From contig OX597820.1 in assembly GCA_951406725.2 (NCBI GenBank), positions 102,176,001-102,240,000 of the forward strand: DNA of 64,000 nt, given 5' to 3'. Each line of letters starts with the position of its first letter. Position 1 is the first letter of the stretch. The DNA is from Octopus vulgaris (taxonomy: Eukaryota). The notes beneath the pieces were generated by a model, which ran no database searches, had not been told where the DNA came from, and saw only the letters and a list, made by a program, of their open reading frames with translations. Of the stretch, positions 1-64,000 are shown in pieces. Position numbers and translations under genes: made by a program.

Positions 1-266
1 AACTTTATTCTTTCCTTTCTAACTTCTGCCTCAATTAACAAAGATTGGAATTTGTTCTGAATGCTGATTTGTGATCTTTCTGTCTGACTTTTCACCAGTT
101 TTCATTCAATGACAGAGAAAACTGGCACCTCTTACAATATATTCTTTATATTTTGGTATAAAATATAGAGAAAAAAAACAACAAAGAACTCCCAAAAACA
201 TGCCTTTATGTTGTAAAGACTAACTTCAATTAAATGAATTTTTTGTAAGGAGTGATCAAATGTCAT

Positions 267-303
<37 letters not shown>

Positions 304-530
304 GATGAGGTAGAAGCAAAAATCAAACATTCAGTCTTTTAAAAAACAATAACAATCACCATCATCATTGTCACCACCAAAACCACCACCACCACCACCA
401 CCGCCGCCACCGCCAAGTGGATAAACAAAAGAAGGGCACTCAACCAATTTACTGGGAGTTACATGAATCAAACTGGATGATGATAGTGATGATATATTCT
501 TTTAGTTGAAAAAAAATCAACCTCAGAAAA

Positions 531-840
531 CTTATTCTTTGTAATAAGCCTAATACTTATTCCATGAGTCTCTTTTGTTGAACTGCTCAGTTACAGAGAT
601 GTAAACACACCAAAATCAGTTGTCAAGCGATGGTGGGGTTGGGAGCCAAACACATATACAAACACACAAATATGTACATATGACAGGCTTCTTTCAGTTT
701 CCGACTACCAAATCTACTCTCAAGGCTTTGGTTGGCCTGAGGCTATAGTAGAAGACGCTTGTCTACAGTGCCATACAGTGGGACTGAACCCAGAACCATG
801 TGTTGGGAAGCAAGTTTCTTACTACACAGCCACATCTGCA
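531..840 (-). mobile_element. SINE family A (tRNA-derived head), 3'-truncated copy
   Basis: Matches the A consensus repeated across the window (ggcttctttcagtttccg...gggactgaaccc...acacagccac). Confidence 0.85.
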
Positions 841-846
841 CCATAT

Positions 847-918
<72 letters not shown>

Positions 919-939
919 GTATAAATATATATATATATA

Positions 940-1200
940 CTGTTGTGTCTGGGGAAAGTCATTCTCTTTTAGTACCTTATTATTTAACACACTCTTGAAA
1001 AGAGTCAAGACTATTGAAAAGGTTGCAAGACGCAACGAAAAAATTTTAGAAAATAAAAATAAGAAATAAGTGGAAATTTTACCGTGAGTGTGTTAAATAA
1101 TAAGGCACTAAAAGAGAACGACTCTCCCCAGACACAACAGAATATGCTTCAACACATGAACTCATATAAAGAATCTTGCAAACCAAATCCCAAAACGAAA
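940..1200 (+). mobile_element. Penelope-like pseudo-LTR fragment with inverted partial copy
   Basis: 940-994 is the reverse complement of 1086-1140; hammerhead-like motif then AATAAA; (TA)n on both flanks; second copy at 11450-11590. Confidence 0.6.
1011..1049 (+). ncRNA. Minimal hammerhead-like ribozyme, U3-A8 core variant
   Basis: cta-TTGAAAA-g-GTTGC aagac GCAAC-GAAA-aaat-TT-tag: perfect 5-bp helix II, 1-bp helix III, 3-bp helix I. Confidence 0.55.
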
Positions 1201-1234
1201 TATATATATATATGATGCAGATGTGGCTGTGTAG

Positions 1235-1276
<42 letters not shown>

Positions 1277-1877
1277 GCTATGTTGTATATATATATATAT
1301 ATATATATATACTGATGATACACGCACACACACACACACAAACACACACACAAACAAACTCACATGACAGGCTTCTTTCAGTTTTTATCAGCCAAATCCA
1401 CTTCCAAGTGGTTGGTCAGCCTTGGAACTCTAGGGGAAGACACTTGCCCTAGATGTCCTGGAGTGGAACCAAACCTGGAACACAGTGATTGGAAAGCAAA
1501 CTTCTTATCCTCACAATGCCGCCTGCACAAACTATAACACCTAATACAAAACGAAAATGAATGAATCATTAAGTTTGTATTCAATGGAAAATGAAAGACA
1601 AAGCTGGAATGTTGTAAGAATTCTTCATCATCACTAACTAAAGTGTCATGATGGCTGTAATTGTTGAAACTGGTTGACTGATCAAATGACCACAAATTGA
1701 AACCTAACAGCAGGCATTGTGTTTGTGAATAGCTTAAGACAAATGCGACAAATTACTCTGCTGTGTCAATCTGTTTGTCTGCCTGCCTGCCTGCTTGCCT
1801 GCCTGCTTGCCTGCCTGTATGTCTGCCTGCCTGCTTGTCCGCCTGATGGTCTGACAGATTGAGTATCTGCATGTCTC

Positions 1878-2300
1878 ACTCTTACTCTATTTTACTCTTT
1901 TACTTGTTTCAGTCATTTGACTGTGGCCATGCTGGAGCACCGCCTTTAGTCGAGCAACTCGACCCCAGGACTTATTCATTGTAAGCCTAGTACTTATACT
2001 ATCGGGCTCTTTTTACCGAACCGCTAAGTTACAGGGACGTAAACACATCAGCATCGGTTGTCAAGCGATGTTGGGGGGATAAACATAGACACGTAAATAT
2101 ATACACACACATACATATATATATATACATATATACGACGGGCTTCTTTCAGTTTCCGTCTACCAAATCCACTCACAAGGCTTTGGTCGGCCCGAGGCTA
2201 TAGTAGAGGGCACTTGCCCAAGGTGCCAAGCAGTGGGACTGAACCCGGAACCATGTGGTTGGTAAGCAAGCAGCTTACCACACAGCCACTCCTACGCCTA
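1878..2300 (-). mobile_element. SINE family A, full length
   Basis: Minus strand has A-box-like TGGCTGTGTGG, B-box-like GGTTCAGTCC, internal (TA)/(TG) tract and (AAGAGTA)n-type tail. Confidence 0.9.
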
Positions 2301-2932
2301 AGCACATTTATTTTAATAAGTAACTGATAAGTTAAAAGGAAGAAAAGAACACTTCAGTATAGGGTACATGCTGATCTAGCTAAAACAAAACTCATCACCA
2401 CCACTACCACCACCACCACCACCACCACCACCACCACCACCACCACCATTTTCATTGCTACTGCTATCATCATCTTCACCACCACCACTTGATTACTGAT
2501 GTCACTGTCACCTTCATCTTTGTTGTTATTGCTGTCATCATCATCATCATCATCATAGAGATTTTTGTGGTTCTTATGGTCATCATCGTTCACTGTTATC
2601 CTTTTCATTGCCACTGCCATTGTCATCATTGTCATCATCGCTGCTATGACTGTTGTCATTGTTATCTTCCTCATTATCACTATCATTGGTTTATGTCCAC
2701 TTTCCATGCTGGTATGCATTAGAAAGGTTGCCCCTTGTGGGCAATAAAGAAATAAGATAGGTTGTCACAGTTTGAATCAACACATATTCATGAATATTGC
2801 TCATCTAGACAAGGAGGACTGTATCTAGCTTGTGAGTCTCATTTTTGATTTGGTTTCTTGCTCCACGCTCTTTCAAGTATCAGCACTTTGCTGAGTGAAC
2901 TGGGTGCTTTTCTTCATATCATCACTAGGAAG

Positions 2933-3365
2933 CAGTGCTGGATAAATAGTTAAGCAAAATAAGCATGTGTTTAGGGCATCAAGGGAAGCGAGGGGAGGGG
3001 GATCACAGAAATGGTAAATAGTTTTCAGCACAAAAGAAATCACTTTAAACTTGCTAGAATAATATTTGGGGGTACCTTATCTCAATTAAGTATAGAAGCA
3101 GATGTGTTACATATGACTAATTTTGAGGATATGATCAAAAACTTTGCAATTAAAAATGTAGGAGAAAACTTTTCAAATATAAATAAAGTGGGAGTAAAAA
3201 AAATATATAAACATTATTTTCTGTCTTACTATTACTTTTGTTTTATTTTGAAAAATAAAATTTTATTTTATAGTTTATAATTGTTTTTATTTAGAAGTCC
3301 ATATATATGGGGGCACCATAATCTTTTAAGTGCTTAGAGCCTCTATAGGTCTTAATCTGTCTTTA
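2933..3365 (+). mobile_element. hAT internal-deletion derivative retaining the transposase C-terminus
   Basis: Degenerate TIRs cagtgctggataaa / ttaatctgtcttta; peptide LSQLSIEADVLHMTNFEDMIKNFA resembles the hAT C-terminal dimerisation region. Confidence 0.55.
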
Positions 3366-3739
3366 CAAGAGAGGTATCATGTTCTTTACAAGACTAAAGA
3401 TTTCCTTTTTTTTCACACTCTGTATGGTGTACTGGGTACGTTTTCTCATGGCATTGGTACTATAGAGGTAGCCATGTTCATGACATGATTAAAGGAACCT
3501 CATAACTGAATATCTGCTTGCTCAAAGGCATCTTTATAGACTGAGAGACACAAAGGATAAAATAGCTATAAGCATGAATGATATTATTAGGTCACAAACG
3601 TGACAGACAACTGAACAATAACTGAACAACTGTACAAGTAATTACAACTACAAAATATAAATAGTCTAATTTTCAAGACTATTGCCTGTGTGATAACATG
3701 GAAAGAGATAATTTGATGAAAAATTGTAAAAGGAGATAA

Positions 3740-4450
3740 TGGTCTCAGATTCTGGCACAAGGCCAGCAACTTTGGGAAAAGGGGTAAGTAGATTATATGG
3801 ACCCCAGTGATCAACTGGTACTTATTTTATCGACCCTGAAAGGATGAAAAGCAAAGTCAACCTTGGCAGAATTTGAACTCAGATTGTAAAGATGGATTTA
3901 ACGCTGCAAAGCTTCTTTGCCTGGTGTGCTAAAAATTCCACCAGCTTGCTGCCTTACTGTAAAAAGAAATAATCTTTTCTACTATAGGCACAAGGCCTGA
4001 AATTTGGGAAAAGTAGGTAAGTTGGTTACATCGATGCCAGTACTCAACTGGTACTTAATTTATCGACCCTGAAAGGATGAAAGACAAAGGTGACCTTGGT
4101 GGAATTTGAACCCAGAATGTAAAGACAAATAAAATATTAAGCATTTCACCCAGTGTGCTAATGATTCTGCCAGCTTGCTGCCTTACTGTAAAAAGAAATA
4201 ATGAAAATCTTGAATGGTAGTAACAGTTCTTTCTAATTATGGTACAAGGCTAGTAATTCTGAGGAGATAGGGAAATCGATGGCATCAACAATCTCTCCCC
4301 AATGCTCACCTGGTATTTAATTTATTGACCCCAAAAGGATGAAAGGTAAAGTTGACTTTAATGACATTTAAATGCAAGAATGTAAAGAGCTGGAAGAAAT
4401 GTCACTGACCATTTTGTCTGGTGAGGGAATGATTCTGCCAGTTCACTGCA
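3740..4450 (-). mobile_element. Three head-to-tail SINE family B copies
   Basis: Repeated core actggtactta..atcgaccc.gaaaggatgaaaggcaaagtcgacc..gaatttgaactcag (B box GAGTTCAAAT on minus). Confidence 0.85.
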
Positions 4451-4486
4451 ACAACAATAACAGCAACAACAACAACAACAACAACA

Positions 4487-4835
4487 CCATCATCATCGTT
4501 TAAAGTCCGCTTTCCATGCTAGCATGGGTTGAACAATTTGACTGAGGTCTGGCGAACCAAATGGCTGCACCAGACTCCAATCTGATCTGGCAGGTTTCTA
4601 CAGCTGGATGCGCCTCCTAAAGCCAACCACTCCGAGAGTGTAGTGAGTGCTTTTACATGCCACCAGCACGAGGACCAGTCAGGCAGTACTGGCAACAGCC
4701 ACGCTTGAATGTTTTTCATGTACCATCAGCACAAGTGCCAGTAAGGCGACGCAGGTAACGATCACGCTCGAATGGTGTTTTTTACTTGCCACCGGCATGG
4801 AGGCCATCTTGTTGCTCTGGCAACGATCATGCTCG
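4487..4835 (-). mobile_element. Family C: RTE-LINE 3' UTR/tail
   Basis: (CAT)n-cgtttaa.gtccgctttccatgctagcatggg...ctggatgc.cctcctaa.gccaacc; internal motif shared with the RTE ORF 3' UTR at 55840-56010. Confidence 0.8.
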
Positions 4836-4844
4836 TAACAACAA

Positions 4845-5062
4845 CAATCCTTTCTACTATTAGCTCAAGGCCTCAAGTTTTTGGGAAGCGGTCTAGTCGA
4901 TTACATGAACATCACTGTTTGGCTGGTAGTTATTTTTTTCAACTCTGAAAGGATGAAAGGCAAAGTTCATCTTGGCAGAATTTGAACTCAGAACAAAAAG
5001 ACAGATGGAATACTGCTATGCATATTGTCTGGTATAATAACAATTCTGTCAATTAGCCACCT
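4845..5062 (-). mobile_element. SINE family B
   Basis: Family B core and tail. Confidence 0.8.
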
Positions 5063-5088
5063 AAGTAATAATAATAATAATAATAATA

Positions 5089-5430
5089 AGACCACTCAGA
5101 GAGCACAAACTTCCACCAAGGCAACACCAGCATCCTCTCAACGATTAGCCAGCGGTGATTTGTAAAATGAGAATATCTGAAATAAACTCGACTACTCTCA
5201 CAAACGAGAATACTTAAAATGGACTCGGCTGCTCTAAAAAATTAAGTAAAAAAACAGGAAAAATAATCCAGAATCCTTGTCCAGTGCCAAATCGATCCCA
5301 AAATCTAATCAGTTCATGCCAGTCATAAGGCCAAACATCCCTGAAAGTTTCATCCGAATCCATCCAGTGGTCCACAGACAAACAAATATGACTGTAAACA
5401 ATACCTCTCCTTTCACTAAAGCGGAAGTAA
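5089..5430 (-). mobile_element. Non-autonomous Helentron-type element (HINE/DINE-1-like)
   Basis: Minus strand starts attacttccgc...ggagaggtattgtt, ends ggtggaagtttgtgctctctgagtggtctt (subterminal IR plus 3' hairpin); embedded in (AAT)n; truncated sibling at 6660-6855. Confidence 0.6.
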
Positions 5431-6164
5431 TAATAATAATAACAATAATAATAATAATAATAATGATAATAATAATAATAATAATAATTCTTTCTACTAT
5501 AGGCACAAGATCTGAAATTTAGGGGGAAGGGGCTAGTTAATTACTTCAACCCCAGTGCATAACTGGTACTGGTACTTATTTTATCAACCCCAAAAGGATG
5601 AAAGGCAAAGTCAACCTCAAAAATTTTATAGATTTGCAGGGGTCGTATGGATCCTAGTTGGGAACTACTGGATGAGATGGTTATTGTTGTTCTATGTAAC
5701 ACAACCCCTGAGTTAAATTCAACCTTATACTACTGTTGATTTAGCTTTTCACTTCCCTTTGGCATCAATCATCGGTGTGTTGGCAGACTTGGCACCAATA
5801 ACATACAAGTGTAAGCCTGAGACCATATACTCTCTTCTAAGCATGAAAAATGTCTTTTACTAAAGTAATCAATCACTCAATCACTCCATCACTACATCAA
5901 TAAATACGATAAGAAGACATACAAAAAAAAAAAAAATTCTTAGAAATAGCCACTAGTAAGAAATTGGTTTCATTTTCCATTAATGGGAGAATTAAAGATA
6001 ATAAAGTTACTACATCAAAGACCTGATAACATCAATACACCATATATCTTCATTCTGAAGAGGAAGGAAAGGGAAGTAAGTAAAATCTTCTCACTCTTGA
6101 GATTTACTCTTTTCAATCAATGATCTGTTATTACATCTGTTTCGAGGATAGAATACCAATCAAA

Positions 6165-6339
6165 ATGTTTAGCGTTATCATGTCTACCATTAGGTCCTGA
6201 GTTCGAATTCCACCAAGACTTATTTTGCCTTTCATCCTTTTGGCATTGATTAAACAGGTATCAGTCAAGCACTGGGGTCAACAAAATTGACTAGGCCTCT
6301 CACCCAACATTTCAGGCTTCATGCCTATAATAGAAAAGC

Positions 6340-6395
<56 letters not shown>
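6165..6395 (+). mobile_element. SINE family B variant with (ATT)n tail
   Basis: gagttcgaattccaccaag...ttgcctttcatccttt; tail atagaaaagcttattatt. Confidence 0.75.
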
Positions 6396-6396
6396 T

Positions 6397-6590
6397 AAGA
6401 TGTCACACAGTATATAATATCATGATGTTGTTGATTGAAGATATTGTGTGTACTGGGGGTTGGTACTGTCTATCAAGTGCCGTTCCGAGTAATGCTGATT
6501 TTTGCAATACACCGAGATTGCAGAGTATTTCTAAAGTTTTCAGATGTTTTTTCAGGCTGGGTGGTATTGAACCCAATGCTCTGATTATTG
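6397..6590 (-). pseudogene. R4/Dong-clade non-LTR retrotransposon, extreme 3' fragment in a (TAA)n tract
   Basis: Peptide ALGSIPPSLKKHLKTLEILCNLGVLQKSALLGTA fits the RLE C-terminus (GALG...QK.ALLGTA); TAA repeats on both sides, the known Dong target. Confidence 0.7.
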
Positions 6591-6596
6591 TTGTTG

Positions 6597-6654
<58 letters not shown>

Positions 6655-6659
6655 CAACA

Positions 6660-6855
6660 GGAGCACCCAGAAAGTGCAAACCTCTGCTAAGGCAGCACCA
6701 ACTTCCTATCAAGGATTAGCCAGAGGTGATTTGTAAAATGAGAATATCTGAAATAAACTTGAGTGCTCTCATAAACAAGAAAACTAAAATTAAGTAAAAA
6801 GAAAGGTAAAATAATCCAGAATCCTTGTCCAGTACTGAAACGATCCCCAAATCAC
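6660..6855 (-). mobile_element. Truncated HINE-like element, sibling of 5089-5430
   Basis: Shares gattagccag.ggtgatttgtaaaatgagaatatctgaaataaac...aataatccagaatccttgtccagt. Confidence 0.65.
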
Positions 6856-7032
6856 CTTTAACATTGATATTGTTCACTTTTGGTGGCATCAGTAGCAAAA
6901 TACACACACACACACACACATACACATATACACACACACACTTCATGAATCATACAGACTCATAGGGCTGGTTTCCTGGTTTATATATATATGTGTGTGT
7001 GTGTATTTTGCTACTGATGCTACCAAAAGTGA

Positions 7033-7440
7033 ACGCAGGAGTGGCTGTGTGGTAAGTAGCTTGTTTACCAACCACATGGTTCCGGGTTCAGTCCCACTGC
7101 ATGGCACCTTGGGCAAGTGTCTTCTACTATAGCCTCGGGCCGACCAAAGCCTTGTGAGTGGATTTGGTTGACGGAAACTGAAAGAAGCCCGTCGCATATA
7201 TGTATATATGTATATGTGTGCATGTGTGTTTGTGTGTCTGTGTTTGTCCCTCTAGCATTGCTTGACAACCGATGCTGGTGTGTTTATGTCCCCGTCACTT
7301 AGCGGTTCAGCAAAAGAGATCGATTGAATAAGTACTGGGCTTACAAAGAAAAAGTCCCGGGGTCAAGTTGCTTGACTAAAGGCGGTGCTCCAGCATGGCC
7401 GCAGTCAAATGACTGAAACAAGTAAAAGAGTAAAGAGTAA
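7033..7440 (+). mobile_element. SINE family A, full length, young
   Basis: cgcaggagtggctgtgtggtaag...ggttcagtccc...ccttgggcaagt...gaaacaagtaaaagagtaaagagtaa. Confidence 0.92.
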
Positions 7441-8159
7441 TATCAATGTTAAAGGTATGAAATCATAAGGATCCTTTGGACGTTGACTGATGAGGAATTT
7501 GCTATGAATTTTCAGTTGTTATGTAGATTCTCTGCAGCTGGATGTCCTTCCTGTCACCAACCTTCATCTGTTTCTAACCAACGCCTAATCCCCAAACCAA
7601 ATGATTGAGAAGCAAGTTTCTCAACCACACTGCCACATGCACGCACACACACACACATTCATAAATTTTCAACATTATCTGAATAATTGAATATGACTCC
7701 CAGAAGCCTACAATTTAAGAGCAGCTAATAACTAAATTACCATCTGACCCCATTGGTAGCCATAAGCATTTCAAGACTAATCTAAATAGTCTTACACTTA
7801 ATGTTCATAAATATTTCTCTCTTTTCACTTCACATATATTCTTTCATTAAAACCTTGTCATATCTCTCAATTCCATTGTCTGTTGTATGTATAGGTTAAT
7901 TGAAGGACTTTTAATGACACATGCTTAGTCTGACTGTTTAACCACTGGTCGGTCGTGATATATAAGGTTAGCTGAGTTAGAGGTTAAAATAGCTGTCTAA
8001 GGGATAGAAGTATCCATTATACTACTGGTATATTGCCTATGTTTAACCATGGGCATACATATGCAAGCAAATTATGCTCATAAATTATACGTAAAAACAA
8101 GGAGAAACATGAGTTTATCAAGAATCAAAATTTAAAGAAAACAGAAAATGGAGAAATAT

Positions 8160-8564
8160 TACTCTTTACTCTTTTACTTGTTTCAGTCATTTGACTGCGG
8201 CCATGCTGGAGCACCGCCTTTAGTCGAGCAAATCAACCCCGGGACTTATTCTTTGTAAGCCCAGTACTTATTCTATCGGTCTCTTTTGCCGAACCGCTAA
8301 GTGATGGGGACGTAAACACACCAGCATCGGTTGTCAAGCAATGCTAGAGGGACAAACACAGACACACAAACATATACACACACATATATATACATATATA
8401 CATATATAAGACAGGCTTCTTTCAGTTTCCGTCTACCAAATCCACTCACAAGGCTTTGGTCGGTCCGAGGCTATAGCAGAAGACACTTGCCCAAGATGCC
8501 ACACAGTGGGACTGAACCCGGAACCATGTGGCTGGTTAGCAAGCTATTTACCACATAGCCACTC
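8160..8564 (-). mobile_element. SINE family A, full length
   Basis: Near-identical reverse complement of 7033-7440. Confidence 0.92.
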
Positions 8565-8730
8565 ATGAACAATGATTGACTTATATCAATTATTATTTAT
8601 ATATTCAAATACTATTTTAGGTTTAATCATTTACTTAACATCCCAAAGAGATACACAAGGAAAATTGTATGAATACAGCCATATTCAACTTTTCTTTTTT
8701 ATTCTCTAGGTTTTTCTTTTATTTAGTCTT

Positions 8731-8846
8731 CAATCTGATGAAGCTCCATGTTCTAGATCAGTTTTATTACCAACTATCATAAATATATGTTTTAGCATAT
8801 CAATGGCAATACCATACTAGATTTGAAGCAGAAACAGCTGTTAGAC
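8731..8846 (+). ncRNA. Hammerhead-like motif with long helix II, probable Penelope LTR relic
   Basis: CTGATGA (8735) ... GAAA-CAGCTG-TT (8831-8842) with palindromic loop; helix II arms gctcca..tctag / ctaga..tgaagc; AATAAA downstream; helix I weak. Confidence 0.45.
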
Positions 8847-9082
8847 GGGATGTAGTCTGTTTGCATTGAATTAATAAATAATAATTGGTGCAAATTAATT
8901 GTTGTTCATCAATATTTCTCCATTTATTTCTCCATGCTACACTGATGATGATAATGAGGATTTATGTGTGTGAGTGTCTGTATATATACATGTGTGTGTG
9001 TGTGTCAGTATATATTTATATATATATATGGATGATATTTTTATACATGAATGTGTGTATGTATCTATCTATCTATATATGT

Positions 9083-9116
<34 letters not shown>

Positions 9117-9202
9117 GTAGGTCCCGGGTTGATTCGGGGTTAACCACAGTAAGTAAGGTACTCAATACATAGCAGAGTAAAATTAATTTATTATATAGAA
9201 GG

Positions 9203-9253
9203 AGCTTCTACAGGACTAGTACTGTTTCATTCAAGAGAAATCTTCAGGAAGCT
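9203..9253 (-). ncRNA. Type I hammerhead ribozyme, canonical core
   Basis: AGCTTC-CTGAAGA-tttc tctt gaat-GAAA-CAG tactagtc CTG-TA-GAAGCT: 6-bp helix I, full CUGANGA/GAAA core, helix III with palindromic ACTAGT in the loop, GUA cleavage triplet. Confidence 0.8.
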
Positions 9254-9662
9254 ATTTAACAAGAATTGTATTAGCATTTATACATTTAGGCAGGTTTAAA
9301 GGAGTGGTGGTGGGGGACTTTTTGGGGGGTAGGCATAGCGCAAAATATCATACTTGGGGAGTGGTCAAGGAGTCAGTGGTAAGTTAGATGAAAGAATAGA
9401 TAAATAAAAAAATAAATAAAAAAATAAAAAATAAAAAATAAAAAATAAAAAAATAAAAAAATAAAAAAATAAAATAAAAAAATAAAAAAATAAAAAATAT
9501 AAAAAATATATATAAAAAAATATATATATAAAATATATATATAAAAAAATATATATATAAAAAAAGGGGGATAGAGTTATAGGTAAATAAGGAGATTCTC
9601 ACTTATACCTATACACACATGTATACGTATCTACACACACATACATACATACACATATATAT

Positions 9663-9698
<36 letters not shown>

Positions 9699-9899
9699 AC
9701 CTACACATACACACATACATACATACAAATATACATATACATATATATATATACAATCCAATACAGGCCCATTCCCTAATTTTAATTTTAATTAAAATAA
9801 TAAGATAATAAAATTAAAATTAGGGAATGGGCCTGTATTGGATTGTATATATATATATGTATATGTATATTTGTATGTATGTATGTGTGTATGTGTAGG

Positions 9900-9940
<41 letters not shown>

Positions 9941-10298
9941 ATATATATGTGTATGTATGTATGTGTGTGTAGATACGTATACATGTGTGTATAGGTATAA
10001 GTGAGAATCTCCTTATTTACCTATAACTCTATCCCCCCTTTTTTTATATATATATTTTTATATATATATTTTATATATATATTTTTATATATATTTTTAT
10101 ATTTTTATTTTTATTTTTTTATTTTATTTTTTTATTTTTATTTTTTTTTTTTTTTTATTTTATTTTTATTTTTATTTTTTTATTTATCTATTCTTTCATC
10201 TAACACCACTGACTCCTGACCACTCCCAAGTATGATTTGACCTCAAAAGTCCCACACACTCCTTTAAACCTGCCTAAATGTATAAATTCTTGTTAAAT

Positions 10299-10347
10299 AG
10301 CTTCCTGAAGATTTCTCTTGAATGAAACAGTACTAGTCCTGTAAACT
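10299..10347 (+). ncRNA. Second hammerhead copy in the right arm, helix I damaged
   Basis: Same core as 9203-9253 but 3' strand reads gtaaact instead of gtagaagct. Confidence 0.55.
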
Positions 10348-10362
10348 CCTTCTATATAATAA

Positions 10363-10397
<35 letters not shown>

Positions 10398-10454
10398 CAT
10401 ATATATATATACATATATATGTATACATATATATGTATATATTTTATGTTATGT

Positions 10455-10732
10455 ATCTTTTTTTATCTTTTATCTTTAACTTGTTTCAGTCATTGGGCTG
10501 CAGCCATGCTGGAGCATCTCCTGGAAGGGTTTTAGCCAAGCAAATCAATTCTAGTACGTAATTATTTTTTTAAGCCTGGCACTTATACTATTACTCTCTT
10601 ATAGTAAACTGTTAAGTTACGGGGATGTAAGCAAGCCAACGCTGGCCATGAAGTGGTGGTAGAAGATAAACACAAGCACAAAGGCACTTATACACACACA
10701 CACACACACACATACATGTATATGTGTCTCTT

Positions 10733-10773
<41 letters not shown>

Positions 10774-10935
10774 GCCCTTGTAACTTAGCAGTTCAGCAAA
10801 AGAAACCAACAGAATAAGTAGCAGGCTTTAAGAAAATAATATCTACTGGGGTTGGTACATTCAACTAAAAATTCTTCAAGGTAGTGCCCCAGCATGGCCA
10901 CAGTCTAATGACTGGAACAAGTAAAAGATAAAAGA
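10455..10935. mobile_element. Two inverted SINE A 3' halves around a microsatellite
   Basis: 10455-10720 minus and 10775-10935 plus match the family A 3' half. Confidence 0.75.
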
Positions 10936-11449
10936 TATATTCACAAAGGTACATTATTGAGTGTGTCTCCTTTTCTAAAAGATTATGGTCAGAAATTTAG
11001 TTGCTATTTTTGCTTGTCAACTAACCATATAAACCTCACCACTACCACTACCATTATCACTACCACTAACATTGTCTACTATCTTAGTGACTGCTTTTGC
11101 TGCCAAGAATTGGCAGTGTATACATCACAAAATCTAACTTTGTAAATCAATTCTGAACCAATAGGAAAATCTGTCTGGTGTTAATGCTCCATAAGTACCA
11201 TTTCTCCAGGTCAGGTCTGTGTCATGCAGTAAACAAACTGCAAGGTGAATCATTTGACTTTCCTTTGCACTGCTAATGTTTTTTCAGATGTCAGGTCACA
11301 CCATTTTTTTCACCTTTATATAATGAAAACAAGTCATTCGCATACACCATTCTCCTTGATGAGAATTGTAGAACATTCAATACATTGTGGAAGCAATGTA
11401 CCTTTGATTTGCTTATTTTTATCCTTTAACTTTCCGTTTTTGGATTTAG

Positions 11450-11590
11450 GCAAGACTATTGAAAAGGTTGCAAGACGCAACGAAAATTTTAGGAAAATAA
11501 AAATAAGAAATAAGTGGAAATTTTAGTGGTGAGTGTGTTACATTATAAGGCACGAAAAGAAAATGACTCTCCCCAGACATAACAGAATAT
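11450..11590 (+). mobile_element. Second copy of the U3-A8 hammerhead-bearing Penelope-like fragment
   Basis: caagactattgaaaaggttgcaagacgcaacgaaaa identical to 1006-1041. Confidence 0.6.
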
Positions 11591-11593
11591 CCT

Positions 11594-12030
11594 TTAACTC
11601 TTTCATAACTACATCTTTGACAGAATAGACTGGTCTTGTTTTAATTAATTTTGAAAATAATGAAGAATTTAGTGAAATGATTTTGCTATTATTAAGTTGG
11701 TGTTTAGAACATAAATTAACATGAAATTTTGATGAAAGGTTTTAAATCAGAACACTTCAAAGCAGGATGTTTGTGCCATAAAACTAAAAGTGATCTTAGG
11801 CAGGTTGATGTTAACCTTTTCATTACCATAATTCAGTTGAAATACACTGCCTTTGTTTCAATAAATTATTAAAATAATGATGAATTTATTCAAAAAATGT
11901 TGTCATTATTAAGCTGGTGTTTCAAACCTAAAATTAAAATGAAATTTTGATGTAAGATTTTAATTCAGATCACTTTAATTTGAGAACTTTATATCATAGA
12001 ACTAGAGGTAGGTTTGAATTGAAAGGGTTA
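11594..12030 (+). mobile_element. Tandem pair of ~215-bp TTAA-ended MITEs (piggyBac-like)
   Basis: Units begin ttaactcttt / ttaacctttt and the last ends aaagggttaa; related copies at ~14065-14275 and ~61805-62010. Confidence 0.55.
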
Positions 12031-12093
12031 AAACTATACCACTTCTTTTGTACTACCCTCCACTAAAAAAAAAACCTAAAATCAAAAACCCTT

Positions 12094-12532
12094 TTAATCC
12101 TCTAGAGTTCACATTATTGTGTCAAAATTAATACTTTGTTTACTCACATTTTATGGAGATGTACTTGCATAGCAAGTGACCTGATCTGAGATCATGTGCT
12201 GGAACGAAAACAATTGCAGCATGGAAGGTGTTTATAAGTCATTTAAGAAACGCACAAAAACCGATAAGATTCACTTCAACATTTAAATTTAATCTGTAAA
12301 AATATTTTTGTCACCTTGAGACCGCGACCTGTTCACTGACAAAATTCCGTGCTGCATCTTGTTTTGAATTAATCATGCATTGTCTTGTAGCTATAAGATT
12401 TTGATGAGGTAAACTGTTAATTTTTAGAATGATATTGTAGGGATGGTGTGAGAAGCCAGATCTGATAGTTTGAACATAAAACAGACAGAATACTTTGGCT
12501 GGGTATGGCCGGTTTAAATACTAAAGAGTGAA
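12094..12532 (+). mobile_element. TTAA-type MITE interrupted by a Penelope-like fragment (12152-12357)
   Basis: Degenerate ends ttaatcctctag / ctaaagagtgaa; compositionally distinct insert carrying a hammerhead relic. Confidence 0.45.
12295..12341 (-). ncRNA. Minimal hammerhead relic, G3-C8 core variant
   Basis: tgtca-GTGAACA-g-GTCGC ggtctcaag GTGAC-aAAA-ATAT-TT-ttaca; palindromic ATAT tetraloop; G12 reads A, compatible with CpG decay. Confidence 0.5.
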
Positions 12533-13170
12533 AAAAAAAACCCATTCACAATGGCATAAACATCGCAATGTTTCACTTCTCTTCTTCAGTTTATTTGAGT
12601 TTAACATCCAGTTTCTCTTCCATCCAAATATTTGCCCATCATTCCAAGTCACAAGAGAGAACAAACAATAAATATGATAAGTTGAATATATTTGTCACTA
12701 GTTAGTGTGTGTCATATACTCTGACATCTGACATGTCAGCCAATGGCAAAGCCTAACAAAGTCAGATCAATGTTTGTATCATTTTCTGTGATGTATTTTA
12801 TTTATTACAGCCAATGGTAAAGTTAAGTGCCATTAATCTCCCGATGACAATATTGTCAATGACATTTGCCAGGAAATATTGTTGAAGGTTTTCTACAGGC
12901 AATATAGTCTAAACATGTCAGTTTATATATAGGAAGAAAGATATGGAAATATGAGCAACTCTTTGTTGTTGTAAAAGGTTGTATGTCAAAAGATGAAACC
13001 TGGCAGCACTTTTAATGCCATTTTGTCGAAAGAATTTCAACAATCACGAAAGAAGGCATGTAGAACAGAACGGTTGTTCAGATGAAATGGGGAATGGGAG
13101 GAGTGGGAATGAATGCCTCATCACTTTAGGTTTAGCTCCTTTATGAGCTAAGCATAAATATATTCATAGA

Positions 13171-13570
13171 CTAGCAGTATCGCCCGGCTTTGCTCGGGTT
13201 TGTGAGAGAAATAACTATATAAGCATTTTTAGAGATGTAAAGTAAAATAGCCATCTCAATATGGCTAACCACAAAGCAGGGGGGTGGTACTGTAGCTTTT
13301 TACGTTCTGAGATTTAATAATACATTTTTAGAGAGTTACTTCCCTTATATAATAGCAAAAAATGCATTAAAAATGTGAAAAAATGATGGTAATTTTTTTT
13401 TTAAATCGTAGACTCATCGTAGACGCACGCTAATACCTAGAAGGGCTCGATATGAATCACGACTATAAGATACCCTCTTTTGGTTACACTGCACCACAAA
13501 ATGTGGGAGTAGTTAGGAATCTAAATCATAGGAGACAGACAGCACACAACCTCACTTTTATATATAAAGA
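13171..13570 (-). mobile_element. Non-autonomous Helitron, 400 bp, both ends intact
   Basis: Minus strand A|TCTTTATATATAAAAG...CCCGAGCAAAGCCGGG (hairpin) CGATACTGCTAG|T: 5' TC, 3' CTAG, inserted between A and T. Confidence 0.85.
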
Positions 13571-13689
13571 TATGTAAATATATTCATAGATAGGAAAATT
13601 TCTGTTAAGTATACATTTAAATATATATAGACAGAGATATACATGTTTAATCCCACTGGGATACAAACATCATCATTATCATCATCATT

Positions 13690-13930
13690 TCTAATATCAT
13701 CATCATTGTCATCATCATCATCATTTAATGTCCGTTTTCCATGCTGGCATGAGTTGGATGGCTTGACAGAAGCTGACCAACTGAAGGGCTGTTCAGGCTC
13801 CATGTCTGTTTCGGCATCGTTTCTATAGTTGGGTGCCCTTCCTCATGCCAACCACTTTACAATGTGTATTGGGTGCTTTTTGCGCAGTACTGGCACAGGT
13901 GCTTCTAACGTGGCACCAATGCCTATGAGC
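13690..13930 (-). mobile_element. Family C RTE tail
   Basis: (CAT)n-ttaatgtccgttttccatgctggcatg...tgcccttcctcatgccaaccac. Confidence 0.75.
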
Positions 13931-15077
13931 CCGCAAGATTAGGGACACATATTCAAAAGACAAAGACAATAAGCCCTAGTACTTGAAATGTCATCAGGAA
14001 AACCTTGATGATTATGTGGCCTGCTAGAAATAGCAGCTACACCTCTTTCAAATCTAGTGCCGTTTTGGTACCAACCTATTTCAATTGGTTTCTAGTTCTG
14101 TGATATAAACTTCCTGTTTTAGAGTGATCTAAATCAAAACTTGCCATCAAAATTGCATATAGATTTGTATTCCATCCACCAATGTTATTTTACTAAATTC
14201 CATTATTTTCAAAATTAGCTGAAACAAAGAAAGTGTATTTTACCAGAAGGATGGTTAGTAACAGGGGGGTTTAAAAGAGCAAAAGTAATAATGTGGTCCT
14301 AGAGATATTGTCTGAAAAAAATAAAGCAGGATGGTCATAGTAGGAATGTCTTCGATTATAAGTCTCCCAGATGAAGGCTAGCTTGAAACTAAATGACAAT
14401 GACTACAGTCTTTAAAAATAATCTGTCTTTCCACTACACTTAACATTTTAGACAAAAACTACTGTTCTTGCAGATATTAGCAGTTCCAAACAATGCCAGT
14501 TTGGCAAAGATGACTGGTTCTTTTTTCCTATTCTTTGAACTTGAATCCTATTATGGTGAAATTACCATTTTTATTTGAGTTGACAAAGTAAGTAAAGGTT
14601 GCCTTCAGAACATCAACTATTCTTCATTGATTTGGTATGGAAAAAACGGGCTGTACCTTATTGGCTTCAGAGGCTCTCTAAAGTCAATAATCACAGCATA
14701 GAGTTGACAGTATATGATAAAATAGAAATTTATTAAGACTGTAAGTTAGACACTTTTTCCGTATCAAAGATATGAGGAATCTCAATAAGCTGATTGTTTC
14801 TATATGACTCACAGTTAGCAGCTAAACGGTGTTAAGAGAATGCAAATATAATATACATGCATGCATGCATACATACATACATACACACACATATATATAT
14901 GGATAATTGTCAGCTCATTACAACTGATTCTTATGCATTTTTTAATAGAAGAAATAGAACATTACTTCATTACAAAAAACTGTAATCATCAGAGGAATTG
15001 TAATTTTACAAACAAAAGAATATCCCAAGAATATGGCAGGGACATGGCTGAAGTCCATCAAGGCTAGCTATGAAATG

Positions 15078-15109
<32 letters not shown>

Positions 15110-15141
<32 letters not shown>

Positions 15142-15468
15142 TTAACATCCGCTTTCCATGCTGGAATGGGTTGGATGATTTAACTGAGGTCCCGCGAACC
15201 AGATGGCTGCACCTGACTCCAATCTGATCTGGCAGAGTTTCTACAGCTGGATGCTCAGAGAGTGTAGTGGGTGCTTTTACGTGCCACCTGCACGAGGGCC
15301 AGTCAGGCAGTACTGGCAATGGCCACGCTCAAATGGTGCTTTTTATGTGCCACCTGCACAGGAGCCAGTCCAGTGGCACTGGCAACGACCTTGCTCAAAT
15401 ATTTTTTTACGTGCCACCAGCACAAGTGCCAGTAAAAGGCAACGCAGGTAACGATCATGCTTGAATGA
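15110..15468 (-). mobile_element. Family C RTE tail
   Basis: Same consensus with three internal tttacgtgccacc.gcac repeats. Confidence 0.8.
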
Positions 15469-15618
15469 TATATATATATGTATATGCACACACACAAACA
15501 TAATATACATACATATTATAGATCATTATTTTTATGCATTTGTGTATATTTAAACTAATCAAATATTATTTTACTGAATAATAGAATTAAACTTACTTTG
15601 ATTAAAACCCTTTCTAAC

Positions 15619-16648
15619 ATGGAAGTATCCAAAGAGCATTTGAGGCGCATAATGCTTTATGACTACGAAAAAGGAAACTCTGCAGCTGAAGCGACTCGAA
15701 ACATACACTCAGTTTATGGGAAAGAATGCTTGAATGAAAGAACTTGCAGAAGATGGTTTGCAAAATTCTGAAGTGGAGATTTCAGACTTGAAGATGAAGA
15801 TCGAACAGGACATCCAGTTGAGTTTGATGATAAGCTCCTTGAGGTATTACTTGAAGAAAATCCTGCATTATCAGTTGAGGAATTGGCGATAAAGCTTAGT
15901 TCAAACCATACAACTGTTCATTGTCATCTTCAACAACTTGAAAAGGTTCCTAATCTTGGAAAATGGGTGGCACAGGAATTGTCTGAAAGCAACTGAAAAT
16001 CCCGAGTTGACATCTGCTCTTCTCTCCATTCTTGCAAACTCATTTCACCCTTTTTGGATAGACTTGTGACTGGTGGCGTAAAATGGATCTTCTATCGAAA
16101 TGTTAAACATCGTAAACAGTGGTTTGGTAAAAGGGAAAATGCTCAATCACAACCGAGAAGGGAACTTCATGGGAAAAAAGGTTCTTCTCTCTATCTGGTG
16201 GGATTGCAAAGGAGTAATTCACTTTGAATTGTTGCCACCTAATGCAACAATCAATGCTCAAGTCTACTGTCAGCAACTAGAGTGTTTGAACCAAGCTTTG
16301 AAGAAAAAAAACCCCGCTTTAGCGAATCAAAAAGGAGTGATGTTTCATCAGGACAATATGCGACCCCACACTGCAAAGATCACATCACAGAAGATTGAAG
16401 AGCTTGGTTGGGAAAAAATTCCTCATCCACATTATTCTCCCAACCTTGCTTCTTCAAACTACCATTTGTTTCATAGTTTACAGAATCATTTGGGGGACAT
16501 AACTTTCGCAATCCAGGAGGAGGTCGAAACTGACATTTCAGAGTTCTTCGCTTTGAAACCCAAAGAGTTTTACATTGATGGGATTAAAAAGCTTGTAAAT
16601 AGATGGAAGGATGTCATAGATAATCAGGGAAAGTACATTGATGATTAA
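15619..16648 (+). pseudogene. Mariner (DD34D) transposase pseudogene
   Basis: MEVSKEHLRRIMLYDYEKGNSAAEATRNI...GKWVAQEL...VTGGVKW...WWDCKGVIHFELL...HQDNMRPH...YSPNLASSNYHLF; two in-frame stops, a frameshift near 16125, first and third catalytic D mutated. Confidence 0.93.
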
Positions 16649-16698
16649 ATTTCAATTAAATATAACATTTGATCACTTGTTTTCTTTATTCAAAATTT

Positions 16699-16725
16699 GG
16701 ACAGAACTTATGGGATGACCTCATA
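16699..16725 (+). repeat. Probable right TIR of the mariner element
   Basis: ggacagaacttatgggatgacctca followed by TA shortly after the stop codon; no intact left counterpart seen. Confidence 0.55.
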
Positions 16726-16927
16726 AATATATATATATTTATACATGCATAAACTGTTGGTGACAACAGAAATATCCAAAGTTGAATAGAAAGTACCCAC
16801 TATGTAACACTCACATACAAACACAAATGCACACAAGTACAACCCCACCATATACATACATGCATTCATACATACATACACACACATATATACATATATT
16901 TTTTTTCTATATATATATATATTTATA

Positions 16928-16985
<58 letters not shown>

Positions 16986-16995
16986 AATGTTTGTG

Positions 16996-17026
<31 letters not shown>

Positions 17027-18284
17027 GTATGTATGTATGTATGTATGTATGTATGTATGTATGTATGTATGTATGTATGTATGTATGTATGTATGTATGC
17101 ATACATATATATATATGGGAATTAATTTCTTCTGTATCTTTGACAGATGTATCACAGCAGACTAAGAAGGATATATTTGTACTGTAGAAAACCAGGAGAT
17201 AGCTACCAAAATAAAATGACAGATGGTATGTATCTGAGTGATCAGGATCTTAATTCCTTAATAGCATTGTTAGCCTTGTTATCTTGCAACGTTTAAGTTC
17301 TTTGAAATTGTTTATGCTGCATTCCCTGGCAAAGTTTATCTTTAATTCTAGTTGGGATTTACAGGATAAAACAGGAGATTTCTATATTTATATTGAAACA
17401 GGACATTGCTTTTAACTATCTTTACCAATTAAAGTGCTAGAAATATGATGAGCCAATGAAAGAACATTTATATCAGTAGTTTTTCAACCAGGGTGTCATG
17501 ACATTCTGGGGTTTGACGGACAGTAGTTAAGAATGACAAGTGGTTTTTAAATTCAAATAATACAGCTAACAAACATTTCAAATAAGGATGTTATATACAT
17601 TAAGTATAAGGTGATGTCACAGAAACACATGAAACCTTAATGGCTGTTTTGGACTGCTAAATGTAGCAGCTAAATTTTTCTCAAATTACACCTTACCTTT
17701 TAAAGAAGGAAGGACACTGTAGACATTATAGTCAAAGCTATTGACAGGAAATTTACAAGATAGTATAAGGCTGATTTTGGGCCTGCTGAATGAGTGACCT
17801 TTTAAAATTCAATGAAGATAGGGCTCTCAGATTTTTGTCTGATGTAGAAGGGGTTCCTTGACTCTACAGCCCATATACTGACTTAAAAGCCCTGAATATA
17901 TCCATAGATATACCAAAAGATGGGAAAGTGATCATGACTGCCTTGAGTTAAACAACATTAATATCAACAACAACAACAACAATAATAAGTAGGCTATATA
18001 GAAAACTACCTGCTATATAATGGTAATGTAGAATAGTATATTCTTAATTAGTCCAAGAACCAATTTTCGCTACAATGAAACCTTATATGAACATGTATCT
18101 TAACATGACCCCTGCCCAAAACCATCCTCAAGGGCTGAGGTCCCTAACCACTGGGACATATACCAGTACTGAGCAGTAGATCACTGGGAGCTTCACAGAA
18201 AGAATAAATTAAAAAATTTTATTTCTATTTCATTGACTATCGCAGGTCTTCAAGGCCTTTGGGAGTTATGTAAGCATTTTATAT

Positions 18285-18570
18285 GCAAAGTGCCATGTAA
18301 AAAGCATTGGTGTGGGTGCTGGTGCCATTTAAAAATCACTGGTGCTGATGCCACAGAAAAAGCACTGGTGATGTTGCCATGTAAAAAACACCCAGAACAC
18401 TCTGCAAAGTAGTTGAGGTTCGGAAGAGCACCCAACTGTAGAAACCAAACCAAAACAGATTAAGGAAACTGGTGCAGCTCCTGATTTTACCAATTCCAGT
18501 CAAGTTATCCAACCAATGTCAGCATAGAAAGCAAACATTAAATGTCAATGATGATAATGATGATGATGTA
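18285..18570 (+). mobile_element. Family C RTE tail, diverged
   Basis: Repeated gtgcca.gtaaaaagcac units and (GAT)n tail. Confidence 0.7.
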
Positions 18571-18934
18571 ATATATAAGCAATAATTAATTTATATATTA
18601 TAAACACCATTTTGATTCCCCAGTCCCTGGAAAAATTGTGTTGCATGAAACTTGTCCATGGTACCAAAATATGGTTGTGGACAGCTGTTATAGGGCAGAG
18701 TTACCTTAGAACAAAGAAGAAGAAGAAGCAGACAAGGAAAATCTTGGACCAGCAGCATCAAGGGCTCGACAGGTTTCAATTTCGTAGTTGTTCTGTGTGT
18801 GATTGAGGACAGAAACCATTGGTGGTTGCTGACCACCTGAATGTCTAGTATGACTATCCCAATGAATGACTATAATACATAAGAAAATAATGATGAACAA
18901 GTCTATATTTATGACATCTCTCTTGCAGACATTA

Positions 18935-19850
18935 ATAATGGTTTCAAATTTTAGCACAAGAACAGCAGGTTTGGGGAAGGGGTTAAGTAATTAAATTGAT
19001 TCTGGTGCTTAACTTATTCTTATTTTATCAACCCTGAAAGGATGAAAGGTAAAGTCAACCTTGGTGGAATTTGAACTCAGAATGTAAAAATGAACGAAGT
19101 GCCAATAAGCATTTTGCCCAATGTAGCATTGATTCTTATTTCTTTACTGCCCACAAGGGGCTACACACGGAGGGGACAAACAAGGACAGACAAGCAGATT
19201 AAGTCGATTATATCGACCCCAGTGCATAACTGGTACTTATTTAATCGACCCCCGAAAGGATGAAAGGCAAAGTCGAACACGGTAGAATTTCAACTCAGAA
19301 TGTAGCAGCAGATGAAATACTGCTAAGCATTTCGCCCGGCATGCTAATGTTTCTGGTATTGATTCTGTCAGCTCACCATCTTACTCATGGACATTAATAC
19401 AGGTTTTGAAGTTTGGTACAAAGTCAGTAATTTCAGGGCTAGTGGGGAAGTCAGTTATATCAACCCCAGTGCTCAATAAGATACCCATTTCATCTATCCA
19501 GAAAGGATGAAAAGCAAAGTCGACCAGCGCAGTTGATTTTGCCTTTAATAATATTGGTTTCAAAGTTTAGTACAAGACCAGCAACTTCAGAGCAGTGGGT
19601 AAGTCAATTACATTGATTCCAATGCTCAGCTGGTACTTATTTTATTGAGCCGGAAACACTGAAAGGTAAACTCAACTTCAGCAGAATTTGAACTCAGAAT
19701 GTAATGACTGATAAAGTACTTCTAAACATTTCATCTGGCATGTTAAAGATTCAGCCAGCCTGCTATGTTACACATGGACATTAATAATGTTTCAAACTTT
19801 AGCACAAGGCCAGTAATTTTGGGGTAGGGGCTAAGTCAATTAAATTGTCT
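18935..19850 (-). mobile_element. Cluster of about five SINE B copies, one nested (19137-19355)
   Basis: Repeated B cores; attgattct flanks both sides of the young nested copy. Confidence 0.8.
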
Positions 19851-20315
19851 CGAAGACCCGACAAATGAATTGAGTTCATGCTCGCAGGACAGCCTGCTGT
19901 GCTAACCTTGGATCGTAGAGTGACCCGCTGTTCTTGTGGAGACCTGTTGAGTCAAGTTCGTCAACATCAAAAAATTCAAATGGAAATTGTAGTTAAGACA
20001 CCCGTGCTGGTGACACGTAAAAAGCACCATTCGAGCGTGGCAGTTACTAGCGTCGCCTTACTGGCATCCGTGCCGGTGACACGTAAAAGCACCAACCGAT
20101 CGTGGCCATTTGCCAGCCTGCTCTGGCCCCTGTGCCAGAGGCACGTAAAAAACACCCACTACACCCACGGAGTGGTTGGCGTAGAATCCAGCTGTAGAAA
20201 CACTGCCAAATCAGACTAGAGCCTGGTGCAGCCCCCATGGCTTACCAGACTCTGGTCGAACCATCTAACCAATGCTAGCATGGAAAACGGACGTTAAGTG
20301 ATGATGATGATGATG
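19850..20315 (+). mobile_element. Family C RTE 3' UTR, long copy
   Basis: Contains gacctgttgagtcaagt (shared with the RTE 3' UTR at ~55935-55955), three internal repeats and (GAT)n tail. Confidence 0.8.
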
Positions 20316-20457
20316 TTCAACTGAAACTTATTTTATTTATTCAGAAAGGATGAAAGGATGAAAGTTGACCACCAAGCTCAACTTTGCCTTTAATGATAAT
20401 ATTAATAAGTAAAAAAAAAAAATTGGTTTCAGCCACTAATAAAAACTAAGTCATTTC

Positions 20458-20802
20458 TATGGTTTACCGAGATCTAATCTTCTTTTGTACAATGGAATCC
20501 ACTACTAGATGTGAAAATAGTGGAACAATTTGGTTGAAGAGTTATCTTTGATTCCTGAATATTGGAAACCATAATCAATGTTTTATTGATCAGACACAAT
20601 GTTTTAGACTAATAAGGGTAATGCTACTGAAGAATTATGATGTTCCTGTCATTTCAAAGAATTATTCTGCTATAAATAACAGAAATGAAAATTAAGGCTT
20701 GTAATACATTTCTATATATTAAGCATTTTTATATATGTATGTATGGTTTACCGAGATCTAATCTTCTTTCGTACAATGGAGTCCACTACTAGATGTGAAA
20801 AT
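20458..20802 (+). repeat. ~60-bp direct duplication (20458-20518 and 20743-20802)
   Basis: tatggtttaccgagatctaatcttcttt.gtacaatgga.tccactactagatgtgaaaat occurs twice. Confidence 0.85.
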
Positions 20803-20979
20803 GTCAGGTCACTTTCGAGTGCTACTGGTAACATGTAACCCAGTACAACTTGTTGCATGGTCGGATCGTCGGTGACTAAACCGGCAACCCCACCAAGCTT
20901 GCTTGGTGAGGAGGGTGTTTATTGGACACCCTGCTGGATGAAAAACAAAACCCGTCAAAGGGCGGAGGACCTCTTGAGA

Positions 20980-21260
20980 GTCGACCTCGGTGGAAGTTGA
21001 ACTCAGAACGTAGCGGTAGACGAAATACCTATTTCTTTACTACCCACAAGGGGCTAAACATAGAGGGGACAAACAAAGACAGACAAAGGGATTAAGTCAA
21101 TTACATCGACCCCAGTGCATAACTGGTACTTAATTTATCGACCCCGAAAGGATGAAAGGCAAAGTCGACCTCAGCGGAATTTGAACTCACAACGTAACGG
21201 CAGACGAAATACGGCTATGCATCTCGCCCGGTGTGTTAGCGTTTCTGCAAGCTTGCCACC
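20980..21260 (-). mobile_element. SINE family B plus partial tandem second unit
   Basis: Full B copy 21030-21260 adjoining a repeat of the gtcgacctc..gacgaaatac segment. Confidence 0.85.
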
Positions 21261-21469
21261 TCGAGTGCTTTATACCACTAGAGGGACTGGCCTTGACACT
21301 GCCTATCTAGCTATTTATCTATCTATCTATAAATAGAGTGTAGATATGCATGTGTGATATGATATTTATGTTATCTTCAAAAATTTTATCATATGGTTAC
21401 ACAAAACAGTTGACAATTGTGATAGCATATGGATAGCAACTGTATGGAGGAAGAGGAGAATGGTGCTGG

Positions 21470-21810
21470 CAGCAGTTGTTGATGATGATGATAATGATGA
21501 TAGTATAGATTGTGGTGGTGGAAGTGATGGTGGTAGTGGTGGCAACAGCAGAAACGATGATGATGATGATGATGATGATGACAACACTGATGATGATGGT
21601 GACACTGATGATGATGATGATGATGACAACGACACTGATGATGATGATGGAGATGAGGATGATGGTAATTGCGATGATGATGAAAATGATGATGAGAACC
21701 ATGATGGCGGTGGTAGTGATGATAACAATGATGATGATGATGATGATGATGTTAAAAGGGATGAGAATAATAATGAAATTGTTTTGGCTGTTGTTATTGA
21801 TCATGATGAT
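21470..21810. repeat. (GAT/GGT)n trinucleotide low-complexity tract
   Basis: Direct inspection. Confidence 0.9.
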
Positions 21811-22012
21811 TAAGCAGCAATTATTTGTGATTTAATGAATTGAATCCCAAGATGAAGCTCACACTTTTACACAGTTCCAATGAAATATATATGGATGAAA
21901 AAAAGAAAACTCCCATAAATATTTGATTACCTTAAACCATGATTTTTTGTTTGTCGTTTGTACGTACATACATACATACATACATACATACATACATACA
22001 TACATACATACA

Positions 22013-22051
<39 letters not shown>

Positions 22052-22292
22052 TGTTATGAAGTGAATATGTGCAAAAAAATAAATAAAACAAAGTAAAATA
22101 AAATAAAAATAAATTTTTTTTCTTCATATTTTATTCAGAATATATTTTCATAGATAATTAAATATTTAATCAGGAAATTATACTCTTAAGGAGAAATTGA
22201 TTCTGCTATGTTCTAATTTTTTTTCCACTCACTGAAATTAATAAATATTTTTTCATATTTTGATTTATTGTTCTTTATTTTTTATGTGTCTG

Positions 22293-22335
<43 letters not shown>

Positions 22336-22399
22336 TGTATTCATAATATTTCAGAAGACTTGTTAAAACCCTTCAGGATACTGGAGTAAGAATATATAT

Positions 22400-22640
22400 G
22401 GATGTATAATGGCTTAGTGGTTGGGGTGTTTGTCCTCATGATTGTAAGATTAAGGTTTTGATTCCTGGATCAGACAATACATTGTTCTTGAGCAAAACAT
22501 TTTGTTCTTTCATGTTGCTCTAGTCTACTCAGCTGACAAAAGTGAGTAAACCTGTGATGAACTGGTGTCCCATCCTGGAGGAAATATTCACACCACAGAA
22601 TCTTGGAAACCAGCCAAATGAGTCTATAGTTCAGAAAGGA
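22400..22640 (+). mobile_element. SINE family D (tRNA head), diverged
   Basis: tggcttagtggtt (A box)...ggttttgattcc (B box)...cttgagcaa...agtctactcagctg; sibling at 43318. Confidence 0.65.
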
Positions 22641-22699
22641 CCTTTGATCCTAAGAGCTACTGATTATATATTCTTGCTAATAGATTTGTAATTATGAGC

Positions 22700-24190
22700 C
22701 AGGGCATGGCTGTGTGGTTAGGGAGCTTGCTTTCTAGCTATATGGTTTCGGGTTCAGTCCCACTGCGTGGCACTTTGGGTAGGTGTCTTCCATTATAGCC
22801 CCGAGCTGACCGGAGCTTTGTGATTGAATTCGGTAGGTGGAAGTTACTGCCGTGTGTGTATATGTGCGTGTAGGTGCTTGTGCCTCTCCCAAAGAGAGAG
22901 AGGGATGGAGCCTCTCTGTGGTTACTTTGCACGGTAGAAATAGCAGCTAGATTACTCTCCACTCTCCCTCATGTGCCTATCTGTGCTCTCTCTATGTTCC
23001 AACATATCTACCACACCCCCTTCTCAGCCACTCCATTTTCTCTCACTGTTACTTGCTACAGCTATCTCTTCCCTATCTCTAAACATCTCTCCTCACACTC
23101 TTATTGAACATTGCCCTCTATCCCCTTGGTACTATTTATACTCCCCCTATTGTTCCCAATAGACAGACCCACATTACATCTCCATCCGTCCATTTTTATC
23201 TTTCTCCCTCTGACTGTCTCTATATTTCTCTAACTCTTTCCCCTCTTCCTCTCCTCCCCTGTCCCACTGGTGTAGCCAAGCATACCCTCTGTAGTTAGAC
23301 AACTATCTCTGTCCCTCTATTATACTCTACTCTCTCATTTCGCTCACAACCACTTTCCTCAGATCCACTCTCTCTTTCTCTCTCACTCAGCTGAGAGGTC
23401 TTTGCCTTGCAAGCTACCTGGCAACCCTGCTGGCACCATGTAAAAAACATCTGTGCTAGTGCCACATAAAAAGCATTAATGCTGGGGTCACATAATAAGG
23501 ACCAATGCTGGTCCCACCTGAGCTAGTACCACATAAAAAGCATTAATGCTGGGATCACATAATAAGGACCAATGCTGGTCCCCCCTGTGCTAGTGCCACA
23601 TAAAAAGCATTAATGTTGGGGTCACATAATAAGGACCAATGCTGGTCCCACCTGTGCTAGTACCACATAAAAAGCATTAATGCTGGGGTCACATAATAAG
23701 GATCAATGCTGGTCCCACCTGTGCTAGTACCACATAAAAAGCATTAATGCTGGGATCACGTAATAAGGACCAATGCTGGTCCCATCTGTGCTAGTACCAC
23801 ATAAAAAGCATTAATGCTGGGATCACGTAATAAGGACCAATGCTGGTCCCATCTGTGCTAGTACCACATAAAAAGCATTGATGCCGGGGCCACATAATAA
23901 GGACCGATGCTGGTGCCACGTAATAAGGACTGATGCTGGTGCCACATAAAAAGCACCCAGTACACTCTGCTAAGTGGTTATCAATAAGAAGAGCATCCAG
24001 CTATAGAAACTATGCCAAAACAGACAAATGTAGCCTGGTGTAGCACTCTGGCTCGTCAGCTTCTGTTGAACTCTCCAACCCATGCTAACATGGAAAATGA
24101 AAGTTAAATGATGATGATGATGATGATGACGATGACAATGATGACGACAATGACGATGATGTTGACGATGATGTTGACAATGATAATGAT
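22700..24190 (+). mobile_element. Composite retroposon-like unit: SINE A head, CT-rich body, 67-bp array, family C tail
   Basis: All parts co-oriented, ending in gttaaatgatgatg. Confidence 0.55.
23451..23955 (+). repeat. 67-bp tandem minisatellite, about 7 copies
   Basis: Unit starts at 23451, 23518, 23585, 23652, 23719, 23786, 23853; built from ~27-bp subunits of the family C motif. Confidence 0.92.
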
Positions 24191-24526
24191 GATGATATGC
24201 AGTATATCTTCACATATACTCTAGACATTATTTCTTCATCAATCTTATCCACCAAGTTCAGACATTGAAAAACAAAAGGTGGCAATTATATTGATTCTGA
24301 TATCTGCAAAATCTTGACAATAGTTTGCATGAGAATCCTCAAGAAAAGTTGCCTGCCTATGGAGGCCATTGTTGTCTCATTTCCTGCATAAGAAGTATTT
24401 AGAGTATACTGCCTGCTGGCATGGCATACATGTGTATGTGTATGTATATGTGTATATACATACACATACTTCATTCATCTCTATATATATATATGTGTGT
24501 GTGTGTATGTGTGCGTGTTTGCGTAT

Positions 24527-24571
<45 letters not shown>

Positions 24572-24599
24572 GTATATATATATAAAGTTAATCCAAACA

Positions 24600-24770
24600 T
24601 GAAAACACAAAGAGAAAACACAGCAATGCGATGATGTGGAACAAATATAGTGTTATTGGACGCTCAGGAAAGGAAAGAAAGAAGGAGGATTTAACGTTTC
24701 GAGCGGAGCTCTTCGTCAGATACATAGAAAAAGGAAAGCTCCAAGGAAGGGAAGACAGAGGAAAAAAAAA
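24600..24770 (-). mobile_element. Penelope-like LTR fragment with hammerhead motif at 24689-24724
   Basis: Minus strand tat-CTGACGA-a-GAGC tcc GCTC-GAAA-CG-TT-aaa with palindromic ACGT helix III. Confidence 0.6.
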
Positions 24771-25152
24771 ATACACACACACACACACACACACACATAC
24801 ACACACACACACACATAAATATATATGTATGTGTGTGTGTGTGTGCATATATGTGTGTATGTTTGTGTTTGTGTGTGTTTGTACACTCATGTAGTGGGAC
24901 TGAAACCCTAATCAAGTGATTCCAAAGCAAGCTTTTTATGTAGAAACTATATATACATACATATATACAAATGTAGACACACACACACACACACACACAT
25001 GTACATATATATGCATACATATGCATGCACACATGTTTATATCAATATTTGTTTTTATGTTCAGTTGCAATAAATATAATCTTACATTAATCTGAAGAGT
25101 TACTTCATACTTTTGTAAAGTACCTTTATATATACATACATACACATATATA

Positions 25153-25797
25153 CAGGGGTTGGACAAAATAATGGAAACACCTAGCATCGTAGCATCATAA
25201 TTTTGAAATATCTATAAAACCTTCAAAAGCTCGTTTATTTTTATGCTTTTTGATTTATTATTAGTGTTGCTTAATTCGTTTTGTTAAAATTGCTGTTTCT
25301 TTTCAGGTATCATCAGAAAACGGTAATTCAAATTCATTAAAATGACAGATCTATCAAACTTTCAAAGTGGTCAAATTGTTGGTACGCTTATGGCAGGTGC
25401 TACCGTAATGAAAGCAGCTGAAATGTTTGGTGTATGAAGAAATACTGTCTTGAAAGTAATGATAGCCTTTGAGAATGAAGGAAAAACTTCCTCATTGAAA
25501 CAAAACTCTGAAAGAAAACCAAAACTTTCAGATAGGGATGGTCAGACTCTTACTTGAATTGTTAGAAAGGATCACAAAAGTACAGCTCCCAAAATTACTG
25601 CAGAGCTTAATGACCACCTTGAAAATCCAGTTTACACAAAAGCTCTTCGCAGGGAGCTGCACAAAGCTGGATTTCACAGGTGGGCTGCAATCAGAAAACC
25701 ACTACTTTCAAAAACAAACATTGCAAAGCATTTAGAGTGGAATAAAAACCTACAGAATTGGTCCCTAGAGCAGTAGAAGAATGTTACTTTCTCAGAC
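25153..25797 (+). pseudogene. Tc1-family transposon left half with disrupted transposase (ATG 25342)
   Basis: TA|CAGGGGTTGGACAAAATAATGGAAACACC TIR; MTDLSNFQSGQIVG...RKPKLSDRD...LRRELHKAGFH..AAIRKPLLS...W..NVTFSD, three stops, truncated at the first catalytic D. Confidence 0.9.
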
Positions 25798-26319
25798 TTT
25801 TCAATCAAGAGAAGCTTCTACCATAATCCTTCCTTTGTCCACCTTTGCCTAATCTCACCATGAATACTGTTGCCCATTGAGGTCAAACTACACAAAATAA
25901 AATATAATAAAAATTGAAGCACTTGAGAGTATTGACCACAAGGAAAACAAATCACATGGCAAGTCTTGATTATTAAGAACATTTTGAGAAAAATCAAACT
26001 TTATTCCTTCCAACACTGCTGTAAGTGCTATATCATTTATATGATTTGGAAAATATTCCAACAGTACTGCTCAAATAATGTTGGCATCAACTTTATAATT
26101 CATCCAGAATCATGTGATTGGGAAACAAGCTTCTGACCACACAGCCTCGCCTGCATCTCTCTCTATTCTTATTGCAAAATCCTGACAATTCACCACATTT
26201 TAGCATACCTGAATCATCTTCTGCTGATATACATATATATATATATATATATATATTGAATAAAATAGAGTCAACAAGAAGGAGTTTGGTTAGACAGTTA
26301 TTAGATTATATATATATAT

Positions 26320-26940
26320 AAATACAAAATGGGACAAGAACGCAAAACATTCAAATAGATGATACAAAAAACACGGACGGGTCATTCGAAGCCTCTAATC
26401 TTCAGTCAAGAACTGGATCATCCTTGCAATTTCGGCTGATTAATCTTGAGATTGCTCCAATCTGGCCAGCCCCAAGGAAAAACTAAGCTATGAGCATTAG
26501 ATTTCTTGGAAAAAAGATCAAATGTATATGAAACAAGGACAGAAAAACGGACGATGTTACACGAATATGAATACAAAAAAAAATACGAATATAAATACAA
26601 AAAACAATAATAATTAATAATAACAGGACATAACAACAGGCGTCTTTTGACCAGAGACGAATTAAACTCAGCTGGCGTATTTGAAAAATAAGGCCTTCCG
26701 GCAGACGAAGAAACCGGTGTTATCGTGACGGTGGTCCGAAGCGAAAGGCCTATAGTTGGCCAGCGGTCACGTGAGAAGAGAAGAGAGAGAAAAAGAAGGT
26801 CAAAGGAATTAAAGAGGGGGAGAAGAGAGAGAAAAAGAGGAACAAGGAATTAAGGAGGGGGAGAAGAAAGAGAGCGTGTCAAGGATTGGCGAGAAAAAAG
26901 AAAGACAGAGACAGTGAAGTTCAAAGTAAGAAAGGCAAAT
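26320..26940 (-). mobile_element. Unclassified interspersed repeat, possibly Penelope-like
   Basis: 26320-26695 is the reverse complement of 38143-38492; one end abuts (TA)n in both copies. Confidence 0.6.
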
Positions 26941-26981
26941 GAATTTATTGGATATATTGTTCAGGTGTACTAAAACTGCTA

Positions 26982-27018
<37 letters not shown>

Positions 27019-27416
27019 AGTTTAAAATATAGTGTGCTTAGGTACACTACAACTTCAGCTGTTGATGTAGAGTGCACACATAAACCTGAGTCTGCTTTGG
27101 CATGATTTTTATGGATGGATAGCCTTTGCCCTTCCTAACACCAACTTAAACGCCTTAACACGTAAATGTAATACCCACCCCACACCTTATTTAATTGTAA
27201 TGAAACAAATTCTCAAGAGGTTTTTTGAATAATGAAGAAATTCTTTGAGATAGATAATAATATTTAAAATTAATATATTTAAGAAAAAAATTCATATCAT
27301 TGTAGATAATGTATTGATTTAAGAAGCAATAAAATTTCTCAGAAGAACATATCATAATTAAACTTTATCTTTACGTTATGTCTGCAAAATGCTTGTATAT
27401 ATAAACATGCATACGT

Positions 27417-27469
<53 letters not shown>

Positions 27470-27470
27470 A

Positions 27471-27509
<39 letters not shown>

Positions 27510-27602
27510 CGCATATACATGGTGTATACAAACACACACAATGCATTCCTATATATATGTATAAGTGTGTGTGTATGTTTATACATATATTTACAAGCAT
27601 TA

Positions 27603-27670
<68 letters not shown>

Positions 27671-27971
27671 CATATACATATATATATATGCATATGCATG
27701 TGTGTTTATGAGTGTGTGTGTGTGTGAGTGTAATCTGTGGGTAATAAGATGTCAAATATAATTCTTATATATATTTACATTTCCCTTCAAGTGTTATATA
27801 AATATAAGTATGTTATGAATTGATTTGATACCTTTGGACTACTTGTTTATACTTTTATTCTGCTATAACTACATGCATGCAAACACATACATATGCACGC
27901 ATGCACACACATACACACACACACAAACACACACAAACACACACACACACACACACACACACAACACAAAC

Positions 27972-28200
27972 TTGGTGTTTGAGAGAAAACCGTGATGCCA
28001 TAGGAGAGAAATGTGTCCGAATGGTTGAAGGTGCCCTTGCGTTTAATGATTCTGCAAAGCAAGAGGCTTAAAGATGCCATTATGAAAGACTGCTGAATAT
28101 GGAAAATGAATTGGAGGTGAAGAGTCTGTCAAAGGTTGACCCAATTGAGGGACCAGCTACCTGAATCGGCAGTACTCTGGCAGATAAAGCAATTAAGGCT
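27972..28200 (+). pseudogene. RTE-clade LINE ORF fragment (endonuclease-RT linker)
   Basis: RENRDAIGEKCVRMVEGALAFNDSAKQEA*RCHYERLLNMENE...DPIEGPA...DKAIK resembles the RTE W..HYERLLN region. Confidence 0.75.
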
Positions 28201-28390
28201 ATTCGGTTCACCTCCAATTTGATTCAGGTACATGATATTGAAAGGCCACATAAATGGGTGAAACATCAATGAAATTTGGGGTGGGTTGTCTCTCTTGTCT
28301 ATTAGTTTCAGGTGTTTTAACAGCTGGCATTTTGAAAGAGTCATCTCTACTGCATCAAATTGCAGTCTTTATTTATCTATCTATCTATCT

Positions 28391-28797
28391 GAGTGGCTGT
28401 GTGGTAAGTAGCTTGCTTATCAACCACATGGTTCCGGGTTCAGTCCCACTGAGTGGCATCTTGGGCAAGTGTCTTTTGCTATAGCCTCGGGCTGACCAAT
28501 GCCTTGTGAGTGGATTTGGTAGATGGAAACTGAAAGAAGCCTGTCGTATATGTATATATATATATGTATGTGTGTGTATGTTTGTGTGTCTGTGTTTGTC
28601 CCCATAGCATTGCTTGACAACCGATGCTGGTGTGTTTACGTCCTCGTCACCTAGCGGTTCGGCAAAAGAGACTGATAGAATAAGTACTGGGCTTACAAAG
28701 AATAAGTCCCGGGGTTGATTTGTTCAACTAAAGGCGGTGCTCCAGCATGGCCGCAGTCAAATGACTGAAACAAGTAAAAGAGTAAAAGAGTAAAGAA
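28391..28797 (+). mobile_element. SINE family A
   Basis: Full consensus match. Confidence 0.92.
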
Positions 28798-28804
28798 TAT
28801 ACAT

Positions 28805-28839
<35 letters not shown>

Positions 28840-29681
28840 CATACACACACACACACATATATATGTGTACCTGTGTGTCTTTATGTCTACTTGTCTTGAC
28901 ATCATGTGACAGTTGTGATTGTTGCTGTCACTGTGATACAAGCAGAGTCCTTCATTTCCAAACTTCTGCTTAAACATATCCAATCATGGGAGAATATCCC
29001 TTTACTTGGAACCAGTGCCAGTAACAGGTAGAGCATCCAATCATAGAAAATCTGCTTTGAAAACTTCTCTCTGAAGTATAGAAAAGTGGATGCAAGAACA
29101 ACAATTATGATGACAATAACCACGATGGCAATGACAACAATCATTAGAAAGATGATGATGATGATGATGAAATATTTTTGGTAACTTGCAGTATTAGATT
29201 CAAGTTGTCCTGTTAATAAATCTCACACACATTTATCTGGCACATTTATCCTCCAGCTGAGATATACCTTATCTATAAAATGTGAGCAAAACTAAAATAC
29301 ATTCCAGTTTAGTACATGCTTAACCAAACTTTTGCAGTATGCATGCCTGAACTTAATTAAGTTCCTTTGTTTACGATTATGAAGCTAATGAGCTGAATCC
29401 ATGGTTTTGGTACTTTTCAGCATAGAACTTTTAGCATATTTCGTATTTCCTATGCTGGATTGATTGTCTCCAAGATTCTCTCAGCACAACCAAAGTCATG
29501 CTTAAGGACATAGAGATAATGGAGTGTTAACTTACAGGATTATAAACGAGATTCAAACAAGTGGAATGTTAATGTTCTTGGCTGTTAATCAACAAACTAT
29601 AGAGTATATAGGATGTGACTTAAATTTCTTCTGAACTACTTAGTTATTTTGTCTGTTTTTACTTCTGTTTACTTGAGTATA

Positions 29682-29744
<63 letters not shown>

Positions 29745-29756
29745 CATATACATATC

Positions 29757-30530
29757 TCTTTTACACTTTTACTCTTTTACTTGTTTCAGTCATTTGACTG
29801 CGGCCATGCTGGAGCACCGCCTTTAATCAAGCAACTCGAACCCAGGACTTATTCTATTGTAAGCCCAGTACTTATTCTATTGGTCTCTTTTGCCAAACCG
29901 ATAAGTAACGGGGACATAAACACACCAGCATCGGTTGTCAAGCAATGCTAGGGGACAAACACAGACACACAAACACACACATGCATATACATATATATAC
30001 ATATATACGACGGGCTTCTTTCCGATTCCGTCTACCAAATCCACTCACAAGGCTTTGGTCGGCCCGAGGCTATAGTAGAAGACACTTACCCAAGGTGCCA
30101 CGCAGTGGGACTGAACCCGGAACCATGTGGTTGGTAAACAAGCTACTTACCACACAGCCACTATTCTTTATTATTTTACTTGTTTCAGTCATTTGACTGC
30201 GGCCGTGCTGGAGCATTGCCTTTAGTTGAACAAATTGGCTATAGAACTTATTCTTTGTAAGCCTAGTACTTATTCTATTGGTCACTTAGGGCAGAACTGC
30301 TAAGTTACAGGGATGTAAACACACCAGCATCAGTAGTCAGACACACACACGCACACAAACACACACACATACATGCACATACAAATACGATGAGCATCTA
30401 TCAGTTTCTGTCTACCAAATTCACTCACAAGACTTTGGTCAGCTCGAGGCTACAGTAGAAGGTGCCATGCAGTAGGACTGAACCTGGAACCATATGGTTG
30501 GTAAGCAAGCTACTCACCACACAGCCACAT
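29757..30530 (-). mobile_element. Two tandem SINE A copies (29757-30163, 30170-30530)
   Basis: Two successive consensus matches. Confidence 0.9.
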
Positions 30531-30830
30531 GTATGTTTTATGTGTCTATGCATGTGTGCATGTGTGTGTGTATGTGTGTGTGTATGTGTGTGTGTGTGTA
30601 TGTGTGTATGTATATGTGTGTTTTTCTCTGTGTGTGTGTATATTTATGTGTGTGTGTGTGTGTTTGTGTGTTTGTGTCTGTGTTTATCCTCACAACATTT
30701 GACAGCTGGTATTGGTCTTTTTACATCCTCATTACTTAGTTGTTCAGTAAAAGGGGCTGAAGGAATAAATACCGGTTGATCCAATGACTTATAGGTGGAT
30801 ATGTTAGATGGACACTGCAAGAAGCAAATC

Positions 30831-30864
<34 letters not shown>

Positions 30865-30872
<8 letters not shown>

Positions 30873-31266
30873 ATTAGGGCTTAGTAAAATAAATTACTTT
30901 GCCATATACTGAACTTAGTAGAAATAGCAGCCAAAAAAATTTTCTTAGCATTTCTACTACTTAAAGAAAATTTCTCTCAGATAATGTGATCTATGTACTT
31001 GTGATATTTTTCTGTATTTACCCCCAAACCTTCGTGAGCTGTCTGGAGTAAACATTATCTGAGAGAAATTTTCTTTAAGTAGTAGAAATGCTAAGAAAAT
31101 TTTTTTGGCTGCTATTTCTACTAAGTTCAGTATGTGGCAAAGTAATTTATTTTACTAAGCCCTAATTATATAATGTAATATTTTGAATTCGCCTTAAATG
31201 GTCCTTTTACATACTGAACACTTGGTGAAATTGATTAATTAATTAATTTTACCCTCAATTGTTGAT
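30865..31266. repeat. 122-bp-arm inverted repeat element between (TA)n tracts
   Basis: 30865-30986 is the near-perfect reverse complement of 31052-31173; 65-bp spacer; unique extension to ~31266. Confidence 0.85.
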
Positions 31267-31429
31267 ATATATATATATATATATACATATATATATACAT
31301 ATATATATCCATATATATATATATATATATATACACACTCACACATAATCTTATACATATATACAAACATAAATATAATATATGTATATACTTAAACATG
31401 TATTATATATGTATGTATGTATGCATGTA

Positions 31430-31663
31430 AAGGCAGAGAGCTGGCAGAAACGTTAGCACGTCAGGCGAAATGCTTAGCGGTATTTCGTCTGCCGTTACGT
31501 TGTGAGTTCAAATTCCACCGAGGTCGACTTTACCTTTCATCCTTTCGGGGTCGATAAATTAAGTACCAGTTACACACTGGAGTCGATATAATCGACTTAA
31601 TACCTATGTCTGTCCTTGTTTGTTCCTTCTATGTTTAGCCCCTTGTGGGCAATAAAGAAATAG
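31430..31663 (+). mobile_element. SINE family B, full length, 11-bp TSD
   Basis: aaggcagagagctggcagaaacg...gagttcaaattcc...ccccttgtgggcaataaagaaatag; gtatgcatgta at 31419-31429 and 31664-31674. Confidence 0.92.
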
Positions 31664-31679
31664 GTATGCATGTATGTAT

Positions 31680-32145
31680 GTTTCTTCTATTTTTTAATTA
31701 TCATAAATCTTCCACTGAAGAGGGAGCTGGTTTCCAACAAAGAGACAAGGCTCCATCTTTGGGATATAGTTAATATAGGCAAATGGACATTTGGAACACG
31801 AGAAAAGTCTTGCATATTTTTACTGTTCCATTCACAGATTGCACTTGTAATGCATGAATTAGCTGGTTGATTCCTCTTTCGGAAAATCCCTGTTTATCCA
31901 GATTCTTTTTAAAGCATTTACTAACAAAACCTAGAGCTCCAATTATTACTGGTATGGATATGAATTCATAGTCTGAATATAGAAGCTGGAGGTTTTGAAA
32001 CAGTTGTCTATAGATATCCCCTTTACCTTTGATTTTCAAAGAGATATTTATATCTGCAGAGCAGCTGTCCTCTATGATGGCACATACCTTTGCTTCTCTG
32101 GAGGTTTCAAAGCAGTTGTCCACAAATATCCTTTTTTTCTTCGAC
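31680..32145 (-). pseudogene. R4/Dong-like RLE retrotransposon 3' fragment flanked by (ATAC)n
   Basis: REAKVCAIIEDSCSADINISLK..YRQLFQNLQLLYSDYEFISIPVIIGALGFVSK...GTVKICKTFL; homologous to 53083-53770. Confidence 0.8.
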
Positions 32146-34070
32146 TGTATGTATGTATGTTTGCATGTATGTATGTATGTATGTATGTATGTATGTATGT
32201 ATGTATGTATGTATATATGTATGTATGGGGTAATTTTAGTACAGTTTCTATCGACCAAATTCCATTCCCAAGATATATTTGATCAACCTGAGGATATGAT
32301 GGAAGACACACACCTAAGGTGTTGTGCAGTGGTATTGAACACAGAATTATAAAAAGCAAAATTTGTCCCCTAGCTACCATGCTGGGAATCAGTATATTCA
32401 TCACATAGAGAATTTTCTCACTGCTTTCAAGTATGAATTGTCTTAAGTATAGAATATACTTACAGCAAGATGGACCAGTCTATTTGTGGATTAAGTTTAC
32501 AGTTCATGAATACAGTTGAGTGCTGGTGACAAGATATGAACCTTTAACTGTTTGGTTGGCAGACTGTTGATTTAGTTCTGGCATAGTCAACCTTTCTTGA
32601 GAAGTGGGCTGTGTGGGACATGATTCATCATCAGTTGGGCTTTACTACTAAAAAGTTTTCATTAGGCATGACATTTGGTTAGGTCTGTGGGCTGCAGTCT
32701 GCTCATGACTAATTTAATTATTGGTAGCTTGATTCCTTTACTATTTTGTCAGGATACAATCTATAGAATTCTTATATTCTCTTGATTTCTTTTAATTCAG
32801 ACTGCCTTATGGTCCCAGCAGACAAAATGGAAAAGGCATTGCTCTGGAGGATGGTGAGGGAGATGCACTGGAACCAGAGGTGTATATTTTGGATATGCTA
32901 GGTGTGCACTGCACACCCATTGAAAAAGGCAAATTCATTATCAATATTAACCTTACTCATTAATTTAATCACAAATCATAACGGAAAACTTTTGTTATAC
33001 CCCTGATTGAAATTTAGTGGCAGGTGTCCTGAAATGACATTGCACACCTCATAGCACATTGTATCATAATATGGTACCGGATGTATTGTAGGATAATGTA
33101 AGAATGACAAAAAATTAATGGTGAAGGGTGTGTGACAGCTTTGACAACACTGTCGCATCTTTGTTTTCATGGTGAAAAGTTTTATGTTTAAATCAATTTA
33201 AAATTTCTAAACTAAAACTAATTTTGTTTTACAAAAATTCTTTTTTTACACTAGCATTATATAACTTCGATCTTAGTATAGTCAATGTGGCAATGAACCC
33301 AATGACAACAACCACCATATGCTGCTGACTGGAACAGCCACCCTGACCCACAGAGCTCACACTTATCTGTTGATAATACACTTTGCTTCATAGTCTTTGG
33401 TAAAATGGCAAGAAGGGATGTGCCCATCATTGGCATTTAATCACATTGGCCATAGACACAATACAGCATTGGTGACATGATGTTAAAACAATAGAGTCTT
33501 TGAAAAAGCAGTAATAAGTAATAGATAGCAAAACATGAAAGAAAGCGATGTAAGAATGATGCCGTGTCAGAAGCAAAGAAATAATTTTAAAAATTGATGA
33601 ATTAGCACTAAAATAAAGTATTCACTTTATTGTATTAGCAATGATTGATTTGGCCTTCTATACAATCAAGTGTCATGTTTGATTTCATTCAATTAAGATC
33701 TCACAAGAAAGTGAATGTACTAATGACCGGCACAGTAGTAGGTTAAGAAATGTTTTTGAATGGCACGACATGTTGGCGTTTCTTCAGTGGTATCATGTAT
33801 TGTTTGTGTGAGATGAGAGATAAGAAAAAAAAAACAAAAAAAAACATGATGACAACAACAATGATGATGATGATAATGATAATGATGACGGTGACAACAA
33901 CGACGACAATGCTGATGCTGATGACGATGATAATAATGACAACGATGCTGACGATAATGATGATGATGATGATTTCTTTGACTGGGAATGTTTGAACTGA
34001 GGTATGAAGTAAAGGTAATTAAGTTGTGATTTACACATTTAGTCTTGTAGCAGAAGATTTGTGATCTTAC

Positions 34071-34135
34071 CATTTCTTCTTCTTGTCTGTAGTTTCTATC
34101 TATTTTAACACAGTGCCAGCGGCAAGATATGAAAA
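34071..34135 (-). other. Candidate 65-nt host-gene exon ending in ATG
   Basis: Acceptor gttttttttggtcttttttttttttAG; exon ends gaagaagaaATG|GTAAGA; lies in repeat-poor sequence. Confidence 0.55.
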
Positions 34136-34614
34136 CTAAAAAAAAAAAGACCAAAAAAAACAAGAAATCTGGATTCAAAGACCACCATATTATCTACTTT
34201 GTTACTGCAACTACTTAGATTTATATTAAGCTGTTTCTCATTCCCCCCTTAGGATGTACATACACAAAAGTTCCTACACCCTTTTTAGCTTTTTTCTCAT
34301 TTCCTGTACTATTTATAAATACAGTATACATTGTCATTTAAATATAAGCATCACTTCTTTTTTTTGTTTTATCTATATATTTTTGGTTTGATACCAAACA
34401 ATGTATTCCGTTCAGAAAGCTGAACAATCCATTTGATCAGCACTTAACTTTGGTTTCTCTTGCATTAACCATGAGAAGAAGATTTATCACTTGATTCTGA
34501 GATGAAACTCATCTCTGAACTGGATGACCGGTCTATCAGAACAAAATTCTGAAAAAGCCTTTGGTGTTTATCTCTGAGAGTTAGGTATTGACAATATGTG
34601 TGTGTGTGTATGTA

Positions 34615-34664
<50 letters not shown>

Positions 34665-34679
34665 GTATATATACATATG

Positions 34680-34730
<51 letters not shown>

Positions 34731-34842
34731 TATTTAATTTATATCAAAATTTTATGTATTGATTAAGTCTTTTCTTGTTTGGTTTTAAAATAGTGGTTTT
34801 GTCTCGAATTATATTATATTATATTATATTATATATATATAT

Positions 34843-34980
34843 AAAGGGAAAGTTTATGAAAATAAACAAAAGACGAAGGCAGGTGGAGTACAAACAAACA
34901 AATGTATTAGTATAGCACTCAGGAACAGAAAAAGTCTTTTACATTTCGAGCCTACGTTCTTCGACAAAGATACACAGAAA
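34843..34980 (-). mobile_element. Penelope-like LTR fragment with degenerate hammerhead (34935-34970)
   Basis: Minus strand ttgtcga-agaac gtag gctc-GAAA-tg-TA-aaaga, similar to the 24689 motif; AT-microsatellite flanks. Confidence 0.45.
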
Positions 34981-34995
34981 AAAAAAAAATTATAT

Positions 34996-35026
<31 letters not shown>

Positions 35027-35293
35027 ATGTATATATGTGTATTCTTCTCTTTTTAACAATTAGCCTCTTTCTATAAGCTACCTTTGACATTATATCCTCT
35101 AACATTTTTTTGAAACAAACTTAATAGTACTCAGTTAATCACTATACATATCCATCATTTTCTGCTAAAATGTCTTATAGACGAGTTTCATTTCTTCATC
35201 TTTGAAATATGTGGCGGAAGTAAAAGAATTTGAATAACACCTGCATTTAACTCCATTTATTTATTGATATATATATATATGTATATATATGTG

Positions 35294-35342
<49 letters not shown>

Positions 35343-35400
35343 TATATATGTGCGTGTGTGTGTATAGATATATAGATATAGATATGTATGTGTGTGTGTT

Positions 35401-35431
<31 letters not shown>

Positions 35432-35850
35432 ATGTGTGTGTGTGTATTGTCTAAGAAGCTATTAGTCAGAGAAAATAGGCAGCATTCATATATCTATCAA
35501 CTGAGTGGGTATATTAATCCCAGTATGCAGTATTATAAATCCATTTCAGCCGATCTTGCTAATCAGTTTTGCATCAGCTGTTTGTATAACTGGATAACAG
35601 ATACTGGATATTAGATAAAAAAAAAAGATGATTATCTAAACACGTATGTTTTTCAGAAATGGCAGGTATGGAAAAAAATATGGTCTTTATATAGTTACTA
35701 CATATTTTTTTCCGTATATGCCACCTTTGAAGAGCAAATGGGTTTAGATACCCATCCTGTTATCTAATATCTAGTTATCTAAAAGCTGATGTGAAACCAA
35801 TTGGTATGACCAGCTGAAATGGACCTGTAATAATATATACTTTGATGAAA

Positions 35851-36452
35851 GCACACACACACACGCATGCACACACACACGCATGCACACACACATGCAT
35901 GCACACACACACGCATGCACACACACACACACACGCATGCACACTCACACGCATGCACACACACACGCATGCACACACACATGCATGCACACACATGCAT
36001 GCACACACACGCATGCACACACATGCATGCACACACACACGCATGCACACACATGTATGCACACACACACGCATGCACACACATGCATGCACTCATACAC
36101 ACATGCATGCACACACACACACGCATACACACATGCATGCACACACACGCGCATGCACACACACACGCATACACACACATGCATGCACACACACACACGC
36201 ATGTGCACACACACATGCATGCACACACACACGCATGCACACACATGCATGCACTCATACACACATGCATGCACACACACACACGCATACACACATGCAT
36301 GCACACACACGTGCATGCACACACACACGCATACACACACATGCATGCACACACACACACGCATGTGCACACACATGCATGCACACACACACATGCATGC
36401 ACACACACACACGCATGCACACACACATGTACACACACATGCATGCATGCAC
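35851..36452. repeat. (CA)n/GCATGC compound satellite with 162-bp higher-order duplication
   Basis: Almost uninterrupted purine-pyrimidine alternation; marker actcatacac recurs at 36091 and 36253. Confidence 0.9.
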
Positions 36453-36706
36453 TGGCATTTGAATTTATATATGATAAAGTGTAGCATGTTCTACAGAGAC
36501 AGGATGAAAAGTCTAACGGAAAATTTGAAATTAGAAGAAAAGGTCTAATTTAGCAAATAATGAAATCTAATCAGCCATTTCATGCGGAGAAGGGAATAGA
36601 TCAAAGGCAACAGAGAAATTAAAAACACTTTTGAACAACTAGAACTACTATGGAAAGAAATTGGAAATATTGTCATCATCCTCATCATCACCATCACCGC
36701 TACCAC

Positions 36707-36738
<32 letters not shown>

Positions 36739-36827
36739 CCACCAATTCCTTATGACTGGACAGGCTTTTGCAGATGATTAGACACAAGGGACACCATGTC
36801 TATGATAGTGACTCCCATGTGCAACTA

Positions 36828-37222
36828 TTCTTTTCTGCTCTAGGCACAAGGCCTGATTTTTGGGGAGGGGGCCAGTCAATTAGATCGATCCCAGTACACA
36901 ACTGGTACTTAATTTATCGACGCCGAAAGGATGACAAGCAAAGTCAACCTTGATGGAATTTGAACACAGAACGTAAAGACAGATGAAATACCTATTTCTT
37001 TATTACCCACAAGGGCCTAAACATAGAGGGGACAAACAAGGACAGACAAAGGTATTACGTTGATTACATCGACCTCAGCGTGTAACTCATACTTAATTTA
37101 TCGACTCCGAAAGGATGAAAGGCAAAGATGACCTTGGCGGAATTTGAACTCAGAATGTAAAGATAGATGAAATACTGCTAAGCATTTCACCCGGCGTGCT
37201 AATGTTTTGCTAGCTCACCGTC
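36828..37222 (-). mobile_element. Dimeric SINE B (two tail variants in tandem)
   Basis: Two B cores joined at gaaatac|ctatttc. Confidence 0.8.
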
Positions 37223-37325
37223 TTTCTCATGTGCAAACATCACACAAAGTGAAGACAAGCAGATGCAAACATACACACACCCATGTATGCACATGTGCAT
37301 ACACCCATATATACACACACTCACT

Positions 37326-37372
<47 letters not shown>

Positions 37373-37524
37373 TCATACACACACATACACATATATAATG
37401 GGCTTCTTTCAGTTTCCATCTACCAAATCTACGAACAAGGTTTTAGTCAGTGGGGCTATAATAGACTGAATCTGAAATCAAGTGGCTGGAAGACAAAACT
37501 CTTAACCGCACATCCATTCTTGCA

Positions 37525-37753
37525 CCCATCATCAACATCGTAATCATTATTGTCGTTGTCATCATCATTGCCATCATCATCACTGTCGTCGTCGTCGTCA
37601 TCATCATCATCATCATCACCATAATCGCTGTTGTCATCGTCATCATCATCATCATCATCATCATCATCACCGTCGTCGTCATCGTCGTCATCATCATCAC
37701 CATCATCACTGTCATTGTCGTCATCATCATCACCATCATCGCTGTCATCATCG

Positions 37754-37786
<33 letters not shown>

Positions 37787-37804
37787 CCGTCGTCGTCGTC
37801 GTCG

Positions 37805-37850
<46 letters not shown>

Positions 37851-37900
37851 TGTAGTCATCGTCATCATTGTCATCAACATCATCTTCATTGTCGTCATTT
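37525..37900. repeat. (CAT/CGT)n tract, expanded tail of a minus-strand family C relic
   Basis: Followed by ttaatgcccaattttt..tgttggc.atgggtcagac. Confidence 0.8.
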
Positions 37901-38142
37901 AATGCCCAATTTTTTTATGTTGGCTATGGGTCAGACAGACTGACAGAAGCAAACAACCCAGAGGACTGTGCCAAGTTCCAATGTCTGCTGTTGTAAACTC
38001 AGGGAAATAATTAACTTGCCTGGAAACAGGTAAGTGCTGGAGACAGGAAGGGCATTTGGAAGGGTTTTTTTCTGTTTCAAAAAATTCCCTCCTATCCAAG
38101 CAAACATGGAAAAAATATAAATGTCCATGTTAGTATATATAA

Positions 38143-38492
38143 GGCATTATTTTCCAAATACGCCAGTTAAGCTAAGTTGAACTGTCTAAAGTCGAAAGAC
38201 ACCTGTTGTTTTTGTCCTGTTATTATTATTGTTTTTTGTATTTATATTCATGCATCATCGTCCGTTTTTCTGTCCTTGTTTCGTATACATTCGATCCTTT
38301 TTCCAAGAAATCTAATGCTCGTAGCTTAGTTTTTCCTTGGGGCTGGCCGGATCGGAACGATCTCAAGATTAATCATCCGAAATTGCGAGGATGATCCGGT
38401 TCTTGACTGAAGATTAGAGGCTTCGAATGTCCCGTCCGTTTTTTTGTGTCTATTTGAATGTTTTGCATTCTTGTCCCATTTTGTATTTTTAT
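38143..38492 (+). mobile_element. Second copy of the unclassified repeat at 26320
   Basis: Reverse-complement match. Confidence 0.7.
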
Positions 38493-38513
38493 ATATATTT
38501 TTTATACACACAC

Positions 38514-38551
<38 letters not shown>

Positions 38552-38554
38552 CAA

Positions 38555-38605
<51 letters not shown>

Positions 38606-38612
38606 TATATAT

Positions 38613-38796
38613 ATTCTTTTATTCTTTTACTTGTTGGAGCACCACTTTTAGTCAAACTAAATGTCCCCACGACTTATTCATTGTAAGACTAGTATTTATT
38701 CTATCGGTCTCTTTTGCCAAACAGCTAAGTTACAGGGACATAAACACACCAACATCGATTGTCAAGTGATGGTGGGGGACAAACACAGGCACACAA

Positions 38797-38828
<32 letters not shown>

Positions 38829-39010
38829 GACGGGCTTCTTTCAGTTTCCATCTACCAAATCCACTCACAAGGCTTTGGTCAGCTTGAGGCTATAGTAGAA
38901 GACACTTGCCCAAGGTGCCATGCAGTGGGACTGAACCCAGAACCATTTGGTTGGTAAGCAAGCTTCTTTATTTCATTAAATTTGCCACCACACAGCCACG
39001 CCTACACCTA
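38613..39010 (-). mobile_element. SINE family A
   Basis: Consensus match. Confidence 0.85.
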
Positions 39011-39017
39011 TATGTAT

Positions 39018-39518
39018 AAAGGTGAGCTGGTAGAATCGTTAGCATGCCAGGTGAGATATGTAGTGGCATTTCTGGCTTTTCATTCGACTTTATCTTTTTG
39101 AGCTCAAATGCTGCTGAGTGCTGGGGCTGACTTTACCTTTCATTCTTTTGGAGTCAATAAAATAAATACCTACCAAGTGAGCACTGAGGTTGGTGTTATC
39201 AACTTACTCAACCCCTGAAATGGCTTTGTGTCAAAACTGGAAATCATTATATATATATATATATATATAGGTGGGTAGGTAGGAAAGGCGGCGAGCTAGC
39301 AGAAACATTAGCACATCGGGCGAAATGCTTACCGGTATTTCGTCTGCCATTACGTTCTGAGTTCAAATTCTGCCGAGGTCGACTTTGCCTTTCATCCTTT
39401 CGGGGTGGATAAATTAAGTGCCAGTTACGCACTGGGGTCGATGTAATCGACTTAATCCGTTTGTCTGTCCTTGTTTGTCCCCTTTGTGTTTGGCCCCTTG
39501 TGGGTAGTAAAGAAATAG
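39018..39518 (+). mobile_element. Two SINE B copies (39018-39250 old, 39285-39518 young)
   Basis: Consensus matches; young copy flanked by (TAGG)n. Confidence 0.85.
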
Positions 39519-39695
39519 GTAGGTAGGTAAGTAGGTAGGTAGGTAGGTAGGTAGGTAAGTATGTAGGTATGTAGGCAGGTATGTATGTAGGTAGGCTGGA
39601 AGATTGATAGATAGATAGATAGATACCAGCATACCTACCTATTTACCTATCTACCTATGTGCCTAAATACCTATATATCTATTTGTGTGTGTCTA

Positions 39696-39755
<60 letters not shown>

Positions 39756-39976
39756 GAGAGAGAGAGTGTGTGTGTGTGAGGCAGACTGACAGACAGACAG
39801 ACAAACAGATAGCTACCTAGATAGACAGATAGATTTATTTATCTGGGCTGGTGTTGCCATTATGTATAAAAACATAATAGACTACATCCAAAAGATCAGT
39901 CAGCTGATTGGCAATGAGTCACTCACCAACTTGCTATGACTATTTGCTTGCATATACATCTGTTTACTGGTAATTT

Positions 39977-40007
<31 letters not shown>

Positions 40008-40148
40008 CTCTTCTTCCTTCCTTCCTTCCTTTCTTTCTTTCTTTCTTTCTTTCTTTTATTTCAACTACAATCCTCTCTGCATCTCTATACATCATACCAT
40101 AACACCCCTGCCCAATAATACTGCTCAGAAGTTTACAAACTCACAAAG

Positions 40149-40194
<46 letters not shown>

Positions 40195-40269
40195 ACATGC
40201 ACATGCACATGCACGTGCGCACACACACACATTATCAATCAGATGCCCCCACCACCACCACCACCAGTG

Positions 40270-40650
40270 TCCAAGACTTCTCGATTCCCTCAGTGATATA
40301 TTGTATGCACACAATCAGCCAGGCTCTAGTTTCCAGTTCATTCCTTGACGTCATCATTCCACAAACACTTTTGACACCTCCTGCTCTCTTTGCCACAACA
40401 CTTCCTGTCAGGAAGTCTTGGACAATGACTTGTGGTGCACTGAATGTCCAAAATATGATAGATTTGTGGACTTGATTCTCGTGAATAGGTGTCTTTGACC
40501 TTTGAGGTTGCCACCATAGAGCCATTCCCACAGACAACCAGTCTTAAATCCTCTATTATTGCTTGGACAACTGTGATGAATAAGGAGACTTGCCTACTGG
40601 ACATGTCTCTGTACTCAATGCTAGTTCTCACCTTACTGAAAACAGACATT
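40270..40650 (-). pseudogene. Heavily deleted RTE LINE ORF relic
   Basis: SKVRTSIEYRD..RQV/SLFITVVQAIIEDL (RT region) and GK.SRRCQKCLWNDDVKE (C-terminal basic motif). Confidence 0.5.
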
Positions 40651-40688
40651 GGAACATGACTCAGCCCTTTCATTCATCGAATCCCATC

Positions 40689-41095
40689 AGGCGCAGGAGT
40701 GGCTGTGTGGTAAGTAGCTTGTTTACCAGCCACATGCTTCCGGGTTCAATCCCACTGCGTGGCACCTTGGGCAAGTGTCTTCTACTATAGCCTCGGGCCA
40801 ACCAAAGCCTTGTGAGTGGATTTGGTAAACGGAAACTGAAAGAAGCCTGTCATATAAATGTATATATATATATGCGTGTGTGTGTTTGTGTGTCTGTGTT
40901 TGTCCCCCTAGCATTGCTTGACAACTGATGCTGGTGTGTTTATGTACCCGTTACTTAGCCGTTCGGCAAAAGAAACTGATAGAATAAGTACTGGACTTAC
41001 AAAAGAATAAGTCCCGGGGTCGAGTTGCTCGATTAAAGGCAGTGCTCCAGCATAGCCACAGTCAAATGACTGAAACAAGTAAAAGAGTTAAGAGC
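40689..41095 (+). mobile_element. SINE family A
   Basis: Full consensus match. Confidence 0.92.
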
Positions 41096-41173
41096 AAACT
41101 GTCCGACCCATACCAACATGAAAGGCAGATGTTAAATGATGATGATGAAAAGAAATCCCCATTTAATGTAACC

Positions 41174-41871
41174 TAGGGGCTCTCAACCATTTTTTTTTGT
41201 CTATTTGCCTTACTAGCACCTGTGCTGGTGGCATGTTTAAAAAGATTTGAATGAGGTCGTTGCCAGTGCCGCTGGATTGGCTCCTGTGCAGGTGGCACAC
41301 AAAAAGCACCATTTGAGCGTTGCTGTTGCCGGCACCGCCCGACTGGCCCTTGTGCTGGTGGCATGTAAAAAGCACCCACTACACTCTCGGAGTGGTTGGC
41401 GTTAGGAAGGGCATCCAGCTGTAGAAACTCTGCCAAATCAAGATTGGAGCCTGGTGCAGCCATCTGGTTTGCCAGCCCTTAGTCAAAATCGTCCAACCCA
41501 TGCTAGCATGGAAAGCAGACGTTAAACGATGATGATGATGATGATCTTTGATTACTACTTTATTCTAGTGGACCCCCATAGTCATTTGATGTTTAAAAAC
41601 TAGTTTTATAGAAACTTCTTTCAAAATTCCTATTTTGTTTTTCACCCATTAACTTGTGTAGGTTGAACTATGTAAAATGTTAGAGAAAGAAACCTACCTG
41701 TTTTTTGCAATACATACCAATGCATACATCTAAAGCAGAATATTTTCAGGGGCCCTTAAAATACTATTGTCGATCTCCAATTTACTAATTTGTTGAGTGG
41801 ATCCACCCACCGCCACCCAAAAACTTATATAGACCCCCAGGGGCCATATAGACCCTTGTTGAAAACCAATG
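41174..41871. mobile_element. hAT (Charlie/Buster-like) MITE interrupted by a family C tail (41205-41545)
   Basis: Ends taggggctctcaacc / tgttgaaaaccaatg; 8-bp TSD atgtaacc / atgtaaac with central TA. Confidence 0.7.
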
Positions 41872-42072
41872 ATGTAAACCAAAGCAAGAAATTTAAAAAA
41901 TTAATGAGAAACTCGATTAGGTTCAGTGATATATCAAAAGAAAATATTTAATACATAAATTAATGAGCCATGAGATTCAATTACTGTTCTTGGTGGCAGG
42001 AGCAAGAGAAATGTTTAAGACTATTCCCAGTTCTTTGTCTCAAAAGGATGTTAATTATTAATTGAACTGAAT

Positions 42073-42318
42073 TCGGTGGCACGTAAAAAGCACCATCCGT
42101 CCGTGGCCATTTGCCAGCTCCGTCTGGCACCTGTGCGGGTGGCACGTAAAAAGCACCCACTACACTCACGGAGTGGTTGGCGTTAGGAAGGGCATCGAGT
42201 CGTAGAAACACTGCCAGATCAGACTGGGCCTGATGCAGCCTTCTGGCTTCACAGACCCCAGTTGAACCATCCAACCCATGCTAGCATGGAAAGCGGATGC
42301 TAAATGATGATGATGATG
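42073..42318 (+). mobile_element. Family C RTE tail, young
   Basis: Consensus match with CpGs retained; flanked by tgaattc on both sides. Confidence 0.85.
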
Positions 42319-43317
42319 AATTCATTTTGTATTACAAACACATCTCTCTGTTTCTGAACATTATGTTTAAATTTCAGTTCTCATGATTGTATATAGGTAC
42401 CACATGTAGGGATTACAGGTAAGTTCACAGCCATCAATTTACTGTAAAGAAAGTTCAACATGAGGAAAGTTCATCAGAAGAAAAGTTTACTGAGAAAATA
42501 TACTCACCATTAACTGTTAAAAACTATTTTATTGAAAAAAAAAATTAATAATAACAAGAGTAAAATTGAAGTTGAAAAATTATGTCAAAAAATTCATACA
42601 GTGAACTTTCCCTGTAGTGAATTCATGATGGTGAATTTATTGGACATGGCACATAGGTTTTTCTGTTCATTGAAGAAAAAATACCTTTTGCTCTTTCATT
42701 CTGTTCCTTGTTTTAGTGATTGGATTGCATCCATGCTGAGGCAACACCTTTAAAAGCATTATTTCATTTTATTGATCCTAATATGTTGCCTGACATGTAT
42801 TTCATAATCTGCCTTGATGTGAGGTGCATAACACAGATGAAATAAATATCATAAATGTAACTTTATACAACACACTGATTTATTCACAATCCTTCTTCAA
42901 TACACACATACATAGAAGCATGCACATGCACACGTATGCACACATACTCACACACACACATACACATGCACACTCACACACACACACATACACGCACACA
43001 CATATGTACAGTTCCTGGTAACTAAACTTCACTCTCAAAACATAACTTAAAAAGAAAACACTTGTCCAGAGTGCTTTGCAGTGGATTTTAACCCAGAACT
43101 GCACGGTTGCAAAGCAAACATTTTTAATCATGTAACCAAATTTGTATCCAAAGTTTGAAGTTATGAGAACTATAATTATAATAAAAAGCATCTGGTCTGC
43201 TGGATCAAAATCAAGATGCCAACGATAATATTTGGGGCAGTCTTTCCCAGAAACCTTTAGTTGGGTTTCACTACAAGTATGTTCATGTGTAATTAGTTCA
43301 TTACAATTAATTAATTG

Positions 43318-43720
43318 GAGGCATGTGGCTTAGTGGTTAGGGTATTCAGTTCCTGATCATAAGGTTGTGAGTTCGATTCCTGGTAGCACAATAAGTCCTT
43401 GAGCAAGACGCATTATTTCATATCACTCCAGTCTACTCAGCTGTCAAAAATTAGTTGTACCTGTATTTCAAAGGGCCAGCCTTGTCACATTCTGTGTCAT
43501 GCTGAATCTCCTTAAGTGTGTCTGTGGAGTGCTTAGCCAGTTGCACATTAATTTCATGAACAGGTGGTTGATGAGAGGAAGGGCGTCCAGCCATAAAAAC
43601 CTTGCCAAAACAGACAGTGAAGCCTGGTGCAGGCTTCTACCTAGCCAGCCCCTGTCAACCATCTAACTCATGCCAGTATGGAAAATGGATGTTAAATGAT
43701 GATGATGTTGTTGATGATGA
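43318..43720 (+). mobile_element. SINE family D head/body joined to a family C tail
   Basis: tggcttagtggtt, gagttcgattcc, ccttgagcaag then aggaagggcgtccagcc...gttaaatgatgatg. Confidence 0.7.
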
Positions 43721-44600
43721 ACCCAGTTCATCTTGTACTGTTTTGCAAGTTATTTAAGAAAGGACAGGCAGTGTCATAAATTTTGGAGGCCTTCTCAGAC
43801 TAGTGAGAATGGTATCATTGATGATAAGCCTGAACATCTGCAGATTAATACTTGAAGAAAAAAAGAAGACAAGAAGGAAACCAAATGATTTAAAAATGTA
43901 TAACACAGTAAACTTTGCTAAAAATAACCAAGGACCCGGTTATCATTATCATTACCATTATTTTTACATTCACTTTTCCATCCTTGCATAGGTTAGACAG
44001 AATTCGTCGAGGCAGATGTTCTATGGCCCAGTACCTTTCCTGCCTCTACCCCTACCCCTTACCTGCTTCCAGACAGCTTAATGTTTCCCTATGGCTAAAA
44101 TTTTCCTTGAAATGAACAACATCTCATGCTTGTTTTGAACTGTCATGTGATGTCAAGATGAGGAGACACATACACTTACATACATACGGATATAAACATC
44201 TATGCACACACACACATACACACTACAGGCTTTCTTTGGTTTCTGTGTAGCCCAAAGGCTTTAAAAAAACTCCACTTCATAGCCAGTGATGCTTTTAGAA
44301 AAGACAATTTTTCAGATATTTCTTTAATATTTTTCTCATGAACAAATTTCCCATAACAGTGTAAGAATAGAATCAAATGATTCTAGAGGTGGATATGAAA
44401 GCCATATCTACAGGATATACTGGAAAACGTATAGCAAGAGCAAAAAACATTAATTCTGTTTTTTTGGTAGCTAATTAACATCATTACAAGAATGATCATG
44501 AAATCTAATTATGCAGTCAAAGAGTTAATATATCATGGTATTAATTATTTTGATCCAGAATAGATGAGAAAATCAACTCTGCCAGGATTGACATTTAGAA

Positions 44601-44870
44601 CATCATCACCACCACCACCACCACCACCGCCACTCCTACCACCGCCACCACCACTACCACTTCCGCCGCCACCACGACCACCACTGCCGCCGCCCCCGCC
44701 ACCACCACCACCACCACCGCCGCCCCCCGCCGTGCCACCACCACCACCACCACCACCACCACCACCACCGCCACCACCACCATCACCACCATCGCCACCA
44801 GTGCAACTGCCACCGTCGCCACTGCTGCCGCCACCACTGTCGCTGCCACCACCACCACCACCACCACCAT
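44601..44870. repeat. (CCA/CCG)n trinucleotide tract at the tail of a minus-strand family C copy (44870-45040)
   Basis: Direct inspection. Confidence 0.85.
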
Positions 44871-45427
44871 AATTTAATATCCATTTTCCCATACTGGCAT
44901 GTGCTGGACTGTTTAACAGGAGCTGGTCGACTGGGGAGCTGTATGGGCCTCATGTCTTTTTTGGCTTGGTTACTACGGCTGGATGTCTTTCCTAACAGCA
45001 ACCACTTTTTACACAGTGTACTGGGTGCTTTTTACATTGCAACAGTACCCTCAGGCCCACAAGACATGAAAGTACATACACAAACGCAACTAGGTATTTG
45101 GTCAGACATCTGCCAGTTATGCTCTTAATTTCTCTTAATGGCACTCTTTTGAGTGGGAATGTTTATGCTTCAATTTCACTCTGCACTCAGTCCAAAACAT
45201 TTCATTATCTACAAGGCATTGACTCTCTTTACATGTAGAGGCAGTTAACATTATCTTCTTCAACCAAGTTGTTACAAGCATTAATTTGCAATCTTAGTTT
45301 AAACACAAAATTCCTTATAGTAGATATAATTATGTTTCCTTTTAGTCTTGGTGAGATAAGAGCAATTATCCAATGTGTGTTTATATGCATGTGTGTGTGA
45401 GTGTGCGCGTGCGCACATGCATATATA

Positions 45428-45459
<32 letters not shown>

Positions 45460-45479
45460 CAAATACATGCACATGCATG

Positions 45480-45513
<34 letters not shown>

Positions 45514-45572
45514 CATGCATGTATATATTCATACATTTATATATATATGTATATCTGCCTACCCATCTATCT

Positions 45573-45618
<46 letters not shown>

Positions 45619-45635
45619 TACACACATATATTATA

Positions 45636-45735
<100 letters not shown>

Positions 45736-45745
45736 ATCATCTGAC

Positions 45746-45825
45746 TTTCATAGGGTTACAGCTGTTTTATAACTTTCTTAGTACCAAATAAAGAAGGTTG
45801 TGAAACAGCTGTAATCTTATGAAAA
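45746..45825. repeat. ~34-bp-arm inverted repeat with hammerhead remnant
   Basis: tttcatagggttacagctgttttataactttctt / aagaaggttgtgaaacagctgtaatcttatgaaa; GAAA-CAGCTG-TA then AATAAA; (TA)n flank. Confidence 0.6.
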
Positions 45826-45949
45826 TTACGTGGTTAAATAAATATATATTCACCTTACATACCTCCAAACTTTATGTTTTTACATTTGTATATAGATATT
45901 ATATATACATGTGTGTGTGTGTGTGTGTGTGTTGAATAAGCATAAAAGT

Positions 45950-46305
45950 ATGACCATGTGGTAAGAAGCTTGGTTGTGGTTGTGAGGCACCTTGTGCTGG
46001 TGTCTTGTTTGGGCTGACCAAAGTCTTACAAGTGGACTTAGTAGACGGAAACTGAAAGAAGCTCACTGTATGTGTGTGTGTGTGTAAGTGTGTCTTTGTG
46101 TATGTCTTTGTCATCCATCACCACTTGATAACTGGTATTGGTGCGTTTGCATCCCCCGTAACTTAACAGTTCTGCAAAAGAGACCAATAGAATAAGTACC
46201 AGACTTAAAAATTAAGTACTGGGGTTGATACATTTGACTAAAAAGGCAAGACAGTGCCCCAGCATGGTTGCAGTCTAATGACTGGAACTAGTAAAAGATA
46301 AAAGA
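45950..46305 (+). mobile_element. SINE family A, diverged
   Basis: Consensus match. Confidence 0.8.
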
Positions 46306-46399
46306 TGTACCATGAGAGAGATGGTGGAGATGGGAAAAAAAAATTATTACATCACCTATTAGAGATGATCATTGCATTTTTCGTAGACAGTACAGAAAT

Positions 46400-46890
46400 G
46401 CTAACCACAATCGAAATCGAAGTCGAAATCAAACTCGGTGACTGGCATCCATTGCTAGTGGAGCACTAAGAGTACCATACGAATGAGATCATTGCCAGAG
46501 CAAAAAGCTGGCCTTCATGCCGATGGCATGTTAAGCACACCATTCAAGGGTGATCGTTACCGCATCGCCTTTCTAGCACTTGTGCTGGTGGCACGTGAAA
46601 CATTCGAGCGAGGTCAGCGCCAGTGCCACTAGACTGGCTCCTGTGCAGGTGGCATGTAAAAAGCACTATTTGGGCATGACCATTGCCAGTACCACCAAAC
46701 TGGCCCTCGTGCTGGTGGCATGTAAAAGCACCCACTACACTCTTGGAGTGGTTGGCATTAGGAAAGGTATCCAGCTGTAGAAACTCTGCCAGATCAGATT
46801 GGAGTCTGGTTCGCCAGACCTCAGTCAAATCGTCCAACCCATGCTAGCATGGAAAGAAGACGTTAAATGATGATAATGATGATGATGAAT
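46400..46890 (+). mobile_element. Family C RTE 3' UTR with five internal repeat units
   Basis: Repeated tgc.ggtggca.gt.aa units and (GAT)n tail. Confidence 0.8.
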
Positions 46891-47719
46891 ACCAACAGAT
46901 ATGTATGACAAAGGACCACAATAATTGGTGACATACAGTGCGAGAAAAAAATCTGACACCCTCATGCAAACATGATCAAAAGATCACCAAAGTGGGTAGT
47001 TTTGGATGGCTAGGATGCTCTCACTACATTTGTCCTCCATTTCCCTCACTACCATTTCTGTGTTTGTCACTGATCTTGATGTATTCATTCACTTCTCTTC
47101 CTCCGCCTATCTTTCTCTCACAAACACTATTCTGCTTTCATACTGGTGTGAATGGCAATGCAGCAGATAAAGTAATCAATATATTTATTGAAAGTTGTAT
47201 ATGCTTGAGTTGATACTTGGAATTTTTGTTCACAATCTTCAGGTGACATCATTTTTGTCATCACCAGCATCATGATGATTATCATAATCATGATCATCTG
47301 CATTATTTTTACATCCACTTATTCCATACTGGCTTGGACAGAATGAAACTTCTTCCAGCAGTATTCTAGAGCCAAAAGCTCTTCATGAGACCATCTTTCA
47401 TTTGATTTCAGTTAAAGTAATTTATTCCATTTTTCTGTAAGGAGATCTGCTGAACAACACAGTGGTGACATTGTTTATGCTTTGCATAAACAGTGTTGTC
47501 ACTGCGCAACAGTGTTCCTGTGAAAACACATTGAGTCAAACACACCCATATAAACATATGTATGCGATTCACACAGACACAGATACAAAAGTGTGTGTGT
47601 ATATTTACACACACATATATATAATATATTATGTGTATATGTACATATATATATTTATATTTATCTGTCTGTATGCCTGTCTGTCAGGCTATCTATCTAT
47701 CTATTTATCTATCTATCTA

Positions 47720-47773
<54 letters not shown>

Positions 47774-47848
47774 TACCAACATACCTACCTACCTACCTAC
47801 CTACCTCCCTCCCTCCCTCCCTCCCTCCCTACCTACCTACCTACCTAC

Positions 47849-47955
<107 letters not shown>

Positions 47956-48906
47956 CCTAAAAAGTACCCGTGCCAGTCCTGTACATAGTGCCCATGCTGG
48001 TGCTTTGTAAATAAGCACCCAGAACACTCTGTAAGGTGATCAGTTATAGGAAGCACATCTAACAGTAGAAACTGAGTCAAATCAACCTGGAACCTGGTAC
48101 AGCTCTCCAGCTTGCCAGCCCGAGGCTATAGTAGAAGACACTTTCCCAAGGTGGCATGCAGTAGCACTAAACCTGGAACCATGTGGTTGGGAAGCAAGCT
48201 TCTTATCACACAGCAACTTCTGCAGCTTGAATATATATTGAGAGAGATAGAGGAGATAGAAAAATTTTTTACATCACACATGAGAAATGATCTTTGCATT
48301 TGCTATAAACCATACAGAAGTGCTAGCCACAACACCAAAGTAACATCCCAAATTCTACCATCTAAATTAAAAGCCTTAAAGTAACAAGCTATGATTCCTC
48401 ATACCAATGGCCTATGAATGAGGAAAGCAATCCACATGGTGACAGTATTATGGTATTACATATATATATTATGCAGGAAACAGCTAAAGTTCTAACCTTG
48501 CCTGCACACACACACACACACATACACACACACATGCACATACACATATGCACATACACACACGCACATGCACACACACACAACGCACATGCGTCTTACT
48601 GGTAGCACAACAAAAAAGGGCTGGGTACACACTGTAAAGCCAATGGTTACAAGAAGTGTCTCCAGTGATAGAATCCAGACCGAAAATGGGTCATAAATGA
48701 AACATGGACTTTCAAAGCCACATTTTGAGCAATCTACCTCGGAGAGTAGTAACTCCAAAAAGAACTGGTGCAAGTAAAAGAGGACTCTTTTGTTTTGCTT
48801 CAAACAACATAGCTAGAACTGCTGACATATTAAACATCCAGGTTACATCTTATGAAATGCGTAATGACAAATTTATTAAGATTTTTCCTGCAGGTATGCT
48901 GTAGAT

Positions 48907-51327
48907 CAGTGATTCCCAACATGGTCTCTGGGTCCCACCGGTGGTCCCCAGAGACTTTCTAGTGGTCCCTAGAGAATTCGTAGCCATAAAAAAATTGAAG
49001 CCGTTTCAGATCTACACAATATTGGTCAATAATAAAGACACTGTAAGTTAATAATAATAATTTATATGAAGACAGAATAATAATAACAAGAAAATAAAAT
49101 TCAATAATTATTCCATAAGAATCAATAATGTATAATATATAATCAATAATATATTACAATTAAGAATTACATAATTTAAATTTTACAATCACAATAGTTA
49201 CATAATAAATTTGATATTTTTTATAGATCACTACACAATATAGTTTAATAATAAATTTGATACGTTTAATTTATAGAAATAAAGTATTTATTATTTTTAT
49301 TTTTTTAAAGATCAGTTGTAATAACGTCTGAACCAACTTCTAAAAAGGCAAAAACTGAAGAACTACAAAGAAGATTTTATCATGTTTAGTTTTGTATATG
49401 TAGACTCAAAACCTATGTGTCTTGAATGTGATGCCATCATGACAAATCATTCCATTCCATGGAGCAGCACCAGAAATTAAGGCATCCATCATCTGTTGGT
49501 AAAGCTAGGGAATATTTTGAGAATAAAAAGAAAATAGAGCTAATCAAACTACCTGACTTTGTAAAGAAGATAAATACTGAAAAAGCAAAGACACTCAAAA
49601 CCAAGTTATTTGGTTTCTGAATTTATTGCCAAGGTTGCAGCACCTCAGATTGATTGGTGAGAAACTTGTCAGGCCTGCTATGATAGCTTGTGCAAATGAG
49701 GTTCTGGGAAAAGATGCTGCATCTCCTCTGAGTACAATTCCACTTTCAAATAGTACAATTACAAGAAGACAGGATGAAATGTCTAATTTTGCTGAGAAAT
49801 TCTCCAAAAGACAAATTTTTCTATCCAGGTTCATGATAGCACAATTCATAACCAAGCTATTCTTCTGGTCTATGTCAGATTCATCCATGAAGATGATATA
49901 AGGGAAGAAATGTTATTCATTAAAAGTTTGTCAGAAACTACTACTGGAGAAGATATATTCAAAGAAGTAATGCAGTATTTTAATGATAAAAATATTCCAT
50001 TGACTAATTTGATCAACATTGCATCAGATGGAGCTGCAGCCATGACTGGAAAAGTGAGAGGCTTTGTTTCTAGAATGAAATCAGTTGCTCTTCACATTTT
50101 TTATATACATTGCATTATCTACAGACAGCATTTGGTTGCTAAGAATATTGGAGGACACACAGAAGAAGCACTCCACACTGCCATACATGCAATTAACTTT
50201 GTCAGATCAAACTCAGTGAATAATAGATTTTTTATGCAATTCTGTGAATATGAAGATTTTAAAACCCTATTGCTTCACACAGAAGTTAGATGGTTGTCAA
50301 AAGGCTTGAGCCTTGAAAGACTAATGAATTTGTGGGAACTATTAATCAACTTTTTCCTGTTCAAGAGTCAGATGACTCATTACAACTCCAAGAAGCAAGC
50401 TGATACAGTTAAGAACATTTTGGAAAGACTTTATGAGTTTAAATCAAAAATAATCTACTTGAGTGATATTTTTAAACAATGAATCTGCTTAACTTAGAGC
50501 TGCAAGGTAGAAAATCAGAATTGGTCACCTGTTCTCATAAGATAAAAGGGTATATGGGGAAATTAATATTTTAGAAAAAAACAGTTTGAAAAAAGATATT
50601 TGGCATCATTTCAAAATTTTAACACCACTGTCCCTACATTGGAATGCATTGCTGCATGCATTACCCATCTTGAAGGTCTTCATGTAGACTTTGAGAGAAG
50701 ATACAATGATTTATTAGAGATAGATTATCCACTCTGGTTTGTAGACATAGAAAATTATGAGCCAGGAGATGATAATTTTGAGTTGGTTGAAAAGTAGTTG
50801 GATTTGAGAGAGAATATGAAACTGAGAAGAAGATTTGAAAAAGAAGGAATCACACCCAAATACTTTTCAACATGTAGAAGCAAGCATCACTTCTTTCCCT
50901 ACCACATGGATGGTGGAATCTGCATTTTCAGCTGTTGTAGATTTTTTAAGTAGAAAAGAAATAAATTAGATGTCAACTACAGAGGAACTATCAGACTAAG
51001 ACTAAATGAGTTCATTAAAATTGATTATGATATCTTGTGTGAGAAACACCAATATCCAGCTAGTCACTAGCTGAATGGACTAAAAATGAACGACTTTATG
51101 AAAAATGATTTCAATATGCTGTGTTTATCTTTATTTACTAAAATAAATTTAAAATTTTGTCTTTGGTTTGCTAAAATAAATTTTAAAAGTGTAAATAGAC
51201 TATTTTGCCTTTTCATTAAGTGTCTTAGTGTGAAAATAGAACAGCATAAAGTAAAAGTAGAGGTGGTCCCCAGAAAGTTTTTCAAGTAAAAAATGGTCCC
51301 TGGGCTAAAAAGAGTTGGGAACCACTG
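48907..51327 (+). mobile_element. Full-length decayed hAT transposon, Buster/Charlie group
   Basis: TIRs cagtgattcccaac / gttgggaaccactg; perfect 8-bp TSD CTGTAGAT at 48899-48906 and 51328-51335 (nnnTAnnn). Confidence 0.95.
49320..51070 (+). pseudogene. hAT transposase pseudogene (ZBED8/GTF2IRD2-like family)
   Basis: BED-finger start KPMCLECDAIM, IGEKLVRPA..IPLSNSTITRR, SDGAAAMTG, HCIIYRQHL, HTEVRWLSKG, FPTTWMVESAFS; multiple stops and frameshifts. Confidence 0.92.
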
Positions 51328-51412
51328 CTGTAGATAACGTGAACCATTGTAGTGATGGGATTCTGTGAGATAAACCCATTCAACACCAACATAGAAAAAT
51401 CATGAGTGTAAA

Positions 51413-51444
<32 letters not shown>

Positions 51445-52140
51445 AGTGATAATACACAATACATACAAACATCATACATGTGATTAGAGCTGTCCTAAAA
51501 TGTTGTCACGGTACTACTGTAGCACAGATTCTGTATATATGTGCTTTTGAATGTAACAGGGACCAACTGGCCTTTGGCCACTGTTTGTATCCCATTGTTT
51601 CTACTACCCCGATTGGTTGGTATTGGCACAATATGTCTCCTACTCTGTTGCACCAACTGACTGTGGATAGTCAGTCAGAGGCTTTAGATAGCATCATGTG
51701 AACAACCTTTTTCGAACTCTTTTGAGCCTACTGCTCCCTATAAAAACTCATCATTTTCCTCATTATACATCTTTGGTTCCAGACCTCTTTAGGTCTAGCC
51801 ACTGACCACAGATGACACAGCCAGTTCCAGCAACAATATCACAGCAGCCACGTTGAGACTTACCAACTTCATCCAGCATCAATACGGCAACCTCCGTCTT
51901 CGTCACCACTATCATCTTTTTAACGTTGTCGACATCATCTCTCTATGTACACAACTCAACAAGCAACTTTCCCAGGTTCCAATACTTCACTGTTCGTGAA
52001 TTACTTCACCATGGATCAACAGCAAATGTACAGCCTGTAAGAACTCCTGTACCAAGTGATCCTGGCAGCAGTATCACAGCCACAACTTCACATACATCTA
52101 CCTCCACCGGCTCAGCATCTTCTTGATATAATATTTCAAC

Positions 52141-52371
52141 TACTCTTTACTCTTTTACTCTTTTACTTGTTTCAGTCATTTGACTGTGGCTATGCTGGAG
52201 CACCGCCTTTAATCGAGCAACTCGACCCCGGTCCTTATTCTTTTGTAAGCCCAGTACTTATTCTATCGGTCTCTTTTGCTGAACCGCTAAGTAATGGGGA
52301 CATAAACACACCAGCATTGGTTGTCAAGCAATGCTAGAGGGACAAACACAGATACACAAACACACACACGC

Positions 52372-52402
<31 letters not shown>

Positions 52403-52563
52403 TACGATGGGCTTCTTTCAGTTTCCGTCTACCAAATCCACTCACAAGGCTTTGGTTGGCCCGAGGCTATAGTAGAAGACACTTGCCCAAGGTGCCATGA
52501 AGTGGGACTGAACCCGGAACCATGTGGTTGGTAGACAAGCTACTTACCACACAGCCACTCCTG
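52141..52563 (-). mobile_element. SINE family A
   Basis: Full consensus match. Confidence 0.92.
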
Positions 52564-52679
52564 AACTATGAACTGGTATTAATGATCTTGTGTCTATGAA
52601 CAATCTTTTCACTTCTCTTTATAGATTCTTTCACTGTCTTGACACGTGCATACATCTTTTCTTACACACACATATATCT

Positions 52680-52911
52680 ATTTCTTTACTACCCACAAGG
52701 GGCTAAACACAGAGAGGACAAACAAGGACAGACAAACGAATTAAGTAAATTATATCGACCCCAGTGCATAACTGGTACTTATTTAATCGACCCTGAAAGG
52801 ATGAAAGGCAAAGCCGACCTCAGCGGAATTTGAACTCAGAATGTAAAGGCAGACGAAATACAGCTACGCATTTCGCCCGGCGTGCTAACGTTTCTGCCAG
52901 CTTGCCGCCTT
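52680..52911 (-). mobile_element. SINE family B
   Basis: Full consensus match. Confidence 0.9.
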
Positions 52912-53082
52912 TACACATGCATATATCTTGTTCTCATGATGGCCAGGTCTATTATTCTGTATATATGACGCACACACAGACACACATATTAACGTATCAA
53001 TAAAGCTTCTCTTAAACATTCTACTCGGTTGTGTCTCTCTTTTACCCTCTGTCACTTATATATATTATTCAATATATATTTA

Positions 53083-53770
53083 TTGTATTGGCTGTGTGAT
53101 GTGGTACTAAGGATGCCATTCCCTTCATCTCACATTGCACAGTCTTTACAATACCTCCCAATGTGGCATGATTTTGTTGGCAAAACAAGTTACAATGCCA
53201 TCCGCAAAAATGATTGTCCTGAAATAAACTTAGAAAATCCCTCTGTTATGGAATGCATTCATAAACACCAACTCAAGGAATATTGGTGAAATATTCCCAT
53301 CAAAACTTCTGTCAAATGTAAACATAACAGGCCAGATATTGTTGTTTGGGACAGAGGAGCAAAGGTATGTGCCATCATAGAGGTCAGCTGCTCTGCAGAT
53401 ATGAATATCTCTTTCAAAAAAACAAAAAGGAAAAGGGAATATCCATAGACAACTGTTTCAAAACTTTCCGCTTCTATATCTTGACTATGAATTCATATAT
53501 ATACCAATAATAATTGGAGCTCTAGGTTTTGTTAGTAAATGCTTAAAGGAGAATCTGAATAAACTGAGATTTTCAGAAGGAGAAACCAACCAGCTAATTC
53601 GTACATTATAACTGCAATCTGTGAATGGAATAGTAAAATTATGCAAGACTTTTCTCAAGTTCTAAATGTTCATTTGTCTGTAGTAACTACATCTTAAAGA
53701 TGGAGCCTTGTATCTTTGTTGGAAACTGGCTCCCTCCTCAGGAGAAGATTTATAAAAATAGAAGAGACAT
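53083..53770 (+). pseudogene. R4/Dong-like non-LTR retrotransposon 3' portion (RLE domain and 3' UTR)
   Basis: YLPMWHDFVGKTSYNAIRK (RHD motif decayed), YW*NIPIKTSVKCKHNRPDIVVWDR.AKVCAIIEVSC (PD-(D/E) nuclease), PIIIGALG. Confidence 0.85.
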
Positions 53771-54105
53771 GAGTAGTTATATGCATGAGAATACATACAT
53801 AAAGCAAAATATACAAATCTGAATGTATACATACACACACACACACACATACATGCATGCATGCATGCATACATACATACATACATACATACATACATAC
53901 ATACATACATACATACATACATACATACATACATACATACATACATACATACATACATACATGCATACATACATACATACATACATACAAAACACACTAT
54001 TGATTTTGTTGACATTCCAATGAAAGAGCCTTGGATCTAGGTTGGAAATTAGCGCTTTCTCTATTAGCAAGAAATCTTGAAATAAAGCTGGATAATGACT
54101 TACAT
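53771..54105 (+). mobile_element. 3' UTR of a second RLE family with internal (ATAC)n
   Basis: Collinear with the reverse complement of 59900-60150. Confidence 0.65.
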
Positions 54106-54368
54106 ACACACACATACATGTGTATATATGTACATATATAAATATATGTATTTTACATGTATCTCTCTCACACACACACACATAGCAAATATATGACGTA
54201 CAGTGATTTTAATCTTTCTGTCCACTACTCTTGCTTGCCATTAAAATAGTTCTTGTAATTTTTCCGATTTATCAAGACAAATCTACATGCGTAAATTGCA
54301 TGTGTATGTGCGTGTGTGTTTGTATATGTATGTGTATACTTGAGTATGTATTATATATGTATGTGGAT

Positions 54369-54417
<49 letters not shown>

Positions 54418-54782
54418 CAAACATGTTTCTGTGATTTCGGTCTCCTTGTCCCTTGTCCGTTTGTCCTTCACAAAAGCACTTCTTGTGATATGTCAAGGCA
54501 AACCTATATATCAATGTTTTCCAACTAAGATGCCATGGCTCACAAATTGTTGAACTGGTGGCGGGGGTGAGGGTGGGGATGCAAAGATTGTCACGTTTAC
54601 ATCATTAATCTTGAATACGCCTGCAGCATTGATTAATTGAGAATAAATTGGTTTCCTTTCTTTAAATTAACTATAAATTTATATGTGCATATCTATCTGT
54701 TTATTTCTCTCTCCCCTTTCTCTCTCTCTCTCTCTTCTTCCTATTTTTCTCTTTTTCCCCACTTTCTCTTTCTCCCTGCACT

Positions 54783-54816
<34 letters not shown>

Positions 54817-54942
54817 CTATCTACTTATCTGTCTCGATCAATCTATCTATCGATCAATCTGTTGGCCTGTCTGTCTGTCTATCTATCGATCAATCTAACT
54901 GTTTGTCTGTCTATCTATCTACCTACCTACCTACCTACCTAC

Positions 54943-54980
<38 letters not shown>

Positions 54981-54987
54981 ATCTATC

Positions 54988-55018
<31 letters not shown>

Positions 55019-55022
55019 CTAC

Positions 55023-55057
<35 letters not shown>

Positions 55058-55117
55058 CATAAACACATGTAACTGTATGTGCATCTATATGTTTGTATAT
55101 GTGCTTGCGTTTTATGC

Positions 55118-55181
<64 letters not shown>

Positions 55182-55247
55182 GTATACACAGTTGCACTTC
55201 TGTATAATTGTTTACAAGCATTTTCGTCAAACAGTTGTATATGCACG

Positions 55248-55285
<38 letters not shown>

Positions 55286-55434
55286 GTGTTAAAGTTAATA
55301 AAATAAAAAGAAAAGGTTATGTTGTTGATTTGAGCTGTCTCCTACAATATTTCAGCTATACTAGCGATAAGAAGAAATCAAAAAGTAAAACAAAATATTG
55401 TTCAGTTGTGAAGTTCATGTTCAAAGAAATATAT

Positions 55435-55673
55435 CTTTTACCATTCTACCTCTAACTTGTTTCAGACATTAGACTGGGGCCATGCTGGAGCATCACCTTG
55501 AAGAAATTTTTCTTTTACCTATTTTTTTCCTTTTTGTAAAGTATGGTACTTGTTCTATTGGCCTCTTTGATTGAACCACTAAGTTACAGGGATGTAGACA
55601 CAAAAACACCAGTTGTCACTGCAGTGGTGGGGGAGAAATACAGACACAAACACACACACACTCCCAGATGGAA

Positions 55674-55704
<31 letters not shown>

Positions 55705-55838
55705 TGATGGGCTTCTTACAGTTTCCATTTACCAAATCAAGTCATAAAGATTTGGTCAGTGTGAGGCTACAGTAGAAGACACTTGCCCAAGGTGCCACGC
55801 AGTGGGATTGAACCTGGAACCATGTGGTTAGGAAGCAT
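55435..55838 (-). mobile_element. SINE family A, head interrupted; remainder at 56298-56362
   Basis: Consensus match on both sides of the RTE fragment. Confidence 0.8.
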
Positions 55839-55839
55839 G

Positions 55840-56296
55840 CGGACCTGGCATCGACCCCGTTCAGATGCTGCTTTTTATGTGCCACCAGCATGGGAGCCAG
55901 ATAGGAGGCACCGGCCACAGCTACGATATTGGTTTTACTTGACTCAACAGGTCTTCTTATGCATATCATATCACCTGAGCATCTGGGGGTATTCTTAATT
56001 GGCTGCAATCTTACTTTAGTTTCCAGGTTTTCTCAATCACAGGATATCTCCAGAGGTCTTGGTCTCCTGTCATTGCCTCTTTGAGGCCCAATGTTCGAAG
56101 TCATGCTTCACCACCACATCCCATGTCTTCCTGGGTCTACCTCTTCCACAGGTTCCTTCCACAGTTAGGGAGTAGCACTTCCTCGCTCAGCTGTCCTCAT
56201 CCATTTGTAACACATGACCATACCAGTGCAGTCGTCTCACTTGCACACCACATCTGATGCTTCTTATGTCCAACTTTTCTCTCAGGGTGCTTACAT
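55840..56296 (-). pseudogene. RTE LINE ORF C-terminus and proximal 3' UTR
   Basis: LREKLDIRSIRCGVQVRRLHWYGHVLQMDED...VEGTCGRGRPRKTWDVVV...DQDLWR, the RTE RL.W.GHV...GRP..TW signature. Confidence 0.88.
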
Positions 56297-57134
56297 GGTG
56301 GGACTGAGCCCAAACCATGTGGTTGGGAAGCAAGCTTCTTACCACTTAGCCATCCTGTGCCTATATTTAATGTAATATTTTTTTCCTAAAAATCTAAGAC
56401 CCTATTAATGCTGGTTACCCACTTTCCATGGCATATAATTGTGATCACAAATTTCCCCTTGAATGGGATGTCAGACTATTGCAGGGTTTAATTTTGAGGG
56501 GACGGGACAAGTTGATTACACCAATCCCATTACTTCACTGGTACTTTCTTTTATTGACCCTCAAGAGATGAAAGGTGAAGATGACCTCATTATACAGATA
56601 TTGATTTATAATCATTGCAGATTTACTAATGGTTAATTTATATTCTGAAAGCGCTATGCTGACAGAATCATTAAAATATCAGACAAAATACTTGTCTGTC
56701 AAAGAAGTATGTAACTTACAAAAAAAATTAATTAAAATTCTATAGCAATCATGGAATGTTTTCTTTTTTCTACCATCTTTTACATTTTCGTTGTTTTGGT
56801 TATTGGATAGTGTGGCATTTTTGGGGTACCTGCTTGAAGGCTTTAGCTGAACAAATCAGGTCTCCTGCTGAACCATTAAATTACAAGGACATAAACAAAC
56901 TAACACCAGTTATGACGTGGCAATAGGACAAAGATAATCACACACAATGAGCTTCTGCTCAGTTTTTGTTTACCAAATTTACTCACAAGGCATTGGTTAT
57001 TCCGGGGCTATAAAAATGAAAACACTTGCCCAAGGTGCTACAGGATGGAATTGAATCTGAAATCATGAGGTTGCAAAGAAAGCTTCCTTAACATATAACC
57101 ATGCCCGTACCCGAGGTGCATTAGTTGTGGTTAT

Positions 57135-57297
57135 AGGTGTAGGCAAGGCTGTGTGGTAAGGAGCTTGCTTCTCAACCACAAGATTTTGGGTTCAGTCCTA
57201 CTGCATGACACCTTGGGCAAGTGTCTTCTACTATAGCCTCAGGCCAACCAAAGCCTTGTGAGTGGATTTGATAGACAGAAACTGAAAGAAGCCTGTC

Positions 57298-57346
<49 letters not shown>

Positions 57347-57590
57347 TATGTGTTTATGTCTTTGTGTCTGTGTTTGTCCTCCATCACCACTTGACAACCG
57401 GTGTTGGTGTGTTTACATCCCTATAACTTAGCAGTTCAGCAAAATAGACTGATAGGATAAGTACAAGGCTTAAAAAAAAAATATGTCCTGGGGTTGATTT
57501 GTTCGACTAAAACCCTTCAAGGTGGTGTTCCAGCATGGCCACAGTCAAATGACTGAAACACGTATAAGTTTAAACAAATAAAAGAATAAA
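57135..57590 (+). mobile_element. SINE family A, head-to-head with an older minus copy at 56770-57110
   Basis: Consensus match. Confidence 0.88.
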
Positions 57591-57919
57591 CAGAATCTGG
57601 AGGAAGATGGAAAACCATGGCACTTGCAGGTTCTTTGATATTAGGAAGAGTGATACTGTTGATGTTCCATTTAAATTATCATAGGTCAACACCTACAGAA
57701 ATGACATGAGCTAGGTGGAGATTCCTGAGAGACAATCTTGTAAGGATGAAGGATTGGACAAAGTGGGTAATGCAGGGAAAACTGGGCTGGATACAACAAG
57801 AGTGATGAGAGCTGGGTGAGAGATGGATGGGTCAGGATTGCCTGAGTGATGGAGTTATGAGACCAACCAGCTCTGATGATCAGAGACCAGTTATGTAGTT
57901 ACTTTGGCAACATATATAC

Positions 57920-58146
57920 TGCGAGCTGGCAGAAACGTTAGCACGCCGGGCGAAATGCTTTGCAGTATTTCGTTTGTTGTTATGTTCTGAGTTCAAATTC
58001 TGCCGAGGTCTACTTTGTCTTTCATCCTTTCGGGGTCGATAAATAAAGTACCAGTTCCGCACTGGGGTCGATGTAATCGACTTAATCCCTTTGTCTGTCC
58101 TTGTTTGTCCCATCTATGTTTAGCCCCTTGTGGGCAGGAAAGAAAT
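57920..58146 (+). mobile_element. SINE family B
   Basis: Consensus match; atatatact on both flanks (probable TSD). Confidence 0.9.
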
Positions 58147-58808
58147 ATATATACTAAAACTGAAGGATTATAAAGAAGATGATCATGAGGAACATTTCAA
58201 AACTCAGCTATTCTTGCTGCTAACTGAGTATGAAGTATAAATGTAAATATGATATGTGATTTATGTTTTAGACTAAGTGTACTGAGCCAGAGAGAATCGA
58301 ATTACTTTGTGATAGAAAACAAACCAATGCAAACCACTCACACTTTAGCTCAGACTCTAACATATTACCAATACTTCCATTTCTGGCCTCCCATCACATC
58401 AAAAATCATGAGGTATATGAATATATTACATAATATAACAAATGTAGATATTATATGGATCGGCAAAAGAAAATATCATATTTCTTATTTGGTTTTCCAA
58501 ACATAAGAAAGCTAAAATATTTTAAAAGTAAGGGATTTGACTATTTTGTATGCAGTGCATAACATGTGATAAATCCTACACTGCGTAAAAGATATCTAAT
58601 GGCCATTTATAACGGATATTTATGAGGCAGTTTCAAGGGATACTGAATGTGCATATTAATTTCATTGTAATTATATGTATGCAAGTATATTATGTGTATG
58701 TTTATATGTATAATATATATATATGTGTGTATGTCTATGTACATATACACAGGCACACAGGCACATGTTAGTGTGAACATGGTATCTTAAAGAGAGCAAA
58801 TGTGTGTA

Positions 58809-58854
<46 letters not shown>

Positions 58855-58928
58855 GTACTCATATATGCGTGAATATATACATGTAGAGGTAGGTACGTAC
58901 ATATATGTATGTATATGTATGCGTATGG

Positions 58929-58981
<53 letters not shown>

Positions 58982-59008
58982 TAGAAGTATATGTAATAAA
59001 TATGCACT

Positions 59009-59045
<37 letters not shown>

Positions 59046-59046
<1 letters not shown>

Positions 59047-59545
59047 TTTCTTTATTGACCACAAAGGATTTACATCAAGAAAAAACATTATGGATGGCAT
59101 AGGACAATATTCTGAATACATGTGTGTGTAGTGTGCATGTGATTACTGTGAGGATTTTGTATCTAAACAGGTTTAACAAAGAGGGAAAAAAAAGAACAGA
59201 ATTCTAACAAAGTGTAACTCTCAATAGAGGGGAGATGTTGAAGGGCTGCTCATGGAAAAACTCCATAAAACAATGGATACTCTGACTTCTGGGGTAGGAG
59301 CATTTTTTAAATTCCTTATCTCCAATTGACAGGCATATGCTCAGGGCAGGCCCATTCACTCACACCTTCTGTGATCAATCTTCCAATGAAATGGCTGGAA
59401 GGCAACACTGCACTCTCCACCCTTATTTTCCACTTCAAGAGGGATTAGCAAAAGAGGAAAGTGTTTGTCTTCAGCCCCTTTAATTTTGTCCCCCCATACA
59501 ACCTCTTTCGCCATGGCCACCCGGCGTATAAAAACTGCCTGTCAT
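59046..59545 (-). pseudogene. L1/Tx1-like LINE 3' end
   Basis: Frameshifted AVFIRRVAMAKEVVW.TKLKGLKTNTF...LKWKIRVE resembles the L1/Tx1 ORF2 C-terminal AK..IW..R region; 3' end cctttgtggtcaataaagaaat. Confidence 0.5.
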
Positions 59546-59899
59546 AATAATTGTTTCTAATACAGACACAACACAATGAAAGCCAGAGGTGTAGGCCCAG
59601 TACATGGAATAAAACACAAGGAAACAAAAAAGTGAACAGGAAAAGACCCACAATGAAGAAAGGGTGCATAGGTACATCGGGAGTAATGCTGGTGAATTTT
59701 GGGAAGCAAAGAACTTTTGAAGGATACAGGGTACTGACAGCAAACAATCAACATGTGTAGTTTGTTTCAGTTTTTGACAAGTCCTTGTGTGAAAAAATGT
59801 ATGTATGTATGTATGTATGTATGTATGTATGTATGTATGTATGTATGTATGTATGCATGTATATATGTTTGTATGTATGTATGTATGCATGTATGTATG

Positions 59900-60575
59900 T
59901 ATGTATGTCATTTTTCTGTTTTACTTCAAGATTTCTTGCCAATAGGGAGAGTCAGTTTCTAATCTAGAGCCAAGGCTCCTTCATTGGATTTTCAACAATA
60001 TCAACAGGGCATTTTTCTATGTATGTATGTATGTATGTATGTATGTATGTATGTATGTATGTATGTATGTATGTATGTATGTATGTATATGTGTAGATTT
60101 GTATGTTTTGTTTTATGCATGTCTTCTCATGCATATACTTGCATATCTAGACATGCTCATATATTCTTAAATGGTAAACTTCTGGTAAGTTTTATAGATT
60201 TTTACAGTTCCAGTGATGGCTTGGATCTGTAGTCTTAGAATCAGCTTTCTCCTTTCTGGTTTTGCAGTGTCCCAAAATTACAGGTATAAACCTGAACTTG
60301 TAATCTGGATAGAGTAACTGTAGATTTCTCAATAGTTCAGCGTAGGTGTTCTCTTTTTCACTGATCTTCAGCTTTATGTTAACATCTGCTGGGCAGCTGA
60401 TTTCCACAACTGCACAGTTTCTCTTCTCTATCCCAAATCATTATATCAAGTCTATTGTGTTTACATTTTATTCAGGTTTCCACTGGGATATTCCACCAGC
60501 ACTCATGAGTGGCTATGGCTTCCACCACACTGTGGATCCTTATTTCTTTGTCCTCGGGGTTATCCTTTCGATAGG
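59900..60575 (-). pseudogene. RLE (R4/Dong-like) retrotransposon 3' fragment, second family
   Basis: EISCPADVNIKLKISEKENTYAELLRNLQLLYPDYKFRFIPVILG; 3' UTR holds an internal (ATAC)n and ends in (ATAC)n. Confidence 0.82.
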
Positions 60576-60580
60576 TACAT

Positions 60581-60805
60581 ACTCTTTACTCTCTCTTTTA
60601 CTCTTTTACTTGTTTCAGTCATGTGACTGTGGCCATACTGGAGCACCACCTTTAGTCGAGCAAATCAATCCCAGGACTTATTCTTTGTAAGCCTAGTACT
60701 TATTCTATCGGTCTCTTTTGCCGATCCGCTAGATTACGGGCATGTAAACACACCAGCATCGTTTGTCAAGTGATGTTGGGGGTGGGGACAAACACAGACT
60801 CACAA

Positions 60806-60848
<43 letters not shown>

Positions 60849-61028
60849 TATATACATATATATACGATGACTTCTTTCAGTTTCCGTCTACCAAATCCAC
60901 TCACAAGGCTCTGGTCGGCCTGAGGCTATAGTAGAAGACACTTGCCCAAGGTGCCACACAGTGGGACTGAACCTGGAACCATGTGGTTCGTAAGCAAGCT
61001 ACTTACCACATAGCCACTCCTACACCTA
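60581..61028 (-). mobile_element. SINE family A
   Basis: Full consensus match. Confidence 0.9.
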
Positions 61029-61593
61029 TTCTCTGTATACTATTCTCTTTCTCTTTTAGTTTTAGAGTAAATTTTGACAATCCAGTTATGATGTAGCAAG
61101 GTTATGAAGGAAAGTATCTTGTTTTAACCATCAACCTTTAAATCTTAAAAAGGTTTCACAGATTTTTATAGTCCCAGATATTGTGATCATTTGTAACATA
61201 TGAATTAAGGATTATTTGCATTCTCTCCCCATGACCTCAAGTTCAACCATACTTTGCTCCAGATGGGTATGTATGCACGTATGCATGAATGACTGCATTA
61301 TATGGATACATATGTATATATGTACGTTCGCATGTCTGTACATGTATGTATACATGCATGTATGTAAGTATGTATGTGTGTATGTATGTATATAATGGAT
61401 TAGCATGCTCTCTGGTTGATGTAATATCTTTTTCATTGATATGCATGTAAATATGATGGTATGTATATATCTCTGTCTGTCTGTCTGTTTGTATGCGTGT
61501 ATGATGCATATAGTTTGTATGTGTTTGTACATACATACATATATGCATACATACATACACATACATACATACATACATACATACATACATACA

Positions 61594-61682
<89 letters not shown>

Positions 61683-61728
61683 CTAGACAGCTAGCTAGAT
61701 CACCAGATAGGTATATATATATATATAT

Positions 61729-61771
<43 letters not shown>

Positions 61772-62050
61772 CTTCATACCTGTTTATATATAAAGTGGAC
61801 AAAGCCTAACACTTGATACCAGCCTATCTAAGATTACCCGTTCTTCTGTGATAAAAACTTTCTATTTTGAAAAATATTCTACATTAAAATCTTCCAGCAA
61901 AATTTCAAGCAAATCTATCTTCTAAAGACTAGTAAAACGACAGTCACTTCAGAAATTCTTCATTATTTTTAAAATTAAGTGAAACATTGGTTGTAGTTTA
62001 ACAGAAATATAGTAAAAAAAAAAGAACAATGTAAATATATTTCAACTTAC

Positions 62051-62091
62051 AATCGTTGTATTTGAACTGATATGTTAAAGTAGGTTAAGTT
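62051..62091 (-). other. Candidate 41-nt exon
   Basis: Long pyrimidine-rich tract ending ccttttccttgtAG; donor GTAAGT. Confidence 0.45.
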
Positions 62092-62746
62092 CTACAAGGA
62101 AAAGGCCAGAGGCACTATATTTTTCAAAGAGAAATGAATACAATAGAAAAATGGAAAAGAAAGAGAAAATGGAGAATGTCATCTTGCTAGCAGTAACAAT
62201 TTCAATCAATCAGAAACTCACATTAACTTCATACTTTGGTCAATTCATCTGAGAATGGAGAAGATTGAGCAAAGCTATTGAGGAATTGGTGGTTTGTATA
62301 TTTGTTGTTATCACTACAATGTGTCCATGACCAACACACTCAATTCATAAACAGTTCAGTTCATTAAATGGTAAATGGATTCCATAGAGTAGAAAGAAGT
62401 TGTTGTAAGCAGTGACGACACTTTAGAATTGACAGATGTTCTGTTTTGTTTAATTTAGAGAACTGTGTTCAATTCCTGCTGTGGATGAAACCTGTTGGTG
62501 GTAAATTGGCCTCAACAAGTGGATATAACACAAAAAAGGTGGTTGTGGAGGAAACAAACTTTTAATTATACTTTCACAAACGAATCAAATCACCATCACC
62601 AACATCATCATCATCATCATCATCATCACCAACACTATTATCATCATGACTTTGGTTTCATAGGAAGTAAAGAAGAAGATGCAATAACTAACGAGTATTA
62701 CATTTCTTTCTAAGATACATTCATAGAATAATAATCACTGTCTTAC

Positions 62747-63150
62747 CTGAAAAAAATCTTCCACATTTTCTTCAAGTAAATTTATACACAAAATGCTTTT
62801 TTCTTCCTGGGCAGTTTTTTTTGCAGTCTGCTTCTGTTCTCAGTTAATCACTTTATACACTCCCTTAGTATCTCACTCTCTCTCTCTTTTTCTTTCTCTC
62901 TCTCTCCCTCTTTCTCTCTCTCTCTCTTTCCCTATCTTCCTCTCAATGCCAGCAGCTGGTACTACCAAATAAATATACAAGGTAAACAGTTTGCTTATAT
63001 CAAAACTGCTGTTTTCAACCAGTCGCCCATCCCTCAGCCAACTGGCAGCACCAATCTGTCAGCAGGTAACAACAGCAGTAACTCACTTGCACACCTGATA
63101 TGCAGCTAGATGGTCATCTATTTTCATTTTAATATGGCCAATGAGGAAGG
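62747..63150 (-). promoter_or_regulatory. Candidate first exon/promoter region of a minus-strand gene
   Basis: Donor TCAG|GTAAGA at 62747; repeat-free sequence with CCAAT motifs (~63050, ~63138) and several CANNTG boxes; 5' boundary unknown. Confidence 0.3.
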
Positions 63151-63539
63151 AGGTGGAGGGGATGAACTGGGAACTTATTGGTGTTATTTACTTTAAATCT
63201 GTCTAATTTTTGGCTGTTAGTACATAAACAACATCATCATCACCCCAGATCTATCATTGTTATCAACAGTAGCATCATTAGCAATATCCTCATCCCGTGG
63301 ATGTGATATTGCCAGAGAACTGACTGCTATTTCTAGCAGGTCATGCAACTGGATAGAGGCACAACATTGGGCAGTTTTTACCATCCTTTCCTCTTCTTTC
63401 CTTCCCTTCCCTTCACCATCACTATCACCATGACCCATGCAACCACCACAAAAACACTCCCTTCCCCTCCTCCCTCCTCTCTTCCTTCTCTTTCTTCCCC
63501 TATCTCCCCCTCATACCCGGTTCCCCATCTTGCCATCCT

Positions 63540-63593
63540 CCTAAATCCCTCCTCCTCCTCGCTCCTTCTCCTCTCTTCCCCTTCTTCTGCCTT

Positions 63594-63624
<31 letters not shown>

Positions 63625-63840
63625 ATCATCATCATCATCATCCACATCATCATCCTCATCATCATCATCATCATTTACTCTATCAAAGACATCACTACTG
63701 ACTTTTTCATTGTAAACATCACCATCCTTTACACCGCCGCTGCTGCCGCAACCATCACCATCACCACCACCACCACCACCACCACCACCAACACTATCAA
63801 CACCACCACCAACACCATCAGCACCACCACCAGTGTAGCC
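63540..63840. repeat. (CCT)n/(CAT)n/(CAC)n low-complexity tract
   Basis: Direct inspection. Confidence 0.9.
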
Positions 63841-64000
63841 ACTGTTGTTATAATCATATTTACTTCTATCAACATCTCCAATATACTTGCTATAACAAGC
63901 ATACCTAACACCCAAATTATTATGAATGGACCAAAAGAAAGAAATTCCAAACTCATACAAATCCAGAAGAAGCCATTCTACCACTTTCCTGGCATTAATA

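Follow-up and report, generated by a model that had tools for sequence, protein, structure and literature searches.

The motifs in the window (the whole 64,000-nt stretch of Octopus vulgaris DNA analysed here) are probably hammerheads in the terminal repeats of three families of Penelope-like elements (PLEs). The U3-A8 and G3-C8 forms represent paired variants of one conserved fold, which likely still self-cleaves slowly. More tentatively, one PLE clade may naturally use all four Watson-Crick versions of the 3-8 pair (C-G, U-A, G-C, and A-U in one contig) together with a U·G intermediate, with G3-C8 as a functional ribozyme on an element that is mobile today and has thousands of copies. If true, such natural alleles would form a series in which the influence, if any, of cleavage rate on PLE transposition could be tested.

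Hammerhead motifs in the window

The preliminary description of this DNA gave the exact positions of the UUGAAAA cores at 1014 and 11459 on the plus strand and of the GUGAACA core at 12336 on the minus strand. The CUGAAGA core, which it placed at 9203, lies elsewhere, and 9203 is the final base of helix I. The features are as follows.

940..996, minus strand: first insertion of the U-A family, inverted arm without a tail (right end approximate)
1001..1201, plus strand: forward arm, a PLE terminal repeat of the U-A family running from the shared 5′ boundary as far as the fixed 3′ tail end
1011..1049, plus strand: minimal type I hammerhead, U3-A8 (core 1014-1020, bulged G, helix II of 5 bp, helix I of 3 bp)
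1144, plus strand: predicted ATG of the U-A repeat, placed by analogy with the G-C family
9117..9776, minus strand: 3′ end of the C-G family PLE, tail-bearing arm, continuing a few bases beyond 9776
9203..9253, minus strand: type I hammerhead, C3-G8 (core 9247-9241)
9823..10364, plus strand: C-G insertion, inverted arm with numerous small deletions (two of them in helix I) and another core at 10305
11432..11588, plus strand: second insertion of the U-A family, made up of a short inverted piece of the tail and a forward arm
11456..11492, plus strand: minimal hammerhead, U3-A8 (core 11459-11465, family-typical sequence)
12151..12359, minus strand: terminal repeat of a G-C family PLE from the older subfamily, with its 5′ boundary at 12359 and its tail ending at 12151
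12293..12343, minus strand: minimal hammerhead, G3-C8 (core 12336-12330), decayed copy

At the family level, the motifs have the core, the GAAA, the Watson-Crick 3-8 pair and the three helices of a type I hammerhead. The U-A and G-C motifs also share the marks of minimal PLE hammerheads, namely one unpaired G between A9 and G10.1, the G10.1-C11.1 pair, and a palindromic 15.2-16.2 segment. The bulged G was absent from the preliminary description. Helix III is palindromic in both (AAUU in U-A, AAUAUU in G-C) and can form only in a dimer; the copy at 1011..1049 has two additional A there. Helix I comprises 7 bp and helix II 5 bp in the G-C hammerhead, whereas helix I of the U-A motif has merely 3 bp. 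The U3-A8 pair was present in 49 of the 54 U-A matches, and the predicted fold of the young G-C motif consisted of helices I and II (z ~ -3).

The C-G hammerhead has a 6-bp helix I, a 3-bp helix II closed by U·U, and a GUA triplet, and its sequence was unchanged in all 30 loci fetched. Helix II, GAAA and helix I had been described correctly for all three motifs; the tiny helix III holds for U-A and G-C but not for C-G, where it has 4 bp with an 8-nt loop. By sequence, the C-G family is not of the minimal PLE hammerhead kind, and its stable helix III could permit a monomer fold. Its type may correspond to the motif labelled "Nematis-like".

The window G-C copy carries G12A (12309), a helix II wobble, and helix I mismatches. 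With G12A it departs from the hammerhead core, and it is probably inert. The loss of G12 is specific to this copy because 31 of 38 gap-free copies of the older G-C subfamily retain G12; G3-C8 is kept in 36/38 and a complete core in 23/38. Thus, of the two caveats raised earlier, UUU triplets do occur in both window variants, but the G12 loss applies to the window copy and not to the family.

The second U-A insertion is bordered by an 11-nt direct repeat (11421-11431 and 11589-11599). A MITE or DNA transposon was ruled out for 940-1201, as the arm lengths vary and the arms join PLE frames.

The Penelope-like elements carrying the motifs

Each motif lies within a repeat of high copy number whose 3′ end is fixed; the tail is optional, and the inverted arms are 5′-truncated. 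Longer copies run upstream into RT and GIY-YIG-type coding sequence. The full-length G-C copy L304 and other loci showed pLTRs, partial tandems, inverted 5′-truncated arms and the optional tail, all of which are described as PLE features in the accessible part of PMC8557442. Flanking repeats of 8-15 nt were found at 7/8 insertions examined, three of these being plain (AT)n.

The preliminary description suggested searching for a linked Penelope RT/GIY-YIG ORF, and RT or EN frames of at least 150 aa were indeed present at 15 of 21 young G-C loci. In L304, hammerheads at 4442 and 8703 stand on either side of an RT-endonuclease frame. No intact master was seen, since this frame carries one stop and two frameshifts. 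The young G-C subfamily was 100% identical over 171 nt at 41 places; on sequence identity, the G3-C8 core is carried by a very young, recently spread element with thousands of copies.

All three families are linked to PLE-type frames, which bears out the earlier view that they are distinct retroelement families. The RT/EN linked to the U-A family has 46-55% protein identity to the G-C protein, and the two families were sisters in the tree (support 99/98). The C-G family, with a 3.2-kb low-complexity 3′ UTR, is from a different PLE lineage; therefore, the informative covariation lies between the sister families and their relatives.

P0001 contains the RT motif YVDD and, near its C-terminus, the stretch VYQI..YIGET..R..EH. 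A profile of 40 relatives matched solved RTs (best E=1e-4), and the Pfam search gave no match on P0001 or on the C-G frame piece. From motifs compared by eye with Pfam GIY-YIG matches, the P0001 C-terminus is a putative GIY-YIG endonuclease, giving RT and then EN in one frame. Of the marks considered for the Neptune or Nematis clade, the linker (CX2-5CxxC) and CCHH-like residues are visible, and therefore the Hydra clade, as described, is excluded; the tree contained no named clade references. The Pfam GIY-YIG search of the genome returned other PLE families, at 30 loci lacking the three motifs in their 3′ UTRs; among these loci the three families were matched only at L119 (a partial G-C copy) and L117 (a C-G piece).

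A non-LTR retrozyme (tandem hammerhead units of 170-400 nt) was ruled out, as the window copies are solo or inverted. A tandem array occurred at 1/30 U-A loci (L011), with a broken core.

Abundance and covariation of the 3-8 pair

Exact 22-mer copies of the three families numbered 3,164, 2,382 and 5,534 genome-wide (controls 0), and the scaffold shared by the U-A and G-C motifs, without C3-G8, occurred in ~10,000 genomic copies (controls near zero). A descriptor with positions 3, 7 and 8 free gave 27 matches, 25 of them Watson-Crick at 3-8, on 1 Mb of evenly spaced genome stretches; the reversed sequence gave 0 matches with the same descriptor, and five shuffles gave 2.2 matches each on average. 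Among the three main classes in this unbiased 1 Mb, 10 of 24 matches were other than C-G. Rfam returned no match at its curated threshold on five loci, no hammerhead at E<=10 on window positions 9130-9400, and none among the 150 of 286 matches listed for the window. The expectation that CUGANGA searches would miss the variants was therefore correct, and CUGANGA and Rfam searches undercount the hammerheads in such genomes, because the ~10,000 scaffold copies lack C3-G8 and 10/24 matches are non-C-G.

Four base pairs are changed on both sides between the U-A and G-C motifs (3-8, one helix II pair, and two in helix I). Between the older and young G-C subfamilies, 0/42 structural positions differ vs 17/167 others (p=0.019). 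In related PLEs of other hosts we found C-G, U-A and one A-U core (L366), with 11/11 sense matches being Watson-Crick at 3-8; the complement control gave 4 matches, all one sequence occurring four times. A putative second scaffold of G3-C8 type lies at G000:C1:12071841. Positions 3 and 8 were free in every descriptor search, and at the family level 13/13 states were Watson-Crick, in four versions (p ~1e-5 with kinship ignored), from few independent swap events. The covariation proposed earlier is thus real in the homologous context of the sister families, but not as a comparison among the three window motifs.

Possible role of cleavage and comparison with known systems

The explanation that we prefer, retained slow self-cleavage, would work as follows. 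The start of transcription may lie within the repeat, 13-23 nt upstream of the core. A full-length RNA would carry two motifs, and pairing between their palindromic helix III segments (AAUAUU, AAUU) could produce a dimer hammerhead. Self-cleavage is probably weak and assisted by the protein of the element, as has been reported for the PLE of Anolis. Its effect would be to trim tandem transcripts or turn them into circles, or to remove their caps and thereby limit protein output. Cleavage is not the template-making step, because inserted copies retain the cut site. None of 30 U-A insertions started downstream of the cut site or within 3 nt of it, and the inserted copies derive from uncut RNA. 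Most genomic copies, including the window G-C copy, would be decaying passengers. Strict 3-8 pairing is dispensable for amplification because a U3-G8 wobble subfamily (38/85) has spread. The preliminary description argued for selected ribozyme function; our results support selection on the fold, but selection on cleavage does not follow, given the uncut templates and the amplified U3-G8 subfamily.

The same two observations would suit a fold that is retained as the site at which the element's protein binds, or as its packaging site, or that overlaps an internal promoter, with negligible cleavage and a 3-8 pair serving shape only. The motif's position relative to the putative start site fits such a role, and so do the Anolis element, which can insert without cleavage according to the accessible part of PMC11167929, and the Naiad PLEs, which spread without canonical hammerheads according to that of PMC8557442. 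Nevertheless, G5, A6, A9, G12, A13, A14 and H17 have no obvious pairing role and are unchanged between the G-C subfamilies, and the palindromic helix III recurs in relatives, though the descriptor used on them demanded a palindrome. We therefore regard a non-catalytic role as rather unlikely. It is considerably less probable that the motifs came along with the terminal repeat as neutral relics, their pairing due to ancestry and motif picking. Copies do decay freely, as the incomplete cores of the older G-C subfamily attest, independent events are few, and descriptor searches are partly circular; yet every family state was Watson-Crick with 3 and 8 left free, and structural positions were spared between subfamilies.

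That the two variants resemble hammerheads by chance, in AT-rich DNA or within MITE-like inverted-repeat elements, is scarcely credible. The 940-1201 insertion looks MITE-like at first glance and Rfam gave no match, but the arms of varying length are truncated copies of the same repeat and controls were near zero. Moreover, this reading is contradicted by the RT/EN frames that adjoin long copies and by the L304 frame between two motifs. We also considered the fixed 5′ boundary as a splice acceptor, for which there is an acceptor-like stretch at the G-C family boundary; however, short copies lack a common upstream exon, and the U-A boundary is not pyrimidine-rich.

Hammerheads are near-universal in PLEs, yet cleavage is dispensable in the sole in vitro system. 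The young G3-C8 element, its U3-A8 sister and the wobble subfamily are matched natural variants that could be assayed. In the accessible parts of the reports, in vitro cleavage by minimal PLE hammerheads is poor (PMC4209133), a C3G/G8C change gives partial cleavage rescue in a PLE hammerhead, and cleavage is not required for in vitro insertion of the Anolis element (both PMC11167929).

As far as the literature found extends, G3-C8 is known only as an engineered rescue, and we found no published natural case, although Lunse et al. 2017, Arkhipova et al. 2017, and Przybilski and Hammann 2007 may list one. Minimal PLE hammerheads and U3-A8 are already published: Cervera and De la Pena 2014 (PMC4209133) described minimal hammerheads in metazoan PLE terminal repeats, with a U3-A8 variant in Schistosoma Cercyon elements. 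The accessible part of that paper agrees with our motifs in the type I fold, the pLTR location, the extra nucleotide between A9 and G10.1, the G10.1-C11.1 pair, the short helix I, the palindromic helix III, the U3-A8 core, U17 (in several of its examples), and opposite-strand motif pairs; G3-C8, A3-U8 and U3-G8 families, and any cephalopod, are not reported in it. The variants of Perreault et al. 2011 (PMC3088659) likewise have a naturally compensated 3-8 pair, with U3-A8 the sole variant named in the accessible text.

From the accessible part of Frangione et al. 2024 (PMC11167929), the PAc (Poseidon, Anolis) hammerhead resembles ours in its pLTR location, optional tail, AT-rich targets, a frame starting inside the terminal repeat, and uncut RNA as the main template. 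In contrast, its natural core is C3-G8, G3-C8 being only the engineered partial rescue there, and its frame begins within the ribozyme, whereas the octopus frame begins ~160 nt after it. The C-G family, with its stable helix III, is closer to the long-helix-III type I PLE hammerheads of fungi, protists and Hydra in PMC4209133, as far as that source is accessible, and the Hydra hammerhead in its supplement appears to share the U·U next to the core. By contrast, the C-G hammerhead sits in an animal element whose 3′ UTR is 3.2 kb long and of low complexity.

Hammerhead motifs in the window and their copies

The window is a repeat-rich stretch of an animal genome assembly of 2.8 Gb and contained five hammerhead cores belonging to three families, named after the core 3-8 pair.

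Hammerhead cores read in the window sequence
1014 and 11459, + strand: U3-A8 cores
9247, − strand: C3-G8 core
10305, + strand: second C3-G8 copy, damaged
12336, − strand: G3-C8 core

The U3-A8 and G3-C8 positions agreed with the preliminary description, which had placed the C-G core at 9203 and not at 9247. The U-A and G-C motifs had a common design: a short helix I (3 bp in the U-A family), the core, one unpaired G, and a 5-bp helix II closed by G10.1-C11.1 and followed by GAAA. A palindrome replaced helix III, and U17 was present in both. The C-G motif was unlike this design: its helix III had 4 bp and its triplet was GUA. In the C-G insertion, the inverted arm (9823-10364) showed many small deletions when compared with its partner arm, possibly reflecting long-read error on fold-back sequence. 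The interval between the hammerheads was filled by a SINE-like repeat of ~400 nt, present in many copies (1880-2300, 7030-7440, 8150-8565 and others), and by several shorter dispersed repeats.

Each motif was part of a dispersed repeat, with 5,534 (G-C), 2,382 (U-A) and 3,164 (C-G) exact 22-mer matches genome-wide and none for the reversed patterns. When positions 3, 7 and 8 were left free, the scaffold common to the U-A and G-C families matched 10,185 places (control, 0). The 100 matches listed, which all lie at the beginning of contig 1, comprised by hand count 59 G-C, 32 U-A, 2 U·G, 7 mismatches and no C-G. We also observed two matches on contig 1 in which C8 was combined with a different loop II: a G3-C8 match carrying C7 and an A3-C8 match (C1:12071841-12071870 and C1:2348329-2348357 in G000, the genome searched); they possibly represent further G3-C8 families.

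Among 38 gap-free copies of the older G-C subfamily anchored outside the core (30 of 33 loci picked by likeness to the window copy), 36 had G3-C8 and 23 the full core. G12 was kept in 31 and replaced by A in 6, as expected from CpG decay. The G12 loss noted earlier is therefore real for the window copy and does not extend to the family.

An unbiased census of 1 Mb (100 evenly spaced stretches) gave 27 matches, versus 0 reversed and 2.2 per shuffle: 14 C-G (7 from one tandem array), 9 U-A, 1 G-C, 2 unpaired and 1 A-U, which sat in a microsatellite and is probably due to chance. Six of the nine U-A matches belonged to a further family of ~360-nt repeats with canonical helices; loci L182, L214, L223, L229 and L134 hold this family and the C3-G8 tandem array. 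The two units shared a loop II core and were retrozyme-like; BLAST found no similarity between them. Loci L161, L185, L216 and L221 of this sample held another minimal C3-G8 family, with one G3-G8 copy.

The elements carrying the motifs

All three repeats ended at a fixed 3′ position, with or without a tail of ~50 nt, and showed inverted 5′-truncated arms and AT-rich targets; these features are hallmarks of Penelope-like elements (PLEs) in the available text of PMC8557442. A young G-C subfamily was reached through one long G-C copy of the unbiased sample; this subfamily was 100% identical over 171 nt in at least 41 places (40 of 1,864 candidates scored) and 98.6-100% identical across the end of the frame. 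The linked Penelope RT/endonuclease frame sought in the preliminary description was found: RT or endonuclease frames occurred in 15 of 21 long young G-C loci. In the full-length copy L304, hammerheads at 4442 and 8703 enclosed the RT-endonuclease frame, which was interrupted by one stop and two frameshifts and whose first ATG fell inside the repeat's tail. Three of 30 U-A loci extended far upstream, and L290 with L324 reached RT/EN sequence whose identity to the G-C protein was 46-55%. The C-G family had a different RT-thumb/endonuclease piece, followed by a 3.2-kb low-complexity UTR; this family may be Nematis-like.

A Pfam search did not score these PLE proteins; a profile built from 40 relatives weakly matched solved reverse transcriptases, and, for the element's protein, the best named relative came from an octopus. 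Another abundant GIY-YIG PLE family (L091-L120) had many 781-aa open frames and 3′ repeats rich in CCAAT/TGACGT.

Conservation and covariation of the fold

A tree built from 36 of 43 segments, selected by length, placed the U-A and G-C families as sisters with support 99/98. Their motifs differed by four double-sided changes (the 3-8 pair, helix II pair 3, and helix I pairs 2 and 3), with no shared pair broken. The 3-8 covariation proposed among all three window motifs thus holds between the sisters; the C-G family adds none because it is not a close relative. Moreover, the older and young G-C subfamilies differed at 0 of 42 structural versus 17 of 167 other positions (p=0.019), five of the 17 in loop II. 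Two of 19 raw differences had been dropped (one end artefact, one private variant); restoring both gave p=0.012.

With positions 3 and 8 left free, 64 related metagenome loci gave 11 sense matches in 10 loci, all Watson-Crick at 3-8: 5 C-G, 5 U-A and 1 A-U. Helix I was weak in some. There were four antisense matches (3 C-G, 1 C-A); controls gave 0 (reversed), 4, all one sequence (complement), and 4 in total over 20 shuffles. L329 carried a U-A core in each of its terminal repeats. L339 shares the supported subclade of both sisters and has a C-G core. At family level 13 of 13 states were paired (p ~1e-5, an overstatement since kinship was ignored). The A-U match (L366:1701-1745, +), which lies in a related PLE's 3′ UTR on a single metagenome contig, is a candidate natural A3-U8 hammerhead with a 4-bp helix II and a 3-bp helix I.

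Insertion, cleavage and published hammerheads

A strictly catalytic role is harder to reconcile with the insertions. With a query entirely 3′ of the cut site, 30 U-A insertions were sorted by their 5′-most boundary: 5 began upstream of -5, 12 between -5 and +3, and 13 between +4 and +41; none started within 3 nt of the predicted cut at +45, or beyond. Inserted copies therefore came from uncut RNA. The clustering of boundaries suggests that transcription starts 13 nt 5′ of the core. The common boundary in both sisters lay at a YA/GA-type, initiator-like site (L304:4400-4425; window 1001-1032), also splice-acceptor-like in the G-C family, and the U-A loop II matches, at +28 to +32, what we take to be a DPE-like word. 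Furthermore, 85 loop-tagged U-A copies comprised, by hand count, 38 U·G, 33 U-A, 8 C-G and 6 other. Since the U·G form was amplified, strict 3-8 pairing is not required, and this form offers a mutational path. The 38 U·G copies represent a U3·G8 wobble subfamily of the U-A family, recognisable by a different loop II (for example C1:28058689 and C1:28428618, G000).

From the observed element architecture, we propose that an internal promoter most likely starts RNA just 5′ of the upstream motif. The full-length RNA would carry two motifs paired via their palindromes, and this dimer would cleave slowly, probably aided by the element's protein. Cleavage may trim, circularise or uncap tandem transcripts, with uncut RNA serving as the insertion template. 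In the sections available, PMC4209133 reports low activity of dimeric minimal motifs, and PMC11167929 reports protein-assisted PLE hammerhead cleavage, partial rescue by C3G/G8C and insertion without need of cleavage.

The young full-length G-C element, the U-A/G-C sister relation, the metagenome relatives and the 5′-end test come from the present analysis. A literature search for natural G3-C8 or A3-U8, including supplements, returned engineered G3-C8 only (accessible portions of PMC3884650, PMC11167929 and PMC8495972), which does not establish absence from print. Minimal PLE hammerheads and U3-A8 are already in print, the latter with ~1,300 matches in Schistosoma (PMC4209133, as excerpted) and as a natural core in the excerpt of PMC3088659. 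The U-A family, with its U3-A8 core and minimal design, resembles the PLE hammerheads described in PMC4209133, whereas the G3-C8 core, engineered in the available text of PMC11167929, is natural in the G-C family.
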